Positions 1 to 64,000 of a stretch of DNA of 64,000 bases are shown here, piece after piece; within the stretch, counting starts at the first letter, position 1, and each line of letters opens with the position of its first letter. This stretch comes from Candidatus Cloacimonadales bacterium. GTDB lineage: Bacteria; Cloacimonadota; Cloacimonadia; Cloacimonadales; JAFGVF01. The translations under genes and the position numbers were made by a program. Location of the stretch: the NCBI GenBank assembly GCA_963667035.1, contig OY762964.1:2208001-2272000 (forward strand). The letters are read 5' to 3'. A model generated the notes under the pieces. The model made no database searches and was not told where the DNA came from. It saw only the letters and a program-made list of their open reading frames with translations.

Positions 1-16
1 AATTATTCCGGATTAT

Positions 17-550
17 CTAGTTATCTTGAAGTAGCTCTGCTTTCTCTACTAGTTGCATAACTTCGGCTCTATATCCGAACTTATCTTCTCCTATATGATT
101 TCTTCGCTAGATTCTTTACAAGTTCCCAATCAGCGTTCCATTTAAACTCATTGTATTGACGCATGAAATCCATAAGCTGCAACAACTGCAGAGAAACGGA
201 AGTTATCACTTGTTCTCTTCAATGTTTGCACAACATCCGGAACTGCTCTTTCGATAAGTTTACTCTTAGTCCCTTTAGGTTCTTTATATCTGAGTTTAAC
301 AAAGAGGAGTTCATCGATATGAGAATCGGAAACCTTCCGTGGTTCAGGCTTAGGTTTATTTTGATACCTGCTTGGGTCCTTTTCGAATTAAACCAGAATC
401 TCTTACATCAAGATCTAATTCAACTGATCGTTTGTTTAGAGTAGCATTCTGAGTACTGTTCCCTCCTGTATTAACTCTAAGCTTCTCAATTGTCTCGGCT
501 GCATAACTAATCTTAATTACTTTAATATTATATACTCCCAATATTTTCAT
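17..550 (-). pseudogene. Internally deleted, frameshifted copy of the YfbK-like VWA gene (N-terminal part fused to C-terminal part)
   Basis: Reverse complement of about 17-380 aligns to 26330-26688 (long identical stretch around GTTTCCGATTCTCATATCGATGAACTCC). About 400-545 aligns to 21700-21840. The VWA core is absent and indels are present. Confidence 0.85.
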
Positions 551-657
551 GTATCAATCTTTATTTTGATTTTGAGTTATATTGTACATTTTACTATTGA
601 ATAAATGGGAGTATTTCCAAAAGGTCACAAAATGTTGTGCCTCTACGATAAGCATAT

Positions 658-812
658 CGTCCTGTATAAAGTAGACACACTAAAACTAAAGGAGAATAAC
701 TGTTTTTAAAATTAAGTAAGAAAACAGCATTTAGTTTGGTGAAATATTTGAACGGAAAATAGTTAAAGAAATAGAAGATGGAGTCCTACTCATATACTAA
801 ACAAGAGCTATT
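658..812 (+). mobile_element. Decayed left end and orfA start of the same IS3-family element as at 20121
   Basis: CGTCCTGTATAAAGTAGACAC versus CGTCCTAAATAAAGTAGACAC at 20121; AAAACAGCAT...AGTTAAAGAAATAGAAGATGGAGT matches the orfA 5' end with indels. Confidence 0.75.
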
Positions 813-1020
813 AGTAATCCTATAGTGAAGTTATCTACATCTCGTGCATAAGTTAAATAATATAGATATTTCTGTTAAACAACTGTCAGTTTCCAGTTAA
901 GAGATTCTTAATATCAATACAGAAAAACAGTTAAATAGGAGAGAGTATATCAGTAAAAAAAGCTGTCAAAAGTGTTGACAATTTAGCCTCTACTTCAAAT
1001 CTCCGTGAAAGGAGAAAAGA

Positions 1021-1329
1021 ATGACAGTTTGCGGAGTTGTTTGTGAATCAGAGTGTTCAGCATTTGGAGATTCATGCAAAGGATGCAGGCAATTGGACGG
1101 AAGAGTTAGTTGGGTCCCTGATATTGGGGAAACAACTTGTCCTATCTTTACATATGTTAAAGAAAGCAACTATACATCATGCGGAGTATGCTCTAAGAAG
1201 CCATGTGATATATGGTTAATTGAAACAAAAAAAACTTCTGTGACCGAGCAAGAGTTCTTTAAAGATATTAATAGCAGATTAAATAATCTTCGCAAATCGA
1301 ACTCATGTATTCTTACGAAAAACACTTGA
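1021..1329 (+). CDS. Small Cys-rich protein (DUF3795-like)
   Basis: CGxxCxxxC, CxGC, CPI and CGxCxxxPC motifs; AGGAG RBS; TTGACA upstream. Confidence 0.7.
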   Translation: MTVCGVVCESECSAFGDSCKGCRQLDGRVSWVPDIGETTCPIFTYVKESNYTSCGVCSKKPCDIWLIETKKTSVTEQEFFKDINSRLNNLRKSNSCILTKNT

Positions 1330-1473
1330 TAGAAGATAAATTTATTTGGATAGTTAATTCAAAGTCATATTTCTTAATAATAACGATAAATATTGTTTGA
1401 CACTGTTAAAATGGAATATTTATTGCAATAAATTTTCAAGATATCTTATAATAACCGTTATGATGAGGTTTAG

Positions 1474-2664
1474 ATGATAGTTTTAATAATTGCAACAGCC
1501 GTATTGGTGTTGTACTGGGTGTATGAATATATCCGCCATCAAATGAATGTCAGAAACATCCCGATTCGTATTCATGTAAATGGAACGAGAGGGAAATCGA
1601 GTGTAACCAGACTAATAACTGCCGGATTAAGAAATGGTGGGATACCAACTGTGGCTAAGATTACAGGAACACTTCCACGTTTCATTATGAGAGGTGGTGA
1701 AGAGGCTGCTATTATTCGTTTGGCAGGAGCAAATATACTTGAGCAGAAATATATGTTCCGTTATGCTGCCGACATGAAACCACAAGCATTTGTTATTGAA
1801 TGTATGGCTGTTAATCCTGTTTACCAATGGATAACAGAGAAACATTTTGTTAAGGCAACTCATTCAGTTATCACCAACAGCAGGCTTGACCATACTGATT
1901 TAATGGGACCTACCGTTGAATCTGTAACTCAATGCTTATGTAACACAATTCCAAAGAACGGTGAATGTTTTACAGCCGAAGAGAAGATGTTCCCAATAAT
2001 GAAACATGTAGCTGATAAACGTTCCTGTAAAATTCACAAGGTTCGTCCTTATGATGTGACTCCTGAAGAAATGATGAAGTTCTCATACATTGAGCATGAA
2101 GAGAACGTCCAACTTGCCTTGGAAGTTTGTCTTAAACTTGGTGTAAAAAGACAAGATGCTCTTGAAGGTATGTGGAAATCACATCCTGATCCTGGGGCTT
2201 TGACCAAGTATACTGTTAAAGATAATGGTAAGGAAATTACTTTTTACAATGTGTTTGCTGCCAATGACCCCGATTCTTCCAATTTCATCTGGGATTTAAT
2301 ATCAAAGAAACTGTCTAAGGATACTCATAAATTCTTGATTATCAATAGTAGATCCGATAGGTATTATCGTTCTCAACAGCTAATCGAAGCAATGGGACAT
2401 CAGAATTATGATTACATGATTCTTACAGGTGAAATTCCTGAGAAAGTTGAATCTTTTGCTCTCCATCACGGAATTAAAAGAGATAAACTTGTTACAATGG
2501 GCGAAGTGCTACCCGAAAAAATATATCAAGAAATATACAAAAGAACCGATAAAGAAGCCCATGTCATCGGTGTAGGCAATATCGCCGGTGAAAGAAAATA
2601 CGGTGCGACTATTGTTGCTCATTTTAAACATAAATCAAGACAAAATAATAAGGAAAATAAATAG
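1474..2664 (+). CDS. pgsB: Poly-gamma-glutamate synthase PgsB/CapB
   Basis: IHVNGTRGKSSVTRLI P-loop, AKITGT, ECMAVNP, DHTDLMG and PDPGAL motifs. Confidence 0.95.
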   Translation: MIVLIIATAVLVLYWVYEYIRHQMNVRNIPIRIHVNGTRGKSSVTRLITAGLRNGGIPTVAKITGTLPRFIMRGGEEAAIIRLAGANILEQKYMFRYAADMKPQAFVIECMAVNPVYQWITEKHFVKATHSVITNSRLDHTDLMGPTVESVTQCLCNTIPKNGECFTAEEKMFPIMKHVADKRSCKIHKVRPYDVTPEEMMKFSYIEHEENVQLALEVCLKLGVKRQDALEGMWKSHPDPGALTKYTVKDNGKEITFYNVFAANDPDSSNFIWDLISKKLSKDTHKFLIINSRSDRYYRSQQLIEAMGHQNYDYMILTGEIPEKVESFALHHGIKRDKLVTMGEVLPEKIYQEIYKRTDKEAHVIGVGNIAGERKYGATIVAHFKHKSRQNNKENK

Positions 2665-2673
2665 GAGGAATCA

Positions 2674-3129
2674 GTGGTTGAAGCCGCAGTTGGTATTGGC
2701 GTCATAATCAGTTTAATATTTGCAGAGCTTCTCGGTGCTTCAGCAGGTGGTATTGTTGTGCCGGGTTATATTGCAATGTATTTAGACAAACCGATGCAAA
2801 TTATCGGTACTTTACTTGTCAGCCTCGTGACATGGGGATTAATACGATTAATTTCCCAAGTAACATTATTATTCGGAAGACGTAGAATGGTTTTAGCTAT
2901 TCTCTTAGGTTTTATTGTTGGTTGGGCATCAAGGCACCTAGTCTTTCATAACATGTCCATTTATGACCTGGAAATGCAATCAATCGGTTACATTGTTCCT
3001 GGTCTTATAGCTAACTGGATGGAAAGACAAGGTGTTGTAAAAACAATTTCAACCATGATTATTGCTGCTGTATTTGTCAGACTTTTAATCATGCTGATTT
3101 CAGGTGGAGAGGTGGTGTTTAATGTATAG
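2674..3129 (+). CDS. pgsC: Poly-gamma-glutamate biosynthesis protein PgsC/CapC
   Basis: GGIVVPGYIA, LFGRRR and IGYIVPGLIANW motifs; follows pgsB. Confidence 0.95.
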   Translation: MVEAAVGIGVIISLIFAELLGASAGGIVVPGYIAMYLDKPMQIIGTLLVSLVTWGLIRLISQVTLLFGRRRMVLAILLGFIVGWASRHLVFHNMSIYDLEMQSIGYIVPGLIANWMERQGVVKTISTMIIAAVFVRLLIMLISGGEVVFNV

Positions 3130-4255
3130 ACCTTCATTAAGATCAAATTGGAGCTTAGCTATCCTTGCAATACTAAGTCTCGTCCTTTTCTATTTTGCCC
3201 AAACAAGTAAGAAAACAATTAAGACAAATCATTACAATTTGAAACTTAAAGCTGCAAATGAAATGCAAACAATGATGAGCGTAGTTAAAACAGCTTACGA
3301 AAGTGAAGATTTAAACTACAATGTGCTTGATGACCCTCATAAAACAGGTTTGATCGGTAGAAAAGTAACTACTATCACAACAAGTAGAGGTCTTCTTTAT
3401 GATAAACAAACAGCTATTAATCCTAACTTTGCCGCTGTATATGTAGAACAGCTTAAACAAGCAAAAGTGAAGAAAGATGATTATATTGCTGTAGGTATTA
3501 CCGGCTCAACCCCTGCGGCTAACCTTGCACTTTATGCAGCCTTAAAAGTGATTGAAGCTAAACCGATAATCATCACCGCAAACGGTTCTGCCATGTATGG
3601 AGCAAACAGAGAAAACTTTACTTGGCTCGATATTGAAAGAGTACTTAATGAGAAAGGTCTCATCAATTTCAAGAGCATTTATGCTTCTTTCGGTGGTAAT
3701 GATGATAGAGGCAAGGGCTTATCGGATGTTGGATTGGAAAATCTTGCCAACTCGATTACAAGAAACAACGTTAAGTTGATACACGGTAAGAGTTTAAGAG
3801 AGAATATTGAACTTAGAGAGAAAGCTTATTCAAACAGTTTACCTGAAGGTACACGTTATAAAGCTTTTGTTAATATAGGATCCGGTTTAGCTAATGTTGG
3901 TAGTGCTATTAATGCTAAACTTGTTAATAACGGTGTAAACAGAAAACTTGCTGAGAAAGAATTCAGTAATCCCGGAGTAATGTTCAGCTTTGCCAAAAAA
4001 GGTGTACCTGTGATACATACTTTCAGAGTTAGACCATTGGCTGAGAAATACGGAATGCCTGTTGCCGTTAGTAAATCAGAGAAACCTTTTGAGATGCAAA
4101 CTCCCGGAGAAGGAGAAATATTTAGCTCAGTTATAAATAATCCTACTGTAATAGCTATCTGTTTCATAGTTCTCTTAATAGCTATTGCTGCTGTTGTTGT
4201 CTTCGACAGACATGACAGAAAGTTTGCTAAGAACATCGTTGCTCACGAAGACTAA
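3122..4255 (+). CDS. pgsW: Poly-gamma-glutamate system protein PgsW
   Basis: DPxxTGLIG, TTSRGxLxxKxTxxNPNFAA and YGAN motifs; N- and C-terminal TM segments; ATG 3122 overlaps the pgsC stop. Confidence 0.85.
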   Translation: MYRPSLRSNWSLAILAILSLVLFYFAQTSKKTIKTNHYNLKLKAANEMQTMMSVVKTAYESEDLNYNVLDDPHKTGLIGRKVTTITTSRGLLYDKQTAINPNFAAVYVEQLKQAKVKKDDYIAVGITGSTPAANLALYAALKVIEAKPIIITANGSAMYGANRENFTWLDIERVLNEKGLINFKSIYASFGGNDDRGKGLSDVGLENLANSITRNNVKLIHGKSLRENIELREKAYSNSLPEGTRYKAFVNIGSGLANVGSAINAKLVNNGVNRKLAEKEFSNPGVMFSFAKKGVPVIHTFRVRPLAEKYGMPVAVSKSEKPFEMQTPGEGEIFSSVINNPTVIAICFIVLLIAIAAVVVFDRHDRKFAKNIVAHED

Positions 4256-4264
4256 GAAGGAATT

Positions 4265-5086
4265 ATGAAAAGATTAGTTATTATTTGTCTTATCTTAGTA
4301 ACATTATTACCTATACTGGCTCTTGATAAGGTAATTTACAGAACAAAGGATTTCAGTAATCATGGAACTCGCAGATTAGTTAATACAAATGATAGAAAGG
4401 TATTCTACTATCGCTCTGTAAGAGGAGACGATTTAGTCATGCTTAAGCCTGTTGCAGGAGAATATACGTTAAAATCTATTTCAAAAGCTCAAGATTTATC
4501 CTTAGATTTTGATTTGATAATTGATGGGAATATTACTTCTGTCCATATTACTCAAATGGGCTTTAATAATGAGTATGTATTCTTTAACGAATACAAACTT
4601 AACATACCCAAAGGAGTTGAAGAAGTTAGAATAAGAACTCTTAACAGAAATGCTTATTTCCGCTTTTTCAAGAAAGCTGTGTTACATCTTTCCGAAGAGC
4701 CAATAGCTATAACTCCTGAGAAATACCTTAGAAAACAGATTGTTAGAAGCTCAAAATCAGAGAGTGAATATTTTGTAGCCGATGAAGGTAATGAGATTGA
4801 ATTTACTGTAGACGGTAGATTTGAGGTATACTTCTATGCCAGAGCCACTATCGTAGAGAATATTAAGCCTACCTTTGACATTTATCTCAATGATGAGCTT
4901 ATAAAAGCAGTTAACATCGATCTTAAGAAATCCGGGAAATATACCTGTGACGGATATGAATGCTTAAGTATAGGAAAGAAAATCGAGTTAGAAACCAATG
5001 AAGGCAATAATACTTTCAAGATTGTTCCACAGAATGCAAATCCAATCTTTGTTCGTATTATGAAAATAAGAAAGAGAGTTAACTAA
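4265..5086 (+). CDS. Exported beta-rich hypothetical protein
   Basis: Signal peptide; in operon after pgsW. Confidence 0.7.
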   Translation: MKRLVIICLILVTLLPILALDKVIYRTKDFSNHGTRRLVNTNDRKVFYYRSVRGDDLVMLKPVAGEYTLKSISKAQDLSLDFDLIIDGNITSVHITQMGFNNEYVFFNEYKLNIPKGVEEVRIRTLNRNAYFRFFKKAVLHLSEEPIAITPEKYLRKQIVRSSKSESEYFVADEGNEIEFTVDGRFEVYFYARATIVENIKPTFDIYLNDELIKAVNIDLKKSGKYTCDGYECLSIGKKIELETNEGNNTFKIVPQNANPIFVRIMKIRKRVN

Positions 5087-6138
5087 TGCGTATTTTTTTA
5101 TTAGTCTGTTTATCGTTCCTATTGTTACCTCTTTTCTCTGTACCTGTCACAATTGACTATTCTTTGGAAACAGAGTATAGTGATAATATCTGGCATCTTT
5201 CAGACTATGATAGAGATAGAGCAGAAGCGGGAAGTGAAATCCTTCCATTTGTTGATACTATTGATGATTTCGTCATAAAATCAGATGTGAAAGCTGAATT
5301 GATTTATAAGTTGAGTAAGAAAGTTTCGATTGATCCTTTTGTAAAACTTGGCTATGATCACTATACATCAAACACTGATAAATCTAAAAGCAGTATCCTT
5401 ACTGGAGTTCAAGTTAACTATAAACCATTTAGTTTCAATCTTGAATATGGTTATTATCCGGATACATACGTAAGAGATTATAAGGACAATGACAATAGCC
5501 TCTACAGTGGTACAGGTCATTATGAAAAGTTTGAATATGATAAGAATCTTTACAAGGTAAGATTGGGTTGGAGACCGATGATTAAACATCGTTTCTTCAT
5601 AGAATCAAAACTTGAAGATTATTGTTATAACGAATATTTCACAGAATATGATGGGACTTCTTACTCATATGAGCTAGGTTGGAGAGGTTCTTTCCCAGGA
5701 TTGTATCTTGATTTCTCATACACATTCAAAGAATTTACTACTGATGATGACATCGAATCACTTTATACAGATGAAGTTAATTGGGACATAATTCCATCTG
5801 ACTCATCTTATGAAAGCGATACATTCGATTTAGGCTTAACTTTAAAAAAGGTTGATACTGACTGGGATAATGTTAAGTATAGATTTACTTTTGATTTTGC
5901 ATTCGATAAGCGTTATTATCAGGGTGGAGATGAGTACCATAATAAAAGAGAAGATACTAAGTCAACAGTATCTCCTTCTGTTATCTTCTATTTAGGAGAT
6001 AGTGTAGATATTCATCTTGACTATTCTTATTGTAATCGTACGGTTGAATCTCCATATAACTCAGTGCCTAGATACAAAGAGTATTCAGAGAATACTGTTT
6101 CAATAGGCTTTGGTTATAAGTTTGACTTATTAGATTAA
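5086..6138 (+). CDS. Putative outer-membrane beta-barrel protein
   Basis: Signal peptide, alternating Tyr/Phe strands, C-terminal VSIGFGYKF; TAATG coupling to the upstream gene. Confidence 0.7.
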   Translation: MRIFLLVCLSFLLLPLFSVPVTIDYSLETEYSDNIWHLSDYDRDRAEAGSEILPFVDTIDDFVIKSDVKAELIYKLSKKVSIDPFVKLGYDHYTSNTDKSKSSILTGVQVNYKPFSFNLEYGYYPDTYVRDYKDNDNSLYSGTGHYEKFEYDKNLYKVRLGWRPMIKHRFFIESKLEDYCYNEYFTEYDGTSYSYELGWRGSFPGLYLDFSYTFKEFTTDDDIESLYTDEVNWDIIPSDSSYESDTFDLGLTLKKVDTDWDNVKYRFTFDFAFDKRYYQGGDEYHNKREDTKSTVSPSVIFYLGDSVDIHLDYSYCNRTVESPYNSVPRYKEYSENTVSIGFGYKFDLLD

Positions 6139-6150
6139 GGAGTGTCAATC

Positions 6151-6426
6151 ATGATGCAAAAGGAATCTCGTAGAGAAAAAATAGTTGAATTTCTGCAAAT
6201 GACAGAGAATCCGACTGTTGAATTACGTAAGTATTCCAAACCGGTACTAGTATGGCAAGTGTCAGAAGGTACTGTTCAATATTCTATCTGGGAAGCAGAT
6301 ATTCTTGAAAGATTTGGTTTGGAAAACGTAGATGGATGGGATTTCGAAGAAGATGCCCTTTTCTGCCCTGACTGGGTAGTCGAGGATGAAGACTGGTATG
6401 ACGACGATGACGACGATGACTTTTAG
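6151..6426 (+). CDS. Small acidic hypothetical protein
   Basis: AAGGAG RBS; Asp-rich C-terminus. Confidence 0.6.
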   Translation: MMQKESRREKIVEFLQMTENPTVELRKYSKPVLVWQVSEGTVQYSIWEADILERFGLENVDGWDFEEDALFCPDWVVEDEDWYDDDDDDDF

Positions 6427-6490
6427 TCATAAAATTAAGGGTGATTAGTTTTTGAGCCGGAAATATCCGGCTTTTTCTTTAGGAGTTATT

Positions 6491-7504
6491 ATGCAAAGAA
6501 TTAAAATTATTGGTGGTGGTAGCTGGGGATTGGCACTTGCAAATCTTCTCGCTGTGAATGGTCATGAAGTTTCCGTGTGGGAATTTGATCAACAAAGAGC
6601 TGAAGAACTGATTAGTACACACTCTAACTCTGTCTTTCTTCCCGGTATCAGATTACATGATTCAATTATGTTTAGTAACTCTCTAAAAGAAGTAGTCCAA
6701 GGTGAATTTGATATATTATTGTTTGCTGTTCCTTCTCAAGTTGTTCGTACGGTAGCTAAAAAGGTTGGAACTCTACTTAGCCCTACTTCAGGATTGAAAG
6801 CAATTGTTAATGTTGCTAAAGGAGTAGAAAAAAAGACTCTCAAACGCATGTCTGAAGTTCTGTCGGATTCTCTATCGAAAGAATTCTCTGATATGATTAT
6901 GACCCTTTCAGGTCCAAGCCATGCTGAGGAAGTTGCAAAAGAAGTATCCACTGCTGTTGTAATAGCAGGTTCAACCAGAGCAAATCAAACTCTGATACAA
7001 AAAACCTTCAGTAATGATTATTTTAGGGTTTATCGATCTAATGACCTCATTGGTGTAGAACTTGGCGGTTCCGTGAAAAATATCATTGCCATAGCTGCTG
7101 GTATAACTGTAGGCTTAGGACTTGGTGACAATACCATGGGAGCTCTTTTAACGAGAGGAGTAGCAGAAGTTAAAAGACTTGGAATAGTTATGGGTGCAAA
7201 TCCCGAGACATTTCTCGGACTATCGGGAATTGGTGATCTTATTACAACCTCTATGAGTAAACATAGTAGAAATAGATATGTTGGTTTCGAGATAGGAAAG
7301 GGTAAAACACTTACGGAAGTTTTGTCATCAATGCAGATGGTTGCTGAAGGTGTTGATTCTACTGTTTCCGTACACGAATTGAGTAATAAATATGAAGTGG
7401 AAATGCCAATTACAGGTCAAGTGTATGAAGTGTTGTTTAATGAAAAAGACCCTAAAGACGCAATTAGATCTTTAATGACAAGGTCTTTGAAAGAGGAAGA
7501 CTAG
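6491..7504 (+). CDS. gpsA: NAD(P)H-dependent glycerol-3-phosphate dehydrogenase
   Basis: GGGSWG, SGPSHAEEV, KNIIAIAAG, GIGDLITT and SRN motifs. Confidence 0.96.
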   Translation: MQRIKIIGGGSWGLALANLLAVNGHEVSVWEFDQQRAEELISTHSNSVFLPGIRLHDSIMFSNSLKEVVQGEFDILLFAVPSQVVRTVAKKVGTLLSPTSGLKAIVNVAKGVEKKTLKRMSEVLSDSLSKEFSDMIMTLSGPSHAEEVAKEVSTAVVIAGSTRANQTLIQKTFSNDYFRVYRSNDLIGVELGGSVKNIIAIAAGITVGLGLGDNTMGALLTRGVAEVKRLGIVMGANPETFLGLSGIGDLITTSMSKHSRNRYVGFEIGKGKTLTEVLSSMQMVAEGVDSTVSVHELSNKYEVEMPITGQVYEVLFNEKDPKDAIRSLMTRSLKEED

Positions 7505-7507
7505 AAG

Positions 7508-8629
7508 CTAAGCTCCTAGTCCTCTAAAGTCTATATATGCTTTGTTTTTACTGTTTGTTACATCAGGAGTAACTTGTATTAATCTGTTATAAATCTTTTC
7601 AATCATTTCCTTATTATTATCTTCGGATGTATAATAAACAAACTGCTTTGCACTGTCATGTTTTATTGCTAAACTGACAATGTTCTCTCGAGGCTCAAAT
7701 AACAGAACCGAGAAAGAGTAAGTAAATATTATCTCTCTCATCACCTTTCCAAAGGCTTCTATTTCTCTATTAGAGTCACAGCAAGAATCTATGGACTCAG
7801 CTTCACTTATGTATTTCAGATAGTTATTCTTATCTTCTTTTAAATCACTATATCTAACAAAAAGCTTCTTTTTACCTATCTCAGGTGTTACTTGAACAAG
7901 GATTGTCTCCACTATACTTGGATTACCATTGTTACTAACTATAACATCTTCATACTCTATTCTCTCAAACTCCGATTGAATCACTTCGTATGAATTTTTA
8001 CCGAAGCTACTTGGGTCAATCGTTTTTATACCTAATCCTCTAAAGTCTAGAGTCTCACTTTTACACTCACTACAAGTTTTAGGAGTATAGCTGCTTAGTT
8101 TCATGTATACTTTAGCTACTTGATTATCTACATCCCTATCAAGAGCAAAGAAATCAAACGCTTTACCATCAGCTTTTCTTATAGCAATTCCGTATGGTTT
8201 CATCTCTTTCTCAATTAGCATAACTTCTGTGTTATCATTGAGTATAATCTCTTTAGATACCTTACCTACTCTTCTTATCTCTCTTAAGGATTCACATGTT
8301 GACCATATCTTACCATTCTTTACAATTGATTTTAACAAAGGTAATGCTTTACCCCTACTCCCTTTTAACTTTGTTTTCTTGTTTAACTCATCAATTGAGA
8401 ATATTAGAGTTTTGTCCTCACTCTTGTAGTTAACTATAACACTTACTTCTGTTATTATTTCTCTGGGATTATTAGGATTCCTTTTTGCGAAATGCCTGAT
8501 AGATTCATAGTCAGAGAGAATTGCTTCGACTTCATCACCGGACCCGGTAATAAAAGCTGGTGGAACTCAGCCTGATGCAAAAACATTTATTGTAAATAGA
8601 ACAGTTAAAACTAATATAACTACTTTCAT
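7508..8629 (-). CDS. Candidate exported selenoprotein (373 aa) with in-frame TGA at codon 21
   Basis: AAGGAG then ATG at 8629; MKVVILVLTVLFTINVFASG-TGA-VPPAF... is open and in frame with the 7508-8338 ORF; SECIS-like hairpin downstream. Confidence 0.75.
8529..8557 (-). promoter_or_regulatory. Bacterial SECIS-like stem-loop
   Basis: GCUUUUAUUACCG-GGUC-CGGUGAUGAAGU; the apical loop begins with G, 22 nt after the UGA at 8569-8567. Confidence 0.7.
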
Positions 8630-9609
8630 TAGATCTCCTTTTGAAACTTTCTGATATGAAATAGCACGAGTACCCTCTTCACAATTCTCTTAGCCAACTC
8701 TTTTAATTCAAAAATATTAGCTACAGCAATCGTGAAATACTTCATTTTGGGATCTAAAGGCCATGATAACTCTGGGAATTTATAGCCCTCAGCTCTACCC
8801 CATTTGATGAATGCTAATATTGATTCCAAATATATTAGTTTCCTTTTGGGAAACCTTTTCCAGTAACGGGGTCTTCCTGGACCAAGATGTGCTAAATATA
8901 TCTCATTATCACTATCAAATTTACCACTTGTTAAGGGTGGCACCTCTCTTGAAAATGTTAGCAATGAGTTTAATACCGATTCATCTAATTGAGAATAAGC
9001 AGTAAGAGAGTAATCATAGGCTACACCGGTGTTGTAATTAGGCAATACTTTCATCATCTGCTTATGCCATTTCTCTATAAACCAAAGATAGTCTGTATGT
9101 ATAGATAGATTACCTCCGGCTACCGTATTCTTTCTCTGTGGACTATCTAGTTCATTAACATCTCTCTTCCATTGCTTAAGAATAATCATTGGAATACCAC
9201 CATATTCATCTTCACGGGTATAGTATTTTGAGAATACCCAACCGTCTTCTTTAGGGGATTTGAAACGAGCTGATAATGAGGGATTATCTTGCTTAAAGAA
9301 GGGAGTAATATCTCCAGTAGCAATGCAATCTCCATCAAAGAGACTGATTATTTCAAATCCGCAATCCTTAGCAGTAAGAATAGCTTCTGCTTTACGTGTC
9401 GTAGGATTCCTTAGATTACTCATATCAGCATCAAAAGTTCTTACATCTTCAAACTGTGAAAACAACTCTTTCTCTTCCTCAGATAAACCTACACATAAAA
9501 CATGTATATTAGTCTTTACTTTATAATATTTTAGAGACAGAATTAGGATAAATGTCGGTATTATATATCCATTGTCGGTAATTGTTACGACAACTGCCGA
9601 ATTTTTCAT
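8629..9609 (-). CDS. Glycosyltransferase-like protein (GT-A fold, GT8-like)
   Basis: TDNGY...SL N-terminus, FDGD DxD motif, DESVLN and HLG motifs. Confidence 0.6.
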   Translation of the reverse strand: MKNSAVVVTITDNGYIIPTFILILSLKYYKVKTNIHVLCVGLSEEEKELFSQFEDVRTFDADMSNLRNPTTRKAEAILTAKDCGFEIISLFDGDCIATGDITPFFKQDNPSLSARFKSPKEDGWVFSKYYTREDEYGGIPMIILKQWKRDVNELDSPQRKNTVAGGNLSIHTDYLWFIEKWHKQMMKVLPNYNTGVAYDYSLTAYSQLDESVLNSLLTFSREVPPLTSGKFDSDNEIYLAHLGPGRPRYWKRFPKRKLIYLESILAFIKWGRAEGYKFPELSWPLDPKMKYFTIAVANIFELKELAKRIVKRVLVLFHIRKFQKEI

Positions 9610-9681
9610 CTGACAACCCCCTTATTAGGTGTTAAAATAATGTAAATGCATGAAAAGTTGGCAATAAATAATTTTATGAAT

Positions 9682-10686
9682 CTACTCAATATTGAGAATA
9701 TCAACAACCGGAAGTTCCGGTAAATACTCTCTAATAGTAGACGCTAAACCCTCACTATCTACATGATTACCATTAATTGCACTACTATTAACTGCTATAG
9801 CATTCATAAGGAACGGATATATTGTTTTAATATCCATCTCTTCTTGCATTAGTTTTACGTTAACAAGGTCAAGCTGGAGATTAAAAGGATGTTTGATTAT
9901 TATCTCTCCATGAAAATCCAGAAAATAACTACCAAGATTATGCCAATTCTTACCTGTAATTGCTCCCGGAATATAAATTCTATCTGGATAATACTCGTGA
10001 CATAGTTCTAAGAACCGTTTCTCATTCCCTAAAAGTGACATTAGATTAGTTGTAATCCATTCATCTTTATACAGAGAGATAAACTCTGTTTTATCAGAAA
10101 ATTCTTTAGTAACAGGTATACTTTTCAAAATCTGTAGTCTTCTGAGTTCTTTAACAATCATCTCTATACTACCATAGTTAGCTCCGGCAGCAATAATCAT
10201 AGCCTGGATACTATCATTAAGAAGTACTGCCTTTCTATCCAGGGAACCATCAATAATAATTGTTGAAGCTCCAAGAATCCTTAATCTCTCTATAATTTCC
10301 TTCTGATCTGTTACACTTGCAGGACCAACTATCTCTGCCTCTGTATCCATTATTGCTTTAACGATCCAAATATCCTTCCCCCCCGCTTTGTATCTAGTTC
10401 TTTCTAGAACTTCATAGCAGTGAGGATTTCTTTTTATCTCGTCAGCAAAAGTAGTAAAGATAGTATTCTTTGCAATTAATACCTTTGGCTTCTCGGTACC
10501 AAAAACCGTGTCTTTATCCTCTCCATCTCTGCCTGTCGTTGTCAGACCGAATCTATATACGGAGTAATGTTTAAGAATCCAGTTTACTAAAGAAGTCTTC
10601 CCTGCATTCTTAGAAAGACCGGTTATTGCTATAACCATTCTGTCGTTAGGGAAAAGAGCTTTTTTGATTTGATCGTAGATTGTCAT
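9682..10686 (-). CDS. Lysine-fermentation cluster P-loop protein (KamB-like)
   Basis: GLSKNAGKT, GRDGEDKD and IDGSLDRK motifs; directly after kamA. Confidence 0.7.
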   Translation of the reverse strand: MTIYDQIKKALFPNDRMVIAITGLSKNAGKTSLVNWILKHYSVYRFGLTTTGRDGEDKDTVFGTEKPKVLIAKNTIFTTFADEIKRNPHCYEVLERTRYKAGGKDIWIVKAIMDTEAEIVGPASVTDQKEIIERLRILGASTIIIDGSLDRKAVLLNDSIQAMIIAAGANYGSIEMIVKELRRLQILKSIPVTKEFSDKTEFISLYKDEWITTNLMSLLGNEKRFLELCHEYYPDRIYIPGAITGKNWHNLGSYFLDFHGEIIIKHPFNLQLDLVNVKLMQEEMDIKTIYPFLMNAIAVNSSAINGNHVDSEGLASTIREYLPELPVVDILNIE

Positions 10687-10722
10687 GAGAAAATATGCCC
10701 CCATGAAGGGGGCGTTAGGTAA

Positions 10723-11991
10723 TTATTTCTGTTTATTTTTAAAAGCTTGAATCTGCTTCTGTCTGTTATTGCGTTTAGAATCTTCAGGACCAAATGATAG
10801 TTTGTTTCCGTAAAGTAGATTCATAACTCCATCATCTGAACGTCTAACTTCTTCAACTAAACCTGAATAATCTTCTCTATTCTGTTCCTTATACTCAGGT
10901 TCCGTATAAGTTGTAATAAAACCTTCATAGTTTCGTAGAATAACTCTACCCGGCATTTGAGAGAGAATGTAATTAGGTTGAACCGGTATTTTACCACCGC
11001 CACCGGGAGCATCCACAACAAACGTAGGAACACAAAGTCCGGAAGTATGACCTCTTAATGACTCGATTATCTCTATACCCTTTGAAATAGGAGTTCTAAA
11101 ATGTGATATCCCCTCTGAGAGGTCACATTGATAGATATAATAAGGTCTCACACGATTCTTAACAAGCATGTGTACGAGTTTCTTCATAACTTCCACATGA
11201 TCATTTACACCTTTTAGAAGAACAGTTTGATTGCCTAATACAACACCTGCTTCAGCAAGTTTTCTTAATGCTTCTACTGCATCCTGAGTGATTTCATTAG
11301 GATGATTGAAATGTGTGTTAAACCAGATAGGAGGATATTTCTTAAGCATATTGCATAAACTATCTGTAATCCTCTGAGGAAGAACAACAGGAGTTCTAGA
11401 GCCAATTCTAATTATATCAACATGGTCAATTTTATAGAGTTGAGAAATAATCTCTTCTAATCTCTCTTCTCCTAGTGTTAATGGATCTCCACCACTAATA
11501 ATAACATCTCTGACTTCCTTATGTTGTCTGATGTATTCGATGCCCTTTTGAATCTCTTCCATTGGAACTGCCATATCTTTCTCTCCGGCTTTACGACGGC
11601 GAGTACAGTGGCGACAGTACATAGAACACTGATCAGTAACTAAAAGAAGTGTTCTATCAGGATAACGATGTGTGAGACCCTTTGCAGGAGAATCCACATC
11701 TTCATGAAGAGGGTCAGCCATATCATTTCTAGACAAAAAACTTTCCATTATCGCAGGTATTGCCTGCAATCTTACAGGATCTTTAGGGTCATCAGGCTTG
11801 ATAAGTGAAAGGTAATACGGTGTTATTGCCATTCTAAATGAAAAATCTTCATCAGCGAATAAAGCTTCTTCGTCTTCAGTTAGGACAATATACTTTTTCA
11901 ATTCTTCGACTGTTGAAATACGATTTCTCAATTGCCAATGCCAGTCATTCCACTCCTGTTCAGTTGCTATAGATTTTATATCTGTTACCAT
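10723..11991 (-). CDS. kamA: L-lysine 2,3-aminomutase
   Basis: WNDWHWQL, THRYPDR, CSMYCRHCTRRR radical-SAM motif, SGGDPL and DAPGGGGKIP. Confidence 0.97.
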   Translation of the reverse strand: MVTDIKSIATEQEWNDWHWQLRNRISTVEELKKYIVLTEDEEALFADEDFSFRMAITPYYLSLIKPDDPKDPVRLQAIPAIMESFLSRNDMADPLHEDVDSPAKGLTHRYPDRTLLLVTDQCSMYCRHCTRRRKAGEKDMAVPMEEIQKGIEYIRQHKEVRDVIISGGDPLTLGEERLEEIISQLYKIDHVDIIRIGSRTPVVLPQRITDSLCNMLKKYPPIWFNTHFNHPNEITQDAVEALRKLAEAGVVLGNQTVLLKGVNDHVEVMKKLVHMLVKNRVRPYYIYQCDLSEGISHFRTPISKGIEIIESLRGHTSGLCVPTFVVDAPGGGGKIPVQPNYILSQMPGRVILRNYEGFITTYTEPEYKEQNREDYSGLVEEVRRSDDGVMNLLYGNKLSFGPEDSKRNNRQKQIQAFKNKQK

Positions 11992-12012
11992 TTTAACCTC
12001 TTATATAAGATA

Positions 12013-12040
12013 GAAAAAGCTCAGTTCCCTGAGCTTTTTC
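12013..12040. terminator. Hairpin between kdd and kamA
   Basis: GAAAAAGCTCAG-TTCC-CTGAGCTTTTTC perfect inverted repeat. Confidence 0.6.
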
Positions 12041-12057
12041 AATTATGTTTATTATTG

Positions 12058-13119
12058 CTAGTCAGTATATCTTTCTTTAAAGAGCTTCATTAATGTTTCG
12101 TTTCTTCTAAGAAGATCAATAGATATCATTGCATGATTATGAGCATAACCGTTACCAAGAATCATATCTACGTCTGCACCGATACCTTCAGCACCAAGAG
12201 CAGCTTTAGTAAAGCTTGTTGCCATTGAGAAGAAATAAACAACACCTCTGTCTTTACAAGCCATGATAGAGCCCATCTCTGTGTTATCAACATTAACTAC
12301 GTTAACAACGAGGTCAGCCATCTTACCATTTGTAGCTTTGTGAACAATTTCCTCTACTTGTACAGCGTTTGTGGCATCTGCAATCTCAACAATATCACAA
12401 CCTGTATTGTAACAATCATCAACATGGTTTGCTGAGTGAACAAGTCCGATTACCTTTCCTGATACTCCAACTCTTTCTTTTGCAATTGCATTACAAAGAA
12501 CACCTGATTTTCCACCTGAACCGAGAATAACAACTGTATCACCCGGTTTTGCAAGTCTTTCAACTTGAGCAGGAGCTCCGGCAACATCAAGGATAGATAA
12601 TGCAAGATTTTCATCCATATCTTCAGGTAACTTTGCGTATATACCTGAACTAAACAGGATTGCTTGTCCCTCAATATCAACCTGATCTTTATTTAAATGA
12701 ACTTTCTTAACTGTCTTCACTTTAAGAGGTGTAAGGGATAAAGAAACAAGTGTAGCTATTGTATCACCGACTTTAACTTCTTCTTTCATCTCAAAGTTTG
12801 GTCCTATAGCTGCAACTTTACCGATAAGCATTCCGCCTGAACCGGTATCTTCGTTTTTATGTTTTCCTGTTCTTTCAGTGAGATCAATAACATGATTAGC
12901 AAAAGCTTGTTCAAGATCATTCTCATGTCCTTGAGCAATGAGTTTTTCTTTAATCTGATGGAAAGACGCAGAGTCTACATTAAGACGAATTACATCAATC
13001 AACATCTCGTTGTCCCAAATTTCACTCATGTCATTGTTAACTACTCTAGCAGGCTGTGGTAAAACACCTTGTGGCTCAACAACTCTATGTGTGCCGTAAC
13101 GATTTCCACATGTTCTCAT
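12058..13119 (-). CDS. kdd: L-erythro-3,5-diaminohexanoate dehydrogenase
   Basis: YGTHRVVEPQGVLPQPA, LNVDSASF, TGSGGMLIG, LDVAGAPAQ and FFSMATSFTKAALGAEG motifs. Confidence 0.93.
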   Translation of the reverse strand: MRTCGNRYGTHRVVEPQGVLPQPARVVNNDMSEIWDNEMLIDVIRLNVDSASFHQIKEKLIAQGHENDLEQAFANHVIDLTERTGKHKNEDTGSGGMLIGKVAAIGPNFEMKEEVKVGDTIATLVSLSLTPLKVKTVKKVHLNKDQVDIEGQAILFSSGIYAKLPEDMDENLALSILDVAGAPAQVERLAKPGDTVVILGSGGKSGVLCNAIAKERVGVSGKVIGLVHSANHVDDCYNTGCDIVEIADATNAVQVEEIVHKATNGKMADLVVNVVNVDNTEMGSIMACKDRGVVYFFSMATSFTKAALGAEGIGADVDMILGNGYAHNHAMISIDLLRRNETLMKLFKERYTD

Positions 13120-13427
13120 CAAAAACCTCCGTATATAGTTTTATTTTGCGTATTTTACAAACAATTTTCAGCAACTTCAAACTCTGTCAATAGAAATCCC
13201 TACCAAGTTGTTTAAAGCTATATATCAATACTGATTCCAACTATGTTAAGAAATCAATATTTCATCAGATAAAGGTAGATTATCAAGTTTTCTGTACATA
13301 ATATATATATGGTCCACTTCTTTTTCTTTTTTCGACAACATATATCATAATGACAGTGAAAACACTAAAATTCATAATCTTATTGACAGGCTAACAGGTC
13401 GAATTTTCCCTACAATCAGAGGAAAAT

Positions 13428-15227
13428 ATGAAACAGGAAAACATCAGAAACTTTTGCATTATTGCCCATATTGATCATGGGAAATCTACTCTGGCAGATA
13501 GACTGCTAGAGGTCACAAATGTTATTGATAAACATAAGATGGTTGCCCAGATTCTTGATGATATGGAGCTTGAGCGTGAGAAAGGAATTACTATCAAATC
13601 CCATGCCATTAGACTGCCATATAACTACAAGGGTGAAGATTATGTGTTGAATCTAATTGATACACCAGGACACGTGGATTTTTCCTATGAAGTTTCACGT
13701 AGTCTTGCTTCATGTGAAGGTGCATTGCTACTTGTAGATGCTGCTCAAGGTATTGAAGCACAAACAATGAGTAATATGTATCTGGCAATGGAGAATGACC
13801 TGGAAATTATTCCGGTCGCCAATAAGATAGATTTACCTAAAGCAGATATAGAAGGTACTATTCATGACATCGTCGAAGTACTAGGTACTAATCCCGATGT
13901 TATTCAAAAAGTCAGTGGTAAGACCGGAGAGAATGTCGAGTTGCTTTTAGAAGCTATTGTTGAACATATCCTTGCACCCCAAGGTAAAGTTGATTCTCCT
14001 CCCAAAGCTCTGATATTTGATTCATATTTTGATAAATACAGAGGAGTTATAGTTCTTGTTAGAATTGTAGACGGTCAGCTTAAGAAAGGCGATGACATTA
14101 AACTTATGTCAAATGGAATAGAATATACAATCGAAGAGATTGGATATCTCGGTATCAAACAGGAGCCTACCAAAGGACTTACAACTGGTGAAGTAGGCTA
14201 CATCATAGCTAACATTAAAGAGATTGCCGATGCTCGTGTAGGAGATACAATAACCCTAGCAAAAGGCGGATGTACAGAGATTCTACCTGGATTCCAAGAG
14301 CCTAAGCCTATGGTTTATAGCGGTATCTTCCCTATTAACGGTGAAGATTACGAGGATCTGGTTGAAGCTATGGCTAAGCTTAAACTGAATGACGCTTCTC
14401 TTGTTTATGAAAAAGAAAGCTCCCTTGCTCTAGGTTATGGTTTTAGATGCGGATTCCTAGGAATGCTTCATCTTGAAATTATTAAAGAGCGTTTTCTAAG
14501 AGAGTATGATTTACCTATTATTGCCACTACTCCTAGCGTAAAGTTTATAATAAAAATGACAAACGGTGACGAAAAGATAGTGTATAACCCTGTAGATTTC
14601 CCTGATCCCGTGAATATTGATTATATAGAAGAGCCTATTATGGACACTGAAATTATTGTGCCGTCTGATTATATTGGCAATATCATGAAACTTGCCCAAG
14701 ATAGACGTGGTGTTCAAAAGGACATGCAATATATTGATGAGAAGCGTGTTGCAATTCATTATGAACTTCCACTTATTGAGATTATCTTCGACTTCTATGA
14801 CAAGTTGAAAACTGTCAGTCGTGGCTATGCTTCTTTGGACTATAGTTTCAAACGCTATCAGCGCTCAAGAGTGGTAAAAGTCGACATCCTAGTGAATAAC
14901 GAGAAGGTCGATGCCCTCTCATTCATCTGTCATGAAGACAAAGCTTACAGTTGGGGCAAAGCAATCACTACCACTCTATCTGAAGAAATTCCTAAGCATC
15001 TTTTTAAAGTTGCAATTCAAGCAGCCATAGGTGGTAAAATAGTTGCTCGTAGTACAGTTAATGCTATGCGTAAGGATGTGCTTGCCAAGTGTTATGGTGG
15101 AGACATTACTCGTAAGAGAAAGCTTCTTGAGAAGCAGAAGAAAGGTAAAAAACGTATGAAAGAGGTAGGCTCTGTATCAATCCCGCAAGAAGCCTTCCTT
15201 TCAGTACTGAAAGCTAATAGAGAGTAG
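13428..15227 (+). CDS. lepA: Elongation factor 4
   Basis: IRNFCIIAHIDHGKSTLADR, DTPGHVDF and KCYGGDITRKRKLLEKQK motifs. Confidence 0.98.
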   Translation: MKQENIRNFCIIAHIDHGKSTLADRLLEVTNVIDKHKMVAQILDDMELEREKGITIKSHAIRLPYNYKGEDYVLNLIDTPGHVDFSYEVSRSLASCEGALLLVDAAQGIEAQTMSNMYLAMENDLEIIPVANKIDLPKADIEGTIHDIVEVLGTNPDVIQKVSGKTGENVELLLEAIVEHILAPQGKVDSPPKALIFDSYFDKYRGVIVLVRIVDGQLKKGDDIKLMSNGIEYTIEEIGYLGIKQEPTKGLTTGEVGYIIANIKEIADARVGDTITLAKGGCTEILPGFQEPKPMVYSGIFPINGEDYEDLVEAMAKLKLNDASLVYEKESSLALGYGFRCGFLGMLHLEIIKERFLREYDLPIIATTPSVKFIIKMTNGDEKIVYNPVDFPDPVNIDYIEEPIMDTEIIVPSDYIGNIMKLAQDRRGVQKDMQYIDEKRVAIHYELPLIEIIFDFYDKLKTVSRGYASLDYSFKRYQRSRVVKVDILVNNEKVDALSFICHEDKAYSWGKAITTTLSEEIPKHLFKVAIQAAIGGKIVARSTVNAMRKDVLAKCYGGDITRKRKLLEKQKKGKKRMKEVGSVSIPQEAFLSVLKANRE

Positions 15228-15255
15228 TTTTATTGGGTATCACTTTGGTGGTACC

Positions 15256-16431
15256 CTATATTTGTTGGGTACCTTTTACAAATTCTACGAAAGAAGAAAG
15301 TGACATGAGTTTGTCTCTATGTGCAGTAGGAAAACTAGATATGTGGCTTTGAGGAACAACTAACTTTACATTAGCAGCTTGCATTTCAGTTAACTGATTA
15401 CTTGAAATTCCTTGCTGTAGGGTAAAAAGATGTTTGTTGGGGATTCGATCCGCTTCACTTATAATCTGACGCCATCTATCCTTACATGTTGTCTTCGCAC
15501 CTAAGAAGACAAGCTTGTCACTTCCAACAGCTTCTTGGAAATATGTGATAATATCAGGAAAGATGAAATCTGGCTTTTTATTGTCTTCAGTTCTACAATG
15601 CATTTCGTAGTTTAGACTATGCACATCAAATATTGATGCTAAATGATGCTCTAAGGATTTTCCTGCTCTTGATTTGCGTCGGTTTAGGATAGTGTTTGCT
15701 GTTCTTATCAGCCCATCAACACTTTGGAAGGGTTGTAATAAGAAATCATTGTATCTATCTTGTTCGAATGCTTTGAACACCTCATACTCTAGGTTCGTAA
15801 GTTCAAGTATTGCTTTATCAGGATTATTCCTAATTAGTCCATCATTCATTAATAATAATCTTTCTGCTATTCTTTTGGTTTCAATGGCAATATCTCTAGT
15901 AGATGGGAAATCTTCATCAATTGAACTGATGTAGTTGTTTATTTCGTTTTGGAGATTATCTTCAAAACTGGGTTTATCTATGGAAGGTATTAATCCATTC
16001 ACATTTGTTGGGGATATTCCAAACTCATAAATAAACTGCTCTATATCCTCATCTCTAGAAAGTACATAACCTAAATAAAAATCATCAGCAACTTTTATTA
16101 GTACTAATAAGTTACCAACATTTGATGAGGAAATATACGGGAAGCCTTTACCAAACCTTGTTAATCTATACTCATTTCTTGTACCTTTACCATAATAAAT
16201 AAACCGTCCACTAGTCTTAAAGTCATCTTGCCATTTTATCGTAACAAACTTATCTTTATTTTCTCCTTTAACGCCTTCTTCACTAAACATAAGAGACCAA
16301 GAACCTTTATGAATGTGAAAACCTGATTGATGCCCTCCCGTATCTCCAGTATCATTAGCAGTTATGTATTTACAATATGAAACCGGATATTCAGCACAAT
16401 CTCTTATAGCTTGTTGTAGAATATTATGCAT
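15256..16431 (-). CDS. EcoRII-family type II restriction endonuclease
   Basis: N-terminal [17 protein letters not shown] (EcoRII-N-like); C-terminal [18 protein letters not shown] and [11 protein letters not shown]. Confidence 0.9.
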
Positions 16432-17620
16432 TTGCTTCCTCCAAAGTTTTTAGGAGCTCTTTTGCAACCGCATTCATTAAAGGTACGACTACAGAATTTC
16501 CAAACTGCCTATAGGCTTGATTATCTGATACATCAATTCTAAATTCTTTTGGGAAACCTTGTAATCTTGCACATTCTCTTGGAGTTAATCGCCGAGGATT
16601 TTTATTCTCTTGAGGAATTAATATTTCTGCTCCATCTTTATAATATCTTGCACTCATAGTCCTACTAACACCTTCTAAATCTGCTAACCCATACCCAAAT
16701 CCATTACCTTTAGCCTTATGCTTCTTTGCATACATTTGAAGATAGTTCCAAAGTTTATCTGTTAATGTATACTTCTCTGCTACATTTGGTTCAAGAATAG
16801 TTTTTAACATATGCTTTGATTCAGGATTATCTGGGAACTTGAAGCTTTGATTATTAGGGAATAAATCATTTCTAAATCCAACTATTATAATTCTTTCTCT
16901 ATGTTGAGGAACATAGTATTTCCCATCAAGTATTTTATCAAAAACAGAATAGCCAAGTTCACCAAGAGTTCTAATGATTATTCTATAAGTCTTTCCTTTA
17001 TCATGGGACTTAAGATTCTTAACATTTTCTAACATAAATGCTTTAGGTTTTTTTGCTTTTAATATTCTTGCAATATCGAAGAAAAGTGTGCCTTGAGTCT
17101 CATCTAAGAACCCATGCTCTCTTCCGAGGCTGTTCTTCTTTGATACTCCGGCAATTGAGAATGGTTGACAAGGAAATCCTGCAAGTAGCAGATCATGATC
17201 TGGGATTTCATACTCATTGATTTCTTTTATGTCTCCAAATGGAACTTCACCAAAGTTTCGCTCATAGGTCTGCTTAGCAAATTTATCGTATTCTGAAGAA
17301 AAAACACATTTACCACCTTCAAGTTGATAAGCTAATCTAATTCCTCCTATTCCTGCGAAAAGATCAATGAATTTGAACTTTGGATTTTCGGGACTAGGGA
17401 ATGGTATATCCCACCTACACTTTATATTCTCATACCTTTCAATACTATCTCCATATTTTGCAAAGCATTCTAATGCAGAATCTCTGTAGTTTTTTGCATA
17501 ATCATCATCGATTGCCTGAAGATAGTGTGTCATATAAGCAAAGTCATTATTATGCTTTTTTAGTGGATTTATTCTTAATTTATCTCTTAACTCTGTATAG
17601 TTTAAATCGTAATGTTTCAA
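16424..17620 (-). CDS. dcm: DNA (cytosine-5)-methyltransferase, Dcm/M.EcoRII-like
   Basis: [40 protein letters not shown] and QFGNSV motifs. Confidence 0.93.
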
Positions 17621-17708
17621 ATTAATCTCTCATTTTTTCTTACAAAATAACTATATACAGTTATAAGTCAATGAAAACAAGCAGTCAAAAATAATGAAAA
17701 ACAGCGAA

Positions 17709-17736
17709 GCCCCCTGCGAGAGGATTGCAGGGGGCA
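17709..17736 (-). terminator. Hairpin after the ECF operon
   Basis: GCCCCCTGC...GCAGGGGGC inverted repeat. Confidence 0.55.
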
Positions 17737-17740
17737 TTTA

Positions 17741-18970
17741 TTATTGGATATATGAAGAAGATTTATAGTTCAAGTAACCCATATTGGAGATTACATCGGT
17801 ATCATCCTTAAGTTCCTTCTCTTTTGAGTTATCTTCCACAGTGCCTTTATTGATTTTAAGCTTCATCTGAATAAGACCAAAGAGCTCTTTACCAACGATA
17901 ATCTCACCGTAGTTATCAATCACAGAGATCTTTTCGTGAAGAGTCTCGGCAGAGATAGCATCATCAATAATCATCTGACCTTTATTGAGGATATGATATG
18001 ATTCTTCGGAGAACTTTAACTCTGTCTCGGTAATGGTTCTCTCACCACTATTAATGAGAAGTTTACCGTCATAGGTTATCACCTTTATACTGTTATCGAC
18101 CAAAAGTATCAGAGTATCCAGTAAGTGCTTGGGAGAATAAATGACTTTAGCTCCTAAAATATCTGAAATTCCCTTTCTCAATGCTTCTACATCAACATCG
18201 TGTTCAAAGATAATGGTACCGGTAGAGTAAATCTTATCCCCGTTACGACGCATTAAGTCCACAGTATCAAAGATAGTGTTACCGGAGATTAACTCACAAT
18301 TGTCGGGAATAACTCTAACACTACCCATAACGTTACCGGCACTCTTCTTTTCAAATATCTCTTGATACTTCTCTCTAAAGATAGCAAGTCCCATCACTTT
18401 GATAGACTTAATCTTCCTATCGAATAGCTCGATATTAAAGTTTTTAATCATTTTAATAGTACCCATCACATCGACACTTGTTTCCTCTTCCAGTGAATTC
18501 AACCACTCCTGAGTTACTTCTTTAGTACCTTTCACGGTTTCTTTCTCGGGATTAAACTCTTGGAACATGCCGACATTCTTAACAACCTTAGATTTAACAA
18601 CACCCATTAAGTCTTTCGGGGATTCAACGATACCGACATTATAAAGACCTGCAATTTTATCTTCAACAAGCTCTTTAGTTACATCATCATGTATTCTAAC
18701 AATCCCGACAATGAGTGCTTTCAGAGGATTTGTTAGGCTCTCAAGATAGTTTCTATCTATTTCGATATCGCCCATCTCAATCTTATAGTCCTCACCAATC
18801 TCTTCAATCATACCGACATTGCTCATTGAGATTGTGCCTATAAGTCCTCTCTGTTTTTCCGAATATAGAACAACCCCGGCATTTGATATTCTTTTAATGT
18901 TCTCAATGGTTTGTTTATCAGCAAATCTTAGGTCTACAGCCCCAATATTCTTTAAGCTCTTAGGATTCAT
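17741..18970 (-). CDS. Soluble repeat-containing hypothetical protein (candidate anti-sigma partner)
   Basis: Co-oriented 11 bp after the ECF sigma gene; recurrent N-x-G motifs; no TM segment. Confidence 0.7.
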   Translation of the reverse strand: MNPKSLKNIGAVDLRFADKQTIENIKRISNAGVVLYSEKQRGLIGTISMSNVGMIEEIGEDYKIEMGDIEIDRNYLESLTNPLKALIVGIVRIHDDVTKELVEDKIAGLYNVGIVESPKDLMGVVKSKVVKNVGMFQEFNPEKETVKGTKEVTQEWLNSLEEETSVDVMGTIKMIKNFNIELFDRKIKSIKVMGLAIFREKYQEIFEKKSAGNVMGSVRVIPDNCELISGNTIFDTVDLMRRNGDKIYSTGTIIFEHDVDVEALRKGISDILGAKVIYSPKHLLDTLILLVDNSIKVITYDGKLLINSGERTITETELKFSEESYHILNKGQMIIDDAISAETLHEKISVIDNYGEIIVGKELFGLIQMKLKINKGTVEDNSKEKELKDDTDVISNMGYLNYKSSSYIQ

Positions 18971-18981
18971 GATTTACTCCT

Positions 18982-19449
18982 TTATCTTTCAATATTAGCC
19001 AAAATTCTGAGCTTCTTAATCGCTTCGCTCAGTTTCCATCGGACAGTTGACTTTGGCATATCAAACTCCCTGGCAATCTCGCTCGAATTTCTTCCGAGCC
19101 AGTATTTTTGTCTTATTAGTAGTTGTTCTTCATCGTTGAGGTGAGAGATCATGGTTTCAATTAGCCATTTCTTTTCGAATTGAGGATCAACTACAGGTTC
19201 ATACACTTCTACAAACGCTACAAGTTCACGTTCCCTTTTCTTATCGATAAGTAAGTTTTTAATCACTTGAAAAAGCCAGCTTCTGATTTGGGAAGGTTTC
19301 AATCTGACCAAAAGGAGTTGGTTGTTGATAATTTTGAGATAAGTATCCTGAACCATATCGTCTGCCAGGTCTCTATCTTTTGCAATAGAGCGAGCAAAGC
19401 TTTTTATCTGCTCATCATATCTCTCAATTATCATTTCCACTGTCTGCAT
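18982..19449 (-). CDS. ECF-type RNA polymerase sigma factor
   Basis: Region 2 ADDMVQDTYLK...SWLFQVIKNLLID; region 4 EIAREFDMPKSTVRWKL. Confidence 0.9.
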   Translation of the reverse strand: MQTVEMIIERYDEQIKSFARSIAKDRDLADDMVQDTYLKIINNQLLLVRLKPSQIRSWLFQVIKNLLIDKKRERELVAFVEVYEPVVDPQFEKKWLIETMISHLNDEEQLLIRQKYWLGRNSSEIAREFDMPKSTVRWKLSEAIKKLRILANIER

Positions 19450-19471
19450 TGTAACTCCTTTCATAAACTAA

Positions 19472-19497
19472 GACGGAATAGCGAGTAAAAGCGTTGG
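19472..19497 (-). promoter_or_regulatory. Putative autoregulatory ECF promoter
   Basis: CCAAC-N17-CGTC directly upstream of the sigma gene. Confidence 0.5.
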
Positions 19498-20002
19498 TAG
19501 TTTTTTTATTAATTTCTATTGATTTTTTCTTGGCAATGTATAAATCCTTAGTCATAGAGAGTACAATAAAAATGAATATGTAAGAACTCCAGTAGAGCTA
19601 GGCATGATAGTCTAAAAGTTAGACTCTTTAATTAATACTATATGTAAAGAGAGAGGCAGAGCTTTAATTCTGCTTCTAACTTTGTTTAAAAAAGTATATT
19701 CATTTTAATTTCAATTATTGCTCCACCTAACTACTTTTTTCGTACGAGTTTCTTTCTCATTTTTCTCTCATACCCTCAGGTTTAGCTCTTTAACAAAGGA
19801 TTTTGTGCCTCTAGAAAAGTGCTTTTATATATAGTATTTTCTTAATATCTAATACGGGATGTAATGCTTTAATAATAGGACTAACTTCCATTCTCAATCA
19901 TAATTGATTCATATTCGTAATTTGTCATAATTATCAATCTGCTTTGTTCTTTTTTCACTCCTTTAGTAATCCGTCCAACTACGGATTTATTTCAAGATTT
20001 TC

Positions 20003-20112
20003 TCTCATTTCTATCTCATTTCTCTCCCGTTGCTCGCAACGGGAGACCAACGGGAGACCAACGGGAGACCAACGGGAGAGCAACGGGAGAGCAACGGGAG
20101 ACTAACCCGAGA
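20003..20112. repeat. Palindromic 11-bp-period array A
   Basis: Seven (G/C)CAACGGGAGA-type units at 20036-20112 preceded by inverted TCTCCCGTTGC and two TCTCATTTC units. Confidence 0.9.
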
Positions 20113-20176
20113 GAATACAACGTCCTAAATAAAGTAGACACATATATAACTGAGAGAAATTAAAGGTTTACAGAAA

Positions 20177-20644
20177 ATGAAACAGAAAACAGCATTATGT
20201 TATAGTGAAGTATTTAAACGTAAAGTAGTTAAAGAGATTGAGGATGGAGTTCTAACTATCTCCCAAGCAAGAACTATTTACAACATAGGTGGCTCCTCTA
20301 CTTTGAAACGTTGGATTAATGAATACGGAATAAATGATCGGATAGGAAGGACGGTACATGTTATGTCAAAAACAGAAGAGACAGAAAATATATTACTTAA
20401 AAGAGAAGTAAAAATGTTAAAGCAAGCCTTAGATGATGCCCAAGTAAAGGCAGTAGTTTATGAAGCTTTGATAGATATAGCCAAGGACAAATATGGTATT
20501 GACTTAAAAAAAAAGAGTGCATTAGAGCAGTCGATACTTCAAAGAATCAGAGAACAAGAGAGCGAACTCGAATCGGAGTCCAAGCGTCCTGCAAAGCACT
20601 CGGATGTAGCCGAAAAAGCTATTACAAAGAGAAGAAAGTCTTAG
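20177..20644 (+). CDS. IS3 transposase OrfA (HTH)
   Basis: YSEVFKRKVVKEI...YNIGGSSTLKRW...DLKKK. Confidence 0.85.
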   Translation: MKQKTALCYSEVFKRKVVKEIEDGVLTISQARTIYNIGGSSTLKRWINEYGINDRIGRTVHVMSKTEETENILLKREVKMLKQALDDAQVKAVVYEALIDIAKDKYGIDLKKKSALEQSILQRIREQESELESESKRPAKHSDVAEKAITKRRKS

Positions 20645-21342
20645 AGCAAAAGATAGATTTTGAAGAAAAGGTAATCTCTAAAGTAATGGTTATACGTTCA
20701 GAAATACCGGAGACCGGAGGTCGTAAATTACAGGAGCATCTTCTTGACCCTGAATATGGAGTTCCAATCACAGTTGGACGCGATAAGCTTTTTGATATAC
20801 TCAGAGCTCATGGTTTGATGTTTAAACATAAGCCTCGTAAGGTATATACATCTGTCTCTGACCCGGATCATCAAGTATATCCAAATTTATTAGAGAATCT
20901 GACAGTAACTCGACCTAATCAGGTTTGGGTAACAGATATAACCTATTTGCAGTTAGTAAATGGCAAGCATTGCTATCTATCAATAATGACAGACTATTAC
21001 AGTCGTAAGATTGTTGGTTTTACAGTACAGAAAGACATGACGGCAGAAAGTACACTTGCAACCTTCAATAAAGCTTATAAGAGTATCAAGCCTGCACCCG
21101 GCTTGATACACCACTCTGATAAAGGTTCTCAATACACTTCAGGAATCTATACTAATCGATTGCAAGAGTGTGGAGTAGATATAAGCATGACCGGTCCTAA
21201 CAAATGCTACGACAATGCGATAGCCGAGAGAATCAATAGGACTCTAAAGTATGAGTTTTATTTGAGAGATAAATTCAGAGATATAGAACAAACTAGGAAA
21301 ATAGTCGCCAATGCAGTTTATCTTTACAACAGAACAAAGTAG
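20515..21342 (+). CDS. IS3 transposase OrfB (integrase core), reached by -1 frameshift; C-terminus truncated
   Basis: Frame open from the slippery site (CKALGCSRKSYY); WVTDITY, HHSDKGSQY and DNAIAERINRTLK; ends YNRTK* without the usual RPH tail. Confidence 0.85.
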   Translation, partial: ECIRAVDTSKNQRTRERTRIGVQASCKALGCSRKSYYKEKKVLEQKIDFEEKVISKVMVIRSEIPETGGRKLQEHLLDPEYGVPITVGRDKLFDILRAHGLMFKHKPRKVYTSVSDPDHQVYPNLLENLTVTRPNQVWVTDITYLQLVNGKHCYLSIMTDYYSRKIVGFTVQKDMTAESTLATFNKAYKSIKPAPGLIHHSDKGSQYTSGIYTNRLQECGVDISMTGPNKCYDNAIAERINRTLKYEFYLRDKFRDIEQTRKIVANAVYLYNRTK

Positions 21343-21467
21343 GTCCAGGAAGTTTAATCAATAGTAAATTGTATAATATAACTCAGAAACTAAATAAATC
21401 TTGACACATGGAAATATTAAGAGTAGATATTGATTCGCGTGCAAATCTTGGTACTAAGGAGGAATTT

Positions 21468-23455
21468 ATGAAGCGTCTCACATTACTATTATTAATTCTG
21501 ACTCTTTGCTTATTAACACTTAACTCTGAAGAGAATGAACAATCTGAAACTGTTGAATTAGGCTCAATATCTATTAATGTGGTAGACATTGAGAATAATC
21601 CCATAGCTTATGCTAATATTGTGCTGTTTAAAGATGGTAAAAGTTCTCAACTAGGTGGGCAAACAAATAAGAATGGAAATTGTAAGATTATTAATATACC
21701 ATTAGGAGTATATGATATCAAAGTAACTAAAATGAGTTATGCAGCCGAGACAATTGAGAATCTTAGAATTAATGCAGGTGAAAACAGTACTCAGAATGTC
21801 ACTCTAAACAAACAGTTGATTTAGACCTTGATGTAAGACTTATTGGTGAAGTTCCAAAAATTGATACCTACGTGACAAGCTCAAGTTCAAGAGTAATGGC
21901 TCTTGATCTTATACATGCTGAGGATGATTTTGAAAGAGATAGAAGTCCCAAAAAGCCACGAAAAAACAAACAGAAACATTTTAGAAGATATAGTCGCTAC
22001 GACAACTATGATCCTATCCCTCAAGCGGTAGAGTTTGAAGAAATTAATTCTAGTGAATTCACAACTCCTGAAAACGAAGCTTATTCTACATTCTCAATAG
22101 ATGTTGACACGGGTTCCTACTCTGCAGTTCGCAGAATGATTAACGATAGCTACTTACCCAGAGCAAACATGATTAGAATTGAGGAATTCATAAATTACTT
22201 TGATTATGACTATCCCCAACCAAAGGGAAGACACCCTTTCAGTATAAACACCGAAGTAGGTAGATGTCCTTGGGAAAAAGAACACTATCTTGTACATATA
22301 GGTCTAAAAGGGAAAGAGCTTGATTTGAACGAAACACCTCCAAGCAATCTTGTTTTCTTGGTTGATGTTTCAGGCTCAATGAGACAACCAAACAAACTTC
22401 CTTTAGTTAAACAATCTCTTAAACTGCTTACAAAACAACTTAGACCGGAAGATACTGTTTCCATAGTAGTTTATGCCAGCTCGGAAGGTGTGTCATTAGA
22501 ACCTACCAAAGGTAGTGAAAAACAAACTATTCTTGATGCTATCGATAACCTACAAGCCGGAGGTGGAACTGCCGGGCAAAGAGGTATCCGGTTAGCTTAT
22601 CAAATGGCTAAAGAAAACCTGCTTAAGAATGGAAACAATAGAATCATTCTCTGCTCTGACGGTGATTTTAATGTAGGTGTATCAAATACTGAAGATTTAA
22701 TCGACATGGTTAAGAAAGAGACAGAAAATAATATATTCCTAACTATACTTGGCTTCGGCATGGACAATCTTAAAGATAATAGACTCGAACCTATTGCAAA
22801 TAAATGCAACGGAACTTATGGCTATATTGACGGTATCATGGAAGCGAAAAAGGTATTTGTTACTCAACTGACAGGCTCTCTCTTCACCATTGCCAAGGAT
22901 GTTAAGATACAGGTAGAATTCAATCCTACTCATGTGGAAGCGTATAGATTAATCGGTTATGTTAATCGTAAACTTGCAGACAAGGATTTCAATAATGATA
23001 AAAAAGATGCTAGTGAATTAGGTGCCGGACATACTGTTACTGCAATTTATGAAGTTGTGCCTATCGGTGCTAAATCTGACTATAGGAGAGTTGATCCGAC
23101 CAGATATCAAAGCAATGATAAACCAAAAGCTTCAAAATCAAAGAAGTCACATAATGACGAATTGCTATTTGTTAAGCTTAGATACAAAGAGCCAAAAGAA
23201 ACAGAGAGTAAGCTAATCGAAAGAGCTGTACTTAATGATGTAAAACCTTTCAAGAAATGCAGTGATAACTTCCGTTTCTCAGCAGCTGTAACAGCGTATG
23301 GATTTATGCTTCAGGACAATGAGTTTAAAGGGACAACCGATTGGAAGCTTGTAAAGAATTTGGCTAAGAAATCATTAGGAGAAGATAAATACGGCTACAG
23401 AGCTGAATTTATGCAGTTAATTGAAAAAGCTGAATTACTCCAAGATAACCAATAG
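21468..23455 (+). pseudogene. YfbK-like VWA-domain exported protein, frameshifted near 21812
   Basis: Signal peptide plus carboxypeptidase-regulatory-like domain (ORF 21408-21824), then the VWA ORF (STFSIDVDTGSY, DVSGSM) in another frame; a 4-nt deletion relative to the copy at 400-545. Confidence 0.8.
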
Positions 23456-23502
23456 ATATATTTTGATTTAGTAAAGATATTAGGTATTATTACTGTTCTT
23501 CA

Positions 23503-24198
23503 TTATAAGTCAGTAATAATACCTGTATCTATTTCCTTAATCTTAGCTTCATCGTTTATAAACACTTCTCCTTCTTCCACTACGATAATTGAAGACTCCT
23601 TTATTAGACCATATCCTTTGTCATTAACAGTTAAAGTATCATTACTTATTGAGACATGTGTTTCACCAACTATATAGTTATAGACATTAATCCCCATGAT
23701 GTTCTCAATATCAGTTGTTGTGATATTCAATCCGGGAGCAACAAAGACTGTGTGAGTCCCTAACTTTGCTGAAGAGAAGTATTTATCAAAGCTTAATGAA
23801 ACCCTGAACTCTTTTGAAAGGAGTCTACCTTCAGTTTCTTTGTTGTTTATATGTACAACCCTATCAATAATTTTAATCTTATCATCTTTATCAATGTAAC
23901 CGTAGGAATATCCATTCATTATCAGTTCATTATCTAAAAGATATAAACGATCGTTATTAAAAGTCATAACATATAGGTTCTTACTGATTGGGTTCCCATC
24001 TGTATCAATAGACTTCCATTCTCTTTGACCTGAACCGGTATAATACTTTACTATCGGTTGGATATATACTTGGTGACCTCCAATGTGATAGATATAACCC
24101 TTCTTTTTATTATTCGCTAAAAGATTGTTGGGGAAGAGATTAATTATAAGAATGGCAACCAAGAGTCTTAAGATTAAGTATATAATATGTCTATTCAT
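23503..24198 (-). CDS. Exported hypothetical protein
   Basis: Signal peptide; GGAGG RBS; two similar beta-rich halves. Confidence 0.65.
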   Translation of the reverse strand: MNRHIIYLILRLLVAILIINLFPNNLLANNKKKGYIYHIGGHQVYIQPIVKYYTGSGQREWKSIDTDGNPISKNLYVMTFNNDRLYLLDNELIMNGYSYGYIDKDDKIKIIDRVVHINNKETEGRLLSKEFRVSLSFDKYFSSAKLGTHTVFVAPGLNITTTDIENIMGINVYNYIVGETHVSISNDTLTVNDKGYGLIKESSIIVVEEGEVFINDEAKIKEIDTGIITDL

Positions 24199-24369
24199 AA
24201 GTTATTACCTCCAATATCCTATGAGATATAAAACAATAAACTCTTTTGAATTAGTCAATAATTTTCCGAGGTGTACAACATCATTCATAAACTAAATAAA
24301 TCTTGACTTATGAAAACATTAAGTATAAAAATTGAATTAAGTGTAAATCTTGGTATTAAGGAGGATAAT

Positions 24370-26688
24370 ATGAAGCGTTTTACATTACTATTATTAATCC
24401 TGACTTGCTTTTTAACACTTAACTCTGTAAATGAGATTAAGTACGGGAAACTCAAAGTTAGAGTTAAATCAGACACAGAATCAATATCTAAAGCAAAAGT
24501 GATGTTGTATGAAAATAATAAACCTACCAAAATCAAAGGAACTACAAATGCAGAGGGTGTTTGTACATTTAAGAAGGTTCCGGTAGGTCAATATGATGTT
24601 AGGGTCTCAAAAAAAGGTTATATTGATATATCTGAAAACAATTATGTCATTATTGATAAGGAGACTGATTTCTCCATTGAAATTTACGAAGCAAGTAAAC
24701 TTGGTTCAATATCCTTCAATGTGGCAGACACAAATAATAATCCCGGAGCTTATGCTATTGTTGTCTTTTATAAAGATGGAGTAAATACTCATATGGGCAT
24801 GCAAGCCAATGAAAATGGGATATGCAATTTTATCAATATTCCTGTTGGAGTATATGATGTTAAAGTGACTAAATTAGGCCATGCACCAGTGACAATTGAA
24901 AAGCTTAGCATTAATGCAGGAGAAAATAATCCACAAAACATAACAATTGTTAAAGCAACGAATGTTGTTAGTGCTCCGGAAGTGAGTGCAGAAAAATCTG
25001 ACCTTGAAATTGAGGAGATTGATTGCATACAATCAACGGCATTGGATAACTATGATTTTACTAATAATTACGGTAATCCTATTTCCGGTAGTGTTCGTGT
25101 GCGTGGTGGTCGTACAGGCGAGGTTGTATATTCTGTTGATGGTATATCAGCTCCGGAACCTGTTGACTGTGGAACACCGCCAAATGTAAGAAAGCGACAG
25201 CAGATAAGCCCTATGGATATGCCAAGATTTACCCGGCCTGCCATTGACCCAATCCCTCAAGCTGTTGAGTTCGAAAAGATCAGCTCTAACGAATTCATAA
25301 CTCCTGAAGAAGAAGCATACTCCACTTTCTCCATTGATGTTGATACAGGTTCTTATACTGCAATTCGTAAGATGATTAATGATAACTATCTACCTCGTAA
25401 AGATATGATTAGAATCGAAGAGTTCATTAACTATTTCGACTATGATTATGTTGTTCCTAAAGGCAGCGAACCTTTCTCAATCAACACTGAAGTAGGTCGA
25501 TGTCCATGGGAAGATGAACACTATCTTGTTCATATAGGTCTAAAAGGGAAAGAGCTTGATTTGAATGATACACCTCCAAGTAACCTTGTATTCTTAGTCG
25601 ATGTTTCAGGCTCAATGAGACAACCAAACAAACTTCCTTTGGTTAAACAATCTCTTAAACTGCTTACTAAACAACTTAGATCGGAAGATACTGTCTCGAT
25701 AGCAGTGTATGCAAGCTCGGAAGGTGTAGCACTAGAGCCTACCAAAGGTAGTGAAAAACAAACTATTCTTGATGCTATCGATAACCTACAAGCCGGAGGA
25801 GGAACTGCCGGGCAAAGAGGTATCCGGTTAGCTTATAAAATAGCTAAAGAAAACCTACTTAAGAATGGAAACAATAGAATCATTCTCTGCTCTGACGGTG
25901 ATTTTAATGTAGGTGTATCGAATACTGAAGATTTAATCGACATGGTTAAGAAAGAGACAGAAAACAATATATTCTTAACTATACTCGGCTTTGGTATGGA
26001 CAATCTTAAAGATAATAGACTTGAATCCATTGCAAATAAATGCAATGGAACTTATGGATACATTGATGGAATCATGGAAGCGAAGAAGATATTTGTTACT
26101 CAACTGACAGGATCCCTCTTCACAATTGCCAAAGATGTTAAGATACAGGTAGAATTCAATCCTACTCATGTGGAAGCGTATAGATTAATCGGTTATGTTA
26201 ATCGTAAGCTTGCTGCGGAAGACTTCAATAATGACAAAAAAGATGCCGGTGAACTTGGTGCAGGGCATACGGTAACTGCTCTCTATGAGATTGTACCTGC
26301 AGACTCTAAATCTAACTATCGTAAAGTTGACCCAAGCAGATATCAAAGTAAACCTAAACCTGAACCACGGAAGGTTTCCGATTCTCATATCGATGAACTC
26401 CTCTTTGTTAAACTCAGATATAAAGAACCTAAAGGGACTAAGAGTAAACTTATCGAAAGAGCAGTTCCGGATGTTGTGCAAGCATTGAAGAGAACAAGTG
26501 ATAACTTCCGTTTCTCTGCAGCTGTTACAGCTTATGGTTTCATGCTTCAGGACAATGAGTTTAAAGGGACAACCGATTGGGAACTGGTAAAGAATCTGGC
26601 TAAGAAATCATTAGGAGAAGATAAATACGGTTACAGAGCTGAATTTATGCAGTTAATTGAGAAAGCAGAGCTACTTCAAAATAACTAG
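24370..26688 (+). CDS. YfbK-like VWA-domain exported protein with two N-terminal carboxypeptidase-regulatory-like domains
   Basis: AAGGAGG RBS, signal peptide, STFSIDVDTGSY, MIDAS DVSGSM, SDGDFNVG, IAKDVKIQVEFNP and DAGELGAGH. Confidence 0.9.
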   Translation: MKRFTLLLLILTCFLTLNSVNEIKYGKLKVRVKSDTESISKAKVMLYENNKPTKIKGTTNAEGVCTFKKVPVGQYDVRVSKKGYIDISENNYVIIDKETDFSIEIYEASKLGSISFNVADTNNNPGAYAIVVFYKDGVNTHMGMQANENGICNFINIPVGVYDVKVTKLGHAPVTIEKLSINAGENNPQNITIVKATNVVSAPEVSAEKSDLEIEEIDCIQSTALDNYDFTNNYGNPISGSVRVRGGRTGEVVYSVDGISAPEPVDCGTPPNVRKRQQISPMDMPRFTRPAIDPIPQAVEFEKISSNEFITPEEEAYSTFSIDVDTGSYTAIRKMINDNYLPRKDMIRIEEFINYFDYDYVVPKGSEPFSINTEVGRCPWEDEHYLVHIGLKGKELDLNDTPPSNLVFLVDVSGSMRQPNKLPLVKQSLKLLTKQLRSEDTVSIAVYASSEGVALEPTKGSEKQTILDAIDNLQAGGGTAGQRGIRLAYKIAKENLLKNGNNRIILCSDGDFNVGVSNTEDLIDMVKKETENNIFLTILGFGMDNLKDNRLESIANKCNGTYGYIDGIMEAKKIFVTQLTGSLFTIAKDVKIQVEFNPTHVEAYRLIGYVNRKLAAEDFNNDKKDAGELGAGHTVTALYEIVPADSKSNYRKVDPSRYQSKPKPEPRKVSDSHIDELLFVKLRYKEPKGTKSKLIERAVPDVVQALKRTSDNFRFSAAVTAYGFMLQDNEFKGTTDWELVKNLAKKSLGEDKYGYRAEFMQLIEKAELLQNN

Positions 26689-26779
26689 ATAAGTTAGAAT
26701 AAATCATGACCACTCGTATAACGGGTAGATTATTGTTTCGCTATAAATAGCTCAATCGGCTGAATCCATTAATTTGATA

Positions 26780-26813
26780 AATTAGGGGGTATAGCATGCC
26801 ATACCCCCTAATT
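26780..26813. terminator. Bidirectional terminator
   Basis: AATTAGGGGGTAT...ATACCCCCTAATT between convergent genes. Confidence 0.7.
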
Positions 26814-26826
26814 CAATTATAATCGT

Positions 26827-28266
26827 TTACGCTTTTACATTAACAACAATATCTTTGAAACGGGCAGGAGCAACACCATGTGACAGATGCATTGACTGTC
26901 CGGGTTCTCCTTTACCACAATTGAAAGTACCGAAATGTAACCATTCTTCAGGACCACAAACTCTATCGCAAGCATTCCAGAACTCAGGAGTAATACCAAA
27001 ATAGGTAGGTTCTTTAACAATACCGACAATCTCACCATCTACAATCTTATAACCAATCTCAGTTGTGAACTGGAAGTTGTTACGATTATCATCAATGGAC
27101 CATGTTTTTGTATAATCAATGTAATAACCTTTCTCGGTTTCTTTGATAAGTTGATCTAAACTACCATGTCCTGGAGCTAAGCAGAAGTTAGTCATTCTAA
27201 CCAATGGAAAATCATTAGCAAATGAAGCCATCATGTTTGAACTGGCTTGAACTCCAAGCTGAGGAGCTATCTCTCTGGAAGTTTGTTGATCCATAAGTAT
27301 ACCGTTCTTGATAATATCTACTTTTCTTCCGGGTATACCTTCATCATCTACGAGGTGGAATCCCATTCCACGAGGGTCTTTGCTATCCGAATAGATATTA
27401 ACAATATCAGAACCATACTTGAAGTTTCCTAACATTTTAGGTTTAATGAAGGTCTTACCTGCATAAGAAATTTCCATACCAAAAATTCTATCAGCTTCAG
27501 TTGCGTGTCCAACGGATTCATGCAATTGAAGAGCCAAGTGTCCTCCACCGATGATTATATCGGCTTTTTCCTCTTCGATACGTGGAGCATCAAGAAGGTC
27601 TATTGATTCTTTAATAATCTTCTCGGTATTCTTTTCAAACTGATAGCCTTTTACCACTTCAAACCCACCTCTACGACCATTCATGTGTCCGGGATAGGTT
27701 CTGGTTTGCATACTCTTACCGTCACTGGCAAACACCATCATCATAGGATTTGTATCATAAACAAGCGTATCAGTAAATGTTCCCTCTGTGTTCGCATAAA
27801 TCTTGTATTGACGATAGAAACTACCTGAGACATAGGAATTAACTATCTTTTCATGACCAACAAGCATACCGGAAATTTTCTTAAAATAACCTGTAAACTC
27901 TTCATCACTCATCATGAAAGGATCAATCTCAGGTGTGAAATAGTAACTGCCTACTGTAGGCTCTATCTTCTCAAATTTAACAGGGAACTTTCTGAATTTA
28001 CTACCATGTTTTGCATTATTAATAGCTATTTTAATAAGACTATCAATCTTAGTAGGATCAATAATATCAGTTCCGGCAAACCCCCAGCAACCATCTACAA
28101 GAACTCTAATTCCAAGAGCTGTTGCGTCTAGATTAGCACTGTAAGCTTTAAGTTTACCACGCTGGAAGAATATACCTTTAGTGTCGGTCGAAGTAAATCT
28201 AACATCAGCAAAACTCACTTCGGGAATATCCAATTTACGGATAATATCAAATACTAGTTTCTTCAT
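26827..28266 (-). CDS. tldD: TldD-family metalloprotease
   Basis: HESVGHATEADR zinc motif, DDEG, RMTN and CGKGEP. Confidence 0.9.
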   Translation of the reverse strand: MKKLVFDIIRKLDIPEVSFADVRFTSTDTKGIFFQRGKLKAYSANLDATALGIRVLVDGCWGFAGTDIIDPTKIDSLIKIAINNAKHGSKFRKFPVKFEKIEPTVGSYYFTPEIDPFMMSDEEFTGYFKKISGMLVGHEKIVNSYVSGSFYRQYKIYANTEGTFTDTLVYDTNPMMMVFASDGKSMQTRTYPGHMNGRRGGFEVVKGYQFEKNTEKIIKESIDLLDAPRIEEEKADIIIGGGHLALQLHESVGHATEADRIFGMEISYAGKTFIKPKMLGNFKYGSDIVNIYSDSKDPRGMGFHLVDDEGIPGRKVDIIKNGILMDQQTSREIAPQLGVQASSNMMASFANDFPLVRMTNFCLAPGHGSLDQLIKETEKGYYIDYTKTWSIDDNRNNFQFTTEIGYKIVDGEIVGIVKEPTYFGITPEFWNACDRVCGPEEWLHFGTFNCGKGEPGQSMHLSHGVAPARFKDIVVNVKA

Positions 28267-28275
28267 TTTTCCTCC

Positions 28276-29604
28276 CTATATTGTGTGAGTTGATGATGAG
28301 ATCTGGAACCTAGACACCTTGATATGAGGTGTGCGACTGGAGTTAATCCCAAATGTACCGTAATTGTTCGACCAAGGAACAGTGTAAGATTTGTTCTCAA
28401 TCTCTGTTATATATTTAAGTACATTGGAAATCATCTCAGTAAAGCGAAGATTATTAATTACTTTGGTAATCTTACCATCTTCTATGAGGAATGTTCCATC
28501 TCTTGTGAGTCCCGTAAGAGAGGTCTCTCTTGAGTTTATGAAGTTCATATAATGGAGACTTGAAATGTAGATACCTTTCTTAACTCCTTTAATCATCTCG
28601 TTAAGCTCTTTATCTCCAGGTTCCATTACCAAGCATCTGCCTTGATTACCATTCTTAGGTAAACCTGTTTTGTGGTGATAGTAGTTAGAGCACATCCAAT
28701 TAGCAAACTTACCGTTCTTGATAAGTTCAAGATTATTAGCCGGATGTCCTCCATAATAGCTCTTATGGATAAGATACGGATGATTAGGTTGATCGGAGAC
28801 ATTAACTGATTCCGGGAATAGTTGTTCATTCTCCTGACCTAAAAAGAAACTGGATTGCGAGTCATAAGATTGAGCTGACATTGAGCTCTGGAAGTAAAAC
28901 AGGAATTCTCCTATACAGCGTGGGGCAAGAATCACTTCATAATAACCGGGATCAACATCTACTACCGGTAGCTTAGCTGAAATGATTTTCTTTTCAAGAC
29001 GCTCAATAAATCCTTCGACATCGAAATGTTCAACACTCTCACTTCCGAATGATTCCAATACCGTAACTTGAGTATCATGTTTCACAGCTTTCAATTCAAG
29101 CATAATTGGTGAACCGAAGTCCTCTTTGTCCACTCCATTACTATTTTGAGTGTTGTAGTATACAGCATTACAAATAAATGTACCGTATATACCAAAACCA
29201 TGTTTCTCTGCCATATCGGCAATTTTAGTGAGAATGCTTATCTTCTTCTCAAGAGAAAGAAGTTCAATGTTGTTGGGAACATTCTTAGGTTCAACAATCT
29301 CGGCATTGTCCTCTAAATCCACGAAATCCGGATCTTCAGGTAACTCTTTTACTTTCTGAGCGGCATTTTCAATTCCCGCTCTAATTCTTTCAGCTGTAGG
29401 TTCGGAGACTCCAAATGAATATGACTTCTTACCATCATAAACAGAGACACCTACACCGACTGATTGTTTCGATATATTGTAGTTTACCTGACTGTTATAG
29501 AATCTAAGGAAGTCAGTCTGCCATTCCTGATAATCAATTGATATCTTCAACTGGGGGAAATCCTTTAAGATGTTCTTGATTGAACTCTTCATTTGAGGAT
29601 TCAT
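28276..29604 (-). CDS. PmbA/TldE-family protein
   Basis: PGYYEVILAP and TGLTRDGTFLIEDGKI...NLRF; no HExxH; paired with tldD. Confidence 0.85.
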   Translation of the reverse strand: MNPQMKSSIKNILKDFPQLKISIDYQEWQTDFLRFYNSQVNYNISKQSVGVGVSVYDGKKSYSFGVSEPTAERIRAGIENAAQKVKELPEDPDFVDLEDNAEIVEPKNVPNNIELLSLEKKISILTKIADMAEKHGFGIYGTFICNAVYYNTQNSNGVDKEDFGSPIMLELKAVKHDTQVTVLESFGSESVEHFDVEGFIERLEKKIISAKLPVVDVDPGYYEVILAPRCIGEFLFYFQSSMSAQSYDSQSSFFLGQENEQLFPESVNVSDQPNHPYLIHKSYYGGHPANNLELIKNGKFANWMCSNYYHHKTGLPKNGNQGRCLVMEPGDKELNEMIKGVKKGIYISSLHYMNFINSRETSLTGLTRDGTFLIEDGKITKVINNLRFTEMISNVLKYITEIENKSYTVPWSNNYGTFGINSSRTPHIKVSRFQISSSTHTI

Positions 29605-29914
29605 GTTGCCTCCTTGTATTGTAAATTTATGCAATATATCTATTATGGAGAACATTTGGCAATAGTTTTTTTAGTTTATCCTGTTCAAAGTATCCTCAGG
29701 GTATACTAAATGTGAGTCGGAGTTCAAGTTATACTTACTGAAAAAGTGAAAGGTATCACTAGTCATTATAGTTTACTTCATTAGTTTATTTTAAAAATGC
29801 CTTTTTATCTTTGAAGCAGAATAAATAAAAACATTGACAGTAAAGAAATTGGACTAAATAATATGTCTGGTATCTGTGAATTTATTAACATTTTTTAGCT
29901 AAAGAGAGTAAGTA

Positions 29915-31768
29915 ATGAGAACAAAGCTATTGTTTATTTCAGTATTCTTTCTATTATTATGTTCTTTACTTACAGGAGAAGTTATCAGGGTCGGTATTTA
30001 TGATAATCCGCCTAAAATAGCTTTGAGTAAAGACGGAACTCCTATAGGGGTTTGGGTCGAAATTACAAACTATATAGCTCTTCAAGAGAATTGGGATGTT
30101 GAATACGTCTACGATACATTTTATAATCATCTGAACAACCTTAAATCAGGGAAAATAGATATACTGGTTGATACGGGTATCACTGAAGAGAGGAAGAATG
30201 AATACGCTTTCTCCGAACATGTTCTTGTGAGTTGGTTCCAATTATACAGTAAAAAGAGTACACTCATTAAGTCTCTCTATGATTTGGAAGGACTAAGAGT
30301 TGCCGGTATGCAAGGTAGCTTAAATCTGGAGAGTAAAGACGGGCTAAAGGAGCTCGTTAATAAACTTGAGATTAATTGTGACATTATAGAGTATGAAACA
30401 TACTTGGAGACATTCCAAGCTTTGGAACGAGATAGTGTTGATGCTGTAATTACAAACAAAGACTACGGTAATTACGTTGCAGAGAAAATGAACTTTATTG
30501 TTGCTCCTATCCATTTGAAGCCGTATAAACTTGCCTACTCAATGTATTTAGATTCTCCTAAGACTGCCAGAATACTACCTATACTCAACAGCAGAATAAC
30601 TAAAATCAAGAAATACGATAACTCTATTCTCTATACATCCATCAAGAATCATCTGGGTGCAAAAGACAGATATAAGGTTATGCTCAGGTGGGTCTTTGCT
30701 CTCACTGCCTCAATAGCAATAATAGTTCTAGTCTCTATTTTAATCAGCTATCTTCTCAAACGGAAGATTGCCCTAAAGACTAAAGAGCTAAACACTCAGT
30801 TCGAGAAAATGGTACACAGTGAAATTAGGCTTAAAGAGATTGCCAATCAATGGCAGACTACTTTTGATTCGATATCTGATTCAATTTGCTTATTAGATAG
30901 AGACTCAAAGATTGTTCAATACAACAAAGCTACTTTGAAAATGCTTGAACTAGAAGGTGATGAGATAATCAACATTAAGTGCTATCAGGCTTTTCATGGA
31001 AGATCATCTAAATTCCCTGCTTGCCCTGCAGAGAAACTAAAAGTAACTTTACAAAAGGAAAGCATGATATTTCATGCGAACGATAAATGGCTGGAAGTTA
31101 CGGTTAATCCTGTTCTGAATGAAGATAGTCATCTTACCGGAATTGTTCATGTTGTAAGAGATATTACGCATCAGAAACAAATTGAAGGTGATTTAAAAGA
31201 GAAGACAAACTTCCTCAATACTATAATTGAAACCGCCAGTGTCAGTATGTGGATTTCTGACTCCGAAGGCACACTTATCTCAATGAATCCTGCTTGCAGA
31301 TCGTTCTTCGGCACTACCGAGGATGAAGTGGTTGGGAAGTATAACTTATATAAAGATAATATAGTGCGTGATAATGACCTCATAAAGAACATTGATCAAG
31401 TTTTTAAAAATGGACATAAAACTGAATTCATTATTGACTACAACTTTAAAGAAGTTGCCCATGTATCACCTGTCAATGGTACCCATAAGATAGTTAAAAC
31501 AATTATCACGCCCGTTGTAAATAGTGAGGATAAAGTTGATAATGCGATTGTCCAAGCTATTGATCTAACCGAAATTAAGAAAGCAGAAAGAGAATTGGAA
31601 GAGCATTCCAATATGCTTGAAGATACCGTAAAGGCAAGAACAAGAGAACTGGAAGAAAAGAACGAAGAATTAGAACGTTTTAATAAGCTTTTTATCGGCA
31701 GAGAGTTCAGAATAAAAGAGTTAAGGGAAAGAATAGAGTATCTGGAAGATAAACTTAAGAACCAATAA
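29915..31768 (+). CDS. Membrane sensor: periplasmic SBP-3 domain, TM, two PAS domains, coiled-coil tail; no kinase domain
   Basis: RVGIYDNPP, WQTTFDSISD and GIVHVVRDIT PAS motifs; ends FNKLFIGREFRIKELR. Confidence 0.85.
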   Translation: MRTKLLFISVFFLLLCSLLTGEVIRVGIYDNPPKIALSKDGTPIGVWVEITNYIALQENWDVEYVYDTFYNHLNNLKSGKIDILVDTGITEERKNEYAFSEHVLVSWFQLYSKKSTLIKSLYDLEGLRVAGMQGSLNLESKDGLKELVNKLEINCDIIEYETYLETFQALERDSVDAVITNKDYGNYVAEKMNFIVAPIHLKPYKLAYSMYLDSPKTARILPILNSRITKIKKYDNSILYTSIKNHLGAKDRYKVMLRWVFALTASIAIIVLVSILISYLLKRKIALKTKELNTQFEKMVHSEIRLKEIANQWQTTFDSISDSICLLDRDSKIVQYNKATLKMLELEGDEIINIKCYQAFHGRSSKFPACPAEKLKVTLQKESMIFHANDKWLEVTVNPVLNEDSHLTGIVHVVRDITHQKQIEGDLKEKTNFLNTIIETASVSMWISDSEGTLISMNPACRSFFGTTEDEVVGKYNLYKDNIVRDNDLIKNIDQVFKNGHKTEFIIDYNFKEVAHVSPVNGTHKIVKTIITPVVNSEDKVDNAIVQAIDLTEIKKAERELEEHSNMLEDTVKARTRELEEKNEELERFNKLFIGREFRIKELRERIEYLEDKLKNQ

Positions 31769-32005
31769 CCCATCTAAATAGTAATGAGATTATTTTCTAT
31801 GTAATTTAATGTTGCTCCCTACAATACAATTGTGCCCTAGCATTAGTATATCATTTAAACTATGATTTCATGAAATATCATATGTTACCTATTATACTCA
31901 TCCCATATATTTTGTAGTATAAAACTGTAAATCATTAATTGATGTATTCATTGTAAAAGCTACAAATTCTCTTTTACCTTTCGCTTCAATCTCCTGATTC
32001 CCCCG

Positions 32006-32128
32006 TGACCAATCACCATATCTTTAGTATTCATGACTCACAAACATCTCACACAATTCTCACTTCTCAAGTAAGTGTTGAGTAAGTGTTAAGTGAATAA
32101 TATGTGATTATTATGCAAATATTGGTCA
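32006..32128. repeat. Palindromic 11-bp-period array C
   Basis: CTCAC at 32037/32048/32059; GT(G/A)A at 32071/32082/32093/32104; outer TGACCAAT/ATTGGTCA symmetric about 32067. Confidence 0.65.
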
Positions 32129-32272
32129 TAGGAGTAACGAGAAAGAGGAGGGATTTGTTTAGCTGAAACTAATGTCAGCAGAATTATTCTATTGACATAT
32201 TATAATCTATATAGTTTTTAAATATTATAAATTCTAAGTAGAAACACTAAACTCCATTTCTGCGAGGTACCT

Positions 32273-33772
32273 ATGAAGATAGAATTGATTGAGATTATTG
32301 ACAAATCCTTTCCAATGAATGTAGATGAAGAATGTTTGGAAGATATTGGAATCACCAAACATAAAAACAAGTTTAATGATTATCCATATACAGCGAAAAT
32401 TAAGGTTGATGATGAGGTAATGATACTTGGTTGCTTTATGCCGGGAAAAGAGAGTGATGCTGAAGAGTTCAAGGAGCTAATGAAAGATGTGGAAAGACAA
32501 ATAGAACTTGGTGAGAATAAGTTGTTTTTTCCAAATGCTTATATATCAAATTTCCAGTTTAATGAGGTATTAAGGAACATCCCGAATGCTACTAATGCTA
32601 AGTTTTTCTTTTATTTTGAAAATTCAGTATTAAGTGATTGTTACTTTGATAATGTAAAATTCAGGGATAAGACATGTTTTAAACATGTTAAGTTCGGGGA
32701 TAAAACAAGTTTTTAGAATGCTACGTTCGGAAACCATACGAACTTTGATAATGCTAAGTTCGGAGATAAAACTAGCGTCTTAAAAGCATCATTCGGGGAT
32801 CAGACTAGTTTTCTTAAAGTATCATTCGGAAATGAAACAAGCTTTGAAAATGCTACGTTCGGAAATGATACAAGTTTTACTGATACAAAATTCGGGGATA
32901 AGACAAACTTTGACAATGCAAAATTCGGGGATAAGACAAGCTTTGAAAAAGTATTGTTCAAAGGTAAAACTGATTTTAAAGATTCTGTTGCTAAAGGAAT
33001 CAGCTTTAATGGAGCAACAGTATATGAATCACTAAATCTTGGGATTTGTTGCGATGATGATAACAACCAAATGAGATGGATGAATTTAACAGGACTTAAA
33101 ATTCATGGTTTCTTGAAACCAGAGTTGAAAATGGATTTCAAAAGGGAGTTCGCTCCGTGTGTGAGAGGTATTAAATTAGAAAATGGCAAGAAAGATAAGA
33201 AAGATTTGTACTCCATAAAAGAAACATTTCATGTGCTAAAACAAGCATATAATAAATTAGGTAGATATGAAGAGGAAGATTTAGCTTATGTTGAGTTCAA
33301 GAGAGCTGAAGCAAAGTATAAGATTTCAGAAGTTGAATCATCCTCTACAAAGATATGGAAATTGCTTATATATCCGTTCAAGAAGCTATTTTTAGATTTA
33401 ATGGGTGGATATGGCACAAACCCCTTTAGCATAGTTGGAGCAATGGTATTAGCCATTTCTTTGTTTGCTACATTATATACATTGTTTCCTAATCTAATAA
33501 TTGACTCTGACATAAATAAGATTGCAACAGATCCTATATTAAAAAGCGTATGGCATTTAGTATCAGGAAAGTTACCGTTTATTGATTGTACTTTAGTAAA
33601 GAGGCTTGCCAGTTCATTGTATTATAGTGGTATCACATTCTTAACTATCGGATATGGAGATGTTAAACCGGCATCACTCGTAGGTAGAACTTTAGCCTAT
33701 CTTGAAGGATTCTGTGGGTTGTTCCTAATGTCATACCTTACAATTGCTTTTTCTCGGAAGGTACTGAGATGA
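32273..33772 (+). pseudogene. Pentapeptide-repeat / K+ channel (Ion_trans_2) protein interrupted by an in-frame TAG at 32714-32716
   Basis: Both ORFs share one frame; 11-aa FGDKTxFxNAx repeats continue through the stop; TIGYGD filter motif. Confidence 0.8.
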
Positions 33773-33806
33773 CAGAAAATGTTATCATAGCCTTCTTTCA
33801 AGAACT

Positions 33807-35981
33807 CTAGAACGTATATCCTATATTAATATAGTTCCTTAGCTCTCGGTCTCTGTCATTTCCCATAAGAGTGTATTCGATAGGTCCGATCGGAGTCTTA
33901 TAAGCAAAGCTAAGTCCAACACCATGAGTCCAGAAATCCTCTTTGCCGAATCCTGATAAATCCCGAATGACCCTACCGGAGTCCCAACGAGCTATAAAGA
34001 ATACATTGCTGAAGGCTTCATACTGTAATCTTAGCCTACCGATAAATGCATCTTCCGCTACAACTTCTCCAAAATAGTAACCGGTGAATGGTCTTCCATT
34101 CTGTTTATCAGTAAAACCACCAAGATAGTAGGTTTCTTCAGCAGGTACGGAAGAGCTGTTAGTACTCCCTGCAAAACTTCCTATTGCTATAGCAAACCTC
34201 TTATGCAAGGGAATAATCTCCTCTGTGGATAAAAAGAATCTTATGAAATGTTCATCATTGTTCTCAAGCTCATCAAAGCAATTAAACCATTTATACTCAC
34301 AATAAGTATGACTACCTTTAGTTGGATATATGGATTTGTTTCGTGTATCAATCTCTCCATAAACAGCTGAACGTAGCCACCAATTAGAAGTTTCTACTTC
34401 TCCCCATTGTTCGGGAACTATCTCTCCCTTTATCTCAGAACGCAAGATTTCCAGAGATGTTCCTATTTGGAAATTATCTGAGAATATAGTGTTAATGAAC
34501 AGAATCATGGATGCATTATCTATACCAAGTTGAGCTTGCTTGACTCCGTCAGTGTTTCTATAAATGAAGTCAAACTCATCGTAAATCATATCTATTTTGA
34601 AACCGAAACCGGGCCTTAGCCCTGTATGAATAAACTCCGAATAGTGGAATGTCTTGTTGTCACCCAAAGCAATATCAATTGTTACTTTAGAACCTTCCAC
34701 AATCATGTTTCTAAAGGTTGTATTAAGTAGTATTGATGCTTTCATATCACTGTCGTAATGGAATCCGGCTCTAAAGAGATTCTTCTGTTTCTCTTCTACA
34801 TCTATAATCAGAATATGCTCATTATCATCAGTTGGAACTATCCTGTACTTTATCTTGTTGAAGAACCTTGTCCCGTATAACTGAGTAACAGCTCTATCAA
34901 TTCTATCAAGACTATATGTATAACCTTCTCGTAATGGCATTTTACCGATTACAAGGTTCTTAGATACATTCTTTAATCCTTCAATCTTGATTTTCTTTAA
35001 CACAATATCTTCAGTGTTGCTATTCCTATACATTGCCTCGGAAGTATTAACTCTATTTTGAAGTTTAATCAAATGTGGTATGACTTTTCTGGCTGCCCTC
35101 TCCCCTATTGCAATCAATGAATCGGCTTTATTGAAATCAGTGATTGAATAATTACTGACTTCGGGAATAATCAGAATATCGGCTAAATCCCTTTCTCTCT
35201 TATTATTCTCTGCTCCGTATAATCCAATCGATTGCTCCATTATTTCAATCATAGAGTTTAGTTCATCCTTTGAATGCAACTCTGTGCCGACATCGACACC
35301 TATGACAAAATCAGCACCCATGTTTTTACAATCCGATACAGGGAAATTCCTAACCAAGCCACCGTCTACCAATAGTAAACTATCAACCGTTACAGGTTTG
35401 AACATTGAGGGTATGGACATACTAGCTCTTATCGCTTCAGGAAGATAACCTCTATCAAGTACAACATCATCTCCGGTTTCAATATTGGTAGCAATACAAA
35501 GGAAAGGTATTGGAAGGTTTCTAAAATCATCTATATCATGATAACCATATGTAAGCTTTGTTAGTAACTGTGTAATATTCTGACCCGATACCATGCCGGA
35601 TGGAAGCTTTATCTTTAGCTTTTCTATAGGGAAAGTAGCCACATATTTAGAATCACTATCTTTCTCCTCCATAGAAACATTAACCCTCGGAAGCTCATCA
35701 AACAATATTTCGTTCCAGTCCAAACTCAAGATTATATCTTCGAGCTCTTCGGCAGAATAACCAATACTATACAATGCCCCAATAATACTACCCATACTTG
35801 TTCCCGTTATAAACTCGGGTTTGATATTGTACTCTTCAAGAACTTTCAAAACACCAATATGGGCAATTCCCTTTGCTCCTCCCCCACTAAGGGTAAGTCC
35901 TACTTTAGGTTGAATAGCAATTATTGCAGTTATGTTAACAATAATAAAGAAAATCAATAACAGTCTAGAATTATACTTCAT
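33807..35981 (-). CDS. Patatin-like phospholipase with POTRA and Omp85 barrel (PlpD/type Vd-like)
   Basis: SGGGAKG, GTSMG and DGG motifs; C-terminal TPIGPI...YINIGYTF. Confidence 0.9.
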   Translation of the reverse strand: MKYNSRLLLIFFIIVNITAIIAIQPKVGLTLSGGGAKGIAHIGVLKVLEEYNIKPEFITGTSMGSIIGALYSIGYSAEELEDIILSLDWNEILFDELPRVNVSMEEKDSDSKYVATFPIEKLKIKLPSGMVSGQNITQLLTKLTYGYHDIDDFRNLPIPFLCIATNIETGDDVVLDRGYLPEAIRASMSIPSMFKPVTVDSLLLVDGGLVRNFPVSDCKNMGADFVIGVDVGTELHSKDELNSMIEIMEQSIGLYGAENNKRERDLADILIIPEVSNYSITDFNKADSLIAIGERAARKVIPHLIKLQNRVNTSEAMYRNSNTEDIVLKKIKIEGLKNVSKNLVIGKMPLREGYTYSLDRIDRAVTQLYGTRFFNKIKYRIVPTDDNEHILIIDVEEKQKNLFRAGFHYDSDMKASILLNTTFRNMIVEGSKVTIDIALGDNKTFHYSEFIHTGLRPGFGFKIDMIYDEFDFIYRNTDGVKQAQLGIDNASMILFINTIFSDNFQIGTSLEILRSEIKGEIVPEQWGEVETSNWWLRSAVYGEIDTRNKSIYPTKGSHTYCEYKWFNCFDELENNDEHFIRFFLSTEEIIPLHKRFAIAIGSFAGSTNSSSVPAEETYYLGGFTDKQNGRPFTGYYFGEVVAEDAFIGRLRLQYEAFSNVFFIARWDSGRVIRDLSGFGKEDFWTHGVGLSFAYKTPIGPIEYTLMGNDRDRELRNYINIGYTF

Positions 35982-36200
35982 ACTAACCTCATGTTAATGA
36001 TATTATAAAGTTTCATATTTGTCAATACTGATTTCTATTCAATTCCGAAAATGTGATTATATTAGCACTGCTTTATGGCTTTTCATATACCTAAACAAAC
36101 TTTGAGTATCATTGAATGTTGCTACTTTGAATTAAATACTTATTGACACTTTTATATTTATATCACAATAAGTGTATAATTCATAAAGGAGAGTCTGATT

Positions 36201-36485
36201 ATGAGCAAATTCAAGGTAACAAGGGTTGTTGATCCCGGCACATTCGTAGTGTCGCCCACCTGGGAATGGCAAGGAGATAAAGGTAAATATATCAGAATAA
36301 CCGGATATATATGTCCTGGCTGCGAAAATCCTATATATGAATCAGCTTTAAAAAGGTTAAAGAATCTTATAAAAGGTAAGAATGTCGAACTGAGGCATGC
36401 ATATAGAATAGATAGTAATAGACTTGTATGTGATGTATATTTGAATGGGATCAACATAGCAGATTTCTTCCCGGAGTTTAAGTAG
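36201..36485 (+). CDS. Small thermonuclease (SNase)-like protein
   Basis: VTRVVDxxTF, IRITGYxxP, LKNLIKGKNVEL and RLVCDVYLNG. Confidence 0.7.
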   Translation: MSKFKVTRVVDPGTFVVSPTWEWQGDKGKYIRITGYICPGCENPIYESALKRLKNLIKGKNVELRHAYRIDSNRLVCDVYLNGINIADFFPEFK

Positions 36486-36625
36486 AAGAAGCAATCCGTA
36501 TATTTGAACTTAGATATAAACTGTTAAAGTTCTATTAATAAAAGAGTTAGCTATATATTATCCTTGACATATTTTAGTGGTTAATGTTTTTATTCATCAT
36601 TATTTCAAATAATGATGGGTAAAAA

Positions 36626-36913
36626 ATGAAAAGAAACATTGTTGTGGAGATCTGTGGACCCAACCTCTTAAAAACGAAAGAAAATTGGGAATATAACGGT
36701 AGTAAAGGCAATATTATTAGGGTTACCGGATATAAGGCAAACAAGCTTTCAGAGCGAGAAAAGATAACAATTGAGAAAAGGTTAAAGTATCTTGTTCTAA
36801 ACAAATCCGTTGAGTTAAGAAAGATACATCGAGTAAATGAAAACATTTTAGAGTGCGATGTTTATGTAAACGGATTAAACGTATCAGAATACTTTCCGGA
36901 TTTTGGAGACTAA
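36626..36913 (+). CDS. Second small SNase-like paralogue
   Basis: IRVTGY, LVLNKSVEL and CDVYVNGLNVSEYFP match the upstream gene. Confidence 0.65.
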   Translation: MKRNIVVEICGPNLLKTKENWEYNGSKGNIIRVTGYKANKLSEREKITIEKRLKYLVLNKSVELRKIHRVNENILECDVYVNGLNVSEYFPDFGD

Positions 36914-37019
36914 GCTATCATCCTTTAACAAGTTCGTAGCAATAGCTTCCATAGAATTTTCTTTACAAATATAATGAGGAAAATTAATTGGAGTTTCATA
37001 AAATTAAAGGAGAAACGAA

Positions 37020-37289
37020 ATGGCGTTGAAGAAAGAGGCCAAAACGGCTATCATGGCAGAGTTTAAACTCCATGAGGGAGACACTGGAAGTCCTGAAGTT
37101 CAAATCGCTCTTTTGACTACAAGAATTAAAGAGATAACCGAGCATTTAAAAGTTCATAAGAAAGACTTTTCAACAAGAAGAGGCTTACTTAAAATGATTG
37201 GTAAGCGTAGACGACTTCTTAACTACCTTATGGACAAGGATATCGAAAGATATCGTGCTATAATAAAAGCATTAGGTTTAAGACGTTAA
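37020..37289 (+). CDS. rpsO: 30S ribosomal protein S15
   Basis: [17 protein letters not shown] and [15 protein letters not shown]. Confidence 0.98.
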
Positions 37290-37294
37290 TGTAC

Positions 37295-37322
37295 AGGGGG
37301 ATTTATATCCCCCTTTTATTTT
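37295..37322 (+). terminator. Terminator after rpsO
   Basis: AGGGGGAT-TTAT-ATCCCCCT followed by a T-rich tract. Confidence 0.7.
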
Positions 37323-37442
37323 GATTAGTTAAAAATCAGTTAAAGTCGGCTCGGATGTTAAGCAATACATTAAATTCATTAATAAATGGCTTTAATATAT
37401 TGCTTTTTGTCCCGACTGACACAAATCAGAAAAGGAGCAGAA

Positions 37443-39701
37443 ATGCATAATTTTAATATTACAAAAAAAGAGATGGACCTTTGCGGAACAAAGGTTACAT
37501 ACGAAACAGGTAGAATAGCCAAACAAGCAAACGGTGCTGTATTGGCAACTCAGGGTGAAACAACAATTCTTGTTACTGCAACTATGGGGAAAGAACCTAA
37601 AGAATTCACAGATTTCTTCCCATTAACAGTAGACTTCATTGAAAAGATGTATGCTTCAGGTAAGATTCCTGGAGGATTCTTCAAAAGAGAAGCTAAACCT
37701 TCAACAACAGCGACACTTAATGCTCGCATCGTTGACCGTTCAATCCGTCCTTTATTCCCTGAAGGATTCAGAAATGCTGTACATGTTGTTGTTACAGTTT
37801 TATCCTATGATGGTGTTAATGACCCGGGAATAATGGCAGTTTCAGCAGCCTCAGCTGCTCTTGGAATATCAGACATACCTTTCAATGGTAAAATAGCAGG
37901 TATCACAGTTGGCTATATTAATGACCAATTTGTTGTGAACCCTCCAAATGATAAACTTCAAGAAGAGTCAAAACTTAATCTAACAATATCCGGCTCTGAT
38001 ACTTCAATTGTTATGATTGAAGCAGCTGCAAATGAGTTAACAGAAGAACAATTGCTGGAAGCTGTTTACACAGGTCACGAAGAGATTAAGAAAGTAATTG
38101 CAATGCAATCAGAATTCATTTCATTAGCCGGTAAAGAGAAGATTGTGCCAAAACTAGACCTTGTTCCTGAAGAAATCATGCAAGAACTGGAAGAAAAGTA
38201 TGGTGCAAAAGTCAAAGAAGCCGCCGGTATTAATGGAAAGCTGGAAAGAAATGAAGCCTTTGATGCCATTGAAGAAGAAATGATGGCAAAATATGAAGAA
38301 GAGCTTTCAGAAGATGAGTTTGCTGAAAAACAGAGATGGTTTGCCAATGGTTTCCATGACCTTATAAAGAAATTCGTAAGACATGCAATACTCTTTAATC
38401 ATCACCGTGTAGATGGAAGAGGATTAGATGATATTAGAGACATCACTTGTGAAATTGACGTACTCCCAAGAGTTCACGGAACAGCTTTATTTACCAGAGG
38501 TGAAACACAATCTTTAGGAACCGTTACTTTAGGCAGTGCTGCCGGCGAACAGATTATTGACGGTCTTGATGAAGAATATAAAAAGAATTTCTTCCTCCAT
38601 TATAACTTCCCACCTTTCAGTGTTGGTGAAGCAGGATTTATGCGTGGACCCGGAAGAAGAGAACTTGGACATGGTAATTTAGCCGAAAGAGCTTTGCAAG
38701 CAGTTATGCCTGATAAAGACAGTTTCCCTTATACAATTCGAGTAGTCTCCGAGATTACAGAATCAAACGGTTCTTCTTCACAAGCTACTATTTGTAGTGG
38801 TAGTTTATCACTTATGGCTGCAGGTGTTCCTGTTAAAGCCGCAGTTGCAGGTATAGCAAACGGTCTGATTATGGAGAATGACAAGTTTGTTGTTCTTACT
38901 GACATCATGGGATTGGAAGACCATTTAGGCGACATGGATTTCAAGGTTGCGGGAACCAAAGATGGTATCACTGCAATGCAAATGGATATCAAGATTGAAG
39001 GTATCACAAAAGAAATTATGTCTATAGCTCTAAGTAAAGCACATACAGCAAGATTATACATCTTGGATAAAATGAATGCAGTTATCCCTGAACCTAGAAA
39101 AAACCTCTCAGCTTATGCTCCTGCAATTGAAGCAATCAACGTACCTACCGATAAGATTGGCGAAATCATAGGACCAGGAGGTAAAAATATTAAGGCTATT
39201 ATCGAACAAACTCAGGCTGAAATAGATATTCAGGACAGCGGACTTGTAAGAATTTTTGCAAACGATGCAGAAAGCATGAATTCCGCTAAAGAGATGATTG
39301 GTAATATTTATAGAGACCCTGAGATGGATAAGATATATCAAGGTATTATCTCTCGTGTTGAGTCATACGGTGTATTTGTAAAATTCATGGGTGGTTATAA
39401 AGAAGGTCTTGTTCATGTCTCTAAGCTTGACGAGAGAAGAATCAGCAGTCCTGCATCTTATCTATTCGTTGGAGATGTAGTAAACGTGAGATATACAGGT
39501 TCTGATAATGGTAAAGTACAGCTTTCAATGAAAGGCGTAGAGGGAAATCCTGAGCCTGATGAGATAGCTTTACAACCAGCTCCGCCAAGAGAGCGTAGTG
39601 ACCGTAATGATCGCGATAATGGTGGTAGAGGAAGATTTGATAATCGTCGCGGATCAGGTGATAGAAGAAGTTTCGGTGACAGAGATAAAAGAAGAAGGTA
39701 A
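37443..39701 (+). CDS. pnp: Polyribonucleotide nucleotidyltransferase
   Basis: [32 protein letters not shown] and [11 protein letters not shown] and S1 domains. Confidence 0.98.
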
Positions 39702-39715
39702 ATAGAGAGATATTT

Positions 39716-41122
39716 ATGAAGTATAAAATCAAAGATATTGCCTTATCTGATTTTGGAAGAATGGAGATAAAGATTTCTGAAGTAGAGATGCCAGGCTTAA
39801 TGGCTCTTCAGAACAAATATAAAGAATTAAAGCCTTTGAAAGGTGCTAAAATAACAGGTAGTTTGCACATGACTGTACAAACTGCCGTGTTAATTGAAAC
39901 TCTTGCAGCTCTTGGAGCGGAAATTAGATGGGCAAGCTGTAACATCTATTCTACTCAAGACCATGCTGCAGCGGCTATAGCAGACCAAGGTATTCCCGTT
40001 TTTGCATGGAAAGGTGAAACACTCGAAGAATACTGGTGGTGTACTAAAATGGCCCTCACTTGGGGGGAATCAGGTGGCCCTGACTTAATCGTTGATGATG
40101 GCGGAGATGCTACCCTTATGATTCTGGAAGGCTGTAAATTGGAGAAAGAATACGCCAGCACTGGGAAATTACCTGAGATTACTACAGATAACAGAGAGTT
40201 TGCTATTCTCCAAAGAGCTATAATCGAAGATATAGAAAAGTATCCAACAAAATGGCAAGTTATTGCTAAAAACCTTAAGGGTGTTAGTGAAGAGACAACA
40301 ACAGGTGTGCACAGATTGTACCAAAGAATGGAAATCGGCGAACTGCTTTTCCCTGCTATTAATGTTAATGATTCAGTAACAAAATCTAAGTTCGATAACA
40401 CTTATGGTTGCAGAGAATCTTTGGCTGACGGCATAAAAAGAGGAACAGACGTTATGATAGCAGGTAAGCAAGTAGTTGTTTGCGGTTATGGTGACGTTGG
40501 TAAAGGCTGTGCCAAATCCATGTATGGATTTGGTGCCAGAGTAGTTGTAACGGAAATAGACCCTATATGTGCACTTCAAGCAGCAATGGACGGTCTTACC
40601 GTCGCCCCTGTTGAAGATTTCATCAGTACGGGAGATATTTTTGTGACGGCAACCGGCAATAGAGACGTTATCACCGTTGAGCATATGGCAGCAATGAAAG
40701 ATCAAGCTATTGTATGCAATATAGGGCACTTTGATAATGAAATTCAAGTAGATAAATTATATGCAACTCCGGGAGTTCAAAAAGTTAATATCAAACCTCA
40801 GGTTGATAAGATAATATTCCCTGACGGACATTGCATAATTCTGCTTAGTGAAGGACGCTTAGTAAATCTTGGTAATGCTACCGGACATCCATCTTTTGTG
40901 ATGAGTAATTCATTCACGAATCAAGTGCTGGCTCAGCTACAGTTATGGCAAGAAAAGCATGAGAATATTGTTTATAGACTTCCAAAAGAACTTGATGAAG
41001 AAGTTGCCAGATTACACCTTGACAAATTAGGAGTCAAATTGACAAAATTGTCGTCCGAACAGGCACAGTATATAGGCGTTCAAGTTGAAGGCCCATATAA
41101 ACCTGATCATTATAGATATTAA
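39716..41122 (+). CDS. ahcY: Adenosylhomocysteinase
   Basis: [34 protein letters not shown] and [10 protein letters not shown]. Confidence 0.98.
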
Positions 41123-41150
41123 TTTTACAAACATAATAATTGGAGGATTT

Positions 41151-42458
41151 ATGGATTTGATTAAAAAGATTCAGGACAAATCAGCTGTAATCGGTGTTGT
41201 TGGCTTAGGATATGTAGGTCTACCTATGGCTGTTGCTGTTGCAAGAAAGGGTTATAAGGTGCTGGGTGTAGACGTAAGCAAACATGCCGTAGCATCTGTT
41301 AATAAGGGCGAAAATTACATTGGTGATGTAGATGATGATGAACTTCGTGACATCGTTGCTAAGGGTATGTTAAGTGCATCATTGGATTATGCTCCATTAG
41401 CAGAAGCTGATATCATCATGACTGCCGTTCCAACACCATTGGATAAGTATCAGCAACCTGATTCTTCTTATGTTCGTCAATCTACTGCCTCATTAGCTGA
41501 AGTAGTTACTAAAAATACATTAATCATACTTGAGAGTACTACTTATCCGGGAACTACCAGAGAGATTGTTGTTCCGGCTTTAGAAGCTAAAGGCTTTGTA
41601 ATTGGTGAAGATATGTTTGTAGCCTTCTCTCCTGAAAGAGTTGATCCCGGTAATACAAACTACCATACAGCAAACACTGATAAAGTTGTTGGTGGTGTAT
41701 CTCCTAAATGTAATGAGATTTCGAAAGCTTTTTATGAAGCAATTTTAGAAGCTCCTATTCATACCGTTTCATGTCCTGAAGTAGCTGAGATGGAAAAAAT
41801 ATATGAAAATACTTTCCGCAACATCAACATTGCTTTAGCAAACGAAATGACCATTCTTTGCGAACGTATGGGAATCAACATGTGGGAAGTTATTGAGGCT
41901 GCCAAAACAAAACCTTACGGTTTCATGGCTTTCTATCCTGGACCCGGTATCGGTGGTCACTGTATTCCTCTTGATCCTTTCTATTTAACTTGGAAAGCTC
42001 GTGAATATACTTACCATACAAGATTAATCGAGTTAGCAGGAGAGATTAACAACTCTATGCCTGAGTATGTAGTACAACGTGCTATCAAAATGCTTAACCG
42101 TAAAGGTATGAGCATCTCTAAAGCTAAGGTGCTTGTTCTTGGTGTTGCTTATAAGAAAGATATAGCAGACCCAAGAGAATCTCCAGTTGAAAGAGTTATC
42201 AAAGAGCTTGAAGACTTAAATGTTAATTTCGACTTGAATGATCCTTTTGTTCAATCTCCATTCCATAATGAATTTAACGATAAGCATTATGAAACAAAAC
42301 CTTGGGATGAATTGAACCTCAAGAGTTATGACCTCATCATGATTGTAACAGATCATAGTTGTTATGATTATCAAGCAATAGTTAATACAGGTGTAGATAT
42401 TCTTGATACAAGAAATGCTACTAAAGGCATTAAAGCAGATAACATAACATTATTATAA
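41151..42458 (+). CDS. Nucleotide-sugar (UDP-GlcNAc-type) 6-dehydrogenase
   Basis: GLGYVGLP, ESTTYPGTT, SPERVDPG and GGHCIPLDP. Confidence 0.92.
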   Translation: MDLIKKIQDKSAVIGVVGLGYVGLPMAVAVARKGYKVLGVDVSKHAVASVNKGENYIGDVDDDELRDIVAKGMLSASLDYAPLAEADIIMTAVPTPLDKYQQPDSSYVRQSTASLAEVVTKNTLIILESTTYPGTTREIVVPALEAKGFVIGEDMFVAFSPERVDPGNTNYHTANTDKVVGGVSPKCNEISKAFYEAILEAPIHTVSCPEVAEMEKIYENTFRNINIALANEMTILCERMGINMWEVIEAAKTKPYGFMAFYPGPGIGGHCIPLDPFYLTWKAREYTYHTRLIELAGEINNSMPEYVVQRAIKMLNRKGMSISKAKVLVLGVAYKKDIADPRESPVERVIKELEDLNVNFDLNDPFVQSPFHNEFNDKHYETKPWDELNLKSYDLIMIVTDHSCYDYQAIVNTGVDILDTRNATKGIKADNITLL

Positions 42459-42545
42459 ATCTTAGTTTGAGCTTAAGCTTTTAAAAGCTTAAGCTCTTTC
42501 TTTTTGTAGGATTATAAGAATGTCCCCAGTTGGAGAATACAATTA

Positions 42546-43559
42546 ATGAAAACAATTCTTCTCACAGGTGGTACCGGTTTCATTGGATCACATGTAGCTG
42601 TTGAACTATTGCAACTTGGTTATAATGTTGTAATATTTGATAATCTTTCTAACAGTAAAATTGAAGTTCTTGATAGAGTTGAAGTTATTACAGGTAAAAG
42701 GCCATCCTTCGTTAAACTAGATTTATGTAATTATGAGGATTTAGATAAAGCCTTTAAAATGTATCGAATAGATAGTGTTATTCATTTTGCAGGGCTAAAA
42801 TCAGTAGGGGAATCCGTGACAAAACCTCTTGATACCTATGAAAACAACCTTGTGTCTACTATCAATTTGATTAAAGTCATGAGTACACATGGCGTAAAGA
42901 ACCTCATTTTCAGTTCATCAGCAACAGTGTATTCTAGTGCAAAGCATTTTCCGGTATCGGAAGAAACTCCTACAATAGCTATAAATCCCTATGGAAATAC
43001 AAAAAAGATTATTGAGGAAATTTTATCTGATATCACTATTGCTGATAATGAATGGAGTATTACAATCCTAAGGTATTTTAATCCTGCAGGAGCACATTCC
43101 AGTGGTTTGATAGGTGAAGACCCTAATGGTATACCAACTAATCTCTTCCCCATTATTACAGGAGTAGCAAACCGCAAGTATGATAGGATTAAAGTGTTTG
43201 GTAACGACTACCCAACTAAAGATGGCACATGTATTCGTGATTATATTCACGTTGTAGATTTGGCCAAAGGGCACGTTGCTGCTTTAACTAATACCCTAAA
43301 TGGATATAATGTCTTTAATCTTGGCTCTGGAGTTGGTTATAGTGTATTAGAAACTATCAAAGCTTTCGAAAATGTCACGGGAATTGAGATTCCGTACGAA
43401 ATTACAGCAAGGAGAACAGGTGATATTCCTGTTAGTTATGCAGATCCCCAAAAGGCAAATAAGCAACTTGATTGGAAAGCTGAGTTGTCTCTTGAAGATA
43501 TGTGTAGAGATGCTTGGAATTGGCAGTTAAAAAATAATAATATGAATAATTCAAACTAA
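42546..43559 (+). CDS. galE: UDP-glucose 4-epimerase
   Basis: TGGTGFIGSH, HFAGLKSVGES, YxxxK, LRYFNP and RDYIHVVDLA. Confidence 0.95.
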   Translation: MKTILLTGGTGFIGSHVAVELLQLGYNVVIFDNLSNSKIEVLDRVEVITGKRPSFVKLDLCNYEDLDKAFKMYRIDSVIHFAGLKSVGESVTKPLDTYENNLVSTINLIKVMSTHGVKNLIFSSSATVYSSAKHFPVSEETPTIAINPYGNTKKIIEEILSDITIADNEWSITILRYFNPAGAHSSGLIGEDPNGIPTNLFPIITGVANRKYDRIKVFGNDYPTKDGTCIRDYIHVVDLAKGHVAALTNTLNGYNVFNLGSGVGYSVLETIKAFENVTGIEIPYEITARRTGDIPVSYADPQKANKQLDWKAELSLEDMCRDAWNWQLKNNNMNNSN

Positions 43560-43568
43560 GGAGATAAA

Positions 43569-44891
43569 ATGAAATTAGCAGTTGTTGGAACTGGTTATGT
43601 CGGTTTAGTAACTGGAACATGTTTCGCAGAAATGGGTAACTACGTTATCTGCGTAGATAATGATGTTACTAAAATTGATATGCTCAACAATGGACAGATT
43701 CCGATTTGGGAACCGGGACTTGAGGAAATGGTTCAAAGAAATGCTACCGAAGGAAGACTTAAATTCACTACAGATATAAAAACTGCAGTAGAAGAATCGT
43801 TAGTTGTATTCATAGCTGTAGGTACTCCTCCGGATGAAGACGGCTCAGCAGACCTTCAATATGTGCTAGCTGTTGCTGAAGATATTGCTCGTAGTATGAA
43901 TGACTATAAGATAGTTGTTGATAAATCTACTGTACCTGTTGGTACTGCCGATAAAGTCAAAGCTAAAATCCAAGAGATTCAAAAAGAGTGTGGTAAAGAG
44001 ATTGAGTTTGATGTAGTTTCAAATCCTGAATTTCTTAAAGAAGGTGCTGCTATCGAAGACTCAATGAAACCTGACAGAGTTGTTGTCGGTGTGGATAACG
44101 TAAGAGTCGGAGAATTAATGAAAGCTCTTTATGAACCATTCAATAGAAGTAGTGATAGAGTCATCATAATGTCAATTCGCTCTGCTGAAATGACTAAATA
44201 TGCTGCAAATGCAATGCTGGCAACAAAGATTTCTTTCATGAATGAGTTAGCAACTCTTTGTGAGAAAATGGGTTCTGATATTGCAGAAGTACGTCATGGA
44301 ATAGGTTCCGATACCAGAATTGGTTACAAATTCATCTATCCTGGTGTTGGTTATGGAGGAAGTTGTTTCCCGAAAGATGTTAAAGCTCTTATTGCTATGG
44401 AGAAGGAAATGGGAGTAACTTCTCGTGTACTTCAAGCAGTTGAAGATGTAAATGATGAACAGAAGAGAGTGCTTGTTAAGAAAGTTAAAGCTCATTTTGG
44501 CGAAGACCTTACAGGTAAGACTTTTGCAATATGGGGACTCTCTTTCAAACCTCAAACTGACGATATGCGTGAAGCTCCTGCAATTGAAATCATTAATGGT
44601 TTACTTGCAGCCGGTGCAAAGGTAAAAGCTTATGATCCTGTTGCTATTGATGAAGCAAAACGCAGACTCGCAGGTGTTGAAGGAATCACCTATGTAAATG
44701 ACCAGTATGAAGTTCTTAAAGATTCTGAAGCTCTTCTTCTTGTTACAGAATGGCATCAATTCAGATATCCTGACTTCGAGAAGATAAAAGCCGAATTGAA
44801 CTCTCCTGTTCTCTTTGACGGTAGAAATCAGTATAACCCTGCTCAATTAAGAGAAATGGGCTTCACCTATTTTGCAATAGGTCGCCCTTAA
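43569..44891 (+). CDS. ugd: UDP-glucose 6-dehydrogenase
   Basis: [24 protein letters not shown] and [10 protein letters not shown]. Confidence 0.95.
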
Positions 44892-44939
44892 CTAATTATA
44901 TATTATAGGAAGGGGACTTACTCCTTCCTTTTTTTATTT

Positions 44940-45392
44940 ATGACTTCTAAAGACACATTCTGGATGAAACTCGCTCTTGAGGAAGCTAAGCTTGCTATGG
45001 AAGAGGGAGAGATACCTGTAGGAGCTGTCTTGATTAAAGATGATAAGCTTGTATTAAGAAATCACAATAGAACCAAGCAGTTAAGGAATCCTCTTGCACA
45101 TGCTGAAAAGTTGCTTATTGACGAAATTATAACAGATAATTCTTATGTTTACTTAAATGGCTATACTCTTTATGTGACGCTTGAACCATGTATTATGTGT
45201 GCGGGTGTATTACTATGGAGTAGAGTAGGAACTGTAGTCTTTGGTGCTTCAGATGAAAAAGCAGGAGCTGTAGGATCAATTTATGATGTCTTACGCAATA
45301 AAAGCTTCAATCATCATCCAAAGATTGTTAAAGGTGTGCTTGAAACTGAGTGCTCTGAAATACTGACAGAGTTCTTTAAATCGAAACGATAA
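44940..45392 (+). CDS. tadA: tRNA adenosine(34) deaminase
   Basis: GEIPVGAV, HAE, TLEPCIMCAG and FFKSKR. Confidence 0.9.
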   Translation: MTSKDTFWMKLALEEAKLAMEEGEIPVGAVLIKDDKLVLRNHNRTKQLRNPLAHAEKLLIDEIITDNSYVYLNGYTLYVTLEPCIMCAGVLLWSRVGTVVFGASDEKAGAVGSIYDVLRNKSFNHHPKIVKGVLETECSEILTEFFKSKR

Positions 45393-45396
45393 TAAA

Positions 45397-45485
45397 GGAG
45401 AGTTGCCGGAGCGGTTGAACGGGGCGGTCTCGAAAACCGTTGTACGCTTTGCGTACCCAGGGTTCGAATCCCTGACTCTCCGCCA
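45397..45485 (+). tRNA. tRNA-Ser (CGA)
   Basis: GGAGAGT acceptor stem, GCGGT-CTCGAAA-ACCGT anticodon arm, long variable arm, GTTCGAATC and encoded CCA. Confidence 0.97.
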
Positions 45486-45625
45486 TTTTTCTCTATAAAA
45501 CATCCCTTAATATGCCATTCTTTTAGCTTTAGTTAACATACGACTTATGTTTCTTCCATTTCATTACTGCTCACATTTTGTGAAAACTATTCCAAAGTTA
45601 AGACCTCTCTTTGCTGTCTCTTAAT

Positions 45626-45733
45626 ACACGAGAGTCACTCGGGAATCTCACGGGACTCTCTCGGGAATCACTCGGGACTTTGCCCGAGAAATTCCCGAGA
45701 TAATTCCGAACAATTCTCCTGTTGTTCCCGAGT
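45626..45733. repeat. Palindromic 11-bp-period array B
   Basis: CGGG/CGAG at 45629, 45640, 45651, 45662 and 45673; CCCG/TCCG at 45683, 45694, 45705 and 45727. Confidence 0.85.
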
Positions 45734-45902
45734 GTTGAAAGAAAGCACTTTAGCATTAAATTATGACAAAAGATATCCGCAACATCATTTAATTCATTAC
45801 ACTAAGATTCTATCAATTGTAACTATGATAGTTTAGAACAGGTATAAACTAAGCCTTTAAACAGCAATCAGCAAATCACAAGAATATCAAAAGTAAAAAA
45901 AG

Positions 45903-45946
45903 CTTGACGTGAACATATGTTCATTAAAAGTGTGAACATATGTTCA
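45903..45946 (+). promoter_or_regulatory. Promoter with two identical palindromic operators TGAACATATGTTCA
   Basis: Copies at 45910-45923 and 45933-45946, just after TTGACG (45903-45908). Confidence 0.8.
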
Positions 45947-45960
45947 TAAAGGAGAGAGGA

Positions 45961-46440
45961 ATGACCAGAACCAGAAAGTGCAGATTAGTTAAGAATCCGC
46001 CTAATAGCAGTTTATTTAAGCCGGCCGGAGTTGCCGTAAACGAATTGAATATGATTAAGCTGACTATTGATGAATACGAGGCAATTCGTCTCGCAGATTA
46101 TGAAGGTTTGGATCAACAGGAAGCTTCTGAGAAAATGGGAATTTCAAGACCTACTTTTACCAGATTGATACAGAAAGCTCGTGAAAAAGTTTCGACATTC
46201 ATAATCGAAAGCAGATGCCTGAGTATCGAGGGTGGTAACATTCATTTCAAAAGCGACATAATAGAATGCACTAAATGCGGAACCAGAATAGAGAAAGAAT
46301 TCGAAGCAAAAGATGTTCGTTGTCCCAATTGCGGTGGAACAGAATTCCGAAGTATAGCCGAACAGTTTGGTCACGGAAGATGTTGCCGCAACGGAAGAGG
46401 GTTTCAACGAAACAACATTAATCATTGTAAACAAGATTAG
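45961..46440 (+). CDS. DUF134 (UPF0251) HTH protein with C-terminal zinc ribbon
   Basis: FKPAGV, EYEAIRLADYEGLDQQEASEKMGISRPTF and CxxC...CPxC. Confidence 0.9.
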   Translation: MTRTRKCRLVKNPPNSSLFKPAGVAVNELNMIKLTIDEYEAIRLADYEGLDQQEASEKMGISRPTFTRLIQKAREKVSTFIIESRCLSIEGGNIHFKSDIIECTKCGTRIEKEFEAKDVRCPNCGGTEFRSIAEQFGHGRCCRNGRGFQRNNINHCKQD

Positions 46441-46455
46441 ATATAGGAGGAAATC

Positions 46456-46740
46456 ATGCCAAGAGGCGACAGAACAGGTCCGGAAGGAAATGGTCATATG
46501 ACAGGAAGAAGATTGGGAAACTGCAATCCCGATAGTCAAAGAGAGAACAGATTCTACGGAGAAGGAAGACATTGTGGTTGTGGGAACGGTAATCGTCATC
46601 GTAACGGTTATAGAGTAGGTTTTGGATACAACCGTTTATCGGAAGACTCAGAGAAGAAAGCTCTGGAAGCTGAAGTTTCAATACTTAAAGATCAAATCTC
46701 TGCAATGGAAAAGAGATTATCCGAATTAGCCCAGAAGTAA
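46456..46740 (+). CDS. DUF5320-family protein
   Basis: MPRGDRTGPxGxGxMTGRxLGxC N-terminus and coiled-coil tail. Confidence 0.85.
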   Translation: MPRGDRTGPEGNGHMTGRRLGNCNPDSQRENRFYGEGRHCGCGNGNRHRNGYRVGFGYNRLSEDSEKKALEAEVSILKDQISAMEKRLSELAQK

Positions 46741-46779
46741 CCAAGCATTTATACTCAATACTGTTAGCGTGAGGAATCA

Positions 46780-47037
46780 ATGAAAAGAAAAACAGGATAT
46801 AGAAACTACCGAGGTAGTGCATCTTCAAGTTCTCTCATTGCCTTGCTAAAAGGTATAATCCATACAGCAACGTCGTTTGTAGTAGTCGGAATCGCAAATG
46901 ATCTTAGGAAAGATAACAGCAAGATAAGAGGATTCCTCAAACGTATTGCTGAGAAAAGAGCAAAACAAAAAACAATAAAACCAAAATACAAAGTATATGA
47001 TATCAATGAGAAGGAGACAAAATGGACAAAAAAATAG
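46780..47037 (+). CDS. Small basic hypothetical protein
   Basis: GAGG RBS; fills the gap in the operon. Confidence 0.5.
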   Translation: MKRKTGYRNYRGSASSSSLIALLKGIIHTATSFVVVGIANDLRKDNSKIRGFLKRIAEKRAKQKTIKPKYKVYDINEKETKWTKK

Positions 47038-47390
47038 CTATTCCAACAACAGGTGGACAACTTAGTGCACACTTCGGTCACTGCGAGAAGTTTGCAATTT
47101 ATGAAGTAAAAGACAACAAAATAGTATCTAATGAAATGGTTACTCCTCCACCTCATGAGCCGGGTTCTCACCCAAGATTCCTCAGAGATTTGGGTTGTGA
47201 TGTTATTATCGGTGGTGGCATGGGAACAAGAGCCCAGAACCTTTTTGCCGAGAATAATATTGAAGTATTCATCGGAGTTCCTAATGTAGCCTTGGAAGAA
47301 TTAGTTAATACTTACATTGCTAACGAACTTAAATCAGGTGAGAATCTCTGTGGTCACGAAGATGGTCATGACCATGAGTGCCAACACTAA
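47022..47390 (+). CDS. NifB/NifX-family cluster-binding protein
   Basis: HFGHCEKF and GGMGTRA; His-rich tail. Confidence 0.88.
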   Translation: MDKKIAIPTTGGQLSAHFGHCEKFAIYEVKDNKIVSNEMVTPPPHEPGSHPRFLRDLGCDVIIGGGMGTRAQNLFAENNIEVFIGVPNVALEELVNTYIANELKSGENLCGHEDGHDHECQH

Positions 47391-47416
47391 AAAGAACTAT
47401 AGATAGAAGGCTTGAA

Positions 47417-48283
47417 ATGAAAATAGCTATTGCCAGTGGTAAAGGTGGAACAGGAAAAACAACGGTTTCAACAAATCTGGCTCATTATCTACATACTCAC
47501 CAGGAAGTAGTGTTGGTTGACTTAGACGTTGAAGAGCCTAACTCTGCCTTATTCATCCATAACTCGGAAGTTATGAATGAGACAGAAATCTTCAAGCATA
47601 TCCCTGATTGGGATTCTCAAAAATGCACTCTTTGTGGCCTCTGTCAATCATACTGTAATTTTAACGCAATCATGAAATTGGGAGAGACCGTAATGATCTT
47701 TCCCGAGCTTTGTCATAGTTGCTTTGCTTGTAGTGAACTATGCCCAGAGAATGCTTTACCGATGAAACCTGTCAGAATGGGAGAGTTCAGAAGTTACGAA
47801 TCAGGTAACCTTCATTTTATTGAAGGGAAACTAGATATCGGACAAGAGCAAGCCGTACCCATAATTGCACAAGTCATTGATGAAGTGGACAGAAAATATA
47901 GTAACGACATATTGAAACTATATGATTCCCCTCCGGGGACATCTTGCCCCGTCATTGAAGTGACCAAAGAGAGCGACTTTGTAATGCTTGTAACCGAACC
48001 TACTCCCTTTGGATTGCATGATTTGAAGCTTGCTGTTGAAACAATACGAGAAATTAATAAACCCTTTGGAGTTATTATTAATAGAGCAGACTTGGGGAAT
48101 GATGAAGTTGTTAAGTACTGCAAACAAGAAGGCATTGATATAATAGCTTCTATTCCTAACAGCAGAGATATTGCTGTGCTTTACTCCGAAGGAAAACTTA
48201 TCTACCCGAATCATCAGGGTTTCCGAGAAGCAATCATAAGCATTGTTGAGTATCTAAAGAAACGGGAAGGAGATATCAGATGA
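47417..48283 (+). CDS. MinD/CobQ-like P-loop ATPase with inserted 4Fe-4S ferredoxin domain
   Basis: ASGKGGTGKTT, DLDVEEPN, CxxCxxCxxxC twice and DSPPGTSCP. Confidence 0.9.
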   Translation: MKIAIASGKGGTGKTTVSTNLAHYLHTHQEVVLVDLDVEEPNSALFIHNSEVMNETEIFKHIPDWDSQKCTLCGLCQSYCNFNAIMKLGETVMIFPELCHSCFACSELCPENALPMKPVRMGEFRSYESGNLHFIEGKLDIGQEQAVPIIAQVIDEVDRKYSNDILKLYDSPPGTSCPVIEVTKESDFVMLVTEPTPFGLHDLKLAVETIREINKPFGVIINRADLGNDEVVKYCKQEGIDIIASIPNSRDIAVLYSEGKLIYPNHQGFREAIISIVEYLKKREGDIR

Positions 48284-49161
48284 AAGAACTTGTGATTATC
48301 TCAGGAAAAGGTGGAACAGGAAAAACATCTATCACTGCCTCACTCTCTGTTTTAGCAGGTCAGCAAGCTATTATTGCAGACTGCGATGTTGATGCTGCCG
48401 ATATGCATCTGTTACTTGAACCTAATAATGATTACTCAGAAGATTTCTATAGCGGTGTTATTGCTAACATTGATAGCGAGAAATGCATAAATTGCGGGAA
48501 ATGCAAAGAAGTATGCCATTTCAAAGCCGTTAAAGCTGAACAGAATAATCATGAAGTAATAGATTTGAATTGTGAAGGGTGCGGATATTGCTCTGTTATA
48601 TGTCCCACTCAAGCAATCAAGATGGTAGAGCAGAATGTAGGAAAATGGTATTCATCGGACATAAAAACAGGTTCCAAGATGGTACACGCTCGTCTGAAGA
48701 GCGGGGCTGATAACTCGGGGAAACTGGTAGCAAAGGTTAAGAACCAAGCAAAAGAGCTAGCTACAAAACTAAACAAAGACTACATTATTGTTGATGGCTC
48801 TCCCGGAATTGGATGTCCGGTGGTATCATCTCTATCCGGAGCGGATTATGTCTTGTTTGTTACCGAACCGACAGTATCCGGTATTCATGACTTACAAAGA
48901 GTGCATCAACTGGTTATTAAGTTTGGTATCAGATCAGGATGTATAATCAACAAAGCTGATTTGAACAGCGAATTGAGTAGCGAAATTATATCATATTTAG
49001 ATAAAAACAATATTGATCATTTAGGTAATATCCCTTATGATGAAAGCTTCACAAAGGCAATGACTGACGGTAAATCTATTGTTGAAATCCCTGATAGTCT
49101 TCCTGCCAAAATAATTAAGGGAAGCTGGTTAACAATACAAGAGAAATTGGAGATAAAATGA
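48280..49161 (+). CDS. Second P-loop ATPase with 4Fe-4S domain
   Basis: SGKGGTGKTS, DCDVDAAD, CINCGKC, CEGCGYC and DGSPGIGCP. Confidence 0.9.
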   Translation: MKELVIISGKGGTGKTSITASLSVLAGQQAIIADCDVDAADMHLLLEPNNDYSEDFYSGVIANIDSEKCINCGKCKEVCHFKAVKAEQNNHEVIDLNCEGCGYCSVICPTQAIKMVEQNVGKWYSSDIKTGSKMVHARLKSGADNSGKLVAKVKNQAKELATKLNKDYIIVDGSPGIGCPVVSSLSGADYVLFVTEPTVSGIHDLQRVHQLVIKFGIRSGCIINKADLNSELSSEIISYLDKNNIDHLGNIPYDESFTKAMTDGKSIVEIPDSLPAKIIKGSWLTIQEKLEIK

Positions 49162-49496
49162 AAATAGCTTTTACAGCAAAAGGTGATAACTGGGAAGCAG
49201 CAATAGATCCCAGATTCGGAAGAACAGAATTCATAGTTGTTTTTGATGAAGCTACAGAAGAGCTAACAACTGTTGATAACAGAGACATTGTGAATGTAGA
49301 GCATGGTGCAGGTCCTAAAACAGCTCAATTGATATTTGACATCAATCCCGATATCCTGATTACAGGTAACGGACCGGGAGGTAATGCAGCAGCTGTATTG
49401 CAAAAAGCTAATCTTAAAGTATATACCGGAGCCGGTGACATGAGTATCAAAGATGCTTATGAAGCATATAAGAAAGGAAGTTTAAAAGAGGGTTAA
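49158..49496 (+). CDS. NifB/NifX-family protein
   Basis: DPRFGR, HGAG and ITGNGPG. Confidence 0.85.
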   Translation: MKIAFTAKGDNWEAAIDPRFGRTEFIVVFDEATEELTTVDNRDIVNVEHGAGPKTAQLIFDINPDILITGNGPGGNAAAVLQKANLKVYTGAGDMSIKDAYEAYKKGSLKEG

Positions 49497-50695
49497 TGTG
49501 TAAAGAAAGGATTGTTGCTGAGAATAATGGCAAGAATAAGAGCTTTAATTACGGGACAGTTCTAACAGTTTCTTTTGCTCATTTATCGCATGACCTATAT
49601 TCTTCTTTCTTAGCACCAATCCTACCACTTTTAATAGCGAAACTTGGTATACCGCTTTCCGGAGCAAGTATACTTGATGTAGTCAGGAAACTCCCTTCCC
49701 TATTCAATCCCATAATAGGAATCATAGCCGATAGAACTAGCGTCAAGTGGCTACTCATAATAGCGCCTGCTATCACTGCAATTGCAATGAGCTTGATAGG
49801 ATTAGCCCCCGGATATCTAACAATACTATTATTACTTCTGGTAGCAGGAATAAGTAACACTTTCTTTCATGTCCCATCACCGGTTATTATCAAGGATGTA
49901 GCAGGTACCGAGATCGGAAAGGGAATGAGTTACTACATGCTGGGAGGAGAATTAGCAAGAACACTAGGTCCATTATTAATAACAACAGCAATCTCTTTCT
50001 GGGGATTGGAAGGCTCGTGGAGAGTTATGCCTATCGGTATAGCCACATCCGTAATCCTTTATTTCAAACTAAAGCATGTACATTCGGCACCGATAAAGAA
50101 AAGAGAGAAAGGTGCTAATGAAGTACTTATTAAGCACTACAAGTTGTTTAGTTTAATAGCCGGAATATCTTTCTTCAGAGGTTTAATACACATATCCCTC
50201 ACTCTTTTCTTGCCAACCTACCTTATGCAAAACGGTGCTTCTCTTTGGCTATCCGGTATTGCAGTATCTACTCTTCAGTTAGCAGGAGCAATAGGAACAT
50301 TCTTTGCAGGTTCGTTATCCGATAAAATGGGGAGAGAAAAGATTTTGCTTATCTGCTCTATCATTAACCCCATATTGATGGCACTCTTTATGATTTCTAC
50401 AACATGGCTAAAGTTCCCGATTCTGGTCCTTATAGGATTATCTTTATTTGCTAACGGCCCTATAATGCTAGCTTTGGTACAATCAACCAACACTGACAGA
50501 CCCTCATTAATGAACGGTGTTTATATGGCTCTAAACTTTGGAGTCAGCTCCCTTGTATCGTTACTGATAGGCTTCGTTGGAGATAACATAGGTCTTAAAT
50601 CTACTTTCTATTCATCTATTGTACTTTCTATCTTTACTATCCCTATTATTATAGGTCTCTCATCATATTTAAAAAAGACTCGCAATTCAAATTGA
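49496..50695 (+). CDS. MFS transporter (Fsr-like)
   Basis: About 12 TM segments; HLSHDLY, GxxADR, FFHVP and GSLSDKMGR. Confidence 0.88.
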   Translation: MCKERIVAENNGKNKSFNYGTVLTVSFAHLSHDLYSSFLAPILPLLIAKLGIPLSGASILDVVRKLPSLFNPIIGIIADRTSVKWLLIIAPAITAIAMSLIGLAPGYLTILLLLLVAGISNTFFHVPSPVIIKDVAGTEIGKGMSYYMLGGELARTLGPLLITTAISFWGLEGSWRVMPIGIATSVILYFKLKHVHSAPIKKREKGANEVLIKHYKLFSLIAGISFFRGLIHISLTLFLPTYLMQNGASLWLSGIAVSTLQLAGAIGTFFAGSLSDKMGREKILLICSIINPILMALFMISTTWLKFPILVLIGLSLFANGPIMLALVQSTNTDRPSLMNGVYMALNFGVSSLVSLLIGFVGDNIGLKSTFYSSIVLSIFTIPIIIGLSSYLKKTRNSN

Positions 50696-50770
50696 CAAGT
50701 CGGTATTCCATTTATTCATAGATAATTGAATACAGCGTGATTTCTTTAGTTCACGTACATGGGAGTACTA

Positions 50771-53239
50771 ATGAAACGAGTTTTTACTATCGGTAATTTC
50801 AGATTTACCGCTATCACATCTCGCTTAATCAGAATTGAATATTCTGATAAGAAAGTGTTTGAGAACCATAAAAGTCAGGTTGTCATTAATAGAGAGCCTA
50901 TTGATTGCGAATGCAACTTCCATGAAAGAGATGATATTGTTGAAATCACTACTTCTCACCTGAAACTTATCCATACAAAGAACATCAATAAACTGTGTAA
51001 AGAAAGTCTGAGTATCTCCCTTAATGTAAATGGAGAAATGGTCTCCTGGAATCCTACGATAAGAGACAATGCTAATCTGAAAGGTACTACAAGAACACTT
51101 GATAACACTAACGGAGAAGAACTGGAATTGGAGTCGGGACTCCTCTCAAAGAATGGCTGGTATATACTGAATGATAGCAAATCTTTGGTATTCAATAGCT
51201 CGGGATGGCTACAGCCTAGAAAACATCCGGACAATGTTGATTGGTACTTCTTTGGATATGGTCACGATTACAAGAACGCTTTACTTGATTATACACATAT
51301 TGCAGGTAAAATTCCTATCCCGCCTAAGTATGCATTCGGATACTGGTGGTCTCGTTATTGGAATTATTCAGATACGGAGTTAAGGGAGCTAGTCAATGAT
51401 TTCAATAAATATGACATACCTATTGATGTATTGATAATAGACATGGATTGGCATAAAACTTACGGTCTGGGAAAACATTCAAAAAACTATGCTCCTGATG
51501 GTTCTTTAGTAGGATGGACAGGCTACACTTGGAATAACGATTTGTTCCCTGAACCTAAACAACTTCTAGATTATCTTCACAAAAAAGGTCTTAAAGTTGC
51601 CCTAAACCTACATCCCGCTTCCGGTATCGCCCCTATGGAAAAATGCTACGATGCATTCAAAGCTGAGTATGAATGCTGTGACAGGACTAAGTACATACCC
51701 TATCGAATGGCAGATGAGAACTGGAAAGATATCTACTTCAAGCATGTAATCAAACCCCTGGAAACAGAAGGTGTTGATTTTTGGTGGCTAGACTGGCAAC
51801 AGTTTCCTACAAGTAAGGTCATAGAGGGATTAAACAATACATGGTGGTTAAATCACGTATTTTTTACCGAGATGGAGAAATCGGGTAAACGTCCCCTACT
51901 CTTTCATCGTTGGGGTGGTATGGGCAACCACAGATATCAAGTAGGCTTCTCAGGAGATACTAGAGCCAGTTGGGAATCATTGCAATACCAACCCTATTTC
52001 ACTGCTACGGCTTCAAATGTAGGTTACGGATATTGGTCCCATGATTTAGGTGGGCATTTTCCAAACGGAGAAGATACAAATCCTGAGCTATATCTCAGAT
52101 GGGTACAATTCGGAATTGTAAGTCCAATAGTGCGAACCCACTGTACAAAAGCAGCTAATATCGAAAGACGCTTCTGGAAGTTTCTTTCTCACTTTGAGTG
52201 TTTCAAACAAGCCATTCATCTAAGATACATATTAATACCATACATTTATAACAATGCAAAATTAGCTCATGATTCGGGAATATCAATTTGCCGACCAATG
52301 TATTACGAACATCCTGATGATGATATGGCTTACGAATACAAGAATCAGTACTATTTTGGTAATGACATGATTGCCTCTCCTATCGTATCTCCTTTAGATA
52401 ACAAAACCCAACTTGCTGAGAAAAGCACTTGGTTACCGGATGGAGAATGGTTTGATTGGTCATCTGGTAAATCAATATCCGGTAATAGAGTGTACACAGA
52501 TAACTACTCAATCGATGAAATTCCGCTATTTATTAAGGCAGGTTCGATTATACCGGTAAACAATAAGATTGCTAATACTGCTAACATAGGAAGAGACATT
52601 AAATTCTTCATCATCCCCGGAGAATCGGGAGAAACAGAGTTATATGAAGATGACGGATTCACTACTGATTACTTGAAAGGAGTTTACTCTAAAACAAGTT
52701 TAAAAGGAACCCGAGAAAGTAACAAATATACTCTTGAGATTAGCAATGAGATAGGTTCAGCTACGGATGAGAATAGCGTTCGGGATATCTCTATTGAATT
52801 CATAAACTCATTTAAGCCTGTAAGTATTACATTAACTCCTGATAAAGAATTTGAGGTGCAATACAATCCAAAGAGCTTATCCGTAACAATCTCTTTTGAG
52901 AAAACAGCATCTGAAACTATAAACCTTGTAGTTGAGTTCCCCGAGACAGAAACTAAACTGTTAAATAGTGTGAAGAGACAATTCAATCGCTTTAACTATG
53001 CTTGTGAAAAACTGAAGTATGAAGTAGCAAGAGATGATTGGAGCGGGACTATTCCTGATTCGGTTAACAGATTCCAACAGACCTTACAGAGAGTGGAATA
53101 CAATCCTCTATCGGCAATAGAAGAATTAAGTGATTTAACTAATAAACATAAGGCTATAATAAAGGATTTATATAAGCATCCATCATTAAACAAGGAATTC
53201 TTTGCATGGTTTGAATTGTTCACCACTTGTGAAGAATGA
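50771..53239 (+). CDS. Glycoside hydrolase family 31
   Basis: IDMDWH, WWLDWQQ, HRYQVGFSGD, WSHDLGGH and LYEDDG. Confidence 0.92.
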   Translation: MKRVFTIGNFRFTAITSRLIRIEYSDKKVFENHKSQVVINREPIDCECNFHERDDIVEITTSHLKLIHTKNINKLCKESLSISLNVNGEMVSWNPTIRDNANLKGTTRTLDNTNGEELELESGLLSKNGWYILNDSKSLVFNSSGWLQPRKHPDNVDWYFFGYGHDYKNALLDYTHIAGKIPIPPKYAFGYWWSRYWNYSDTELRELVNDFNKYDIPIDVLIIDMDWHKTYGLGKHSKNYAPDGSLVGWTGYTWNNDLFPEPKQLLDYLHKKGLKVALNLHPASGIAPMEKCYDAFKAEYECCDRTKYIPYRMADENWKDIYFKHVIKPLETEGVDFWWLDWQQFPTSKVIEGLNNTWWLNHVFFTEMEKSGKRPLLFHRWGGMGNHRYQVGFSGDTRASWESLQYQPYFTATASNVGYGYWSHDLGGHFPNGEDTNPELYLRWVQFGIVSPIVRTHCTKAANIERRFWKFLSHFECFKQAIHLRYILIPYIYNNAKLAHDSGISICRPMYYEHPDDDMAYEYKNQYYFGNDMIASPIVSPLDNKTQLAEKSTWLPDGEWFDWSSGKSISGNRVYTDNYSIDEIPLFIKAGSIIPVNNKIANTANIGRDIKFFIIPGESGETELYEDDGFTTDYLKGVYSKTSLKGTRESNKYTLEISNEIGSATDENSVRDISIEFINSFKPVSITLTPDKEFEVQYNPKSLSVTISFEKTASETINLVVEFPETETKLLNSVKRQFNRFNYACEKLKYEVARDDWSGTIPDSVNRFQQTLQRVEYNPLSAIEELSDLTNKHKAIIKDLYKHPSLNKEFFAWFELFTTCEE

Positions 53240-53301
53240 AAAAAGTATTGACTCCAAACTGGCGAGTCCATAGTAATAGCATAAATTATAATAAAGGAGA
53301 G

Positions 53302-53778
53302 ATGATGCTAAGAAAGATAATATACATTTTGATAATCAGTTCTATCGCCATTACACTATCAGCAGACATTTTTCCGACAGGTTTTGGTGGTAATCCCAAT
53401 CCGTTCTCTAACTTCAACAATAACAGTTCACTCTTAAATGTTGAGAATATGGACATGGGACATACCCTGTCATTTATGGCCGGAGGTGGCAGTAACTCTC
53501 AAGGTTTTTACCAATCTATGTATACTAACCATCTGATGTACAGAGTAAACGATAAATTACAATTTAATCTTGACCTCAACTTTGTTAATTATGGTACTGC
53601 TACTTTTAATAAAGATTTTGATATTGAAGGCAATAATGACAACAGAAGCAATGTCGTCCCGGCTTTCAATATGCAATATAAACCTAGCGACAACACTACG
53701 ATTGAATTTAGATTTCAATATGGTGGTTACCGGAGTAATAGATTCTGGAATAGTTTTGATGAGAGGTATAGCAATTGA
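53302..53778 (+). CDS. Exported hypothetical protein
   Basis: AAGGAG RBS; signal peptide. Confidence 0.65.
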   Translation: MMLRKIIYILIISSIAITLSADIFPTGFGGNPNPFSNFNNNSSLLNVENMDMGHTLSFMAGGGSNSQGFYQSMYTNHLMYRVNDKLQFNLDLNFVNYGTATFNKDFDIEGNNDNRSNVVPAFNMQYKPSDNTTIEFRFQYGGYRSNRFWNSFDERYSN

Positions 53779-54551
53779 GCCCGTATGATTTACCTTTAGT
53801 AGTCGGTTTAATAGTTTTCGGAGCTGCTTTTGGCAGCTTTTTTAATGTTTTAGTTTATCGCCTTCCCAGAAAAGAATCAATAGTCTTTCCCGGATCGCAT
53901 TGTCCATCCTGCCAAAGGAAAATACCTATCTGGTTAAACATCCCTATCATAAGTTGGATATTACTGGGAGGTAAGTGTAAGTATTGCAAATCAAAGATTC
54001 ACTGGCACTACCTGATTCTTGAAATAGTTACTCCCCTGGTGTTTCTTGGAGTTTTCTTTGCCTTCGGTTCAGACAACCTGCTATTAATAGTCAAGTACTG
54101 CCTATTCTTCGGTCTTGGCTTAGTCATTTTCTTTATCGATCTCTTTGAGAGAATCATCCCGGATGTATTAAGCCTTCCTCTTATTGTAATAGGTTTAATC
54201 TTCTCCTTCTTACCCGGAAGTGACATATCGTGGCAAAGTTCCCTGTTAGGTGGGGCAATCACATTTGGCTTCTTTTATCTAATTGGACTCTGGTATTACT
54301 TCACTCGTAAGAAAGAAGGAATGGGCGGAGGAGATATTAAATACATTGCTGCAGTGGGCACATTCTTCGGTCCTATGAATAGTCTATTCGTGATTATAGT
54401 TTCATGTGCGGTAGCCCTTGTAGTAATGTTACCTCTCTTAAAATTCAAAAAGGAATACTTCCCCTTTGGTCCTTTTATTGTTATCGGAGCCTATATTGTC
54501 ATGCTCTTTCATGACAGCTTATTCTCTGCCGTAACTTACATATCATATTAG
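53775..54551 (+). CDS. Prepilin peptidase (A24)
   Basis: GSFFNV, SHCPSC, GKCKYC, ID..ERIIPD, GGGDIK and PFGPF. Confidence 0.92.
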   Translation: MSPYDLPLVVGLIVFGAAFGSFFNVLVYRLPRKESIVFPGSHCPSCQRKIPIWLNIPIISWILLGGKCKYCKSKIHWHYLILEIVTPLVFLGVFFAFGSDNLLLIVKYCLFFGLGLVIFFIDLFERIIPDVLSLPLIVIGLIFSFLPGSDISWQSSLLGGAITFGFFYLIGLWYYFTRKKEGMGGGDIKYIAAVGTFFGPMNSLFVIIVSCAVALVVMLPLLKFKKEYFPFGPFIVIGAYIVMLFHDSLFSAVTYISY

Positions 54552-54561
54552 GAAATAAATC

Positions 54562-55584
54562 ATGACTAATTACACTTTTGGGAGTGACAATCACTCTTCA
54601 GTTCACCCTCGTATCTTTGAATACCTCAATGAGATAAATAAAGGTGACGATAAAGCCTACGGTTATGACAAAGTAACCGAGAAAGCAAAAGCCTTGTTCA
54701 AGAAAGAATTCGGCGTCGATACAGAGGTCTTTTTCGTATTCAATGGCACAGGAGCAAACGTGCTTGCAATACGTTCCTTTCTTCAACCCTTTCAAGCTGT
54801 TATATGTGCCGACACTGCTCACATTAATTGCGATGAAGGCGGTGCTCCTGAATTCATAAATGGAGTTAAGCTCCTGACCTTACCTAACAAAAACGGTAAA
54901 CTTACCCCTGAGCTAATAGCTTCCAGACTGCATGACAGAGGTGATGAACATCACAATGAACCTGCTTTAGTCTCAATTACTCAATCCACTGAGTTAGGAA
55001 CTCTATATACATTACAAGAGCTTAAAGAGATTACCTCTTTCTGTCATAAGCATAATCTGCTTGTACACATGGACGGAGCACGAATTTCCAACGCTGCTAC
55101 TGCTCTTAACTGTACTTTTAAGGAACTGACAACCGACGTTGGGATTGATGTTCTAAGTTTCGGTGGAACAAAGAACGGACTCATGATGGCAGAAGCAGTA
55201 GTATTTCTTAATAGCAGAGCTCCTAAATGGATAAAGCATTTAAGAAAGCAGAATATGCAATTAATGTCCAAGATGAGATACATATCAGCTCAGTTCATTC
55301 CCTATTTTGAAGAGAAGATCTGGCGTTCAAATGCATTAAAAGCGAATCATTCGGCAAAGAACCTAAAAGATAAACTCACATCTATAGGGCTTAAAGTCAC
55401 ACGTCCGGTCGAGGTTAATGCTGTTTTCTGTAGAATTCCAAAGGCAATGAAAGAGAAAGTTCTACCTCACTACTTTTTCTATACTTGGGATGAGGAGCAG
55501 GACGAAGTTAGGTTAATGTGTTCATTTACGACCAAAGAGAGTGATATTGATAAGCTGATTGAGTTACTCAAGCAATACAAATAA
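54562..55584 (+). CDS. Low-specificity L-threonine aldolase family
   Basis: FGSDN, NGTGAN, HMDGARISNA and SFGGTKNG. Confidence 0.9.
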   Translation: MTNYTFGSDNHSSVHPRIFEYLNEINKGDDKAYGYDKVTEKAKALFKKEFGVDTEVFFVFNGTGANVLAIRSFLQPFQAVICADTAHINCDEGGAPEFINGVKLLTLPNKNGKLTPELIASRLHDRGDEHHNEPALVSITQSTELGTLYTLQELKEITSFCHKHNLLVHMDGARISNAATALNCTFKELTTDVGIDVLSFGGTKNGLMMAEAVVFLNSRAPKWIKHLRKQNMQLMSKMRYISAQFIPYFEEKIWRSNALKANHSAKNLKDKLTSIGLKVTRPVEVNAVFCRIPKAMKEKVLPHYFFYTWDEEQDEVRLMCSFTTKESDIDKLIELLKQYK

Positions 55585-55604
55585 ATTTTATATACATTAA
55601 AATA

Positions 55605-55640
55605 AAGTTGAGGGGTTACCGGGAGGTAACCCCTCAACTT
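55605..55640. terminator. Perfect 16-bp inverted repeat after the aldolase gene
   Basis: AAGTTGAGGGGTTACC-GGGA-GGTAACCCCTCAACTT. Confidence 0.65.
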
Positions 55641-55762
55641 GTGAGGGCATTTATGTAGGGTATGTAGGGATCACTAAAAACACATACATATTATAACCTC
55701 ATAATCCTAATATGCAAAAAAAAATAATTTGACGATTTTATAATTATCTTAAGAGTTATGGC

Positions 55763-56047
55763 ATGAGAAAAGATAATTCTTTAAAAGAAAGCACAATACT
55801 AGTGATTGTCATGGTTGTCATTATAGCCATCTTCACTCTTGTCGGTTATTGGGACTCTATAGGAGAGAGAACTATTAAGGATAGAGAGGAATACTATCGC
55901 CGTGCCGATGCTATGGAGAAGAAGATGGAACGTATGCGTAAGGAGAATATTGACACCATTGGCAATACTGGTAGTGTTAACGATAATGTAAATCCTAAAA
56001 TGAAGCTTTCTGACTTAGAGAAAGAACGCCCTAAATCCGATAGATAG
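55763..56047 (+). CDS. Small single-TM hypothetical protein
   Basis: N-terminal hydrophobic segment and charged tail. Confidence 0.55.
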   Translation: MRKDNSLKESTILVIVMVVIIAIFTLVGYWDSIGERTIKDREEYYRRADAMEKKMERMRKENIDTIGNTGSVNDNVNPKMKLSDLEKERPKSDR

Positions 56048-56051
56048 AACT

Positions 56052-56471
56052 ATGCATCGAAGAAGAAACGTATCACTTATTAGGTCATTGGTTATTATCG
56101 CCATTATTCTTAATGTACTACTTACCATTTTCCATGTTCTGGTTATGGTAAAAGTAATCCCTTACAATATGGTTTGGGGTGGTAGAATATCCACATTTGA
56201 TGAAGCCATACAGATGGAGACAGCATCAATTATCGGGACTATCATTATAATCCTCATCACTTCGGTGGGTTTGTCAAAAAGAATTATCAACAGGACGAGT
56301 CGTTATTCCTACCAATACAAGCTTTCATTATTAGCTATCTCAGCTTTCTTCGGATTCAATATGCTATCAAACTTCGCTTCCGACAACAGCTTCGAGAAGA
56401 TGATATTTATACCTTTGACATCAGTATTCATTCTACTTTACCTAAGTATCTATAGATTATTAAGAAAATAG
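56052..56471 (+). CDS. Four-TM hypothetical membrane protein
   Basis: IPYNMVWGGR motif and hydrophobic helices. Confidence 0.65.
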   Translation: MHRRRNVSLIRSLVIIAIILNVLLTIFHVLVMVKVIPYNMVWGGRISTFDEAIQMETASIIGTIIIILITSVGLSKRIINRTSRYSYQYKLSLLAISAFFGFNMLSNFASDNSFEKMIFIPLTSVFILLYLSIYRLLRK

Positions 56472-56530
56472 AAACATTTCGTTTTTCTTCTTGACATGCT
56501 AAAAGCAGAAGAAATTTATGTACTCATCTT

Positions 56531-56607
<77 letters not shown>

Positions 56608-56858
56608 GTTTTTAGGGAACCCATGGTTCCCTTTTCTTTTTCTCTCCCCTATTAATCCTTATTTAACTATTATCATGGACAAAGAATATTATTTAAAGAT
56701 TGACCTTCAAAAACTAATCTAATTCATACTATATATACCTAAATCTCTACATGTCTTTTTTGTTTGACAAAGGACAGCGTAGAAATATTTGGAATGTAAT
56801 TCAGGATTAATCCTTTTCATCCCGATTATAATTACTAATATAGATTAAGGGAGAACAA

Positions 56859-58064
56859 ATGCCGGAACAACAACGCATTTTAGTCATCAATTGCGGGAGC
56901 TCTTCCCTCAAGTACGAAGTTTACCGTATGCCTGACAAAGTAAGTTTAGGCAAAGGTTTAGTTGAGCGTATAGGCTTGGATGAAGGTAAAATCACTCAAA
57001 AAACTGAAAATGGCAATTATGAAAAGGTTCAGCCAATTCCCGATCATGCCGAAGCAATGAAACTTGTTTCTGCCGCTCTTGTGGATAAAGAGCTTGGAAT
57101 GTTGAACTCTATTGATGAAATCACAGGTGTAGGACACAGAGTTGTGCATGGTGGTGAAGATTACTCTGAGTCTGTTATTATAAATGATGCCGTTATTAAA
57201 GCTATCGAAGAAAACTCAGAGCTTGCTCCTCTGCACAATCCTGCTAACCTTACGGGTATTCGTGAAGCAATAAACATGCTTCCCGAAGTTAAGCAGGTTG
57301 CTGTTTTTGATACCGCTTTCCACCAGACAATGCCACCATCTGCATACTTATACGGAATTCCCAGAGAACTCTATAACAAGTATAAAATCAGACGTTACGG
57401 ATTCCACGGGACCAGTCATCGCTTTGTTGCAGGTGAGGCATTGAAGATGCTCAAAAGAGTTCCTGACAACACCAATATGATTACTTGTCATTTAGGGAAT
57501 GGAGCTTCTATCACCGCAATCCAGAGAGGACAATCCATAGATACCTCTATGGGTTTCACTCCGCTTGAAGGTCTGCTTATGGGCACCAGAAGCGGTGATT
57601 TAGATCCTAGTATCATTCCTTATTTAAATGACAGAGGTTACAGTGTTGAGGAGATTAACGCTATGCTCAATAAGAAGAGCGGACTTCTAGGGTTAAGCAC
57701 AATCTCAAGTGATTTAAGAGATGTGGAAGAAGCTGCCGAGAACGGAGACGAGAACTCACAACAGGCTCTGGAAGCTTTTGCATATAGAGTACGTAAGTAT
57801 ATTGGTGCTTATTCCGCCAATCTCGTTAGAGTTGATGCTATTGTTTTCACCGGTGGAATCGGTGAACATGCTATCAAGATGAGAAGAAGAATCTGCCGTA
57901 ACCTTCAGAATATCGGTATTCACATGAGCAAAGAGCTCAACCAACAGGTGGGACATGGTACCGGCGTTATCTCCGAGCCATATTCACCAACCCAAATTTT
58001 AGTTATTCCAACAAATGAAGAACTGCAAATTGCATGTGACAGTTATGACCTGATTTTCGGTTAG
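56859..58064 (+). CDS. ackA: Acetate kinase
   Basis: INCGSSSLK, GHRVVHGG, APLHNP, FDTAFH and HLGNGAS. Confidence 0.97.
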   Translation: MPEQQRILVINCGSSSLKYEVYRMPDKVSLGKGLVERIGLDEGKITQKTENGNYEKVQPIPDHAEAMKLVSAALVDKELGMLNSIDEITGVGHRVVHGGEDYSESVIINDAVIKAIEENSELAPLHNPANLTGIREAINMLPEVKQVAVFDTAFHQTMPPSAYLYGIPRELYNKYKIRRYGFHGTSHRFVAGEALKMLKRVPDNTNMITCHLGNGASITAIQRGQSIDTSMGFTPLEGLLMGTRSGDLDPSIIPYLNDRGYSVEEINAMLNKKSGLLGLSTISSDLRDVEEAAENGDENSQQALEAFAYRVRKYIGAYSANLVRVDAIVFTGGIGEHAIKMRRRICRNLQNIGIHMSKELNQQVGHGTGVISEPYSPTQILVIPTNEELQIACDSYDLIFG

Positions 58065-58166
58065 ACTCAAGAAAAGGTAGAAAACAAGGTTGCATTTCTG
58101 CAACCTTTGTCTTTTAAGACTAATCTAAGTTATGTCACCGGTTAGTTTTGACTATGAGTAGTCAGC

Positions 58167-58202
58167 AAAAAGCCCTCCTTTCATTTGAAAGGAGGGACTT
58201 TT
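58167..58202. terminator. Bidirectional terminator
   Basis: AAAAGCCCTCCTTTCA-TT-TGAAAGGAGGGACTTTT between convergent genes. Confidence 0.7.
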
Positions 58203-58205
58203 GTT

Positions 58206-58667
58206 TTAGCTTCCGTTATAGCTATTGGTTAAATCATCGTACTTATTGACCTTTGGAAGGAATCCGTTATCAATTGCTTCTTTAACGGTCTTAACTCCGA
58301 TATCAAGCAACTGAATATCTGCGAATGTGATTGTTCTCAAGTCAATCGTCGGATCATCTTTATGAACGCTCCACCACATTTTACTGTAAAGAGCATAGTA
58401 AGTTGGTGGAACAGCATACTGATCTACGACATCGGTTTTGTATCTCAAACAATATGTTTTCAAATCATCCATCCAACCTGCATCAAAACTGTCATAGACG
58501 ATTCCCAGGTTTGTTGCGATCAGACCAATTGTTTGGTTTTGCTGAGAATAAGGTGGCTCAGCGTACTCTTTGGCTATACAGACTGCATCATCATGCAAAG
58601 CTGCATAGGTTGTTTTGTCACGGGTTCCGCTCCATGCAAGGAACGGGAAACACATTTTCACTTTCAT
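58206..58667 (-). CDS. Hypothetical protein, paralogue of the ORF starting at 63634
   Basis: CAGGAGG RBS; MKVK...SG...DDL..Y...KM.W...P.IDL.TIT shared with the 63634 ORF. Confidence 0.75.
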   Translation of the reverse strand: MKVKMCFPFLAWSGTRDKTTYAALHDDAVCIAKEYAEPPYSQQNQTIGLIATNLGIVYDSFDAGWMDDLKTYCLRYKTDVVDQYAVPPTYYALYSKMWWSVHKDDPTIDLRTITFADIQLLDIGVKTVKEAIDNGFLPKVNKYDDLTNSYNGS

Positions 58668-58702
58668 TATAGACCTCCTGGTCAGTTGTACTTATTAAGG
58701 AT

Positions 58703-58986
58703 CCGGGTAACATACTGGGTACGCGAACATCCCTGTTCGCATCTACCGGGTCTGCGAGCTTCCGGCTCGCTTTACCGGGTGTCCCGACATCCTGTCGGGA
58801 TTTCCGATTTCTCCGACTTCCGGTCGGGAGAAGGGAGCCGGCAAGATGCCGGCGTACCCAGTACTCGGACTCCCTTAATAAGATGTTGAAGGATCTGTCA
58901 GTAACTACCACTGACGAGTAATTGGCTACATTACCGGTCTTCAATGCATTGGATTATTACCGGGTACGCAGGCATCCTGCCTGCAT
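58703..58986. repeat. Cluster of GC-rich REP-like hairpins
   Basis: CYGGGT-NN-stem-CATCC/CTTCC-stem units at 58715, 58746, 58775 and 58960, plus an inverted copy at 58837-58861. Confidence 0.75.
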
Positions 58987-59038
58987 TTCCCATAAATTTT
59001 ATTATAAACTCTCATTTGTTTTTCATCCTCTATACTTA

Positions 59039-59070
59039 TATATAGGAATAAAAATGGGATTTGAGGAATA
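59039..59070 (-). repeat. 32-bp element, inverted copy of 63517-63548
   Basis: TATATAGGAATAAAAATGGGATTTGAGGAATA; 31 of 32 bases match the reverse complement of the other copy. Confidence 0.9.
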
Positions 59071-59232
59071 GAGGTGTGATATTTTCTCAATTGTTTGTTA
59101 TAAAAATAACTTTGCACTAAGAATGCTGTTTATGATTTACTCCAAGCTTTCTTTTGTTATAATTGTCTATTGACAACGATTTTATTTCTTTGTACAAGGG
59201 TTTATATGAAATTAGATTTATAGAGGAATCAT

Positions 59233-59967
59233 ATGGAATACAATGTTTACTGTGATGAGAGTTGCCATTTATTAAATGATGGAATTAGAGCCATGGTTTT
59301 AGGAGCTGTGTGGTGTCCCAAAGATAAAGTAAAAGAAATCAATCGTAAAATAAGGGATATTAAGCTGAAGAATGGCTTCAATCCCAAAGCTGAAGTTAAG
59401 TGGACTAAAGTATCCAATGGTAACATCGATTTATACAAATCACTAATTACATTTTTCTTTGAGGAATCCGACTTGCATTTTAGAGCAGTTGTTATTCCCG
59501 ATAAAAATGTTTTAGATCACACAAGTTACAATCAAACCCATGATGATTTTTACTATAAGATGTATTTTGTTATGCTAAATCAAATTTGGGATCCTGACTC
59601 ATCTTACAATGTTTACTTAGATATAAAAGATACTCAGGGCTATGAAAAGGTTAAGCTGTTAGAACATATTTCAAGAACTAAACAATACGACTATACTGGT
59701 AGTATGATTTTGAAATTGCAGCAGATACGTTCCCATGAATCAGAAGTTTTACAGATAACTGATTTGTTAATCGGGACATTGGGATACATACATAGAAGTT
59801 TAGAGACAAGTAACGCAAAGTTAGAGTTGATTAGAAATGTTAAATCGCATCTACATGATATGAACAGAAGTTATTCATTACTCCGAAGTACCTATTTAAA
59901 AGAGTCAAAATTCAATATGTTAGTTTGGGAACCTAGTTTCAATAATGAAGGTCAACCATGTTTGTAG
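59233..59967 (+). CDS. DUF3800-family (RNase H-like fold) protein
   Basis: YCDESCHL, EVKW, YLD and QITDLLIG motifs. Confidence 0.85.
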   Translation: MEYNVYCDESCHLLNDGIRAMVLGAVWCPKDKVKEINRKIRDIKLKNGFNPKAEVKWTKVSNGNIDLYKSLITFFFEESDLHFRAVVIPDKNVLDHTSYNQTHDDFYYKMYFVMLNQIWDPDSSYNVYLDIKDTQGYEKVKLLEHISRTKQYDYTGSMILKLQQIRSHESEVLQITDLLIGTLGYIHRSLETSNAKLELIRNVKSHLHDMNRSYSLLRSTYLKESKFNMLVWEPSFNNEGQPCL

Positions 59968-60452
59968 ATTGGTTACCTGAGCTGTTAGATGAAACTCAGT
60001 TTGATAATGAGCACGAGCTAATTGAGTTTGCATATCAAATATATTTAAAGTTATATGTTCTAAGTAAACCTCAATATAATGGTATCATGGTTAATGTTAG
60101 ACGAGTTCCTTATCTTGGTAACAGAGATCAAGCATTTTACCATCTGACAACATCAAGTAAAGGTGAGACTGAAGAACAAAGAAAACCTGACATTGAAAGA
60201 TGTAAAAGAATTAGATTTCCTAAAAGCATAATTGAAAATTCCAGTGATGAAGATATACTGGTTTGGCAAAACAAAAGAGGAAGTCGAAGAAATACATTGA
60301 TGTGGTTGAAAGAATTAGATTACTTAGTGGTACTTAAAAATGGAAATGGATATTACATTCTTACAACTGCTTATATAATTACTTTCAAACATACAAGAAA
60401 GAAACTGATAACAGAATATGAAGCGTATATAAAAGCAAAGGTCGCGAATTAG
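59958..60452 (+). CDS. Putative BECR/RelE-fold nuclease (phage P1 RlfB-like)
   Basis: AFYHL, PDxxRCxRI, YLVVL and LTTAY motifs; overlaps the DUF3800 gene. Confidence 0.55.
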   Translation: MFVDWLPELLDETQFDNEHELIEFAYQIYLKLYVLSKPQYNGIMVNVRRVPYLGNRDQAFYHLTTSSKGETEEQRKPDIERCKRIRFPKSIIENSSDEDILVWQNKRGSRRNTLMWLKELDYLVVLKNGNGYYILTTAYIITFKHTRKKLITEYEAYIKAKVAN

Positions 60453-60491
60453 GCGACCTCGATACTCCTTCTACACATGGCAGATGAGCTA
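60436..60491 (+). ncRNA. Putative two-hairpin structured RNA at the 3' end of the DUF3800 operon
   Basis: AGGTCGC-GAATTAG-GCGACCT, then CTC-CT-TCTAC-ACATG-GCAGA-T-GAG; GC-rich island in AT-rich DNA; no U tract. Confidence 0.55.
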
Positions 60492-60660
60492 ATTACAATT
60501 TATTCATAATCATGAATCTGTCAAATTATTCTTTTTCCCCGCTTTCGGAATTCTATTTTCTAAATCTAAAATATAAAACTAATCGAATTTCCGAACCACA
60601 AAAACTAAACAATAGTGAAATTTGCATTTTAATCAGTTTCGGATTAGTTCAAATTTGTCG

Positions 60661-62151
60661 TTAATCATTTGAAGTCATCTCAACAGATTTACTAGTAATA
60701 CATTTTTCCAATATAGGGTTTATAAAACATTTTGGATTGAGAAACAGGAACGATAATGATATATATATAATACTCCATAGAATTAAAACTGTTTTAAATG
60801 TGGATTTTGTACTTCCAGTATATTCTTTTATATATTCGTTTACTTTATCTTTATGCATAAAGCTTTTCGTATGTGTAGCCCATGCTTTAGTATTTTTATT
60901 GAGTTTGCTGTATTCGAGGATGTTGATTGTACCTTGAGCAATTAAGCTAAAAATTAAATACAAGCCTATCCCTTTTATAAAAAAGGGTAGAAATTCACTA
61001 TCAAGTATGTTTGTAGATTCGAGTATCTTACTACTAATATTGAACCCAACGAAGAAAGCTATTGCGATGATATCTCTTATCAATCCATTTATAAGAACAT
61101 GAATCTGTTCAAAATACTTAGTTGCAGTATCTTTTAAATCTGACAAAAAAGCTCTTTTCTCAAGTTCAAATTCTGATCTTAGATCACTTATGAAGTACTC
61201 AAATTCCTCGGTACACTGTAATAGAATTGACTCAGCATTTTGAGCTAATTCACTTGGAAATGCTTTCGTTTTATCAATAATTAAACTTATTCTATCTCTT
61301 ACAAGTTTAAGTCTGGTTTCTTGTTTGTCTTGATATGCCCATCCTACTAGTTTCGCAAGAGAATTAACTTCATGTAACGTTACTTTATCATACTCCCCAC
61401 AAATTATTTTTACTTCAACAAAAGTTTTACCTTTTATCAATGCATTTCCATTACTATCCAAAGTATTAATAAAAGGTAGAGACAATGCTTCGGTGCATTT
61501 TAATAAGAACATTGCATGCAAAGGGTCTGTTTCATTTAATTTGATTGGAACAAAAAACGGTATGTTGAAATAACTGTTGTTCATCACATGAACATAATCT
61601 TTTATTTGTAAATCTGAGGGATACTTTGTTCGTATATTGGTTGAGAATTCAATTGAAGAACTACTTGACTTTAATGGTATGAAGCGACACTGCTCTGTAT
61701 GCAGTGCTTCAGATAAACCGTTTACGAATATTACAATATTTTCTTTTTTAATAAAGCTATTTATACTAGAAGCAGGATTTAAAGCAGAGAGCCACTTGAG
61801 AAATGAATCATAAAGAACAAAGTAGAATACACAATGATTATTCTTAGCCTCAATCAGCTTATTCGATTTTTTAATATAAATAACTCTCCAGGATCGAATA
61901 GGCTCAAGTAATATATCTAAACTTTCTATATTACAACCTTGACCATTTACATCTATAGTCAATTTTCCAAGGTCACTATTCTCTAGAAGTTCATTTAGTC
62001 CTTTTAACTGCTGAATTAAATTTGGAAAATTAAGTCCAGAAATATCAATTTCTTCTATGGTTTCATTTACTTTGTTACTGTGATTAGCAAAAATAGAGAA
62101 GTAATCGCAAATTGATCGTAATATTGACAGTGACAATTTATGATTTTTCAT
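60661..62151 (-). CDS. Hypothetical protein with coiled-coil and C-terminal TM helices
   Basis: 496-aa ORF; about three hydrophobic segments at the C-terminus; start overlaps the upstream gene's end. Confidence 0.75.
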   Translation of the reverse strand: MKNHKLSLSILRSICDYFSIFANHSNKVNETIEEIDISGLNFPNLIQQLKGLNELLENSDLGKLTIDVNGQGCNIESLDILLEPIRSWRVIYIKKSNKLIEAKNNHCVFYFVLYDSFLKWLSALNPASSINSFIKKENIVIFVNGLSEALHTEQCRFIPLKSSSSSIEFSTNIRTKYPSDLQIKDYVHVMNNSYFNIPFFVPIKLNETDPLHAMFLLKCTEALSLPFINTLDSNGNALIKGKTFVEVKIICGEYDKVTLHEVNSLAKLVGWAYQDKQETRLKLVRDRISLIIDKTKAFPSELAQNAESILLQCTEEFEYFISDLRSEFELEKRAFLSDLKDTATKYFEQIHVLINGLIRDIIAIAFFVGFNISSKILESTNILDSEFLPFFIKGIGLYLIFSLIAQGTINILEYSKLNKNTKAWATHTKSFMHKDKVNEYIKEYTGSTKSTFKTVLILWSIIYISLSFLFLNPKCFINPILEKCITSKSVEMTSND

Positions 62152-63212
62152 TTATCTAATTGGGGTAGGTCATCTGAGTAAATTTCTATATGGTATAATC
62201 CATCTTCAGATCTTTTATTTGGCAATATAATCCCTCTTGCCACAGGATCTCCTTCCCAAATTATACTAACATTTTTACTAGTTTTCATCTTACTCTTTTT
62301 TTCTGTTCGTAATACTGCAGGTTTTGGAGAGAACGTATGAGATTCTGAAATACCATTCTCTACAAGATTAGCATAAAGAGATCCTTTCAATTTGTTCTTC
62401 CGTGCTTTGTTGCTTGGGTCAAAAACTATCATTTCTACAAACTCATCTGTATCGAAAGTGTCGTGTGTATCTAAGTATTTAATTGCCCTTGCTTTATAGG
62501 TTCCAGCATTCTCTTCTGGTGGAGTATCATGCTTATCATTAGCCCAATTAATAACTGAACGAACAGCTTTTCGTGTCCAATATGCATCGTTTTCTCGTAA
62601 CTGAACACCAAGAAAATTTAAAAAATAGTCAGCAATATCATTACTTCTTTGGGCTGCAAGAACATCCCACTTAAACGTGTTTGAGACATCAATCAGTGCA
62701 ACTTTTTGTATTGCATGCTTACTTTCAATGAAAGTATTTAATATTTCCTTTAAAATTGCTTTCTTCCCTTCTGTAGAGTTAATTGTTTCCCATTGGATTA
62801 CAGTCGTATGATCCATTTTGATAAGTGATAAAAGCTTACACTTCCTCCCATTGGTTATTACTGAAATTAATGCAACAATCAGAACACCATCACTAACATT
62901 ACCTTTATGGTGTTTATAAAATGATTTAGTAATGTCTTTTGACACATCAACAAAGTCATTCCCATTTTTAACTATTTTTTCTGTCCATTGTTGAAGTTGA
63001 GGTTGCACATCACCAGAATTAAAAAATACATACTGGGTTCCGTTACTTGATTCTTTAATTCTCTGCTTAAAAAAATTTGTTTCTTTTATACCAATTTCAA
63101 CTTCGTACAGATATTCTGGTTCAGGGAGAGATTTAATGATAATATGAAAAATAAATCTCTCAATTTGTAAGCTCTCTTTTTCTGCTTTCGTTAAACTACT
63201 TTCTTTATACAT
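62148..63212 (-). CDS. YejK/NdpA (NA37)-like nucleoid-associated protein
   Basis: IERFIFHII, DGVLIVA, LIKMD, QKVALID and ADYFLNFLG motifs; GGAGGAG RBS. Confidence 0.7.
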   Translation of the reverse strand: MYKESSLTKAEKESLQIERFIFHIIIKSLPEPEYLYEVEIGIKETNFFKQRIKESSNGTQYVFFNSGDVQPQLQQWTEKIVKNGNDFVDVSKDITKSFYKHHKGNVSDGVLIVALISVITNGRKCKLLSLIKMDHTTVIQWETINSTEGKKAILKEILNTFIESKHAIQKVALIDVSNTFKWDVLAAQRSNDIADYFLNFLGVQLRENDAYWTRKAVRSVINWANDKHDTPPEENAGTYKARAIKYLDTHDTFDTDEFVEMIVFDPSNKARKNKLKGSLYANLVENGISESHTFSPKPAVLRTEKKSKMKTSKNVSIIWEGDPVARGIILPNKRSEDGLYHIEIYSDDLPQLDK

Positions 63213-63361
63213 AGCTCCTCCATAATTATGATGTGGTTTCCACATAACTTATTTAATAAAAATAAACTACTACTTAAAAGTCAAGTGAATATCTAAATCG
63301 TAATATGTTCATATGTTAGACACATATCTCTTTTAGGGAAACAGAATATCAATTTGTTATC

Positions 63362-63468
63362 CATCAATAGCTCACCAACGTCCCTCCAATGGAGCACCAA
63401 CGGACAACCAATAGCTAGCGTTGGTTGGATATTGTTGATGTGTTGAAGAATAATTGAATGTGTACTGT
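63362..63468. repeat. Palindromic 11-bp-period array D
   Basis: (C/T)CAA at 63364, 63375, 63386, 63397 and 63408; TTG at 63421, 63432, 63443 and 63454; centre 63416. Confidence 0.8.
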
Positions 63469-63516
63469 GTATTGATAGATTCCTACCAGAGAAGTATTTG
63501 AGAAAACTAAGTACTT

Positions 63517-63548
63517 TATTCCTCAAACCCCATTTTTATTCCTATATA
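63517..63548 (+). repeat. 32-bp element, inverted copy of 59039-59070
   Basis: TATTCCTCAAACCCCATTTTTATTCCTATATA. Confidence 0.9.
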
Positions 63549-63633
63549 ATAATAGAGGGTTAGTTGAAACATGCTTAAAACATAACACAGATAGAAACTC
63601 AAAGAAACAGTATAACTTAATGCAGGAGGAATC

Positions 63634-64000
63634 ATGAAAGTTAAGCTTGATTTAATCGGAAAGGCATTAATCGGTCGAGTTGGAAAGCTCGTATTCTACT
63701 TAGTTCCAAAAAGCAATGTGCTAATGGCTCGTAGATACACAAAACCTAGAAAGAATAAAACCCATAAGAATCTTGGACAAAAGTCGTCAAATATTAGTAG
63801 GTTATATCATAGTGTCTCTTCCGGTTATCATGACGATCTTGTGTATTATGCAACTCAATTGAATGTGAAAACTGTTGGAGAACCTTGTGTATACAATTCC
63901 TACAATGTTTTTACAAAGATGATGTATTCACTGAAACGATTACATCCTGAAATTGATCTCAAAACTATTACAATTCAGTACATTATTGATAATAGTTTAC
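63634..64000 (+). CDS. Hypothetical protein (partial, runs off the window; not in the ORF track), paralogue of 58206-58667
   Basis: CAGGAGG RBS; MKVKLDLIGKALIGRVGKLVFY...RRYTKP...YHDDLVYY...FTKMMYSLKRLHPEIDLKTIT is open to the window end. Confidence 0.8.
   Translation, partial: MKVKLDLIGKALIGRVGKLVFYLVPKSNVLMARRYTKPRKNKTHKNLGQKSSNISRLYHSVSSGYHDDLVYYATQLNVKTVGEPCVYNSYNVFTKMMYSLKRLHPEIDLKTITIQYIIDNSL

What the first reader, a model, noticed from the sequence alone, without database searches (positions are those of the whole stretch)
7508..8629. Hidden selenoprotein candidate with Sec at the signal-peptide / lipobox position
Seen: the 276-aa ORF (TTG start) extends 97 codons upstream to an ATG at 8629 that has an AAGGAG RBS and TAATG coupling to the previous gene. 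The only interruption is TGA at codon 21 (8569-8567): MKVVILVLTVLFTINVFASG-U-VPPAFITGSGDE. A long stem, GCUUUUAUUACCG-GGUC-CGGUGAUGAAGU, follows with its apical loop 22 nt after the UGA. Established: bacterial SECIS elements lie just 3' of the UGA with a G at the start of a small apical loop. Inference: this is an exported selenoprotein of a family I do not recognise. F-A-S-G-U fits a lipobox with Sec in place of the lipidated Cys; alternatively SPase I cleavage after VFA gives an N-terminal SGU. A CxxC (TCSEC) and a CC lie further downstream. A Sec-lipidated protein would be very unusual.
Basis: partly seen in the sequence, partly recalled or inferred. Interest (0 to 1): 0.9.

Follow-up and report, generated by a model that had tools for sequence, protein, structure and literature searches.

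The report
Exported selenoprotein with N-terminal selenocysteine
A gene that databases show as a truncated hypothetical protein is really one 373-codon gene for an exported protein of a Cloacimonadota bacterium, and its "stop" codon directly behind the signal peptide most likely encodes selenocysteine, which defines a tiny uncatalogued selenoprotein family of unknown function.

Summary
Window 8629..7508 (-) is one frame of 373 codons, broken only by TGA at codon 21 (8569-8567), directly behind a signal peptide. Five genes in three genomes of the genus carry a TGA at the same aligned place: this one, three tandem paralogues in G001 and one in G002. Identity between them falls to 23%. In 4 of the 5 a hairpin follows whose apical loop (GGUC, GUUU or AGUU) starts exactly 22 nt after the UGA; the G002 copy is weakened. 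Four stem pairs show compensatory changes while the encoded amino acids differ. The genome has selA, selB, tRNA-Sec and a Sec-containing selD. A second exported selenoprotein family in the genus, which has a Cys homologue, uses the same GGUC loop.

The lipobox idea is not supported. Position -1 is G, G, N, Q and C in the five genes. A signal peptidase I site after x-F-[AGS] fits all five and puts Sec at mature position 2-7, on a tail predicted to be disordered.

The family matches no Pfam or NCBIfam model and no solved fold, and no Cys homologue was found. It appeared in 3 of 232 Cloacimonadota genomes. Function is unknown.

Earlier notes of this scan describe the same signal-peptide/TGA layout on unrelated DNA of other phyla.

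The parts
8635..8640 (-). Shine-Dalgarno AAGGAG, 5 nt before the ATG
   Evidence: the four homologous genes also have purine-rich sites before their starts
8570..8629 (-). Start ATG (8629-8627, overlapping the upstream gene's TAA as TAATG) and 20-codon signal peptide MKVVILVLTVLFTINVFASG
   Evidence: All five family genes have an N-terminal hydrophobic signal-like peptide in frame with the TGA. It diverges fast (29 of 54 nt differ, window vs G001b) but stays hydrophobic.
8567..8569 (-). In-frame TGA, codon 21, proposed selenocysteine codon
   Evidence: A TGA stands at the aligned position in 5 of 5 family genes.
8532..8553 (-). SECIS-like hairpin: 9-bp upper stem, apical loop GGUC at 8544-8541, loop starts 22 nt after the UGA. 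The lower stem may extend it to 8557-8529.
   Evidence: Criteria taken from PMC13188914. The same GGUC loop occurs in the SECIS of the CxxU family of the same genus.
8015..8566 (-). Domain 1 (residues 22-205). A tail of low model confidence U-VPPAFITGSGDE (pLDDT below 50 to residue 35), then a beta-sheet/helix domain with C112 and C186-x-x-C189, ending in LDFRGLG.
   Evidence: Alignments. AF2 model (mean pLDDT 75.3, residues 1-35 below 50). Cys positions.
7511..8014 (-). Domain 2 (residues 206-373). It is the counterpart of the separate gene G001c, fused in frame here with loss of that gene's signal peptide, its TGA and the 5' arm of its hairpin. It contains C283-C284 and ends in IDFRGLGA.
   Evidence: (second match, model positions 24-202, no stop)
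7508..7510 (-). TAG stop of the full gene
8629..9609 (-). Upstream, translationally coupled 326-aa gene: GT-A fold, GT8-like (glycogenin/LgtC-like) glycosyltransferase. It is the conserved neighbour of the Sec gene in all three genomes.
   Evidence: glycogenin-1, E 0.005; pLDDT 88.3; Foldseek: glycogenin, LgtC, WbbM, GlyE at E 2.6e-8 to 4.2e-7

Best explanation
Window 8629..7508 (-) is one gene. The ribosome starts at the ATG at 8629 and makes a 20-residue Sec-pathway signal peptide. At UGA codon 21 SelB with Sec-tRNA(Sec) is recruited by the hairpin whose GGUC loop starts 22 nt downstream, and selenocysteine is inserted instead of termination.

The precursor is exported. It is most likely cut by signal peptidase I after V-F-A, which would give a mature protein beginning S-G-U-V-P-P. 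The selenol would then sit on a flexible N-terminal tail of about 15 residues, ahead of two tandem copies of a small beta/alpha domain of no recognised fold.

Shown here: the conserved TGA, the conserved and covarying hairpin, the Sec machinery, and the in-frame signal peptides. Inferred: actual Sec insertion, export, and the cleavage site.

Function is a low-confidence inference. The invariant feature of the family is the tip motif U-x-P-[P/S]. I therefore take the tethered selenol to be the working group in the periplasm or at the cell surface, either redox-active or binding a soft metal or chalcogen. In the window-type members it may exchange with C112 and C186xxC189.

A side consequence follows: without selenium, translation would stop after 20 codons, so synthesis of the protein would depend on selenium.
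For: 1. One open frame with a single TGA.

2. The TGA is conserved in 5 of 5 family genes, at the aligned place just behind the signal peptide. These are the window gene, G001a, G001b, G001c and G002. Protein identity to the window gene is only 53, 34, 23 and 45%.

3. The annotated post-TGA starts are not conserved: window codon 98, G001b codon 44, P0004 about codon 38. The window's start at codon 98 would delete strands 42-50 and 58-66 of the modelled domain.

4. The hairpin:
- The loop starts 22 nt after the UGA in all five genes.
- The loops are GGUC, GGUC, GUUU, AGUU and GGUC.
- 86.7% of pair cells are paired, and 4 of 9 pairs show changes on both sides. Controls slid by 1-3 columns give 0-1.
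- The stem is kept although it encodes ITGSGD, ITGSGN, IIGFGN, YVEFDN and ITGSDD.
- 4 of 5 meet all four bSECIS criteria quoted in PMC13188914: loop 3-9 nt, stem 4-16 bp, G in the first two loop positions, spacing 16-37 nt, and MFE at or below -7.5.

5. There is extra nucleotide constraint behind the UGA. Between window and G001b, 5 of 36 nt differ in the 12 codons after the TGA. That compares with 29 of 54 in the signal peptide and 174 of 474 in the body. Third positions differ at 2 of 12 against 85 of 158 (Fisher p 0.016).

6. A natural control exists. In the window's domain 2 the TGA of the G001c-type gene is gone, and so is the 5' arm of its hairpin.

7. The machinery is present:
- SelA, SelB and tRNA-Sec.
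- SelD is itself a Sec protein.
- SelA is also present in G001, G002 and G003.

8. TGA is otherwise a stop codon: 215 of 1726 ORFs of 200 aa or more end in it.

9. A positive control in the same genus. A signal-peptide/T9SS protein with CxxU has a TGA in 15 relatives, a Cys homologue in G030 (WCTGCG aligned to YCLSUG), and a SECIS loop GGUC.

10. An SPase I site x-F-[AGS] fits 5 of 5. VFA|Q-type sites are seen in other signal peptides of the phylum and of this genome.
Against: - No Cys-containing homologue was found, so the classic Sec/Cys test is missing.
- There are only five TGA-bearing genes, in three genomes of one genus. That is below the ten examples Haft asks for.
- Kin are not independent, and the three G001 genes are tandem paralogues.
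- Folding energies are not better than shuffles: 18, 43, 18, 7 and 154 of 200 shuffles fold as well.
- The G002 hairpin has a C.A mismatch and fails the energy criterion (-4.5 to -5.5 kcal/mol).
- The pair statistics rest on 5 rows. 20 of 500 shuffles reach the number of double-changed pairs, and 48 of 500 reach the paired share.
- No Rfam SECIS model matched.
- G001c has ATG directly after its TGA, so a signal-less product is conceivable there.
- Export and the cleavage site rest on inspection only; no SignalP or LipoP run was possible.
- Function has no support from fold or context. The best structural Z is 4.2 and Foldseek gives nothing at E of 0.001 or below.
Confidence: 0.78

Rival explanations
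1. Selenocysteine is inserted as above, but the precursor is a lipoprotein. F-A-S-G-U is read as a lipobox. Lgt transfers diacylglycerol to the selenol, forming a selenoether. LspA then cuts before Sec, and the protein is anchored by a lipidated selenocysteine.
For: - The window (A-S-G-U) and G001b (G-A-G-U) have G at -1 and a small residue at -2.
- Lgt and LspA are present in the genome.
- A crude census of Cys residues behind hydrophobic N-termini in this genome gives G, A or S at -1 in 97 of 154 cases.
- A relative's protein shows ...IYAGGC, a similar box.
Against: - Position -1 is N in G001c, Q in G002 and C in G001a, so 3 of 5 genes fail the box.
- Position -3 is A or G, not L/V/I. In this genome's census -3 was A in 6 and G in 7 of 154.
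- A single processing mode that fits all five is SPase I.
- No lipoprotein with Sec at +1 turned up in my searches: 'selenoprotein' + 'lipobox' gave 2 irrelevant papers, and the 2026 review does not contain the words lipoprotein or signal peptide.
Confidence: 0.1
2. There is no recoding. The TGA terminates a conserved 20-26-residue hydrophobic leader peptide, and the hairpin is a regulatory or stalling structure. The real protein starts further downstream and stays in the cytoplasm.
For: - Gene callers produce exactly this result (P0002, P0003, P0005, P0006, P0012).
- G001c has TGA-ATG, a layout that could support termination followed by reinitiation.
- The hairpin energies are unremarkable.
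Against: - Downstream starts are not conserved, and in the window the start lies inside the fold at codon 98.
- Amino-acid similarity runs in frame straight through the TGA into a stretch with no start codon.
- The upstream peptides look like signal peptides, not like conserved leader peptides: 29 of 54 nt differ while hydrophobicity and the c-region are kept.
- The hairpin has no U-tract and matches the SECIS loop of a validated Sec gene of the genus.
Confidence: 0.07
3. The UGA is read through without SelB, by a near-cognate tRNA or a lineage-specific reassignment, giving Trp, Cys, Arg or Gly at position 21.
For: The frame must be read through to make sense. No experiment here identifies the residue that is inserted.
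Against: - TGA ends 215 of 1726 long ORFs, and ordinary genes are intact under table 11.
- The full Sec machinery and a SECIS-like hairpin are present.
- The sister family shows a Sec/Cys pair.
Confidence: 0.03
4. The gene is a pseudogene, or the TGA is an assembly error.
For: - The family is tiny and fast-evolving.
- The G002 copy has an internal deletion and a weakened hairpin.
Against: - The same TGA is present in five genes of three assemblies, with no other stop or frameshift in 143-373 codons.
- Contigs of three runs agree with the assembly.
- The G002-type ORF recurs unchanged in length class in 5 cluster members from several sources.
Confidence: 0.02

Closest known systems
Bacterial selenoprotein genes of the E. 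coli fdhF type (in-frame UGA plus an in-ORF SECIS hairpin bound by SelB); bSECIS consensus as quoted in PMC13188914
   Same: - UGA inside the ORF.
- A hairpin immediately 3' of it, with a 4-nt apical loop starting with G or GG-U, 22 nt from the UGA.
- selA, selB, selC and selD in the genome.
- GGUC is, from my recall, also the fdhF loop sequence.
   Different: - The protein family is new: no Pfam, NCBIfam or PDB relative.
- No Cys homologue was found.
- Sec lies at codon 21, directly behind a signal peptide, not in an enzyme active-site fold.
Signal-peptide-bearing selenoproteins of the SAO system (SaoB, SaoC) and the PCUGP tip of HgcA (Haft 2022 preprint, 10.1101/2022.07.06.499078; passages read)
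   Same: - Exported or N-terminally extended proteins that gene callers cut at the UGA.
- Sec often sits in short CU-type motifs next to Pro or Gly. G001a reads S-C-U-G-P-P-P, against HgcA's P-C-U-G-P.
   Different: - No sequence relation, and no SAO or hgc genes nearby.
- SaoB has Sec at residue 72, inside a substrate-binding fold.
- Here Sec is 1-6 residues from the predicted cleavage site, on a disordered tail.
CxxU/CxxC T9SS-secreted protein family of Cloacimonadota, found here (G000:C1:2102508-2103521)
   Same: - Same genome and genus.
- A signal peptide, an in-frame TGA, and a SECIS hairpin with a GGUC loop.
- It shows that this lineage exports selenoproteins.
   Different: - An unrelated protein with Sec at residue 86 in a CxxU motif, and with Cys homologues.
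- A T9SS C-terminal domain.
- Much wider distribution: a TGA form in 15 of 40 relatives searched.
Bacterial lipoproteins (lipobox [LVI][ASTVI][GAS]C, Lgt/LspA pathway; motif recalled from PROSITE PS51257)
   Same: A short signal peptide ends in small residues directly before a chalcogen amino acid in the window gene and in G001b. Lgt and LspA are present.
   Different: The +1 residue is Sec, not Cys. Position -1 is N, Q or C in 3 of 5 members, and -3 is not L/V/I.
SelD, with Sec in an N-terminal flexible loop (described so in PMC13188914)
   Same: Sec lies very near the N-terminus on a flexible segment. This genome's SelD has its UGA at about codon 21 of the frame, so early UGA decoding works here.
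   Different: SelD is cytoplasmic, is an AIRS-fold enzyme, and has many Cys homologues.

Membership tests
SelB/SECIS-dependent bacterial selenoprotein gene | In-frame UGA kept at the same aligned position in homologues | tested here: met
   5 of 5 family genes in 3 genomes
SelB/SECIS-dependent bacterial selenoprotein gene | bSECIS consensus: 3-9 nt loop, 4-16 bp upper stem, G in the first two loop positions, 16-37 nt from the UGA, MFE at or below -7.5 kcal/mol (PMC13188914) | tested here: met
   The window gene meets all four: loop GGUC, 7-9 bp stem, 22 nt spacing, -12.4 to -14.2 kcal/mol. 4 of 5 genes meet all four; G002 fails on energy and has a C.A mismatch. No bSECISearch run was possible and no Rfam model matched.
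SelB/SECIS-dependent bacterial selenoprotein gene | Covariation supporting the hairpin | tested here: met
   4 of 9 pairs are changed on both sides and 86.7% of cells are paired; slid controls give 0-1 such pairs. Only 5 rows, and 20 of 500 shuffles reach the count.
SelB/SECIS-dependent bacterial selenoprotein gene | Sec machinery (selA, selB, tRNA-Sec, selD) in the genome | tested here: met
   SelA also in G001-G003
SelB/SECIS-dependent bacterial selenoprotein gene | Homologues with Cys at the Sec position | tested here: not met
   None among 5 hits of 1.84 billion representatives, 232 phylum genomes, or two searches of 5.8 billion clusters. This weakens the case but does not exclude it; Sec-only families exist.
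SelB/SECIS-dependent bacterial selenoprotein gene | At least ten independent examples with 100% TGA (Haft's working criterion) | tested here: not met
   Only 5 genes whose DNA could be read. The DNA for P0004/P0007 could not be fetched.
SelB/SECIS-dependent bacterial selenoprotein gene | Selenium demonstrated in the protein | not testable with these tools
   Needs 75Se labelling or mass spectrometry.
Bacterial lipoprotein (lipobox, Lgt/LspA) | Cys at +1 preceded by [GAS] at -1 and a hydrophobic residue at -3, kept across the family | tested here: not met
   +1 is Sec. -1 is G, G, N, Q, C and -3 is A, G, G, F, H in the five genes. Genome census.
Bacterial lipoprotein (lipobox, Lgt/LspA) | Lgt and LspA encoded in the genome | tested here: met
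Sec-pathway secretory protein cut by signal peptidase I | n-, h- and c-regions, and small residues at -3/-1 of a common site | tested here: met
   By inspection only. The sites are NVFA|SGU, SLFG|AGU, SVFG|SNU, NLFA|QU and ILFS|AGSHSCU. G001c lacks a basic n-region. SignalP was not available.
Any catalogued selenoprotein family (Pfam, NCBIfam NF04xxxx/TIGR models listed in PMC13188914) | Match to a family model | tested here: not met
   No NCBIfam hit at E of 0.01 or below for the window protein, and only one irrelevant hit at E of 0.1 or below for the G001 paralogues. The only Pfam hit is below threshold (NAPRTase_C, 16.9 bits against a 23.3 cut-off).

The most novel reading that the evidence does not exclude
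In the window gene and in G001b the selenocysteine is the +1 residue of a working lipobox (A-S-G-U, G-A-G-U). Lgt would alkylate the selenol and LspA would cut before it, giving a protein anchored through a diacylglyceryl-selenoether. That would be a lipid modification of the 21st amino acid, which my searches did not find described. The N/Q/C paralogues would be soluble sister forms.

A broader, compatible reading joins this family with the CxxU T9SS family of the same genome. I found no FdhA-type molybdopterin enzyme and no GrdA/GrdB in this genome. This lineage may therefore keep the whole Sec apparatus mainly for proteins that work outside the cytoplasm.
Probability: 0.1. Interest if true: 0.9.

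Novelty: new variant of a known kind. Interest (0 to 1): 0.62.

Why it matters
Selenoproteins are nearly always catalogued as redox enzymes with Sec in a folded active site and with Cys-containing relatives. This case differs in five ways:
- Sec is the first conserved residue of the mature, exported protein, and it sits on a flexible tail.
- No Cys form was found in any search.
- The domain has no recognisable fold.
- The family is confined to one genus of an uncultured phylum.
- Every database copy is truncated by gene callers.

The three tandem G001 genes each keep their own signal peptide, UGA and SECIS. The fusion in this window lost all three together. This gives a natural experiment linking the hairpin to the UGA.

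If selenium incorporation is confirmed, the family offers a minimal module of about 45 codons (signal peptide, UGA, SECIS). Such a module could be used to study how Sec insertion and Sec-translocon export coexist. It could also be used to place a selenol at the tip of an exported protein.

The scan's earlier, unchecked notes report the same layout in Planctomycetota and Dehalococcoidales. Sec-tipped exported proteins may therefore be a recurrent, overlooked class.

Tried and rejected
- **Rfam:** a scan of 8300-8700 at E up to 10 gave only two chance hits and no SECIS family.
- **The search for related loci, P0001 in genome contigs:** one spurious 27% hit in a Vicinamibacteria MAG.
- **The search for related loci, A4 and P0004 in metagenome contigs:** 242 and 365 pattern hits, none confirmed. 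The DNA upstream of P0004/P0007, a sixth family member from JGI data, could therefore not be checked for a TGA.
- **Three weak phylum hits** (G089, G171, G016; E 4e-4 to 8e-4): these were signal-peptide similarity only.
- **Covariance model R1:** it found only its five training sites in G000-G003.
- **Fold of domain 1:**
  - Foldseek against PDB gave nothing at E of 0.001 or below; the top hits were polo-box domains at E 0.075 and above.
  - VIA-align wide gave a best Z of 4.2 (AcrIF13) and none at 5 or above.
  - A PDB profile search found nothing.
- **Sequencing runs:** only three runs of one sample, the likely source, hold the locus. No RNA holder is listed, so nothing can be said on expression.
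- **De novo TGA scans of the genome:**
  - They were noisy and even missed this locus in the stricter version.
  - They recovered SelD and led to the CxxU family.
  - Candidates at C1:2495382 and C1:787047 stayed unresolved.
- **Neighbour orthologues:** I looked for a Sec or Cys secreted partner downstream of orthologues of the GT8-like neighbour in other genera and found none. Those copies are followed by a GT4-like gene or by unrelated ORFs.
- **Literature:**
  - No paper holds Cloacimonas, Cloacamonas or Cloacimonadota together with selenocysteine or selenoprotein.
  - 'selenoprotein' + 'lipobox' gave 2 irrelevant papers.
  - 'selenocysteine' + 'signal peptidase' + 'SECIS' gave 5 irrelevant papers.
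  - The Zophobacter paper PMC8542988 has no word starting with 'seleno'.
Full report
**1. The observation**

On the minus strand an ATG at 8629-8627 overlaps the TAA of the preceding gene (TAATG). An AAGGAG lies 5 nt upstream of it. Read with TGA=U, 8629..7508 gives 373 residues with a single recoded codon, U21 at 8569-8567. The context is MKVVILVLTVLFTINVFASG-U-VPPAFITGSGDE.

The 276-aa TTG ORF listed by an ORF finder is what the public protein collections hold (P0002). The CxxC is C186/C189 and the CC is C283/C284. Contigs of three runs of one sample, probably the assembly's source, are identical across 8300-8800.

Within this genome alone the pattern is not beyond chance:
- A scan for 'signal-like peptide, stop, at least 100 open codons' gave 5 TGA, 6 TAA and 5 TAG cases. 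Only this locus looked like a clean signal peptide.
- The hairpin's energy is ordinary for its composition (z -1.39).

**2. Comparative evidence**

A six-frame search of 60 relatives found the protein only in the same genus. In every match a TGA lay inside. G001 carries three tandem paralogues and G002 carries one.
- G001a: ...LFSAGSHSC-U-GPPPKY
- G001b: ...SLFGAG-U-APPSFITGSG
- G001c: ...SVFGSN-U-MPSSSIIGFG
- G002: ...NLFAQ-U-APPSFITGSDD

All five genes have an in-frame, hydrophobic, signal-like N-terminus, and the TGA falls in one alignment column. Identity to the window protein is only 53, 34, 23 and 45%.

The family is very narrow in every search:
- A profile search of 232 Cloacimonadota genomes found true matches in 3 (G000, G001, G002). 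G003, of the same genus and 72% complete, had none. Three weak hits were signal peptides only.
- HMMER against 1.84 billion representatives gave 5 proteins, all cut at or behind the TGA.
- Two searches of the 5.8-billion-cluster collection added only the truncated G001a.
- One further member (P0004/P0007, JGI) exists, but its DNA could not be fetched.
- No member has Cys, Trp, Arg or Gly at the site.

The taxon rests on two points. Earlier notes of this scan call the genome Cloacimonadales. A member of the G002-type cluster is named Candidatus Zophobacter franzmannii by NCBI.

**3. The hairpin**

I aligned the sequences from the UGA to +47 (A3). All five place a 4-nt loop exactly 22 nt after the UGA. 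The loops are GGUC, GGUC, GUUU, AGUU and GGUC.

For a 9-bp stem the counts are as follows:
- 86.7% of cells pair.
- 4 pairs carry changes on both sides, and 2 pairs never vary.
- Partner columns slid by 1-3 give 0-1 double changes and 29-62% pairing.
- 20 of 500 shuffles reach the double-change count.

The stem is maintained although it encodes ITGSGD, ITGSGN, IIGFGN, YVEFDN and ITGSDD. The constraint is therefore on the RNA, not on the peptide.

The nucleotide pattern agrees. Between the window gene and G001b, 5 of 36 nt differ in the 12 codons after the UGA. In the signal peptide 29 of 54 differ, and in the body 174 of 474. Third positions differ at 2 of 12 against 85 of 158 (p 0.016).

The bSECIS consensus quoted in a 2026 review (PMC13188914; passages read) has four criteria: loop 3-9 nt, stem 4-16 bp, G in the first two loop positions, and spacing 16-37 nt with MFE at or below -7.5. 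Four genes meet it fully.

Points against:
- G002 has a C.A mismatch and only -4.5 to -5.5 kcal/mol.
- Shuffles fold as well in 18, 43, 18, 7 and 154 of 200 trials.
- No Rfam model matched.

A natural control lies in the window itself. Its residues 206-373 are the counterpart of the separate gene G001c, fused in frame. The fusion removed that gene's signal peptide and its TGA. The 5' arm of its hairpin is gone too.

**4. Machinery and a positive control**

The genome encodes SelA and an adjacent SelB and a tRNA-Sec. Its SelD is itself a Sec protein, with a UGA early in the frame and a hairpin 17 nt downstream. SelA is also present in G001-G003. TGA is a normal stop here, ending 215 of 1726 ORFs of 200 aa or more.

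While surveying TGA-containing frames I met a second exported candidate, at G000:C1:2102508-2103521. Its features:
- A signal peptide, the motif GVYCLS-U-G, and a T9SS C-terminal domain.
- Its N-terminal domain recurs with one TGA in 15 relatives and without a stop in three.
- In G030 a Cys aligns with the U: WCTGCG against YC[LV]SUG.
- Its SECIS has a GGUC loop 29 nt after the UGA, conserved in G000-G003.

This shows that the genus decodes UGA as Sec in exported proteins, using the same loop as the gene under study.

**5. Processing**

The lipobox reading fits the window gene (A-S-G-U) and G001b (G-A-G-U). It does not fit G001c (G-S-N-U), G002 (F-A-Q-U) or G001a (H-S-C-U). Lgt and LspA do exist. 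A crude census of this genome shows G, A or S at -1 in 97 of 154 candidate sites, and L/I/V/F at -3 in 111 of 154.

Cleavage by signal peptidase I after x-F-[A/G/S] fits all five genes. The same VFA|Q style is seen in other signal peptides of the phylum and of this genome. That puts Sec at mature position 2-7.

AlphaFold models residues 1-35 with pLDDT below 50 and the rest of domain 1 mostly at 80-94 (mean 75.3). The Sec would thus sit on a flexible tail.

**6. Function and context**

The domain has no recognisable relative:
- Foldseek gives nothing at E of 0.001 or below.
- VIA-align gives a best Z of 4.2.
- A PDB profile search finds nothing.
- There is no significant Pfam or NCBIfam match.

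Window-type members (window, G001b, G002, P0004) share C112 (except G002, where that segment is deleted) and CxxC. The other two types do not. What all TGA-bearing members share is the tip U-x-P-[P/S] and a C-terminal [IL]-D-[FL]-R-G-[LM]-G.

I therefore propose a tethered selenol that acts extracytoplasmically, either in redox exchange or in binding a soft metal or chalcogen. This is inference only. G001a's S-C-U-G-P-P resembles the P-C-U-G-P tip that Haft reports for HgcA, but that is a five-residue resemblance.

Gene order is conserved in the three genomes: KamA-like radical SAM, KamB-like, a 326-aa gene, the Sec gene(s), then a convergent gpsA. The translationally coupled 326-aa neighbour is a GT-A, GT8-like glycosyltransferase:
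- Its profile matches glycogenin-1 at E 0.005.
- Its model has pLDDT 88.3.
- Foldseek matches glycogenin, LgtC, WbbM and GlyE at E 2.6e-8 to 4.2e-7.

That family occurs in 40 of 232 phylum genomes. Elsewhere it is followed by a GT4-like gene or unrelated ORFs, not by a secreted Sec or Cys protein. The pairing says little about function.

**7. Comparison and novelty**

Mechanistically this is an fdhF-type UGA/SECIS gene. Three things are new:
- The protein family itself.
- The absence of a Cys form.
- The place of Sec, directly behind the signal peptide on a tail predicted to be disordered.

Signal-peptide selenoproteins are known: SaoB and SaoC in Haft's preprint, and a multihaem MccSep preprint seen only in a search listing. 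A Sec this close to the cleavage site did not turn up in my searches. The 2026 review never uses the words signal peptide, lipoprotein, secreted or periplasm, and the parts of its family table that I read show nothing similar. I did not read that table in full, nor its supplements.

Earlier unchecked notes of this scan describe the same layout in unrelated families of Planctomycetota, Dehalococcoidales and others. The architecture may be recurrent. Those notes are leads, not evidence.

**8. Verdict**

- Real selenoprotein gene: about 0.85.
- Exported and cut by SPase I, leaving a Sec-tipped tail: about 0.65.
- Se-lipidated lipoprotein: about 0.1.
- Function: unknown.

I rate it a new variant of a known kind, with interest 0.62.

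Noticed in passing
outside the window: G000:C1:2102508-2103521 (+) = L056:209-1225: A second exported selenoprotein candidate. It has a signal peptide, GVYCLS-U-G (CxxU) at residue 86 and a T9SS sorting domain. A TGA is kept in 15 relatives, and Cys stands in its place in G030. The SECIS loop GGUC lies 29 nt after the UGA. There is no Pfam or NCBIfam model for the N-terminal domain.
   Followed up: partly
window 7511-8014 (-) versus L004:2106-2717: The window protein is an in-frame fusion of two genes that are separate in G001. The fusion deleted the second gene's signal peptide, its TGA and the 5' arm of its hairpin.
   Followed up: yes
window 8629-9609 (-): The translationally coupled neighbour is an unannotated GT8-like (glycogenin/LgtC-like) glycosyltransferase with a long C-terminal helix. 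Its family is present in 40 of 232 Cloacimonadota genomes, and a paralogue lies at G000:C1:2503959-2504792.
   Followed up: yes
window 9682-13122 (-): Lysine-fermentation-type genes lie just upstream on the same strand: a KamA-like lysine 2,3-aminomutase (10723-11991), a KamB-like protein below the NCBIfam cut-off (9682-10704; 185.5 against 210 bits), and a zinc-ADH-like protein (12058-13122). Their order is conserved in G001 and G002.
   Followed up: partly
whole genome G000: The full Sec machinery is present, but I found no molybdopterin (FdhA-type) enzyme and no GrdA or GrdB (the GrdA/GrdB controls rang nowhere, so those two blanks are weak). SelD and the two exported families are the only Sec users I could identify.
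   Followed up: partly
outside the window: G000:C1:2495382 (-) in L054, and C1:787047 (+) in L057: Two further in-frame TGAs lie between coding-like stretches. The first reads ...DVKC-U-YDPFF, sits beside an IS-like gene and a T9SS-tail ORF, and is possibly a broken gene. The second reads ...NPIML-U-FGDPV and has an 8-bp hairpin 24 nt downstream. Neither gave a family match.
   Followed up: partly
window 8021-8041 and 7514-7534 (-), and the ends of the G001/G002 genes: Every domain of the family ends in a conserved [IL]-D-[FL]-R-G-[LM]-G, at or a few residues from the C-terminus. I cannot explain its role.
   Followed up: no
L005:1588-2019 (G002) and cluster members P0008-P0011: The Ca. Zophobacter franzmannii-type copy lacks about 50 residues of the domain, including the STCES cysteine, and has a weakened hairpin. 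The short form nevertheless recurs in five cluster members from several sources.
   Followed up: partly
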